From the NCBI RefSeq assembly GCF_003945235.1, contig NZ_RSDW01000001.1:2520001-2552000 (forward strand): DNA of 32,000 nucleotides. Reading direction: 5' to 3'. Position 1 is the first letter of the stretch. Every line of letters starts with the position of its first letter. Under the pieces are notes generated by a model. That model did no database searches. It was not told where the DNA came from and worked only from the letters and a program-made list of their open reading frames with translations. Made by a program: the position numbers and the translations under genes. Source of the stretch: Edaphobacter aggregans (GTDB lineage Bacteria > Acidobacteriota > Terriglobia > Terriglobales > Acidobacteriaceae). Shown one piece after another: positions 1-32,000 of this stretch.

Positions 1-366
1 ATCGACTGGCTCGTCCGCGCCTTCGGCTTCACCAAGAACTCCGTCTACATGGGCCCCCACAACACCGTCGTCCACGCCCAACTCACCTTCGGTAATGGCA
101 TGATCATGCTCGGCTCCGTCGACAATGGCAGCGAGTACGGCAAGCTCATGGCCCAACCTGACGAGATCGGCATGCGCGAAACTAAGGGCATCTACCTCGT
201 GGTCAACGACGCCGACGCCACCCACGCCACCGCCAAAGCTGCTGGTGCAGAGATGGTCCTCGATATCCGCGATATGGACTACGGTGGACGAGCCTTCACC
301 TGCCGCGACCTCGAAGGCCACCTCTGGAACATCGGAACCTACGATCCCTGGGAACCAGCGTCCTAG
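1..366 (+). CDS. VOC (glyoxalase/bleomycin-resistance/PhnB-like) family protein, 5' end cut by the window edge
   Basis: Frame 1 is open from nt 1 (IDWLVRAFGFTKNSVY precedes the first Met at 49) to TAG 364-366. The C-terminal DMDYGGRAFTCRDLEGHLWNIGTYDPW resembles VOC/PhnB-like small proteins. C-ending codons match other + strand genes. Confidence 0.75.
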   Translation: MDWLVRAFGFTKNSVYMGPHNTVVHAQLTFGNGMIMLGSVDNGSEYGKLMAQPDEIGMRETKGIYLVVNDADATHATAKAAGAEMVLDIRDMDYGGRAFTCRDLEGHLWNIGTYDPWEPAS

Positions 367-381
367 CTCCGAGCACGCGGA

Positions 382-855
382 TTAGTATTCCAGGTTGTAA
401 GGAGCCGGATACGTCAACGTCCCGTTCGACTTCTCGTACCACATGAACAGCTTCTTCGGGCTATCGTTCACCCGCGCCGCAACAATGACTCCCGTACCAG
501 TCCTCTTCGAGATATCGACATGGTGCGACTTGATCGGCCCCCAGTCGCTCTCCGTCGTCCAATCCTCGGTAAACCGCTTCAACGTGTAGTCATACTTTTG
601 CGGATGCTGCTTCCAGTCAGGATCGTTCATCCAGATAGCGTAGGCCTTATCGTAATCCTTCGCCTCAAGCGCCGTCAGAAACTGATCCACGCGGTGTTCC
701 GCAGGCAGCGTCGAGAAGAACCATCCATGCCCCAGCAGAAAACCTCCCACCCCAATCACCGCCGTCAGCAGCACCAGCACTCCAGCGCCAATCAGCACAT
801 TGCGCTTCGTGTTCTCCTTGCGCTTGTCATACTGCGGCGCATTCAGCAAAGTCAT
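382..855 (-). CDS. hypothetical membrane-anchored protein (one N-terminal TM helix, soluble C-terminal domain)
   Basis: ATG at 853-855 with GAGGGA upstream; TAA at 382-384. Hydrophobic helix VLIGAGVLVLLTAVIGVGGFLLG. G-ending codon dialect typical of - strand genes here. No family recognised. Confidence 0.7.
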   Translation of the reverse strand: MTLLNAPQYDKRKENTKRNVLIGAGVLVLLTAVIGVGGFLLGHGWFFSTLPAEHRVDQFLTALEAKDYDKAYAIWMNDPDWKQHPQKYDYTLKRFTEDWTTESDWGPIKSHHVDISKRTGTGVIVAARVNDSPKKLFMWYEKSNGTLTYPAPYNLEY

Positions 856-919
856 CGCTTATCCCTCAAAACTCTCGAACTATATTAGACGCAGTTTTTG
901 TCTCGCGCGGATACGTCCT

Positions 920-1423
920 TCAACCTATCCCTGGCTCAACCCACCCCTTCATCGCCCGCAGGTGATGCTGCATATGCGCCACATAATCCTCAATCAGAAA
1001 CCCGAGCGTAATCGGCGATCCCGCAACCTCGCCACGATGCGCCAGGGTGCTCTTCTCCAGATGTGCAATCGTCCACACAACATGCTCATTCAGAGCGAAC
1101 CACAGCCCCAGCACCTCGGCCCAATCGCGTTCGGCATAATGCTGCGCTCGAACCCACTCCATCTGGTCGTATCCCGGCAGATATTGATCCGGATCGCGCT
1201 GCATCCGCACAATGCGCCCCAGATTATTCACCGCCGAATCCGTCAGGTGTCCCACCACCTGCTTCACTGACCACTGGCCCTCGTTCTCCGATTGGCTCGC
1301 ATCTTCCTCCGACAGCGTAGCCAGCCACGGCATCGCCCCGCGCACTACCCTCGCCAGCCGCTCACTCAACTCCACCGGCTCAAGCCACAGCGGATCAGTT
1401 CCCTGTGTATATGTCACGCCCAT
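920..1423 (-). CDS. DinB-family (DinB/YfiT-like metal-dependent) protein
   Basis: 167 aa with His motifs VVGHLTDSA and YVAHMQHHL, typical of the DinB four-helix bundle His triad. The ATG at 1421-1423 overlaps the upstream YraN stop by 10 nt. Confidence 0.8.
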   Translation of the reverse strand: MGVTYTQGTDPLWLEPVELSERLARVVRGAMPWLATLSEEDASQSENEGQWSVKQVVGHLTDSAVNNLGRIVRMQRDPDQYLPGYDQMEWVRAQHYAERDWAEVLGLWFALNEHVVWTIAHLEKSTLAHRGEVAGSPITLGFLIEDYVAHMQHHLRAMKGWVEPGIG

Positions 1424-1872
1424 CCAAACGCCCCCTTGTACACCTCAAACTCAGCCCCCGATTCCTGCAAGTATACCGAGACCACATCAAACCGTACCGG
1501 CACCTCTTCCTGCAACTCCTTAGGAAATCCCCACAGATAAGCTCGCGCCATCCTCCGCAGCATCCGTTGTTTGTCGTGATCCACGGCAACCTCGGCCGCA
1601 GCCGTATCTCGCCCCGTCCGCGTCTTAACCTCCACAAAGCACAACCACTCCCCATCCCACCCAATTAAATCCACATCGCCCCGCAGCTTCCCACTCGTCC
1701 ACCGCTGCGCCACCACCGTATAGCCCATCTTCCGCAGATGGAACAGCGCCTCCCGCTCTCCTCGCGCCCCTATCACTAAATTCCGGGGCTCCTGCACGCC
1801 TCGCCCAAGCCGCTCCGCCAGAGCATCCAGCCCGCGCAGCATCCTAGCCTGTAAATTGATCCACCCATTCAT
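1414..1872 (-). CDS. YraN/UPF0102 family endonuclease-like protein
   Basis: GARGEREALFHLRKMGYTVVAQRW...GDVDLIGWDGEWLCFVEVKTR matches the YraN pattern (GE..A...L...G....N.....GE.DLI......FVEVK.R). I chose ATG 1870-1872 (MNGWINLQ) because it avoids overlapping the upstream gene. The ORF is open up to 1950. Confidence 0.8.
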   Translation of the reverse strand: MNGWINLQARMLRGLDALAERLGRGVQEPRNLVIGARGEREALFHLRKMGYTVVAQRWTSGKLRGDVDLIGWDGEWLCFVEVKTRTGRDTAAAEVAVDHDKQRMLRRMARAYLWGFPKELQEEVPVRFDVVSVYLQESGAEFEVYKGAFGWA

Positions 1873-1892
1873 GTCAGCAGCATATCCCAGCC

Positions 1893-2882
1893 TCAGAGCA
1901 CTACATGGCTCCGTGCATCTCGAGGAGCCGTCCCATACAACCGCCCCCACGCCCTCCGCAACTGCCGCGTCGACCCAAATCCCGCCCGTTCTGCCACCTG
2001 TTCCATGTCCAGATTCGTCTGACTGATCAACTCCCGCGCCAACGCCACCCGCAAGCCATTTTTATAGTCCGAGATGCTCATCCCGGCATACTCCTGAAAC
2101 AGTCGCGTCAGATGCCGACTGCTCGCTCCCGCGATCCTCGCCAGCGCCCCCAGAGTCCATCCCTTTGCTGGATCCGCAATCATCGCATCCTGCGCCCGAT
2201 GCACCACCGGGTGCAGATGATTCCTTCCTTCAAGCCACGGCGACATCTGCGGATCCGATCCGCTCCGCCGCAGATACACCACCAGAAACCGCGCGATCGA
2301 AACCGCCAACGCATGATCTGTCATCTGGCTCACAATATGCAGCATCAGGTCGACACCCGCCGTCACCCCCGCGCTCGAGTACCTCTCCCCATCCTCCACA
2401 TACAACCGGTTCTCCAACACCCGGGCGTTCGGAGCCACCTCAGCCAGCTCCGCGCACGAGCTGTGATGCGTCGTACACGAGTACCCATCCAGCAGACCCG
2501 CCTTTCCTGCCAGCAGCGCCCCCGAGCAAATCGACACCACCTTATGCCCCGGACGCACATGCGCCCGCAGCCACTTCACAATTGCGGCCCCACCCGCATC
2601 ATCACGCTTCGGAGCCGCCTGCCCAGCCGGCATCATCATGTAGTCCACATCGCCCGGCAGCACGACCATCGCATCGCCCGGCAACGTCTCCGGCAGTGGC
2701 TCAATCTCCGCCAACGTCATCCCGACCGAGCTCACCACCGAAGCCGACGGTCCGACATACCTCACGTCAAACCGCACCTCCGACTGATCGCGGTTGGCCA
2801 CGCGCAACACCTCTAGCGGACCGGCCATATCCAGCAGCAGCATCCGCGGAGGCACCACGACATACACGGGAATTCGCTTCAT
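1893..2882 (-). CDS. GlxA-type transcriptional regulator (DJ-1/PfpI-like N-domain + AraC HTH)
   Basis: N-terminal DJ-1/PfpI-like VVSICSGALLAGKAGLLDG and C-terminal AraC HTH (LARIAGASSRHLTRLFQEYAGMSISDYKNGLRVALAREL). The first in-frame ATG is 2880-2882 (MKRIPVYVVV); the track start at 2900 is a TTG codon. Confidence 0.85.
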   Translation of the reverse strand: MKRIPVYVVVPPRMLLLDMAGPLEVLRVANRDQSEVRFDVRYVGPSASVVSSVGMTLAEIEPLPETLPGDAMVVLPGDVDYMMMPAGQAAPKRDDAGGAAIVKWLRAHVRPGHKVVSICSGALLAGKAGLLDGYSCTTHHSSCAELAEVAPNARVLENRLYVEDGERYSSAGVTAGVDLMLHIVSQMTDHALAVSIARFLVVYLRRSGSDPQMSPWLEGRNHLHPVVHRAQDAMIADPAKGWTLGALARIAGASSRHLTRLFQEYAGMSISDYKNGLRVALARELISQTNLDMEQVAERAGFGSTRQLRRAWGRLYGTAPRDARSHVVL

Positions 2883-2896
2883 CCGTGCCTTTATCC

Positions 2897-3463
2897 TCAA
2901 GCAGCCAACTCTCGCGCCGCGCCATCAAGCGCCTCTTCGACCGTGACGATCCGCGCAAACCGGCCGTCCAACACCAACTCCGTGCGTTCCTTGATCTGCG
3001 CCGGACTCCAAACCTTCCCCTGCCGGTCCGTCATCGTAAACGTAAGCGTCGCCTCCGTGACATAGTCCACATCGTAGCCCATATCGGACGCATGACGAGT
3101 CGTCGTCTCACAGCATTGCTCCGTGCGGATGCCGGACACAATCAGCCGTCGAATCCCTTGCTGAATCAGCCACACATCCAGACCGCTCCCGACCAGTGCG
3201 CTATGGCTACGCTTCTGAAAGACAACATCCGGCACAATTGAAAGTCCCGACATCGTCCTCACATGACCCGATGCCAACGAGAAGACACCTTCCTCTTCCA
3301 CATGGAAGACCTGAACCACAGGAATCCCATTGGCCCGAGCGCCATCGATCAATCGTTGAAGGCGATCTAAAAACTTCCCTGCATCTCGATCGTCCCAATA
3401 AGGCCGATGCCGGAAGGACTCTTGCGCATCGACAACAATCAGTGCGGTTCGCGAATCAAACAT
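2897..3463 (-). CDS. isochorismatase-family cysteine hydrolase
   Basis: ALIVVDAQESF (catalytic Asp region) and IVSGIRTEQCCETTTRHA (catalytic Cys region). Lies 14 nt upstream of the GlxA-type regulator on the same strand. Confidence 0.85.
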   Translation of the reverse strand: MFDSRTALIVVDAQESFRHRPYWDDRDAGKFLDRLQRLIDGARANGIPVVQVFHVEEEGVFSLASGHVRTMSGLSIVPDVVFQKRSHSALVGSGLDVWLIQQGIRRLIVSGIRTEQCCETTTRHASDMGYDVDYVTEATLTFTMTDRQGKVWSPAQIKERTELVLDGRFARIVTVEEALDGAARELAA

Positions 3464-3483
3464 ACAATTGGCTCCTTTTGCAG

Positions 3484-3501
3484 GACGACGCTACCGTCGT
3501 C
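3484..3501. promoter_or_regulatory. perfect palindrome GACGACG-CTAC-CGTCGTC about 20 nt upstream of the isochorismatase start
   Basis: Read directly: gacgacg (3484-3490), ctac, cgtcgtc (3495-3501). Could be an operator or a 5' UTR hairpin; function not shown. Confidence 0.3.
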
Positions 3502-3650
3502 ATTGAGCCAATCCTATGCTGCTCTCGTTCCACTCGAAAGACATCTTAGAGCCGAAGACCGGACAAAAAAGGACATCGTCATTAGCCGCCTCCCAGGGAA
3601 AACGGGAAAGCTGTCGACAAAACGTAAACCCTTGCGAGTCACGCTCAACA

Positions 3651-5429
3651 TCAGTTGCCCGCAGCAGAGGCCTTCGCGGACTTCTGCGACTGAATCCAAC
3701 TGCTAGTGCGAGCGTCGAGCATATCGAGCGGGAGCGCCCCGCCACTAAGAATCTCGTCGTGGAAGGTACGTATATCAAACTTGGGGCCGAGCTCCTTTTT
3801 AGCGCGCTCGCGGAGCTCAATGATCTTGAGCTGGCCGAGCTTGTAAGCGCAGGCCTGCGCAGGCCATGCGATGTAGCGGTCTGTCTCGGACTGGATCAAC
3901 GGCTCATTCACATCATTCTTGCGCATATACTCCACAACCTGATCGCGCGACCAACCCTGCGCATGGATGCCTGTGTCGACGACAAGACGAACGGCGCGGA
4001 AGAGTTCGGAGTTGAGGCGGCCGTAGTCGCTGACCGGATCCTGATAGAAGCCCACCTCTTTGCCTAGCTGTTCAGCATAGAGAGCCCAGCCTTCGGTGTA
4101 GGCGCTGAAGCCGGCGTGGAGGCGGAACTTAGGCAAACCCTTGAGCTGCTGCTGGACGGAACGCTGCATGTGGTGGCCCGGGATACCTTCGTGATAAGCG
4201 ACGGCCTCGTCCTCCAACAGAGTGCGGTGAGCGAAATCGCTGGTCGCGACGACGACGCGGCCGGGACGCTTCCCATCGGGCGTACCGGTCTGATAGTGGG
4301 TCGAGTCCGCCGATTGGAACGCAGGAATGGCTTCAACAGTGACAGGACTACCCGGAATAAAGGTGAAGAGATCGGGAAGCTTCGGCTGCATCTGAGCAAT
4401 GTAGTGTCGGTAGTCGTCCAGAATCTGCTCAGACGAAGTAGGAGTCCACTTCGGATTGCTATTGATGGAGGCCCGGAATGCAGCCAAATCCGCAAAGCCT
4501 GCCTTGTGGGCGAGCGTCGTCATCTCGGCGGTGATGCGAGCGACCTCGTTCAGTCCAAGGGTGTGGATCTGATCAGGCGTGAGATCGGTGGACGTACGCG
4601 CACGAATGTCATTCTGGTACCGCTTGGCGCCCCCGGGCAGCGACGAGACAGCGAGGACGGTACGGCCATGCGGAGCATAGTCATTAGCGATGAACGCCGC
4701 GAAGTTGCGGTAAGCAGGGAGCACATCATCGTTGACCGCGGCAGTAATCCCAGCAGTCAGACGCTTCTGATCTTCAGGCGAGATACTCGCTGGAAACTTC
4801 TTCGTAGGGATAAGAAAGGGGTCAGCCTCGACGATTCCGTTGCACTGGCCCGGAACCTTTTCGAGCAGGAAGCGCACGGGCATCAGGTTATCTTTTAGCC
4901 CAACGCGCAATACCTCGGTCGTCTGGTTGAGCACACGCGGAATCTGGCGGAGACGCGCGATGTAGTCCTCATAGTGTTTGACCGAGTCGAAGGGCATACC
5001 GAGCGGAAGGTCGGCGAGCCCCGTATGGATGCCGTTCATCTGGTCGACTGGCATCTCGTACTCTTTGAGGTCGTAGTCGCTGAGTCGCTGCCGGATCATC
5101 CGGAGGAGCAGATCATGGGAGAGTTGGTCCTGCTCGGGAAAGCCTGCCGTGTCGATGGCGGAGAGGCGGCCAAGATACGCGATGTCGGAGTCGTGGAGTC
5201 GGACGATGGTGGCCAGCGAGTAGTCCGAAAGCTGGTCGTTATAGCGATAGTCTCCGAAGGCAGTGGCGCGCTCAGGGTGATTTTTGAGGTCGGCTTGATA
5301 CATCTCTTCAAACAGCGCGTTCTGAGCCGCAACACGAGTCCCAACGGGCTCTGGTGTGGCGCCCAGAGAGACAGAGGCAGACAAAGAGACGCAGCCGGCG
5401 AGGAAGAGAGTCAAGCTTCGGATGTGCAT
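3651..5429 (-). CDS. DUF885-family lipoprotein (putative metallopeptidase-like)
   Basis: YHEGIPGHHMQ motif typical of DUF885. ATG 5427-5429 gives MHIRSLTLFLAG|C with an L-A-G-C lipobox; the ORF track start at 5501 is GTG. Codon usage is C-ending, unlike the other - strand genes. Confidence 0.8.
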   Translation of the reverse strand: MHIRSLTLFLAGCVSLSASVSLGATPEPVGTRVAAQNALFEEMYQADLKNHPERATAFGDYRYNDQLSDYSLATIVRLHDSDIAYLGRLSAIDTAGFPEQDQLSHDLLLRMIRQRLSDYDLKEYEMPVDQMNGIHTGLADLPLGMPFDSVKHYEDYIARLRQIPRVLNQTTEVLRVGLKDNLMPVRFLLEKVPGQCNGIVEADPFLIPTKKFPASISPEDQKRLTAGITAAVNDDVLPAYRNFAAFIANDYAPHGRTVLAVSSLPGGAKRYQNDIRARTSTDLTPDQIHTLGLNEVARITAEMTTLAHKAGFADLAAFRASINSNPKWTPTSSEQILDDYRHYIAQMQPKLPDLFTFIPGSPVTVEAIPAFQSADSTHYQTGTPDGKRPGRVVVATSDFAHRTLLEDEAVAYHEGIPGHHMQRSVQQQLKGLPKFRLHAGFSAYTEGWALYAEQLGKEVGFYQDPVSDYGRLNSELFRAVRLVVDTGIHAQGWSRDQVVEYMRKNDVNEPLIQSETDRYIAWPAQACAYKLGQLKIIELRERAKKELGPKFDIRTFHDEILSGGALPLDMLDARTSSWIQSQKSAKASAAGN

Positions 5430-5553
5430 ATATAGGGGGAGGGTAGCAGATGTCACGCAAGTTATTGCATGAAACCGGCAGGACAACGCCTGAATGATCA
5501 CTCAGACTCAGGCGATGTTCTCACAAATATACGTCACCGGAACATCCGCCTAG

Positions 5554-7305
<1,752 letters not shown>

Positions 7306-7307
7306 AA

Positions 7308-7344
7308 GAGTCGGCAGATGCAAAGCAATCGCATCTGCCGACTC
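7308..7344. terminator. bidirectional stem-loop terminator between convergent pyrG and the oxidoreductase gene
   Basis: Perfect 14-bp stem gagtcggcagatgc (7308-7321) / gcatctgccgactc (7331-7344) with a 9-nt loop. It sits in the 63-nt gap between two stop codons. The U-tract is weak (tcttca). Confidence 0.75.
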
Positions 7345-7368
7345 TCTTCAACGCCCGATCAATCGGGC

Positions 7369-8373
7369 CTAATCCGCAATATCCACCACAACCTTCCCCA
7401 AAGCCTTGCCGCTCTCCACCAACGCATGCGCCGCGAGCGCCGTGCCCAGCGAAAACCGCCGCTCATCCACTAAGGGCGTCAACCTACCCGCCTCAACCAG
7501 CCTCGTAGCCTCTCGCATAATCTCCCCGTGGTGCGCTCGGCCTCTACCCGTCAACATAGGCAGCAGCGTAAACACACCCGAATACGTAGCGCCACGAAAC
7601 GACAAAGGCGCCAGCTTGTGCGTCCCCCACCCCAGGGAGCTCAGCACATGACCCGTATAGACCTTCGCCGCGACGAACGAGTCATCCAGCGTAGCCCCGC
7701 CCACCGTGTCGTACACCACATCGAACCCCTCGCCGCCCGTATGCGCCGCCATATACCGCTCGACATTAGTAGAACGGTAATCAATCGGCACAGCCCCATA
7801 GCTCTCAACAATCGCCTTCTTCTCCGCTGAAACCGTAGCAAACACCTCCGCTCCACGCGCCCTGGCAATCTGCACCGCCACATGCCCCACCCCACCGGCA
7901 CCGGCATGGATCAAAACCTTCTGCCCCGCATGAACATTTGCGCGATCGACAAGCCCTTCCCAAGCCGTAATAAACGACAACGGAATCGCAGCCGCCTGAC
8001 GCATCGTCAAATTCACCGGCTTCTTTGCCAGCAAATCACCATCAACTACCGCAAACTCCGCCAGCGATCCCTGCAATCCACCAACGCCACCAGTCAGCCC
8101 ATACACCTCATCACCCACGCTGAAGCCACTCACTCCAGCACCCAACTCCTCGACAATCCCAGCCATATCCATGCCGAGAATGGCCGGCAGCGGCTGTTTC
8201 GCATGAGCCCCGTTTCCAGTGCGAATCTTCGTATCCAGCGGATTCACCCCACTGGCCTTGATCCGCACGAGCACTTGCCCAGCCGAAGGCTTCGGCCGCT
8301 CAATCTCCGCAAAACGAAAGGGGGAGTTGTACTCGTCCAGAACTGCCGCACGCATAGTCGAAGAGATCGTCAT
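7369..8373 (-). CDS. zinc-type/MDR-family NAD(P)H quinone oxidoreductase
   Basis: MRAAVL...GQVLVRIKASGVNPLD N-domain and Rossmann motif IHAGAGGVGHVAVQIA, typical of the medium-chain dehydrogenase/reductase quinone oxidoreductase group. Confidence 0.85.
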   Translation of the reverse strand: MTISSTMRAAVLDEYNSPFRFAEIERPKPSAGQVLVRIKASGVNPLDTKIRTGNGAHAKQPLPAILGMDMAGIVEELGAGVSGFSVGDEVYGLTGGVGGLQGSLAEFAVVDGDLLAKKPVNLTMRQAAAIPLSFITAWEGLVDRANVHAGQKVLIHAGAGGVGHVAVQIARARGAEVFATVSAEKKAIVESYGAVPIDYRSTNVERYMAAHTGGEGFDVVYDTVGGATLDDSFVAAKVYTGHVLSSLGWGTHKLAPLSFRGATYSGVFTLLPMLTGRGRAHHGEIMREATRLVEAGRLTPLVDERRFSLGTALAAHALVESGKALGKVVVDIAD

Positions 8374-8422
8374 ATTTACCAGATTCTATCGACCGTGTTC
8401 CGATTCAACTAGCGCGAAGACC

Positions 8423-10231
8423 TCAACCCTGATCCATCCGCAAGCCCAGCCCCTGGTACACCACCTCCACATCCTCCAACTCCACCCGCCCAGCCTGCTC
8501 ATTCACAATCCTCCGGTGCCTCCGTCGCAACATCCCATGCACAATCGCGACGAACAACACCGCATACACCAGATGCCTCCCATTCTTCTCCATCCAACCT
8601 TCCAGGTTCACCGTGTACATAACCAGCAGCGGAAAATAGACCAGGTATGGAATCACCACAAGCGCCAGATTTCTCTGCCCCGCCGACTGCCACTTCGTAA
8701 AAGGCACAACCATAACCTTCCCAAAGAAAGCATCCGTCAGCAGCAGACTCAGTCCCACCGCGATCACAACCTGCACCGCCGTAACTCTCCATCCCCGCAA
8801 AGCCGCCGGCCCAATCGCCCGCGCGCCCGCAACTGCAGCCAAAGTAATAAGCGTGCTCCACAAAAACACCCACACCTTCGTCGCCACCAAATGATCCCGC
8901 TGAGGCCGCCCATGGATAATCCCAAACACCCAGCTCCCGCGCGCATCCACCGGAGACACCAGCGCCATACGCAATCCCGCAACAATCCAGAACGCCAACA
9001 TAGGAATCGCCGCGCGCAACCCATACTCCGTGACACCAAACCGGACATGCCCATGCCCAGGTGTAATCACAATTGCGCTGGCAATCATCAAAGTAATCCC
9101 GACGCCCCCATACATCGCCAGATACACACGATGCCGCTGCGTCCGCAAAAGGGTCTGATTGATAAAGTGATACACCGCTCGTCGCTGTGGTATTCGCAAC
9201 ACGACCGCATGCAGCAACCCACTAATCCATCTTGAAATCCATCTCTGCCGACGCGCCGCAGTGAAGCCTTCAATCAACTGCCGCGTCCGGCGTCTATAAG
9301 CCAGCGGATACGTCACAACCACCACAAGCATCGCCAGCAAAGTCGCAAAAAATCCCGTCCGCGACAACGCCGTAAACACCGGCAGTGTCGACGCTCCACC
9401 CAGCATCCGCTCATAGATCCCCAAGAACCAGAACGGCGGAAAATACCGGACCACCACGCTATCCGATTCCAACAGCGGCCGCAAAAACATCAACACCATC
9501 GGACACAAAATAAAAACCGTAAGCAGTACCATCATCGAAGCTCCCTGCAGAAGCGGCGAAAAGCTCCGCGACAACCGTTGCCCAACCACAAGGATCAACA
9601 CCCCCTGCAATCCTAGAAAAAACGCCGCGACAAACACTCCCGCCAACCCGACCGCCACAACGTGAGCAAGCAGATACCGCACAAGTCCGGGCATATCCGC
9701 CACAAACGGAAAGAACACCGCACCTAGCAGATTCATTCCCACCAAAAACATAGCCAGAAAGATCACCAACGCCGCGATCCTCGCCCAAAACAGCCTCCGG
9801 CCAGGAATCGGTAGCGTCGACAGTACAAACACATCCAGAAGTTCAGGAAACAGCAACTCCCACTCAAACACCGTCACCGCCCCCATCACCACAAACGAAT
9901 ACATCACATAGAAGTAGTGATGATTCACCTGCGACCAGAACGGCGGCTTTAAAGGACGAATCGGCGGCACTCCGTGATACACCGGATACAGAAACAGCGC
10001 AAAGAGCAGCTGCGGCACGGCAATCACAGCTGCTGCTAGAATCACCCGCTTCATCATCTCGCCTTCAGTCGACACCATGTCGTTGTTGAAGAAGCGATCC
10101 AGCAGATGCCGCACCAGCAGCTCGAACTGACTCCGCTTCGGCTGCACCACTGGTCCCATAGCCGCTTGTACCTCCAGCGATAACACCGCATGCTCCGGCT
10201 CATCAATCTGACGAATCGTCTCTTTAAGCAT
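8423..10231 (-). CDS. large polytopic membrane protein, putative permease partner of the upstream ABC ATPase
   Basis: 602 aa with many hydrophobic helices in two halves. The ATG 10229-10231 overlaps the ATPase stop by 8 nt (ATGCTTAA). No named family recognised. Confidence 0.7.
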   Translation of the reverse strand: MLKETIRQIDEPEHAVLSLEVQAAMGPVVQPKRSQFELLVRHLLDRFFNNDMVSTEGEMMKRVILAAAVIAVPQLLFALFLYPVYHGVPPIRPLKPPFWSQVNHHYFYVMYSFVVMGAVTVFEWELLFPELLDVFVLSTLPIPGRRLFWARIAALVIFLAMFLVGMNLLGAVFFPFVADMPGLVRYLLAHVVAVGLAGVFVAAFFLGLQGVLILVVGQRLSRSFSPLLQGASMMVLLTVFILCPMVLMFLRPLLESDSVVVRYFPPFWFLGIYERMLGGASTLPVFTALSRTGFFATLLAMLVVVVTYPLAYRRRTRQLIEGFTAARRQRWISRWISGLLHAVVLRIPQRRAVYHFINQTLLRTQRHRVYLAMYGGVGITLMIASAIVITPGHGHVRFGVTEYGLRAAIPMLAFWIVAGLRMALVSPVDARGSWVFGIIHGRPQRDHLVATKVWVFLWSTLITLAAVAGARAIGPAALRGWRVTAVQVVIAVGLSLLLTDAFFGKVMVVPFTKWQSAGQRNLALVVIPYLVYFPLLVMYTVNLEGWMEKNGRHLVYAVLFVAIVHGMLRRRHRRIVNEQAGRVELEDVEVVYQGLGLRMDQG

Positions 10232-10997
10232 GGGTCACCCTCATCACTTCAACCATCTCTCGCGCCACAGCCCGCGTGTCCTGCTGCTGCACTAGCTGCG
10301 CAAAGACCCGCTCCAGATTCGGCAACTCCATCAGCTTCGTCAGCTCACCCGGCGCAGCATCTGCAACGATCCTCCCTCGCGAAATCACAATCACGCGGTC
10401 GCATATCTGCTCCACCACCTCCAGCACATGCGAGATATACAGAATCGCCTTCCCCTGTGCCGCCAACTCCTGCAACAAATCTTTGAACAGCCGAGCCGTC
10501 ACCACATCCAACCCCGACAACGGTTCATCAAACACCAGCAGCTTCGGATCATGCATCAACGCCGCCGCAATCAGCACGCGCTGCTTCATCCCCTTCGAGT
10601 ACAACGCAATCGGCGAGTGCCTCCACGACTCCAGCGCCAGCAGCTTCAGCAACTCCGTCGCCTTCAACTCGATCAACCGCTCCTGCATCCCCCGTAGCCT
10701 GCCGACCAGTTGCAGATACTCAAGCCCCGTCAGATACGTGTAGACGTGCGCCTCCTCCGGCACATACCCAAACGCCGCACGAAACCCCACCAGGTCCTCG
10801 AGAATATCCTTCCCCTCAAATAGCACCCGCCCATCATTCGGCTGCAGAATCCCCGTAATAATCTTCACCGTAGTCGACTTCCCCGAACCATTCGGCCCGA
10901 GATACCCCACAATCTCGCCCGCCTGCAATCCAAAGCTCACGTCCTGAATCGCCGGAATCCCTCGATACCGCTTCGTCAGCCGCTGCAACTCGAGCAT
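10224..10997 (-). CDS. ABC transporter ATP-binding protein (ABC-2/DrrA-like subtype)
   Basis: Walker A GPNGSGKST, signature variant YSKGMKQRV, Walker B LLVFDEPLSGLD. I prefer ATG 10995-10997 (MLELQRLTKRY) because GGAGGA lies 7 nt upstream; the track start 11012 is GTG. Confidence 0.9.
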   Translation of the reverse strand: MLELQRLTKRYRGIPAIQDVSFGLQAGEIVGYLGPNGSGKSTTVKIITGILQPNDGRVLFEGKDILEDLVGFRAAFGYVPEEAHVYTYLTGLEYLQLVGRLRGMQERLIELKATELLKLLALESWRHSPIALYSKGMKQRVLIAAALMHDPKLLVFDEPLSGLDVVTARLFKDLLQELAAQGKAILYISHVLEVVEQICDRVIVISRGRIVADAAPGELTKLMELPNLERVFAQLVQQQDTRAVAREMVEVMRVTHA

Positions 10998-11016
10998 AGG
11001 CGTGTCCTCCACTCAC

Positions 11017-11071
11017 CCTATGTAGCAAACTACTAAGCCGCTAGTCAAGTAGCATGCTACATAGGTACAAT
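11017..11071. promoter_or_regulatory. divergent promoter/operator region with twin GTAG-N4-CTAC palindromes
   Basis: GTAGCAAACTAC 11022-11033 and the perfect palindrome GTAGCATGCTAC 11049-11060. They are embedded in the 11-bp inverted repeat CCTATGTAGCA (11017-11027) / TGCTACATAGG (11055-11065). TACAAT at 11066-11071 lies 7 nt before the PadR ATG. The - strand reads TTGACT at 11048-11043. Confidence 0.5.
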
Positions 11072-11078
11072 TCCAGCC

Positions 11079-11396
11079 ATGGCAGCCGAGACAAAACTCT
11101 CGCATACCGCCGCGCTTATCCTCCAGGCCATCCACGCCGGCTCTGTCTATGGTTTCAGCATCATGGAGATGACCGGTCTGCCCAGCGGAACCGTCTACCC
11201 CGCCCTCCGCCGCCTCGAACGCGACGAGCTCATCCGCTCTCACTGGGAGCAGCAATCCATCGCCGACTACGAGCAACGCCCCCCGCGCAAATATTACAAA
11301 CTCACCCGCGCCGGCAAAACCACTCTCGAGTCCTCGCACAAGCGCTACCCACTCCTCGTCAAACTGATCCCCTCCCCCGAAGGCGAACCCGCATGA
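11079..11396 (+). CDS. PadR-family transcriptional regulator (small, acidobacterial type)
   Basis: YGFSIMEMTGLPSGTVYPALRRLERDELIRSHWE...RKYYKLTRAGK is the canonical PadR winged-helix pattern. The stop overlaps the next ATG (ATGA at 11393-11396). Confidence 0.9.
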   Translation: MAAETKLSHTAALILQAIHAGSVYGFSIMEMTGLPSGTVYPALRRLERDELIRSHWEQQSIADYEQRPPRKYYKLTRAGKTTLESSHKRYPLLVKLIPSPEGEPA

Positions 11397-12907
11397 GCCT
11401 GCCCGGAACATCCACGAAGACCATGCACCTCGCCGCTCTAAAGTGTGCTGCGCTTTTCGTCCCCACTCATCAGCGTCCCGAGTGGCTGCAAGAGTGGACC
11501 TCCGAACTCTGGTACGTCCATGAAGCCTGTGTCTGCAAGTCCGGCCTATCGTGGCAAAGCGAAAAAGAAGTAGCTGCTTTCTGCCTCGGCGCGTTCAACG
11601 ACGCCATCTGCCTTCGGCGCAACACTCCCCACACCAAATCACCCAAACCCCACCCACTCAACTCCCCCGCCCAGTGCGCCTTATTCCTGACTATCCTCGC
11701 AGTCACAACCTGGTGCCTCACTCTCTTACTACCCGGTGTTCGCACAGCAATCCAAACCACACCTTATCGCGACACCCACAACCTCATCGCAATCTCAACC
11801 AACGGACACTCCGAGACACCCGTTCCTACCATCAGCGCCGAGCAGTACCGATTTTGGCGAAGCCGCAGCCAGCATCTCTTCACTGACTTCGCCTTCTACC
11901 AAACCTCCATCAAGCTACTGCACATCGCACCTCATCATGCGCCCCAGATCTCCGTAGCCCGCGCCAGCTCCAACCTCTTTGATCTGCTAGGCGTCGCCGT
12001 TCCATTCGCAACCCGACCCGCACACGATGGCATACCCACACTTGTCCTGAGCGAAAAACTCTGGCGCACCACCTTCAACGCCGACCCCGAAATCATCGGC
12101 CGCACCCTCAAGCTAGGTTTGCACCCCGTCAAAGTCGTCGGTATTCTCCCTGACGGCTCTTGGCAACTCGCCGGCAAAGTAGACGCCTGGCTGCTCGAGC
12201 CCGACAATTACGCCGCCGCAATCCCAGCAACCACTCGCGGATACGTCATCGCCCGCCGCGATCCATCCTCATCGCAGACTCCACCTACAGGAACCTGGCG
12301 TCTCTTCACTCCCCAACCAAACGACAATCTAGCCAGCTTCGACTGTGTCTCCCTCGCCGACCACAGCCCGGATCCATTTGGCATCTTCACCTTCACTCTC
12401 TTCCTCGCTCTTCTCGCCCTACCCGCCACCACTTCGCTCCCTCTCGGCGAGTATCCCGCCAACCGCCACCACCTTCGCTGGTCCATCAAACTCCGCCGCT
12501 GGATCTTCCTCTGGAGTAAGCTCGCTCTCATCCTGCCCATCGTCTACTTCGGATCGCTCGACCTCGCTCATTTCAGTACGTCCATCACACCGGAAGCCGC
12601 TCAGTATCTCCAGGGCATCAGCTCCTTCTGCGCTCTACTATTCGCCTTCCGCTGGACCCTCCGCGATCAGCGCAAGCGTTGCCCCGTCTGTCTGCGCTTG
12701 CTGACCAACCCAGCACGCGTAGGCCAGCCCTCAAGAAACTTCCTTGCCTGGAACGGCACCGAGCTCATCTGCGCCGGAGGACATGGCCTCCTGCACGTCC
12801 CCGAGATCGCAACCAGTTGGTTCGGCACGCAGCGCTGGCTCTACCTCGACCCCTCGTGGAAGAGCCTCTTCTCCGAGACAGCCTCCGCATCCGCAGGCCT
12901 ATTCTGA
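11393..12907 (+). CDS. PadR-coupled membrane protein with a MacB/ADOP-like periplasmic core domain and a C-terminal Cys/His motif
   Basis: Start ATG 11393 (ATGA overlap); the 617-aa ORF from 11054 would run antisense through the operator and over padR. SSNLFDLLGVAVPF...LVLSEKLWRTTFNADPEIIGRTLKLGLHPVKVVGILPDG matches the MacB periplasmic-core pattern. Three hydrophobic helices follow, then C430-P-V-C433...C460-x3-H464-x3-H468. Confidence 0.65.
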   Translation: MSLPGTSTKTMHLAALKCAALFVPTHQRPEWLQEWTSELWYVHEACVCKSGLSWQSEKEVAAFCLGAFNDAICLRRNTPHTKSPKPHPLNSPAQCALFLTILAVTTWCLTLLLPGVRTAIQTTPYRDTHNLIAISTNGHSETPVPTISAEQYRFWRSRSQHLFTDFAFYQTSIKLLHIAPHHAPQISVARASSNLFDLLGVAVPFATRPAHDGIPTLVLSEKLWRTTFNADPEIIGRTLKLGLHPVKVVGILPDGSWQLAGKVDAWLLEPDNYAAAIPATTRGYVIARRDPSSSQTPPTGTWRLFTPQPNDNLASFDCVSLADHSPDPFGIFTFTLFLALLALPATTSLPLGEYPANRHHLRWSIKLRRWIFLWSKLALILPIVYFGSLDLAHFSTSITPEAAQYLQGISSFCALLFAFRWTLRDQRKRCPVCLRLLTNPARVGQPSRNFLAWNGTELICAGGHGLLHVPEIATSWFGTQRWLYLDPSWKSLFSETASASAGLF

Positions 12908-13008
12908 GCCAAGAGCGAGCCTCAAGCTCGTTCAACCGCGCTCATCCTCTAGGCCGAATCGACCCGAAGCGCCTTTTTCGGATCAAAATTCAAAAAATTT
13001 GGCCCTTG

Positions 13009-13147
13009 TGTATACATGCAATATTTTGCATATTAAAAATTGTTAACAACCTAATAACATGCCTATTTTCAATAAATAAACCATTGAGTAGGGACCCTAT
13101 GGGCCAAATAACTCATGCAAATCGATGCTCAGTGCAAAATTTTGCAT
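13009..13147. promoter_or_regulatory. AT-rich palindrome cluster upstream of the PEP-CTERM gene
   Basis: TGTATACA 13009-13016; ATGCAA-TATT-TTGCAT 13016-13031; TTGTTAACAA 13040-13049; TGCAAAATTTTGCA 13133-13146. All read directly from the sequence. Confidence 0.4.
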
Positions 13148-13254
13148 AATTTCTAGAAAAATCTTTCCCGTTGACTACCCATAACCCATGGTAGAGCCTA
13201 AAGATAAGGCTTTATCCTGCGAAATTTTGTATTCCCTGAAAGGGGCCCTCACCA

Positions 13255-13812
13255 ATGCGTAAAATTCTATCTGCTCTGGTCCTCACTCTCGGCCTCGCTG
13301 TAGCTCCCGTAGCTGCGCACGCCGATTCCTTGACCTACAACCTCATCCTTACCGCGACGACCCCCGGTTCTAACGTCAGCGGCGGTACCGGATCATTCAC
13401 CATCACCGGCGCGCCCGCTTCCTCGGGGAACTCCGACTTCAACACCCTCCTCGGTAATCTCACTGCTATGAGCTTCACCATCGGCGGCGACACCTTCAAT
13501 CTCTCTAACGCTGCTCTCAACTACGGGGACGCATTCTTCCAGAATGGCAACCTCCTCTCCGTCATCTACGACGGCGGCACCGTCAACAAGTCCGTAGACT
13601 TCTCGTTGGTAGCCGGCTCTCTCTTCTATACCTTCTCGGACGTCGACACTCTCATCAATGGTGTGCCGGAGTTTTCTCAGGGCACAATCAAGGTTGCGAG
13701 CATTACGGATCCCCCGTCCACCAGCCCCGTGCCCGAGCCCTCTGCTCTTCTGCTCTTCGGCACCGGAGCCCTCGGCCTCGCAGGCATCGTCTCTCGCAAG
13801 CTGACGGCCTAA
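13255..13812 (+). CDS. PEP-CTERM sorting-domain secreted protein
   Basis: N-terminal signal peptide MRKILSALVLTLGLAVAPVAAHA. The C-terminal VPEPSALLLFGTGALGLAGIVSRKL has the PEP motif, a TM helix and a basic tail. Confidence 0.85.
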   Translation: MRKILSALVLTLGLAVAPVAAHADSLTYNLILTATTPGSNVSGGTGSFTITGAPASSGNSDFNTLLGNLTAMSFTIGGDTFNLSNAALNYGDAFFQNGNLLSVIYDGGTVNKSVDFSLVAGSLFYTFSDVDTLINGVPEFSQGTIKVASITDPPSTSPVPEPSALLLFGTGALGLAGIVSRKLTA

Positions 13813-13830
13813 TTCAACGCAACATCTCAA

Positions 13831-13868
13831 GGCCCGCGCTGCTTCATAAACAGCGCGGGCCTTTTTTT
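13831..13868. terminator. rho-independent terminator after the PEP-CTERM gene
   Basis: 11-bp stem ggcccgcgctg (13831-13841) / cagcgcgggcc (13851-13861), a 9-nt loop, then a T7 run at 13862-13868. It sits between convergent genes. Confidence 0.88.
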
Positions 13869-13894
13869 GCGCTCTGCATCAAATCACGAACGTA

Positions 13895-15391
13895 CTACTG
13901 AACCACCACATCGAACGCGCCCGTCTCCACCGTCGATCCATGCTTCATCTGCACAAAGATCCTGTACCGCCCCGCCGAAGGAAATCCATAAGGAAACTCC
14001 ACCAAGTTTGATATCGGTGCAGCATGCATCGGCATATCCATCTGCATGCCCACCGGTGCCGCACTGCTCTCATCGCCATTCGCGAGCATCATCGCCGCCA
14101 TCGCCGCCGACCCCTGCGGATGTGTATGCGCAAACACCGTCCCATCGGTCTTCACAAACGCCGCATGTCCCGCCATTCCCAGATAAGGCTGCATATCCGC
14201 AGCAGGTTTGCCCGAAGCATCCAGCAGCCGGAACCGCAGCGCATAGGCCGTGTTCGCCGTCACAGTCTCGGGCTTATCCCACGCCATCACATACCCATCC
14301 GGCAGCGTATACGAACTCCCCAGCATCCCCTTGCTCAGCGGCTGCGGCGATCCCACCGCATCATCGGCAGCCAACGCCCCACCGGACATCCCCTCAGGCA
14401 CCGTCACACTAGCGACCAGCGTCTCGGGAAATCCCGTCGCGTGCACGACGTCGCCATACAGCTTGTACTCTCCCGCCGGCATCGCAGGCAGCACGATGCG
14501 AAAATCCCCCGCCCCAGCCAGCACCGGATGCAGATGAAACACCGCATCCATCTCCGGCTGCCGAATCGCATACAGGTGCATCAGGTGCCCATGATCTGGC
14601 AAAAAGTCATCATTCAAACGCCAACGTCTTTCCCTGAAGTCATCTTTTGGCTTATAGGCAGTCACCTTCAGATCAAGCTGGTTCCCCAGCAGCACCGGCT
14701 CGACACCAAGCGGTTGATAGATATCCGCCGAGTAGCTCGCCGCCTCGACATTCCACCACTTCGCCCCACCCCAAACCATCAGCCCCATCAGCACAAGGCT
14801 CCCCACCGTCGCAAAGACCGCCCGACGCCGCCTCTCAGCCGAAGCCACAGCCCCCGGCTGCAATCGAGCCTCTCGCACCGCCGCCGCCACAATCCCCGCC
14901 ATGCTGACCACTAGAAATAGCCCTAGGAACCCCAGCACGATGCCCATCCCGCGCTGCATCTTCAATGTGCTAAGCGGCATCGCCGGCACCGGCACCGACA
15001 CCACCTGCACCCCGCTTGCGCCCGATACCTCAAACCGTACCTCCCACGACCCCGCGGCCATCATCCACAAATTTCCCGTGAAAAAAGCGGGATCATTAGC
15101 AGATCGCACCATGGCATCCGGCGTAGGCGGATGCTTCGAAGCCTCTCCCGTCATCGGAAGCGGCGTAATTCGTATCCCATCCACCGCAGCCCCACTCGAC
15201 CGTACCTCAATCGTCGCCGCGCCAGGAATCACCGTAGGCGTCCGTACCGTCACATAAAGCCGGTAAGGTCCCGCATCCACCTGCTCAAATACATCCTTGC
15301 TTCCCACATGAGCCCAAGCACCACGCGGAGCAGCAAAGACAACAAGCAAAAGCAGCAAGCCTACCCAACCTCGAGAAAAAGAAGCCCTCAC
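13895..15391 (-). CDS. secreted/bitopic His- and Met-rich protein, putative periplasmic metal-binding protein
   Basis: The preferred start is GTG 15389-15391, overlapping the upstream TGA as GTGA with GGAG 9 nt upstream. This gives signal peptide (M)RASFSRGWVGLLLLLVVFAAPRGAWA|HVGSK. The ORF is open to 15436 and an ATG lies at 15412. Contains HGHLMHLYAI...FHLHP, MAGHAAFVK...FAHTHP and MQMDMPMH (14024-14047). Confidence 0.7.
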   Translation of the reverse strand: MRASFSRGWVGLLLLLVVFAAPRGAWAHVGSKDVFEQVDAGPYRLYVTVRTPTVIPGAATIEVRSSGAAVDGIRITPLPMTGEASKHPPTPDAMVRSANDPAFFTGNLWMMAAGSWEVRFEVSGASGVQVVSVPVPAMPLSTLKMQRGMGIVLGFLGLFLVVSMAGIVAAAVREARLQPGAVASAERRRRAVFATVGSLVLMGLMVWGGAKWWNVEAASYSADIYQPLGVEPVLLGNQLDLKVTAYKPKDDFRERRWRLNDDFLPDHGHLMHLYAIRQPEMDAVFHLHPVLAGAGDFRIVLPAMPAGEYKLYGDVVHATGFPETLVASVTVPEGMSGGALAADDAVGSPQPLSKGMLGSSYTLPDGYVMAWDKPETVTANTAYALRFRLLDASGKPAADMQPYLGMAGHAAFVKTDGTVFAHTHPQGSAAMAAMMLANGDESSAAPVGMQMDMPMHAAPISNLVEFPYGFPSAGRYRIFVQMKHGSTVETGAFDVVVQ

Positions 15392-16599
15392 CGTTGCACG
15401 CTCCGCATCCATCGGCCAAAAAGCAGCCCCACCCACGTCCCGATCGACGCATAAATCGCAGCCCGCAGCAAACCGAAATAAAGCGCAAACCCATAACTCG
15501 GCTTATAGAACTGCCTCAACCGATCGATCCCATCCGGCCGCGAGTTGTAATCGAAATACATCGTCCCAAAGAACCGGTTCTCCGAAGCCTTCGACATAAG
15601 AAACGAAGCAAACGGCCACTCCACCACCACCAGCACCGCAACAAAAGCAACCCCCGAAGCCAGCGCAATCTTCCAAGGCTTCCACTCCCTCGTCCGCTGC
15701 CACAGAAGATCCAGCGTCAACGCCGGCACCAGAATCAAAATCGGAAACTTCGCCGGAACCAGATGCGTGACCGGAAAGAACACCGGCCCCAGCTTTGGCT
15801 GCGCAGGAAACAGCGGCAGAATCAGAATCTCGCCGATCACGAAAATCATATAAACGGAAGCCGCAGCCGTAGCGGCCCACCGATACCGCGAAGCCTGCGA
15901 AAGCAGCGCCAGCAACAGCGGAAGCCCAATCGCCATCGCAATGTACGCGCTGACCGTGTGGAGGCTGACGTCCCACGTGTACTCGATCAGGAAGAACATC
16001 TGCCCACCCACCATCAAGCCGCCCAGGTACAAAAACAGCCGCTGTAGTGCCTTGAAGCTCCGCTCCCCCGCCTGCCCACCTTCAGCGGCCGCCCGATTCA
16101 TCGCCGCCAAAATCAAAAAAAGCACGCCCACCGCAACCGCGCGAATCCCAAGAATCAGCAGCGTATGGGGAGGACTCACAATCTTCACATCCAGCCCATA
16201 TGCGGCATGCCACCAGTTATCGAACGGAGCCGACGTCAACATCGCAATCCCGCCCCACGCCGCGATAAACGCTCCCAACGGCGCCCGGAACCCCAGCACA
16301 TTCACCGAGGCCGCCTTCATCCCCGCCGACCGCCCAAACGTCGTAGCAAAGATTAAATATCCGCAAATAACCGCAGCAATCACCCCACACGCATAGATCG
16401 CCATATGCGCCGGCGTCCAAAACGTATCCCGCCCAATCGACCGGTGCCATGAAACATCCCAAGCCCCGCCGATCGAAGCCGACGTCACCGCCAGCACACC
16501 CCACCACACGTACCAAGGAACGTCCGCATTCCCTCCAGCAGCATGCTCTTTCGTTAACACAATCGGCGGCTGACTCGCGGACCAGGCAGGACTAGCCAT
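15388..16599 (-). CDS. polytopic membrane protein of unknown family with a duplicated D-x-x-W-H ... H motif
   Basis: ATG 16597-16599 preceded by GGAGGAG. 403 aa with about 10 or more hydrophobic helices. WDVSWH-x12-H spans residues 47-65 and FDNWWH-x13-H spans residues 126-145. Confidence 0.75.
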   Translation of the reverse strand: MASPAWSASQPPIVLTKEHAAGGNADVPWYVWWGVLAVTSASIGGAWDVSWHRSIGRDTFWTPAHMAIYACGVIAAVICGYLIFATTFGRSAGMKAASVNVLGFRAPLGAFIAAWGGIAMLTSAPFDNWWHAAYGLDVKIVSPPHTLLILGIRAVAVGVLFLILAAMNRAAAEGGQAGERSFKALQRLFLYLGGLMVGGQMFFLIEYTWDVSLHTVSAYIAMAIGLPLLLALLSQASRYRWAATAAASVYMIFVIGEILILPLFPAQPKLGPVFFPVTHLVPAKFPILILVPALTLDLLWQRTREWKPWKIALASGVAFVAVLVVVEWPFASFLMSKASENRFFGTMYFDYNSRPDGIDRLRQFYKPSYGFALYFGLLRAAIYASIGTWVGLLFGRWMRSVQR

Positions 16600-16768
16600 A
16601 AATCTCCTCCATACTCCGGGATAATTGCTATGCTAACCGTCACATCGGGTCGAAACCAAGCCAATACGGCAAATCCGTCCAGTAAAATCACCTCGAATCC
16701 ACGCACCCAGCGGTTCTCCGTGTCATGATGGGGACACCGGCCATCGCCGATCCAGCGTCCAATCAATC

Positions 16769-17425
16769 ATGACCACCCAATACACCTCAGGCCGCGGCTC
16801 CTCTGGCACCTTCCTCGCCTTCCTGCTCGCGCTCGTCCTCGGAGCGGCTGCCATGGTGGTCTTCCTCCGCCAGGCCACCACCGGCATCCTCGCCCGAGTC
16901 GCCGACCGCATCACCGGCCGCACCGCCACCTTCGACACCTCCGTCCCCGCCGTCGTCCAGCGCATCCAGCGCCTCAGCCGCCTCGAGACCGTCGTCTACT
17001 CCACCGACACCGTCGTCGAAGGCTCTAAATCCAGCGTCGTCCTCCCCGATCTCCTCGCCGGCGACCGCATCCTCCTCGTCGTCCACGGCCAATCCATCGC
17101 CGGCATCGACCTCGCCCAGCTCAAGCCCGAAGACGTCCGCATCGACGAAAAGAACGGCACCCGTTCCATCCACGTCACCCTACCCGCATCGCAGCTCTTC
17201 GCCACCAACCTCGACAACCAGCACACCCGCGTCTACGCCCGCTCCACCGGCCTCCTCGTCCCGGCCGACCAGAACCTCGAGTCCGACACTCGAGCCAAAG
17301 CCGAGCAGCAACTCCAAAAATCCGCCCTCGACGATGGCATCCTAGACGCCGCCCGCAAAAACGCCCGAGCCACCATAACTACCCTCCTCTACAGCCTCGG
17401 CTTCAACCAAGTAGACGTTACTTAG
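16769..17425 (+). CDS. DUF4230-family protein (N-terminal TM anchor)
   Basis: TM helix FLAFLLALVLGAAAMVVFL. LLVVHGQSIAGIDLAQLKPEDVRIDEKNGTRSIHVTLPASQLF matches the DUF4230 pattern as I recall it. Confidence 0.75.
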   Translation: MTTQYTSGRGSSGTFLAFLLALVLGAAAMVVFLRQATTGILARVADRITGRTATFDTSVPAVVQRIQRLSRLETVVYSTDTVVEGSKSSVVLPDLLAGDRILLVVHGQSIAGIDLAQLKPEDVRIDEKNGTRSIHVTLPASQLFATNLDNQHTRVYARSTGLLVPADQNLESDTRAKAEQQLQKSALDDGILDAARKNARATITTLLYSLGFNQVDVT

Positions 17426-17480
17426 GCGGGGCCTCAATTCCCGCAGTGCGCTTCGCGTCAACCAGGTCGACGTTACCTAG
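17405..17480 (+). repeat. imperfect 21-nt direct repeat duplicating the last 6 codons plus stop of the DUF4230 gene
   Basis: aaccaagtagacgttacttag (17405-17425) versus aaccaggtcgacgttacctag (17460-17480), 18/21 identical. Both read N-Q-V-D-V-T-stop. Confidence 0.7.
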
Positions 17481-17489
17481 CGATGTTCT

Positions 17490-17600
17490 TGCTTTGTCCT
17501 CGCCGTTCTTGTTTGTCATCCCCCGAAGGGGGATCTGCTTTTGCCCTTTGCCGTTGTCGTTGTTCTCGCCATTGCCTTTGCTCTCCCCCTCCCCTTTGAT
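17490..17600 (+). repeat. REP-like intergenic element (GTCATC + hairpin + GATCTGCTT + T/G-rich tail)
   Basis: gtcatc 17515-17520. Hairpin ATCCCCC-GAA-GGGGGAT 17518-17534, then tctgctttt and tttgccgttgtcgttgtt. Similar to the units at 23813-24062. Confidence 0.6.
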
Positions 17601-17699
17601 CCGTCCAATCCGCAGTCGCCATGTACCACTCGAGAGTCCACCCCATCCCCCTAACGTGCTATCTGCCCAACGACCTCAACCTGCGCTATCATCCATACT

Positions 17700-17981
17700 A
17701 TGAAGCTCCTCTCCAATCTCCGCATCTTCGAAACCAGGCCTGAAGAGGATGTCCCTGCTAACGATATGAAAACGCTTCCATTCCCCGAAGAACAAGAAGA
17801 CGAAGAATCGGCCCTCATCAAAACCGTAGGATGGGTATCCGCCGGTCTCGGAGCAGTCGCACTCGGTCTCTTCATCGGCCGCGAGATCCGCCAGCGCTAT
17901 AAGTTCAACCGACGCACCCCCTACGACTTCTACTCCCACGCCGGCGACGAAACCGACGTAGAGGTAGGCCTCGGCATCTAG
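17700..17981 (+). CDS. small hypothetical membrane protein (93 aa, one TM helix)
   Basis: C-ending codon usage consistent with real + strand genes. Helix VGWVSAGLGAVALGLFIG follows an acidic N-terminal region. The start is uncertain (ATG 17700 or Met23). Confidence 0.55.
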   Translation: MKLLSNLRIFETRPEEDVPANDMKTLPFPEEQEDEESALIKTVGWVSAGLGAVALGLFIGREIRQRYKFNRRTPYDFYSHAGDETDVEVGLGI

Positions 17982-18169
17982 TCCGTCACGAGATCCGACG
18001 CAACGCGTGATCTGCTGCGCTCCCATGCCAAAGCTGCAAGCATCCTCGCGCGGAATGATATAAACTCCCCCAATCGGAAAATTTAGCGGAGAGCAAAGCC
18101 GCCCCGCTAAGATGCGTTACGACCGCATCCGGCCCCGTCACAGCATCCAGGTTTCGCGGGAGGATACCC

Positions 18170-19735
18170 ATGGCATTCGAGCCGGGTAAACGCGTCGGTG
18201 ATTATGAAGTAATTGAGCTGCTCGGTACCGGCGGAATGGGCCACGTCTACCGCGCTCGCAACATCATCTCCAACCGAATCGAAGCCCTGAAGATTCTCCT
18301 GCCCGATCTCTCTGCCGACCGAGAATTCGCCGACCGCTTCCTCTCCGAAATCCGCACCCTCGCCAGCCTCGACCATCCGAACATTGCCTTACTCCACACT
18401 GCATTTCAGGCAGACGACCAACTCATCATGGTCATGGAGTACGTCAAGGGAAACACCCTCGAACAGCGCGCCTGTCTAAGCCCCATGACGACCTCGACCA
18501 CAGTCCATTACATCTCCCAAGCGCTCTACGCCCTCAGCTACGCGCACGTTCGCAGCGTGATCCACCGCGACATCAAACCCGCCAACCTCATGGTGACCTC
18601 CAACAGCGTCGTCAAGCTCATGGACTTCGGAATCGCCAAGAAGGTCGACGTCAATCTGACCAGAACGGGCACTACCATCGGCTCCTTCTACTACATGTCG
18701 CCCGAACAGGTGAACGGCTCCAAGGTCGATGCGCGTTCCGATCTTTATTCCACCGGAATTGTCCTGTACGAGCTACTTGCCGGACGCCGTCCCTTCGAGT
18801 CCGACTCCACCTACGGCGTTCTCGACAAGCAGCTCCACGCCACGCCACAGCCTCCCATCGAACTCAACCCAGCCCTCCCTCCCCAACTCAACGCGATCAT
18901 CCTCAAAGCCCTCGCTAAAGATCCCGCCGAGCGTTTCCAAACGGCAGACGCATTCCGCGATGCCCTGAAGCCCTTCTGCACCGCGACCCAGACCTACTCT
19001 GCAGCGCCGACCACCTTTGCTGCCCCAGCCCCACCGCCACCGCCTCCTCAGTCCACTGACTATCCCCCATTCCAACCAGTCTCAATGCCGCAACCAAACG
19101 CCGCATCACCCAACGTGCCCATCGCAAGAAGCAGCAACAAGCCATTATGGATCGCAACCGGAGCCATCGCCGCAATGCTCGCTCTTGTCGTCGTAGCCAC
19201 CACCGTGCCCCGCTTGCTCAAGGCACACGCATCGGAGGCCGCTCCAGCCGCAACCCAACCGGCAGCAATTCCCCCTTCAACACAACAGGAAAGCACCCCA
19301 GCCCCACCACCGACTGAACAGCCAGCCGCCACGTCCGATCTAACGAGCGAGCCTCACCAAGCACCCCCGCGCCAACCATATCAAGGAAGCACATCGCCTC
19401 AAGCCGGAGCAACCGCCACACAGGTCATAGCGCCCCAACTACCGCCACCTACGGCACAGCCATCAGAAGCCGAAGTCGAACAGCTTCAGGAGCGCCTCAT
19501 CCAACTCGACGCCCGGGCCCAAACCGTAGACCGTGCTATCGCGCAGCTACGTCACCAGCAGGAAGCCGACGGACTCGGGCTCCGCAACGACATGGAGACC
19601 GCCGACGCCAAGCTCAATTCCTACATGCAAGTTGCAAGGCAAGATATGCAGTTATCCAAGACCGCCTCGGCCCAACTCAGCATGGACAAGGCCGAAGCAG
19701 AGATAGAGACCCTCGAAAAGTTCTTAGGAAGGTAA
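18170..19735 (+). CDS. Hanks-type serine/threonine protein kinase with a TM helix and an extracytoplasmic Pro-rich + coiled-coil region
   Basis: LGTGGMGHVYRA (Gly loop), EALKIL (Lys), HRDIKPANLMV, MDFGIAK, YMSPEQ. TM helix LWIATGAIAAMLALVVVATTV. GGGAGGA RBS. Confidence 0.92.
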   Translation: MAFEPGKRVGDYEVIELLGTGGMGHVYRARNIISNRIEALKILLPDLSADREFADRFLSEIRTLASLDHPNIALLHTAFQADDQLIMVMEYVKGNTLEQRACLSPMTTSTTVHYISQALYALSYAHVRSVIHRDIKPANLMVTSNSVVKLMDFGIAKKVDVNLTRTGTTIGSFYYMSPEQVNGSKVDARSDLYSTGIVLYELLAGRRPFESDSTYGVLDKQLHATPQPPIELNPALPPQLNAIILKALAKDPAERFQTADAFRDALKPFCTATQTYSAAPTTFAAPAPPPPPPQSTDYPPFQPVSMPQPNAASPNVPIARSSNKPLWIATGAIAAMLALVVVATTVPRLLKAHASEAAPAATQPAAIPPSTQQESTPAPPPTEQPAATSDLTSEPHQAPPRQPYQGSTSPQAGATATQVIAPQLPPPTAQPSEAEVEQLQERLIQLDARAQTVDRAIAQLRHQQEADGLGLRNDMETADAKLNSYMQVARQDMQLSKTASAQLSMDKAEAEIETLEKFLGR

Positions 19736-19763
19736 CCAGATATCCATATCAGGAGTCAGTCTC

Positions 19764-20741
19764 ATGCGTCGTGCAAATGTTTTAATCGCCCTCTCACTCC
19801 TCTTCACTGCCTCGCTCTTCGCGCAGGACAAACACCGCGTAGCCGTTATGGACTTCAACTACGGCACCGTCACAACCAGCGTTGAGGCCATCTTCGGTAG
19901 CAATCAGGACGTTGGCAAAGGAATCGTCGATCTCCTCATCGACCGCCTCGTGAACGACGGTACCTTTCGCGTGATCGAGCGCCAAGCCATGAGCAAACTG
20001 ATCGCCGAGCAGAACTTTTCCAACAGCAACCGCGCCGATCCCGCCTCTGCCGCCAAAATCGGTAAGCTCCTCGGCGTCGACACCATCATCGTCGGCGACA
20101 TCACCCAGTTCGGCCGAGACGATCACAACACCAGCGCCGGCGGCATCGGCAGCGCCCTGGGCCACTACGGCCTCGGTGGCGTAGGCGTGCACAAATCCAA
20201 AGCTGTAGTCGCCATCACCGCCCGTATGGTCGACGTCAACACCGGCGAGATCCTCGCCTCCGTCACCGGCACCGGCGAATCCTCCCGCTCCGGCACCGAC
20301 CTCGCAGGTGGCGGAGCCTCCGGTTGGTCCGGCGGTGGCGGCCATCTCGACATGGGCAGCTCCAACTTCGGCCAGACCATCATCGGCGAAGCCGTCAAAG
20401 CCTCCGTAGCTCAACTCGCCACCGGCCTCGAATCCAACGCCCCCAAGGTTCCCACCGCCGCCGCGCCCGCGCCTGTCCCCGTCTCCGGCCTCGTCGCAGA
20501 CGCAACCGGCAACGACATCGTCATCAACGTCGGCTCGTCATCAGGAGTCCACGTAGGCGACAAACTCGCCGTAACCCGTGTCAGCCGTGTCATCAAAGAT
20601 CCCACCACAGGCAAGCCCTTACGCTCGATCGAAACTCCTGTCGGCCAACTCACAATCACCAGTGTAGATGCCGGTTCAGCCGTAGGAACCTTCACCGGAA
20701 CCGGCCCCGTCAAAGTAGGAGACACAGTAAAAACCCCCTGA
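19764..20741 (+). CDS. CsgG/HfaB-like periplasmic/outer-membrane assembly family protein with a C-terminal beta-rich extension
   Basis: RVAVMDFNYG...GKGIVDLLIDRLVNDGTFRVIERQAMSKLIAEQNF...LGVDTIIVGDITQFG...AVVAITARMVDVNTGEILAS matches the CsgG pattern. The signal peptide MRRANVLIALSLLFTASLFA|QD has no lipobox Cys. Lies 28 nt after the kinase stop; AGGAG RBS. Confidence 0.8.
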   Translation: MRRANVLIALSLLFTASLFAQDKHRVAVMDFNYGTVTTSVEAIFGSNQDVGKGIVDLLIDRLVNDGTFRVIERQAMSKLIAEQNFSNSNRADPASAAKIGKLLGVDTIIVGDITQFGRDDHNTSAGGIGSALGHYGLGGVGVHKSKAVVAITARMVDVNTGEILASVTGTGESSRSGTDLAGGGASGWSGGGGHLDMGSSNFGQTIIGEAVKASVAQLATGLESNAPKVPTAAAPAPVPVSGLVADATGNDIVINVGSSSGVHVGDKLAVTRVSRVIKDPTTGKPLRSIETPVGQLTITSVDAGSAVGTFTGTGPVKVGDTVKTP

Positions 20742-20825
20742 CCAGGCCCTAACCCAAACGCTATTTGAACGGCTTTGTCTTGAGGGGAGCGCAGAGTCTT
20801 ATAGGATGCTGGAGAATCTCGCCTT

Positions 20826-20890
20826 GCTTAAGGGCACGGCTTCAGTCGTGCCGCGAACGATTTGTTCTCAATGCGGCTCTAGCCGCTGAG
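20826..20890 (+). repeat. REP-like double-hairpin intergenic element
   Basis: Hairpin A is GGCACG (20833-20838) / CGTGCC (20847-20852). Hairpin B is GCGGC (20873-20877) / GCCGC (20882-20886). The ggcacggcttcag.cgtgcc and gcggct.tagccgctgag strings resemble a dispersed acidobacterial repeat I recall; this is unverified. Confidence 0.45.
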
Positions 20891-20952
20891 GTACGCCTTT
20901 CGTTCCGCACTCCTCAAACGCCACCCGTCCCACTCATTTACGATAGACGACG

Positions 20953-21957
20953 ATGACGAAACCAGCATTCCTCTTCCCCGGCCAGGGCTCGCAGACCGTA
21001 GGCATGGGCCGCGACCTCTACGACAATCACCCCGCCGCCCGAGCCATCTTCGACGAGGCCGACGCCGCCCTCGGCTTCTCCCTCTCCAAGCTCATCTTCG
21101 AAGGCCCCGAAGAGACCCTCAAGCTCACCGAGCACACCCAGCCCGCCATCCTCACCGTCTCCGTAGCCGCCGCCCGAGTCTTGATGCCAGCACTCGCAGA
21201 GAAAGGCATCCAGCCCGCCTTCGCCGCCGGCCACTCCCTCGGCGAATACTCCGCCCACGTAGCCGCCGGAACCCTCACCTTCGCCGACGCCGTCCGCACC
21301 GTTCGCGCCCGAGGCCAATACATGCAGCAGGCCGTCCCCGCCGGAGAAGGAGCCATGGCCGCCATCCTCGGCCTCTCCGCCACCCTCATCGCCGAAATCT
21401 GCGATCAAGTCTCCGACCAACTCACCCCGCTCCCCACCATCCCCGAAGCCAAAACCTTCAACCCCAACCTCGCCGTCGTCTCGCCCGCCAACCTCAACTC
21501 ACCCGACCAGACCGTCATCTCAGGCGCCGTCGGAGCCGTCCATCTTGCCGCCGACCTCTGCAAGCAAGCCGGAGCCAAGCGCACCGTCATGCTCCAGGTC
21601 AGCGCCCCCTTCCACTGCGCCCTCATGCAGCCCGCGCAGGACGCCCTCGCCGCAGACCTCGCCTCCCTCACCTTCAATGACCCCGCCGTCCCCATCGCCG
21701 CCAACGTCGACGCCCTCCTCATCACCCGCGCCGCCGACGCTCGCGACTGCCTCATCCGCCAGGTCACCGGCTCCGTCCGCTGGGTCGAGTGCATCCAGCT
21801 CCTCATCGCCCAGGGCGCAACCCACTTCATCGAAGTAGGCCCCGGCAAAGTCCTCACCGGCCTCATGCGCCAAATCGACCGCACCCAACCCACCGCCAAC
21901 GTAGAAGACACCGCCTCCCTCGAAAAAACCCTCGCGTCATTTACTGCGACCTCTTAG
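20953..21957 (+). CDS. fabD: malonyl-CoA:ACP transacylase
   Basis: FLFPGQGSQ, active-site GHSLGEYSA, and VSAPFHC motifs. About 20 aa longer than typical because of an insertion around SDQLTPLPTIPEAKTFNPNLA. Confidence 0.93.
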   Translation: MTKPAFLFPGQGSQTVGMGRDLYDNHPAARAIFDEADAALGFSLSKLIFEGPEETLKLTEHTQPAILTVSVAAARVLMPALAEKGIQPAFAAGHSLGEYSAHVAAGTLTFADAVRTVRARGQYMQQAVPAGEGAMAAILGLSATLIAEICDQVSDQLTPLPTIPEAKTFNPNLAVVSPANLNSPDQTVISGAVGAVHLAADLCKQAGAKRTVMLQVSAPFHCALMQPAQDALAADLASLTFNDPAVPIAANVDALLITRAADARDCLIRQVTGSVRWVECIQLLIAQGATHFIEVGPGKVLTGLMRQIDRTQPTANVEDTASLEKTLASFTATS

Positions 21958-21969
21958 GCGCGCGCTTCG

Positions 21970-22743
21970 ATGAAACTTTCTGTGCTCGCCCTAATCTCTA
22001 TTGCCTTAGCTCTGCTCCGAAAATACGTTCCGGCTCCGCCGTCAAGATTTAAGACCTGGACTTACGATCAAAGGCAAGTTCCTGAGCCGCTGCCCACTGG
22101 CGTAATAGGTGTATTCATGTGGACAATTGGAATTTGTCTTGCCCTAACGTTCTTTGCCTTCAAAGCCGCCAATCATGCGTGGGCTGAAATCGATGGGCAG
22201 AACGTGCTTCATCTTTATCCCACAGCCATTCTCTGGTGCTTTTTCCCTTTTTTCGCAGCACTGACGGTACCTTGGCCTTTGACAGTTTGGCTTCTGCGCC
22301 GCACCGGTCGCACAGATGAAGCGGACTCTGTTATGGAGGATTCTGATCAGAAGGCACAATACAATACCTTTTTAGTAATGAAGTGGTTTGGCATCGGCTT
22401 GGTCATGCCCATCGCATTCTTTACTCTCTTGGCAATTCCGATGCATTTGTCCATTGGTGATCAGGAAGCGCGCCTCGGCCATTACGGCTCGTGGAATGAA
22501 GAGATCTTTCCGTTCAAAGAGGCCAGAAGGGCCACCATCATAGACGGAGTCCGCTATCGTGATGGTAGTTTTCATCAGCAGCGAGATCTTCTGATCGACT
22601 TCCAGGATGGTCGAAGACTCAGAGCAAATGAAGTAGGGGATGGCGGAACAAACGCAGACCAGAGAGCCATCGAATTGTTGCTGGCCAAAACTGGCCTTCA
22701 ACCCCAACATGCAATTACACCGGATGAAATACCTGGGCTCTAA
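21970..22743 (+). CDS. hypothetical membrane protein (about 4 TM helices + soluble C-terminal domain), compositionally foreign
   Basis: 257-aa ORF in a roughly 40-48% GC stretch where random long ORFs are unlikely. Uses AGA, AGG, ATA, TTA and TTG codons that are rare elsewhere in the window. No SD; starts 12 nt after the fabD stop. No family recognised. Confidence 0.65.
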   Translation: MKLSVLALISIALALLRKYVPAPPSRFKTWTYDQRQVPEPLPTGVIGVFMWTIGICLALTFFAFKAANHAWAEIDGQNVLHLYPTAILWCFFPFFAALTVPWPLTVWLLRRTGRTDEADSVMEDSDQKAQYNTFLVMKWFGIGLVMPIAFFTLLAIPMHLSIGDQEARLGHYGSWNEEIFPFKEARRATIIDGVRYRDGSFHQQRDLLIDFQDGRRLRANEVGDGGTNADQRAIELLLAKTGLQPQHAITPDEIPGL

Positions 22744-22793
22744 TTAATAGTCATAAACTGCATCGATTAACCGCTCAGTTAGAATCGGAACCC

Positions 22794-23261
22794 ATGAAGA
22801 TCTTTCGCCCTCTGTCTCTAGCTTTGTGCATCACCGGAGCAACCGCCGGTCTCCTGACCATCTCGCTCCGCGCCGCAACACCGGAAGAGCAGGAGGTCCT
22901 CGCTCCCATCAAGGCGATGTTCGACGGCATGGCCAAGCGGGACGCTGCAGCGATCAAAGAACCCACGCTACCCGGCGGCACGATGGTGCTGATGCGTGAC
23001 GGCAAACCAACCCAGATGACATTTGAGGCCTTCGCTGACCGCGTAGGAAAACCGGGAACCACCCAGATCGAGGAGCGAATTCACGATCCGCTGATCCGAA
23101 TCGACAACGACCTCGCAATGGTATGGGCCCCGTTCGATTTCTTAGTTGACGGCAAAGTAGACCACTGCGGAACGGATCTGTTCAATCTCGTCCGCAAAGA
23201 TGGCAAATGGTTGATCGCGAGTGTAGCGGACACAGGACGGAAGGATTGCGCGGTCAAGTAG
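22794..23261 (+). CDS. secreted NTF2-like/SnoaL-like (DUF4440-type) small protein
   Basis: Signal peptide MKIFRPLSLALCITGATAGLLTISLRA. The length and the pattern ...IRIDNDLAMVWAPFDFLVDGKVDHCGTDLFNLVRKDGKWLIASV fit an NTF2-like cone fold. This is a weak, pattern-only call. Confidence 0.55.
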   Translation: MKIFRPLSLALCITGATAGLLTISLRAATPEEQEVLAPIKAMFDGMAKRDAAAIKEPTLPGGTMVLMRDGKPTQMTFEAFADRVGKPGTTQIEERIHDPLIRIDNDLAMVWAPFDFLVDGKVDHCGTDLFNLVRKDGKWLIASVADTGRKDCAVK

Positions 23262-23334
23262 CCCTACAATTGTTCCGATCCGCCGATACTCCCTCCAAAC
23301 ACCCGCGCTAACCCAGCACGAAAAGGAACCGCAC

Positions 23335-23796
23335 ATGAAACCCGGCGACAAAGTAGAAAACTTCACCCTCCAAAATCAGGACGACAAAGAAGTCTCCCTC
23401 ACCGACTTCAAAGGCAAGCCCGTAGTCCTCTTCTTCTACCCCCGCGCCGACACTCCCGGCTGCACCATCGAATCCTGCGGCTTCCGCGACGCCTTCGAGC
23501 AGTTCCAGAAAGCCGGAATCGTAGTCCTCGGCGTCTCCCGCGACACCGTCAAAGCCCAGAAGAAGTTCAAGGACAAATACGACCTCCCCTACGACCTTCT
23601 CGCCGACCCCGACATGGTCCTCATCAACCGCTACGACCTCATCAAGCCAAAAAACATGTACGGCAAGCTAGTCAAAGGCGTAAAGCGCACCACCTATCTC
23701 ATCGGCCCTGATCAGCGCCTCATCCACATCTTCGAAGATGTCACCCCCAAAGGCCACGCCGAAGAAGTCCTCGCCCTCCTAAAATCCCACAAATAA
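23335..23796 (+). CDS. bcp: thioredoxin-dependent thiol peroxidase (peroxiredoxin Bcp)
   Basis: FKGKPVVLFFYPRADTPGCTIESCGFRD carries the PxxxTxxC peroxidatic Cys and the resolving Cys 5 residues later, typical of Bcp/PrxQ. Confidence 0.92.
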   Translation: MKPGDKVENFTLQNQDDKEVSLTDFKGKPVVLFFYPRADTPGCTIESCGFRDAFEQFQKAGIVVLGVSRDTVKAQKKFKDKYDLPYDLLADPDMVLINRYDLIKPKNMYGKLVKGVKRTTYLIGPDQRLIHIFEDVTPKGHAEEVLALLKSHK

Positions 23797-23812
23797 CCAT
23801 CAACTCAAATCT

Positions 23813-24062
23813 GTCATCTCGACCGAAGGTGCTCACAGCCTCATCGTGAGCACCGCAGCGGAGAAACCCGCTTCTCTACCGATACCGCCTCCTCGCCAAA
23901 TTCAGCCGTTGCTTTTACCGTTGCAGTTGTTTTTGCCGTTGTTTGTTTTTGCTTGTCATTCTGAGCGAAGCGAAGAACCCCCGCATTTCGCTCTTGCTGT
24001 TGACGTTGCACTTGCATTTGTTCTTTTGTTGTCATCCCGTAGGGATCTGCTTCTATCTCTGC
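23813..24062 (+). repeat. cluster of three REP-like units, each GTCAT(C/T) followed by a short hairpin
   Basis: U1: gtcatc 23813-23818 plus a 9-bp stem GGTGCTCAC (23828-23836) / GTGAGCACC (23846-23854). U2: gtcatt 23955-23960 plus GAGCGAA (23963-23969) / TTCGCTC (23987-23993). U3: gtcatc 24031-24036 plus ATCCC-GTA-GGGAT (24034-24046) followed by ctgctt. The T/G-rich filler ttgccgttgt is shared with 17547-17556. Confidence 0.6.
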
Positions 24063-24128
24063 CCTTGCTTATTTCCTTCCACCACCAACAAGAAACATCA
24101 TCATCTCCGAAAATCAACATCCAACATC

Positions 24129-24905
24129 ATGAACACCAGGGAGACGCACCCCATGCAACGACTCCTAACCACCCTCTTAACCATGACACTGTTAACCCTC
24201 CCAGCCACAGCCCAAAAAGACGTCCCCTCCGCCGAGCAAACCCTCCTCCAACTCCTCAACCAACACCGCACCGAAGCCAACCTCACCCCTCTCACCACCG
24301 ACCCCACACTCCAACAAGCCGCCCGGGCCCACGCCCTCCGCATGTCGCAAGAAAAAGGTGACGGCCAGCACCAATACCCCGGCGAACCCGACCTTCCAAC
24401 CCGCGTCGCCCAGGCCGGAGGCCACTACACCATGGTCTCCGAAAACATCGCCGCCGGTTCCTTCCGCGTCCCCGACCTCGACCGCGCCTGGATGAAGTCC
24501 GAGGGCCACCGCGCCAACATCCTCAACCCCCACGCCACCGTCATCGGCATCGCCGTCATCGACAACAACGGCACCCTCTACGCCGTCGAAGACTTCGCCC
24601 AAACCCTCCCCACCCTCTCCCGCGAAGACGTCGAAGCCAAAGTCCGCCAACTTCTCAGCGATCACGGCATCAAGCCCGCCGAAATCCCCGGCATCGCCGA
24701 AGACGCCCGCGCCGCCTGCGTCTCCCACGGCAACTCCGCTCCCAACGCCACCGCCGTCATTCAGTGGCAAGACCCCGACTTCACCAAAATCCCCGACAAC
24801 CTCCTCCAGCAGTTACCCCACAACCGCGAGTACACCAGCGCAGTCGGCGCCTGCCCAGTCAAACCGGACTCCACCACCTACCGAGTCGCCATCCTGCTCT
24901 ACTAG
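24129..24905 (+). CDS. secreted CAP/SCP (PR-1-like, YkwD-type) domain protein with a C-terminal extension
   Basis: LLNQHRTEANLTPL..., MVSENIAAG and WMKSEGHRANILNPHATVIGIAV are CAP-domain motifs. The alternative start ATG 24153 (MQRLLTTLLTMTLLTLPATA) has GGGAG upstream and may be the true start. The 5' part of the 23943 ORF is translated repeat. Confidence 0.8.
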   Translation: MNTRETHPMQRLLTTLLTMTLLTLPATAQKDVPSAEQTLLQLLNQHRTEANLTPLTTDPTLQQAARAHALRMSQEKGDGQHQYPGEPDLPTRVAQAGGHYTMVSENIAAGSFRVPDLDRAWMKSEGHRANILNPHATVIGIAVIDNNGTLYAVEDFAQTLPTLSREDVEAKVRQLLSDHGIKPAEIPGIAEDARAACVSHGNSAPNATAVIQWQDPDFTKIPDNLLQQLPHNREYTSAVGACPVKPDSTTYRVAILLY

Positions 24906-25164
24906 GGCGTACGGCATCCTGAGCGGAGTCTATGGCGGTTTTATGGCCATAGGCATAATCGAAGGGCCTGTAGTTTGCACATAGGGCCTCAAATTTCGAA
25001 GAAACGGCAAAAACCAATCCGCGTTATGTCGATCATCTAAGAACTACTGAACCACCCAAAACCCCTGTCAAGCCCCAAATCGCCAAACCCCGCGCCAATC
25101 GCGAACAATCGTGTGGCGATCAATTTCACCCAAACTGATAAACTAGAAGTAGATGAAAAAGAGA

Positions 25165-25191
25165 CCCGGCCAACGCCGGGATTTTCTCTTT
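25165..25191. terminator. orphan terminator-like hairpin in a long ORF-free region
   Basis: CCCGGC (25165-25170) caac GCCGGG (25175-25180), followed by attttctcttt on + and preceded by aaaaagaga (so tctcttttt on -). No CDS ends within 250 nt on either strand. Confidence 0.45.
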
Positions 25192-25353
25192 AGCCGCAAA
25201 TACCCGTCAAACCATTTATCTTGAATACTTTACAAACGCAGCCGCTTCAAATTCAGCACTTTAGACTCAAGGTCCAAACGTAAACCTAATAGGTAGAAGA
25301 CTTTAGACCTACCCACATACCCCGGGGATACCCACGAAAGGAGAGGACGAGCC

Positions 25354-26106
25354 ATGCCATCGACAACCCTGACCGCCGCCGCCGTCCTCACCGCCACCGC
25401 AGGCGCCCTCACCTACGCCGCCCTCTCCGCCGAATCCCAAATCTTCGGCCCCACCCTCATCGCCCCAGCCAAACCAAACGAAATCGCCATCACCTACGAC
25501 GACGGCCCCAACCCCGCCGCCACCCCGCATCTCCTCGAAGTCCTCGCCCGCTACGAAGTCCGAGCCACCTTCTTCTTGATCGGCAACTTCGTCCGCCAAT
25601 GTCCCGACCTCGTCCGCCAGATCGCCGCCGTCGGCCACCTCATCGGCAACCACACCATGACCCACCCATGGCTGCCCTTCCACTCCGCCGCCCGCATCCG
25701 CGAAGAGCTATCCGCCTGCAACAAAAGCCTCGAAGATACCCTCGGAGCCCCCGTCCACTACTTCCGCCCGCCCCACGGAGCCCGCCGCCCTTACGTCCTC
25801 CGCACCGCCCGCGAACTAGGCCTCATCCCCGTCCAATGGAACATCATCGCCGGCGACTGGAAGCCCATCGACGCCGCCACCATAGCCTCCCGCGTCACCC
25901 ATGGCATCACCCGCAACCAGCGCCGTGACCGAGCCTCCAACATCGTCCTCCACGACGGCGGCAGCCTGGCCCTCGACGCCCCCCGCACCCCCACCGTCGA
26001 AGCCACCAACCAGCTCCTCGAGACCTATAAAAATACCGCCGCAAAATTCGTAACCATCGAATCCTGGGCCCCCGCCGAACCATCCCATCCAGAAGCCCAC
26101 ACATGA
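25354..26106 (+). CDS. polysaccharide deacetylase (CE4 / NodB homology domain), N-terminal TM anchor
   Basis: IAITYDDGPNP (motif 1) and GNHTMTHPWL (H-x-x-x-H motif 2), then YFRPPHG. AAGGAGAGGA RBS. Confidence 0.88.
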   Translation: MPSTTLTAAAVLTATAGALTYAALSAESQIFGPTLIAPAKPNEIAITYDDGPNPAATPHLLEVLARYEVRATFFLIGNFVRQCPDLVRQIAAVGHLIGNHTMTHPWLPFHSAARIREELSACNKSLEDTLGAPVHYFRPPHGARRPYVLRTARELGLIPVQWNIIAGDWKPIDAATIASRVTHGITRNQRRDRASNIVLHDGGSLALDAPRTPTVEATNQLLETYKNTAAKFVTIESWAPAEPSHPEAHT

Positions 26107-27392
26107 GCACAACCGCCACCGATCCGACACCGCCCGTAATCGACCCCGAGCTGCCGCAGCCCATGTCCATGGGCGCAGTCCTCCGCATCTCCATGATGCG
26201 CCGCCTCTGGTTTGCCCAGATCATCTCCGTCTTCGGCGACTTCCTTGCTCTGTTCGCCGTCATCGGAGTCCTCACCTTCAAGCTCCACGCGACACCGCAA
26301 CAGGTCACCGGCGTCTCCATCGCCTACATGCTCCCCATCGCCATCCTGGGCGTCATCGCCGGAGTCTTCGTCGACCGCTGGCCCCTCAAGCCCACTATGG
26401 TCTCGAGCGACTCCCTCCGCGCTGCGCTCGTCCTCCTGCTCCTCTTCGCCCACCAGACCTGGCACTTCTACGCGATCCTCGCGGCAATCAGCGTAGTCTC
26501 CAGTTTCTTCGGCCCCGCCCAGGGAGTAGCCATCCGCTCCGCCGTCCCCCTCCACGGCCTCCGCTCTGCCAACGCCCTGATGCAGCAGGTCATGTTCGGC
26601 ATGCGCATCATCGGCCCCGCAATTGCAGCATGGCTCGTCGCGACCTTCGGAGCCAGAGTCTGCTACCTCGCCGATTCCGCCAGCTTCGTAGGCTCTGCCC
26701 TGCTCATCGCCTCTGTCCCATTCGTAGCCCAGCCCAAACCCGCATCACCTACCGCACCGCCTTCGGAAGCCTCCGCCCTCACCCGCGTCTGGACCGACAT
26801 GAAGCAGGGCATCAACTTCATCTTCCACCACGCTGGACTACTCTTCGTTATTCTCGCCATGGCCTCAGCTATGTTCGTCGTCGGATGCTTCGGCCCGCTC
26901 ATCGCCGTCTACGTCCGCGACAGCCTCCACGCCTCCGCCAACGTCTTCGGCATCGCCAGCGCACTCATCGGAGCCGGCATGTTGATCGGCATCAACGCCC
27001 TCAACGCCCTCGCCAAGAACGTCAAGAACACCGTTCTCGTCTACGCCGGTCTCTCCGGAATCGCCCTCGGTCTGCTCTTCCTCACGCTGCTCACGCACGT
27101 CTGGTCCACCATGCTGGGAGACTTCATCATCGGTGTCGCCATAGCCGGAATCATCATCCCAGCCCAAACCATGATGCAGCAGGAGACCCCACCCGCCCTC
27201 ATGGGCCGCGTAGGCTCCACTATGATGTCACTCATCTTCGGAGCCCAGATCCTCGGCCTGGTCGCCAGCGGCATCCTCGCCAATCAAATCGGCGCCCGTT
27301 ACGTCTTCGCCGTCTGCGCCGCACTACTCGCCATCCTCATTATCGTAGGCCGCCTCTGGATGGAGCCCAAGGGCGAACCGGTCCCCGCCTAA
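26103..27392 (+). CDS. MFS transporter (MFS_3/EntS-like subtype)
   Basis: About 12 hydrophobic helices. [17 protein letters not shown]...[11 protein letters not shown] is typical of this MFS group. The ATGA overlap with the deacetylase stop lies at 26103-26106. Confidence 0.88.
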
Positions 27393-28702
27393 ACGCCCTT
27401 GCTCGTTACTTGATTAACTAAAGCCTTCCGAGCCGCCTCAACCACCATCTCAACCTCCGTAGCCCCATGCGCGGTCGAAACAAACGCAGCCTCAAACTGA
27501 CTAGGCGGAAGCCAAACCCCAGCCTCCAGCATCCCCCTGTGAAACCGCCCAAAAGCCGCGGTATCCGAAGTCGCCGCACTAGCAAAATCCGTCACCGGCT
27601 CCCCCGTAAAGAACCACGTAAACATCGACCCGACCCGATTCGTAGTCAACACCACACCAGCCTCACGAGCCACCGCAGCAACCCCATCCGCAATCGCCTT
27701 GGTAGTCTTCTCCAGCCCCGAATAGATCTCACCCTCCCGAGCCATCAGCTCCCGCAGCGTAGCAATCCCCGCAGCCATAGCCAACGGATTCCCACTCAGC
27801 GTCCCCGCCTGATACACAGGTCCCAGCGGAGCCAGCTTATCCATCACATCCGCCCGCCCGCCAAACGCCCCGCAAGGCAGCCCACCACCAATAATCTTCC
27901 CCAGCGTAGTCAGATCCGGCTTCACCCCATACACCTGCTGAGCCCCACCCAGCGACACCCGAAACCCCGTCATCACCTCATCCAGGATCAGCAGCGCCCC
28001 ATCCCGCTCCGTAATCTCCCGAAGCCCCTGCAGATACCCTTCCGCTGGAGGAATCGTCCCCGCATTCCCCACCACAGGCTCGACGATCACGCACGCAATC
28101 TCCCCCGGCCTTGCCGCAAACGCCGCCTTTACCGCCTCCAGGTCGTTGAACGGCAGCGCCAGCGTATGCATCGCCGTCTCCGCCGGAACCCCCGCCGACC
28201 CCGGAATCCCCAGGGTAGCCACCCCACTCCCGGCCTTCACCAGCATCGCATCCGAGTGCCCGTGATAGCACCCCTCAAACTTGATCACAAAGTTCCGCCC
28301 CGTAAACCCACGCGCCAGCCGCACCGCCGACATGCAAGCTTCGGTCCCCGAGCTCACAAACCGCAGCTTCTCCACACTAGGAAAGCACCGCCGCACCAGC
28401 TCCGCCAGATCCCCCTCGGCCGCCGTCGAAGCCCCAAAGCTCGCCCCCTTGCCCGCAGCCTCGCGAATCGCCTCCACCACTGGCGGAAACGCATGTCCCA
28501 GAATCATCGGCCCCCACGACCCAAAGAAATCCAGATACCGATTCCCATCCGCATCAAACAGGTACGCCCCCTCAGCCCGGGCCACAAACGGAGGATCGCC
28601 CCCCACCGCACGAAATGCTCGCACCGGCGAATCAACGCCCCCGGGAAGAAGTTGTTCAGCACGAAGTTGCAATTGCCGGGAGCGAGTGAGGGACCGTGTC
28701 AT
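27389..28702 (-). CDS. hemL: glutamate-1-semialdehyde 2,1-aminomutase
   Basis: [13 protein letters not shown], the PLP-Lys region [14 protein letters not shown], and overall class-III aminotransferase order. I chose ATG 28700-28702 (MTRSLTRS...); the ORF is open to 28753. Confidence 0.95.
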
Positions 28703-28758
28703 CCCTCCAGTATAAAAGTCACAGAGATAACGCCGGCGAACCCACACAGACACGCAAA

Positions 28759-29217
28759 ATGACAGACCTCGAACACAACCAGCTCGCGTCCCACCCCGTC
28801 CTCCTTTACGACGGCGTCTGTGTCCTCTGCAACGGAGTGGTCCGCTTCCTCCTCGACCACGACACCCAGCGCATCTTCCGCTTCGTCCCGCTCGAAAGCC
28901 CCCTTGGCGTCGAACTCCTCGCCCGACTTGGCCCTCAGCCCACCCAGGAAGGCGTCGCTCTCATCACATCTGCCTTCACCCCCGGCGAACACCTCTACCA
29001 CCGCTCCGATGCCGTCAGCCAAGCCCTACAACTCCTCCACAATCCATGGCGACAACTAGGCCGAACCCTACACCTAATCCCCCGCTCCCTGCGCGAACTC
29101 GGCTACACCATCGTCGCCCGCCTCCGCTACCGCCTCTTTGGCCGCTATTACACCTGCCCCATCCCGATCCCCAGCGAACGAGACCGAATCCTCGGCCTCA
29201 ACCACCCCAAAGTCTGA
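28759..29217 (+). CDS. DCC-family thiol-disulfide oxidoreductase (DUF393)
   Basis: [19 protein letters not shown] carries the D-x-x-C-x-x-C motif. I chose ATG 28759 (MTDLEHN); the 28696 start would overlap the hemL 5' end. Confidence 0.8.
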
Positions 29218-29297
29218 CCCTGCAAACGCTGCCGTAACAAAGCCCAACCCGCATCCTGCTAAACTAAAATTCTTCTTTTCTCAACACAACGGAGCAC

Positions 29298-30482
29298 ATG
29301 ACCTTGCCGGATGAGACCTTCCCCACGCCCGCTGAGCAATCAACCCACCCGGACCAATCACCCGAAGCCCGCGCCAACTCCCCTCACCCGGCCGCGGCAC
29401 ATAAGAAATCCGCAATGAAAAACTCCAGCCGCAAGCTCGTCTCCACGGCAAAAAAACCCATCACCTATTCCGACGCCGGCGTCGACATCTCCTCTGGAGA
29501 CCGCAGCAAACAGCGCATTAAGATGCTCGCCCGCAAAACCTTCAACCGCCAGGTCCTCTCTGAGATCGGCGGCTTCGGTGGCCTCTTCGCTCTCGATCTC
29601 CAGAAGTACCCCAACCCCGTCCTGGTCTCCTCCTGCGACGGCGTAGGCACCAAACTCAAGGTCGCCTTCGAGCTCGGCATCCACCACACCGTCGGCCAGG
29701 ACCTCGTCAACCACTGCGTCAACGACATCGCCGTCCAGGGAGCCAGCCCCCTCTTCTTCCTCGACTACCTCGCCACCGGCAAGCTCGATAACTCCGTCAT
29801 CGAGACCGTAGTCCAGGGCCTCAGCGAAGCCTGCCGCGCCAACGGCTGCGCTCTCATCGGCGGCGAAACCGCCCAGATGCCCGGCTTCTACGCCGACAAC
29901 GAGTACGATCTCGCCGGCACCATCATCGGCGCCGTCAACCGCGACAGCATCATCACCGGCGAAAACATCCAGGTCGGCGACATTCTCATCGGCCTACCCT
30001 CTAACGGCCTCCACACCAACGGCTACTCCCTCGCCCGCAAGCTCCTCTTCGAAGTAGCCAAGTACGGCCCCGACCAATACGTCAACGAGCTCAAGGACAA
30101 GACCGGTGCCGCTCTCATGCGCGTCCACCGCAGCTACCTCGCCATCATCAAGAAGCTCACCGGAGCAGAACTCGTCAACGGCATGGCTCACATCACCGGG
30201 GGCGGCATCACCGAAAACCTCCCCCGCATCATCCCCAAGGGCATGGGCGCAGTCGTAGACCTGGCCTCCTGGACAGTCCCACCGCTTTTCGAACATCTCC
30301 AACACCTCGGCAACGTCGAACAGGGCGAAATGCTCCGCACCTTCAACATGGGCATCGGCCTCATCGTCGTAGTTCCCGCCGAAAAAGTGAAGAAGGCCAA
30401 AGCCGTCCTTAACCGAGCCAACGAACGCCACTGCATCATTGGCCGCATTGTCCGAGGCGAACGCAAAGTCACTTACAACTGA
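29298..30482 (+). CDS. purM: phosphoribosylformylglycinamidine cyclo-ligase (AIR synthetase)
   Basis: YSDAGVDI, GGFGGLF, SCDGVGTK, LVNHCVNDI and GGETAQMPG motifs. GGAG lies 4 nt upstream of ATG 29298. The conserved core begins near the internal ATG 29415, so the first 39 aa are a Pro-rich extension. Confidence 0.93.
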   Translation: MTLPDETFPTPAEQSTHPDQSPEARANSPHPAAAHKKSAMKNSSRKLVSTAKKPITYSDAGVDISSGDRSKQRIKMLARKTFNRQVLSEIGGFGGLFALDLQKYPNPVLVSSCDGVGTKLKVAFELGIHHTVGQDLVNHCVNDIAVQGASPLFFLDYLATGKLDNSVIETVVQGLSEACRANGCALIGGETAQMPGFYADNEYDLAGTIIGAVNRDSIITGENIQVGDILIGLPSNGLHTNGYSLARKLLFEVAKYGPDQYVNELKDKTGAALMRVHRSYLAIIKKLTGAELVNGMAHITGGGITENLPRIIPKGMGAVVDLASWTVPPLFEHLQHLGNVEQGEMLRTFNMGIGLIVVVPAEKVKKAKAVLNRANERHCIIGRIVRGERKVTYN

Positions 30483-30493
30483 TGATGTTCCGT

Positions 30494-31264
30494 CTAATGT
30501 GAGCCGGTAGCCGCAGCCGCCGCCACCCGGCCCGCATCCACCTCAAGCGGACTTTGAAGCGTCATCTGGAACTGCCAGCCGGCGTCGAACTGAACATAAT
30601 CCGCATCGCTCGTCTTGTGCCGCGACAACAGTACCGCAGCGGTTACCACCAACGCAGCAAACCCGCTCGCTATGCCGATGATCACATCCTTGGGAGGTCC
30701 TACGCTCGGCGTCGGCGGCAGGGTCGGCAGGGTCGGAAAGGTTGGTGTGGACTGGAAAGCTGCGCCAGGAAATGCCGTGCCCCTCCCGACCGCATCGTTG
30801 TTATCCGCAACCACGAGCGAACTCGCGCCAGGAACCTCAACGGCCGCCCACGTATTGGCAGCATCGAGCATCGCCGTATATCCGTTTGCGTAGAGCAGCC
30901 GTGTGAAATGAATCTGCACATTCTGTTGCTGCGTCTTCTTTGCCTGCGCCGTCAAGGAAGTAATCGTACCTTCCACATACGTTCCGGCCGGGATGGCCAC
31001 CTGATCACCGACGGTGACAGGAAACGCCACCACCGCGCGGACGGCATCTCCCACCTTCGTGGACCTGCCATTGATCGGACTCACCAGCGTCAGGGGCACA
31101 ACCGTTCCTGGCGGAATTGTGATCGTCTGGACGGCTGGCGTAGCCGTCTCCTGGGCAGGCACCGGAGCCTGAACTTCTGCGGCAATCACAACCTGCCTGG
31201 TAGAAACGGCAACCATCAAGAGTGCGGCAGTGAAGGGGACATGCGTACAGGTTTTCCAATTCAT
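30494..31264 (-). CDS. secreted protein with a VirB10/TrbI-like beta-barrel pattern
   Basis: Signal-like N-terminus. IPPGTVVPLTLVSPINGRSTKVGDAVRAVVAFPVTVGDQVAIPAGTYVEGTI...VQIHFTRLLYANGYTAMLD...FDAGWQFQMTLQSPLEVD parallels the VirB10 C-domain order (P.GS...L......G.V...V...V......LIP.GS...G.Y....R....W.R...P.G....L ... G..V.I.V..DL). This is a pattern-only call. Confidence 0.6.
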   Translation of the reverse strand: MNWKTCTHVPFTAALLMVAVSTRQVVIAAEVQAPVPAQETATPAVQTITIPPGTVVPLTLVSPINGRSTKVGDAVRAVVAFPVTVGDQVAIPAGTYVEGTITSLTAQAKKTQQQNVQIHFTRLLYANGYTAMLDAANTWAAVEVPGASSLVVADNNDAVGRGTAFPGAAFQSTPTFPTLPTLPPTPSVGPPKDVIIGIASGFAALVVTAAVLLSRHKTSDADYVQFDAGWQFQMTLQSPLEVDAGRVAAAAATGSH

Positions 31265-31302
31265 ACTGGCTCGGCTTCCTTTGAGTTCTTATTTTTATAA
31301 AT

Positions 31303-32000
31303 TCACTTCTTTGCTGCCTGAGGTGCGCTTGGGTTCTGCTTGACCGTCAGCGTCTCCGGCGTGCTGGAAACAACCAGAGGCGGCGCCGGACACACCGTGT
31401 CGGGAGTAGATGGCGTGCCTGGCATACCCGGGATGACCGTCGGCGGAGTCCCAGGCGTGCCTGGGATCACAGTATCCGGCACTCCTTCGATCCCCGATGA
31501 AATCACGGTTGGAGGAGTTCCCGGCGTACCTGGAATCACGGTGTCCGGAGTCCCTGGGCTGCCGGGATCGCCCGCAATCGGACGACACAGCGTAGCCGGT
31601 TTGAACTGCCCGGGCTTCGGAGCCTGAGAAAGCGGAATAGCCTGCGCCACCCGGCTCGCATCGAGCACAAGCGGCGCTTCGAGAGTCATCTCGATCTGCG
31701 ATCCGTTATCCAGCAGAATGTCGTTGTTCTGGCTGACCTGTACGGTGACCAGACTCAGCGTAGTTTCTAAACCGGTGTCTGGCGCCCCATCCGGCCCGAT
31801 GCTCGGAGCCTTCTCGCTTGTGGCCGATCCGGATGTTCCCCCCGCACTGTGCGCATCCGGGCCCGAGAGCACAATCGTATAGCCATTGGCAAAGATGATC
31901 TTGGTGAAATGGACACCGATCTCGGCACGGCTGGTCTTCCGCGTAGGCTGTACGATCGAATCGATCACGCCTTCCACATAAGTGCCGGCTGGAATTCCGA
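31303..32000 (-). CDS. paralog of the preceding VirB10/TrbI-like protein, N-terminus beyond the window edge, with a Pro/Thr/Gly-rich repeat tail
   Basis: The frame stays open to nt 32000 (GIPAGTYVEGVIDSIV aligns with AIPAGTYVEGTITSL of the neighbour), so the track's GTG start at 31977 is internal. It shares ...HFTKIIFANGYTIVL and DNGSQIEMTLEAPLVLDASRV with the neighbour. Confidence 0.6.
   Translation of the reverse strand, partial: GIPAGTYVEGVIDSIVQPTRKTSRAEIGVHFTKIIFANGYTIVLSGPDAHSAGGTSGSATSEKAPSIGPDGAPDTGLETTLSLVTVQVSQNNDILLDNGSQIEMTLEAPLVLDASRVAQAIPLSQAPKPGQFKPATLCRPIAGDPGSPGTPDTVIPGTPGTPPTVISSGIEGVPDTVIPGTPGTPPTVIPGMPGTPSTPDTVCPAPPLVVSSTPETLTVKQNPSAPQAAKK
31393..31569 (-). repeat. in-frame tandem coding repeat (PDTVIPGTPGTPPTVI units)
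   Basis: The protein reads DPGSPGT-PDTVIPGTPGTPPTVISSGIEGV-PDTVIPGTPGTPPTVIPGMPGTPST-PDTV. The DNA copies are diverged (for example gatcacagtatccggc versus aatcacggtgtccgga). Confidence 0.55.

Follow-up and report, generated by a model that had tools for sequence, protein, structure and literature searches.

Two overlapping genes and their flanking DNA

The analyzed window comprises 32,000 nt of the Edaphobacter aggregans genome (contig NZ_RSDW01000001.1, positions 2,520,001 to 2,552,000; coordinates below are those of the window) and carries two linked genes on its minus strand. Gene 1 (15388..16599) encodes a 403-aa polytopic membrane protein, and gene 2 (13895..15391) encodes a 498-aa His-rich beta-sandwich protein, predicted to be secreted and membrane-anchored, which is here referred to as the partner. 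The GTG start of gene 2 at 15391 overlaps the TGA stop of gene 1 in a GTGA (15388..15391, minus strand), as expected for translational coupling, and a GGAG lies 9 nt upstream of the GTG. Both reading frames, this start, the overlap, and the GGAG had been proposed in an initial annotation of the sequence, and these, as well as all of its motif coordinates, proved exact on rechecking.

The strong terminator that had been placed at 13831-13868 corresponds to a hairpin with its core at 13829..13863 (16-bp stem, ΔG -39.1 kcal/mol, z -5.43). This hairpin is shared by two convergent genes, however, and appears to be bidirectional; its U7 run is on the plus-strand side, and a consensus terminator scan did not call it for the minus strand. 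Upstream of gene 1, a divergent intergenic region of 169 bp (16600..16768, not assigned to a strand) contains a GGAGGAG Shine-Dalgarno sequence before the ATG at 16599, and no operator-like inverted repeat, Rfam element, or significant promoter match was found there. As initially described, no metal pump, oxidase, or metal regulator adjoins the pair. A PmoA- or PmoB-like gene was found neither in the window nor in approximately 90 related loci. Genes for a reductase, an electron carrier, a copper chaperone, or a regulator are not linked to the pair either, and nothing gives a clue to a substrate.

Both proteins belong to large families. The membrane protein has about 8000 close relatives, all of them unnamed proteins, and 2137 clusters at 50% identity match it at E<=1e-3; the partner has 4793 relatives. 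The pair is apparently common in Acidobacteriaceae, with at least 585 species genomes, and occurs in other soil lineages too. The two genes are adjacent in 75 of the 80 Acidobacteriaceae loci as well as in eight of nine distant loci, in which stop and start mostly overlap by 4 nt or 1 nt. One of these distant loci is from Ca. Binataceae, and beyond soil Acidobacteria the pair is conserved in at least one further phylum. A divergent 484-aa gene beside one homolog (L098) was rejected as the partner (17% identity, no motifs). Across loci the flanking genes are not conserved; lipid-related genes lie near the pair in three unrelated lineages, and this proximity is not conserved either. The hosts are heterotrophic soil Acidobacteriota and Ca. 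Binataceae, with cultivated heterotrophs among them, i.e., Edaphobacter, Granulicella, Terriglobus, Tunturiibacter, Bryocella, and Occallatibacter. No description of this two-gene family was found in the literature, and the mention of pmoC in a paper on peatland Acidobacteria is confined to a table legend. The gene-neighborhood check that had been proposed thus revealed strong synteny, with motif residues that are invariant at 30-53% identity, and neither protein falls into a well-characterized family with a non-metal function. Judged from sequence, the core of the initial reading holds: the two genes are translationally coupled and conserved, and they form an as yet unnamed metal-binding system whose periplasmic protein starts with His.

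The membrane protein and its PmoC/AmoC-like core

The membrane protein has about 10 transmembrane (TM) helices according to hydropathy, and hydropathy together with positive-inside loop counts predicts an N-in/C-in topology. An AF2 model of this protein was unusable (pLDDT 47, from a 43-sequence alignment at 75-96% identity), and its Foldseek matches were meaningless GPCR-like helices. The initial annotation had been unable to place the protein in any named family. This does not stand, since Pfam, TIGR03078, PDB, and hhalign comparisons all detected homology to the PmoC/AmoC core: on the evidence of its sequence, the region of residues ~28-169 (16093..16518, minus strand; four predicted TM helices) is remotely homologous to the metal-binding core of PmoC/AmoC, the catalytic subunit C of the copper membrane monooxygenases (CuMMOs) that include methane and ammonia monooxygenase.

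Scores for the single sequence are low, e.g., E=1.7e-3 and 18.2 bits with PF04896 (cut-off 26.7), E=3.9e-4 and a score of 20 with TIGR03078 (cut-off 280.6), and a score of 16.1 with NF041641 (cut-off 319), so that none of the curated subunit C cut-offs is reached, and among 39 divergent members of the family only five match the subunit C profiles at E<=0.01. Nevertheless, PmoC/AmoC is the sole family returned by four independent searches (Pfam, TIGR03078, phmmer against PDB, and a divergent profile against PDB). The five best phmmer matches in PDB belong without exception to PmoC/AmoC (among them residues 108-243 of 6cxh_C, E=4.5e-4), and a profile of 39 relatives at 30-53% identity (alignment A3) gave six matches, all AmoC/PmoC, with a best E-value of 7.7e-6. 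Every match at E<=0.05 among the 177,635 PDB sequences was PmoC/AmoC, and the E-value improved 100-fold with the more divergent profile. In hhalign, the family aligned with six genuine subunit C proteins over 109 columns including both triads described below (probability 85.6%, E=5.6e-6), and a reversed control scored 16.7 vs 49.1 for the real alignment. CopD (PF05425) was not matched by the membrane protein at E<=1, nor by any of the 39 relatives, and PmoC was not found in a phage collection.

The initial annotation had described an internal duplication of a His motif, WDVSWH-x12-H (residues 47-65, 16405..16461, minus strand) and FDNWWH-x13-H (residues 126-145, 16165..16224, minus strand). 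Both motifs are exactly as described and their His and Asp residues are invariant, but they are better identified as counterparts of the two ligand triads CuC and CuD. In CuMMOs, each of these sites consists of two His plus Asp or Asn, is highly conserved, and is likely to form the active site (PMC13058606). Triad 1 (D48/H52/H65) aligns with D129/H133/H146, which are invariant in genuine PmoC, within the PmoC/AmoC segment 'QD(G/A)(S/T)WH..(I/V)(I/V)RDT.FTPSH', and shares its signature (S/T)WH...RDT.(F/W)TP.H; it thereby retains the CuC-type arrangement Asp-x3-His-x12-His. Triad 2 (D127/H131/H145) aligns with the likewise invariant N200/H204/H218 in the PmoC segment 'NEWGH-x13-H', and has the spacing and both His of the CuD-type Asn-x3-His-x13-His, with an invariant Asp instead of Asn as its first ligand. 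The ligand spacing is thus equal in both families (x3/x12 and x3/x13). The six triad residues make up half of the 12 invariant columns in A3, and at the genome loci H52, H65, D127, H131, and H145 are present in 80/80 and D48 in 79/80.

The resemblance covers approximately 135 residues (28-169 vs PmoC ~108-243) and does not extend to full-length colinearity with subunit C (~250 aa including the N-terminal helices). Compared with PmoC, the membrane protein lacks the N-terminal ~100 residues and has ~235 extra C-terminal residues with six predicted helices; residues 170-403 have no counterpart in subunit C. A highly conserved stretch of this extension, PLFPAxPxLGPV..VTH (residues 262-279, 15763..15816, minus strand), is predicted to form a periplasmic loop, and P272 within it is invariant in A3. 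A fusion of subunits C and A was considered, as residues 189-389 are colinear with nearly all of PmoA (hhalign P=6.5e-4), and rejected as unsupported: the score of 34.0 is at control level, with block-shuffled PmoA alignments reaching 33.6.

The secreted partner protein

In accordance with the initial annotation, no Pfam family matched the partner, and CopC and YcnI were not matched at E<=1; a match to Aldolase_II (E=1.7e-3, no passing stretch) and other marginal matches were dismissed as noise. Its AF2 model (pLDDT 73) consists of a beta-sandwich (residues 34-138), helices 143-175 and 185-224, and two further beta domains (228-331 and 345-497). The predicted signal peptide (residues 1-27, 15311..15391, minus strand) has recognizable n/h/c regions and ends in A-W-A. 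The AWA|H junction at residues 25-28 is exactly as initially reported, and cleavage there would leave His28 (codon 15308..15310, minus strand) as the first mature residue and a possible histidine-brace ligand. Where the alignment covers it, the junction is predominantly A-x-A|H(V/I/L)G(S/N), and variants with G, T, or S occur rarely. All 75 Acidobacteriaceae loci with gene 2 encode His28, which is also invariant in the divergent alignment A4 and is missing in alignment A8 only from the non-homologous L098 row.

The N-terminal beta-sandwich (residues 28-140, 14972..15310, minus strand) resembles CrdA of H. pylori (9ll2_A/9ll4_A) in Foldseek (probability 1.00, TMt 0.65-0.68, rmsd 3.6-4.1), and a partner profile matched the CrdA chain over residues 60-123 at E=0.09; whole-chain Foldseek searches returned mostly generic Ig/FN3 arrays. 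The modeled fold is therefore consistent with the CopC/PcoC/CrdA type. CrdA is a copper resistance protein that has been compared with CopC/PcoC and that itself lacks His (PMC9182242). Of the canonical CopC-type His1/Asp/His set, the partner keeps His1, whereas the second His of the N-domain, H87, is not conserved outside the close family and is gone in distant homologs. The HMM and Foldseek checks suggested at the outset thus lead to PmoC/AmoC for the membrane protein and to CrdA for the N-domain of its partner. This domain is followed by a two-helix membrane hairpin (residues 143-224, 14720..14965, minus strand) with a predicted cytoplasmic loop containing six K+R, among them RRRR (residues 187-190, 14822-14833, minus strand); the AF2 layout and the sequence agree with the order of an Ig-like domain and a hairpin that had been read initially. 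All soluble domains are predicted by AF2 and hydropathy to be periplasmic.

Beyond the hairpin, two His modules are found: D266-H267-G-H-L-M-H272 ... H286-L-H288-P in beta domain 2 (14525..14596, minus strand) and H409 ... H422-T-H424-P in beta domain 3 (14117..14167, minus strand). In module 1, D266, H267 (the first His of 'HGH'), H272, H286, H288, and P289 are conserved without exception down to 30% identity and in 75/75 loci, and in module 2 H409, H422, H424, and the following P are invariant in the divergent alignments A4 and A8; together with His28, this gives eight invariant His in the partner. These had been described as two repeats of an H-x-H...H-x-HP module. The modules align in register only weakly (P=0.008), and H269 is variable (K in 12/75 and R in 1/75 loci). 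H317 is absent in 10/75 loci. The Met-rich tract MQMDMPMH, likened initially to Cu(I)-binding proteins, does occur at 14024..14047 (minus strand) in a low-confidence loop (pLDDT 25-39), but is not conserved outside the close family: its length and composition vary among homologs, and it is missing from three loci (L045, L064, L087). The tract, H269, and H317 are lineage-specific and unlikely to be needed for function.

Candidate functions and comparison with known systems

As the triads are counterparts of CuC and CuD, the likeliest role of the pair moves away from metal handling in general and closer to a copper center related to those of CuMMOs. Tentatively, with a probability somewhat short of even, the pair is read as an operon that encodes the two subunits of a copper membrane complex, which would face the periplasm and is probably oxidative. 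Copper would be the metal, the role would be catalysis rather than transport, and the two proteins would be physically associated. In subunit 1, both Asp/His/His triads would lie at the predicted periplasmic membrane interface, and the six family-specific helices could take the structural place of PmoA, to which their homology is at noise level. Subunit 2 would be exported and cleaved to expose His28 at its N-terminus, and its helical hairpin would anchor it beside subunit 1, such that the CrdA-like domain and the two beta-sandwich domains, each with a conserved three-His H-x12/13-H-x-H-P site, stand above the membrane. The partner may acquire, hold, or relay copper, or electrons. The PmoC-like site may bind one or two Cu ions and oxidize a membrane-soluble or periplasmic substrate, as in CuMMOs, of which the active site is placed in subunit C.

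Since both copper-binding sites of subunit C are kept and a His-rich partner is present, the pair looks like an undescribed distant relative of the CuMMOs. It may accordingly represent a deeply diverged branch of that superfamily, a two-gene enzyme with a CuC/CuD center, without PmoA or a true PmoB, that acts on neither methane, ammonia, nor short alkanes; we regard this as possible but on the doubtful side. The substrate of such an enzyme would be, e.g., a lipid of the membrane or a compound that comes from plants or soil.

A copper acquisition or trafficking system like CopC-CopD or YcnI-YcnJ is an unlikely alternative, in which the anchored partner would capture Cu via its N-terminal His and three-His sites, and the membrane protein would import it or metallate envelope cuproenzymes. 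The pairing of a periplasmic binder with a polytopic protein, without redox partner genes, would suit this role, as would the broad, constitutive distribution that resembles a housekeeping homeostasis function; yet neither CopC nor CopD was matched in Pfam even at E<=1, and the pair has no linked copper genes, regulators included. The CrdA match and a first His as in CopC-type Cu(II) sites speak for this role. Against it, the only detectable homolog of the membrane protein is a catalytic subunit, all invariant ligands of the membrane protein lie at one predicted membrane face, and its helices lack a conserved line of His, Met, or Cys for a translocation path. Met-rich loops occur in many members, but the Met tract is not conserved.

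It is quite unlikely that the pair is a membrane metalloprotein that uses Zn, Fe, Ni, or Mn for non-redox chemistry, e.g., as a sensor, a hydrolase, or an enzyme modifying lipids or the envelope, and that has only an ancestral helix-bundle scaffold in common with PmoC. Asp/His sites bind Zn, Fe, or Ni as well, and a triad of Asp/His/His is a generic set of ligands for divalent metals. In the second triad, Asp takes the place of the CuMMO Asn, and the PmoC site itself has been modeled with Zn (PMC13058606); however, the triad 1 signature extends well past the ligands. The neighbors show no link to copper and include lipid-related genes in three lineages, although this proximity is not conserved, and the N-terminal His, HxHP, and Met-rich loops of the partner are typical of periplasmic copper proteins. 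Lastly, a chance match of hydrophobic helices with coincidental His spacing, which would make the pair an unrelated family, is highly improbable: despite sub-threshold single-sequence scores, an hhalign probability that is not >95%, and spurious scores near 30 for TM-TM profile comparisons (29.4 for the unrelated A4 and A5), the PDB matches are exclusively PmoC/AmoC and strengthen with a divergent profile, the reversed control is low, and both triads share their spacing and the polar signature residues RDT and TP.

Whether CuC, CuD, or both sites of subunit C form the CuMMO active site, and by what chemistry it works, has long been debated, and experiments are hampered by the loss of pMMO and AMO activity outside native membranes and by hosts that are not easily manipulated (PMC13058606). 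With exactly these two triads in a simpler two-gene setting, a distant relative would allow essential residues to be tested independently through evolution, and its presence in cultivated heterotrophs makes it a potentially tractable model system. It also points to a candidate copper-dependent activity within a soil phylum that is among the most abundant, and shows that sporadic 'AmoC' Pfam matches in acidobacterial genomes are not evidence for methane or ammonia oxidation.

Of the known systems, PmoC/AmoC (PF04896, TIGR03078; PDB 7S4H, 6CXH, 9CL6, 9LEG, 9PXF) shares a homologous four-helix core with the membrane protein, including the triad 1 signature and (N/D).W.H...(A/S)P.H, and in each family conservation is highest at the ligands. 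In contrast to pmoC, gene 1 lies outside any xmoCAB operon, without PmoA, and the Asn of CuD is replaced by Asp; CuMMO hosts are methanotrophs, nitrifiers, and alkane oxidizers, whereas the pair occurs in heterotrophic Acidobacteriota and Ca. Binataceae. The partner has the same order of parts as PmoB/AmoB, namely, a signal peptide, a first His, a beta-sandwich, two TM helices, and further periplasmic beta-sandwich (PmoB layout: PMC8262859), its gene adjoins a C-like gene, and both proteins have an H-x-H-P motif ('FHLHP' and 'AHTHP' here, '(Y/W)H(I/L/V)HP' in PmoB). The initial comparison with PmoB holds for this architecture and the HxHP motif, but not for detectable homology: hhalign of A4 vs A7 gave a probability of 0.6% (best per-domain P=0.024), PmoB was not among the top 50 Foldseek hits, and no PDB sequence match of the partner to PmoB was found, so that the partner was rejected as a PmoB homolog. 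Moreover, it has three beta domains rather than two, and its HxHP motifs follow the hairpin, in domains 2 and 3; the CuB arrangement of an N-terminal His and an HxH within one N-terminal cupredoxin domain is absent, as the N-domain starts with His but has no conserved HxH. With CopC/PcoC-CopD/PcoD and YcnI-YcnJ, the pair shares the combination of a His-first periplasmic beta-sandwich binder and a His-bearing polytopic membrane protein. It differs from these in that the binder is membrane-anchored, has three domains, and matches neither the CopC nor the YcnI Pfam family, and in that its membrane protein is PmoC-like rather than CopD-like.

A translationally coupled gene pair and its surroundings

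The two genes form a conserved, translationally coupled pair. Both reverse-strand reading frames of the initial annotation were present as described, and all of its motif coordinates proved exact when the sequence was re-read. Gene 1 (15388-16599, - strand) encodes a membrane protein of 403 aa and starts with ATG, with GGAGGAG ahead of the start. For gene 2, which encodes the partner protein on the same strand, the proposed GTG at 15391 remains the best start; it forms a GTGA overlap with the gene 1 TGA, has GGAG 9 nt upstream, and yields a typical signal peptide whose last residues are A-W-A, with His28 next. On the 3' side of gene 2 lies a hairpin (13829-13863; outer stem 13816-13873) with a 16-bp stem, -39 kcal/mol and z = -5.4. 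On the - strand it is preceded by A7 and followed by only a weak U tract, and on the + strand it is followed by U7. Since the U-run is on the + strand side, this terminator serves the PEP-CTERM gene that converges on the pair (13255-13812, + strand) as well as gene 2; the strong hairpin thought to bound the unit is therefore present but bidirectional and not pair-specific. Neither an Rfam element nor an inverted repeat was found in the region upstream of the pair. The neighbours in the window (an ABC/MacB-like transporter, the PEP-CTERM protein, DUF4230, a Ser/Thr kinase, CsgG, FabD, and housekeeping enzymes) are unrelated to the pair and, as had been noted, include no metal pump, oxidase, or regulator. 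Pfam gave no match at E<=1e-3 for two ORFs of the window, namely, one of 602 aa (8423-10231, - strand) that adjoins an ABC ATPase and a MacB-like permease, and one of 257 aa (21970-22743, + strand).

Gene 1 homologs were found in at least 585 species-level genomes, the best 80 of which are almost all Acidobacteriaceae. The two genes proved syntenic, a point raised by the initial annotation, with the partner immediately after gene 1 in 75 of these best 80 loci. The window neighbours recur in just one to three of the 80 loci, which makes the two genes themselves the functional unit. Named relatives extend to Bryobacteraceae, Thermoanaerobaculia, and Ca. Binataceae, and in eight of nine distant loci the partner is directly downstream, mostly with a 4-nt or 1-nt overlap. 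An adjacent partner is missing in loci L052, L060, L073, L076, and L098. Among the best 80, one partner-less locus is a truncated contig, and inspection of another, L060, revealed a 186-aa membrane protein after the gene 1 homolog; in the distant locus L098, the downstream gene runs convergent. Gene 1 homologs 64-71% identical to the acidobacterial gene of the window occur in L030, L047, L065, L073, and L076 under the MAG labels Rhodanobacteraceae, Acetobacteraceae, Lichenicola, and Babeliales, and these are probably mis-binned acidobacterial contigs. One low-GC organism is represented by two Logan assemblies (L081:2108-3650 and L082:2099-3700), each with a different single frameshift in the partner gene; combined, they rebuild an intact partner, so that the frameshifts are probably assembly errors.

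Tightly spaced same-strand genes continue after the pair in a divergent lineage (L095:9001-15124, on a 2.27-Mb ENA contig), namely, an Abhydrolase_3 esterase (3-nt gap), an overlapping FMO-like/Baeyer-Villiger-type flavin monooxygenase, DinB, and AhpC. Together they may make up an oxidative operon peculiar to that lineage and may offer a clue to the substrate. Three unrelated lineages have lipid/polyketide genes close to the pair, namely, acpP-fabF-ETF, PKS plus PPTase, and FabD (P0295 locus, L087/L088, and window positions 20953-21957); this may be chance, as neighbours are otherwise not conserved.

A PmoC/AmoC-like core in the membrane protein

The membrane protein had been regarded as unplaceable, but four independent searches converge on one family, PmoC/AmoC, and the matched region takes in both of the motifs first noticed. 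The protein matches Pfam AmoC PF04896 (E = 1.7e-3) and NCBIfam TIGR03078 (E = 3.9e-4), and its top five phmmer matches among all PDB sequences are PmoC/AmoC chains, with residues 28-169 aligned to PmoC ~108-243. Relatives in a representative library comprised 2137 clusters at 50% identity (E <= 1e-3), and 39 full-length relatives, 30-53% identical to the window protein, were aligned. A PDB search with the profile of this alignment retrieved nothing but AmoC/PmoC at E <= 10 (six sequences), and the best E improved to 7.7e-6. As a reference, six genuine subunit C genes were taken, together with the A and B genes that accompany them, from annotated plasmids of Methylocystis, Nitrosomonas, Methylomagnum, Rhodococcus, and two mycobacteria. 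When the alignment was compared with these six subunit C proteins in hhalign, the match spanned 109 columns at 85.6% probability and E = 5.6e-6, and it scored 49.1 vs 16.7 for a reversed-sequence control.

Both ligand triads of the PmoC-type core are under the strongest constraint within the gene 1 family. Only 12 columns are invariant among the 39 relatives, and D48, H52, H65, D127, H131, and H145 are six of them; in the best 80 of the at least 585 genomes, D48 is present in 79 loci and the other five residues in all 80. The invariants of the genuine subunit C proteins include D129-x3-H133-x12-H146 and N200-x3-H204-x13-H218, which match both window motifs residue for residue, the first CuD ligand being Asn in PmoC and Asp in the gene 1 protein. 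In PmoC these residues are the ligands of CuC (Asp and two His) and of CuD (Asn and two His), which a 2026 review describes as highly conserved and as the probable active site (PMC13058606). Two polar signatures, (S/T)WH...RDT.(F/W)TP.H and (N/D).W.H...(A/S)P.H, are common to both families. From these alignments, gene 1 residues ~28-169 are very probably a remote homolog of the PmoC/AmoC metal-binding core; the protein scores far below the cut-offs of the curated family and so is not a member. Hydropathy and positive-inside counts point to a ten-helix protein whose N- and C-termini both lie inside, a topology that would place both triads at the periplasmic interface. In hhalign, residues 189-389 came out colinear with almost the whole of PmoA (P = 6.5e-4). 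The observed score of 34.0 is within noise, as block-shuffled PmoA alignments reached 33.6 (unrelated TM pair, 29.4), and a fused PmoA was therefore dropped and is not claimed.

The secreted partner and the proposed function of the pair

The partner had no family match in Pfam, NCBIfam, or PDB sequences. Its AF2 model (pLDDT 73) comprises the N-terminal signal peptide, a beta-sandwich (residues 34-138), a two-helix hairpin with an RRRR loop (143-224), and two beta domains (228-331 and 345-497). Eight His (H28, H267, H272, H286, H288, H409, H422, and H424) are invariant down to 30% identity, distant-locus partners included, and make up the His-first N-terminus and two H-x12/13-H-x-H-P modules; His28 is present in 75 of 75 loci with a partner, mostly after an A-x-A junction. 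Both repeated modules of the initial annotation are present, but their in-register alignment is weak (P = 0.008), and H87, H269, H317, and the Met-rich tract turned out to be lineage-specific. Secreted and anchored, the partner begins with His and carries two sites of three His each. Its sole specific structural match is that of the N-terminal domain to Helicobacter pylori CrdA (probability 1.00 and TMt 0.65-0.68 in Foldseek; profile E = 0.09). CrdA is a copper protein of the periplasm, and comparisons of it with CopC/PcoC have been drawn (PMC9182242). Several partner homologs (P0128, P0153, P0158, P0182, P0207, P0208, P0212, and P0235) are named 'TRAP-type C4-dicarboxylate transport system permease small subunit' in JGI and UniRef, which looks like a misannotation caused by the two-helix hairpin.

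The pair is tentatively read as a copper-dependent oxidative enzyme, in which the gene 1 protein and the partner would form a physical complex, bind copper at sites that would all be oriented to the periplasm, and carry out oxidative catalysis. A role in CopCD-like copper trafficking, to which the CrdA match could also be suited, is rather doubtful; the oxidative enzyme is favoured because the sole homolog is a catalytic subunit and because the invariant residues of gene 1 cluster at one predicted face, not along a translocation path. Use of another metal in non-redox chemistry appears unlikely. A chance resemblance to PmoC is highly improbable in view of the convergent searches and the reversed-sequence control.

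Naming and comparison with known systems

Both proteins stay below the curated cut-offs of all families in Pfam-A (2025 copy) and NCBIfam (2026), homologs are named 'hypothetical' or, for the partner, mislabelled as TRAP small permease, and no description of the pair was found in the literature searched. Within the PmoC superfamily, the pair is rated as a distant branch that differs in architecture and has a new partner; the PmoC-like core may already be tagged by Gene3D, SUPERFAMILY, or AFDB clusters. A few gene 1 homologs (P0012, P0031) bear a precomputed AmoC Pfam tag, and such homologs could be mistaken for markers of nitrifiers or methanotrophs.

Compared with PmoC, the gene 1 protein is without the N-terminal ~100 residues and has ~235 added residues, which form six predicted helices. 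The partner has in common with PmoB, whose CuB ligands are His33/137/139 (PMC8262859), the order of parts, His as the first residue of the N-terminus, and an (aromatic)-H-x-H-P motif, whereas the HxHP motifs are placed in different domains and homology to genuine PmoB was not detectable (hhalign, probability 0.6%; per-domain comparison likewise). Given these likenesses without detectable homology, the partner would work like PmoB and CopC as a putative periplasmic copper module, while belonging to neither family.
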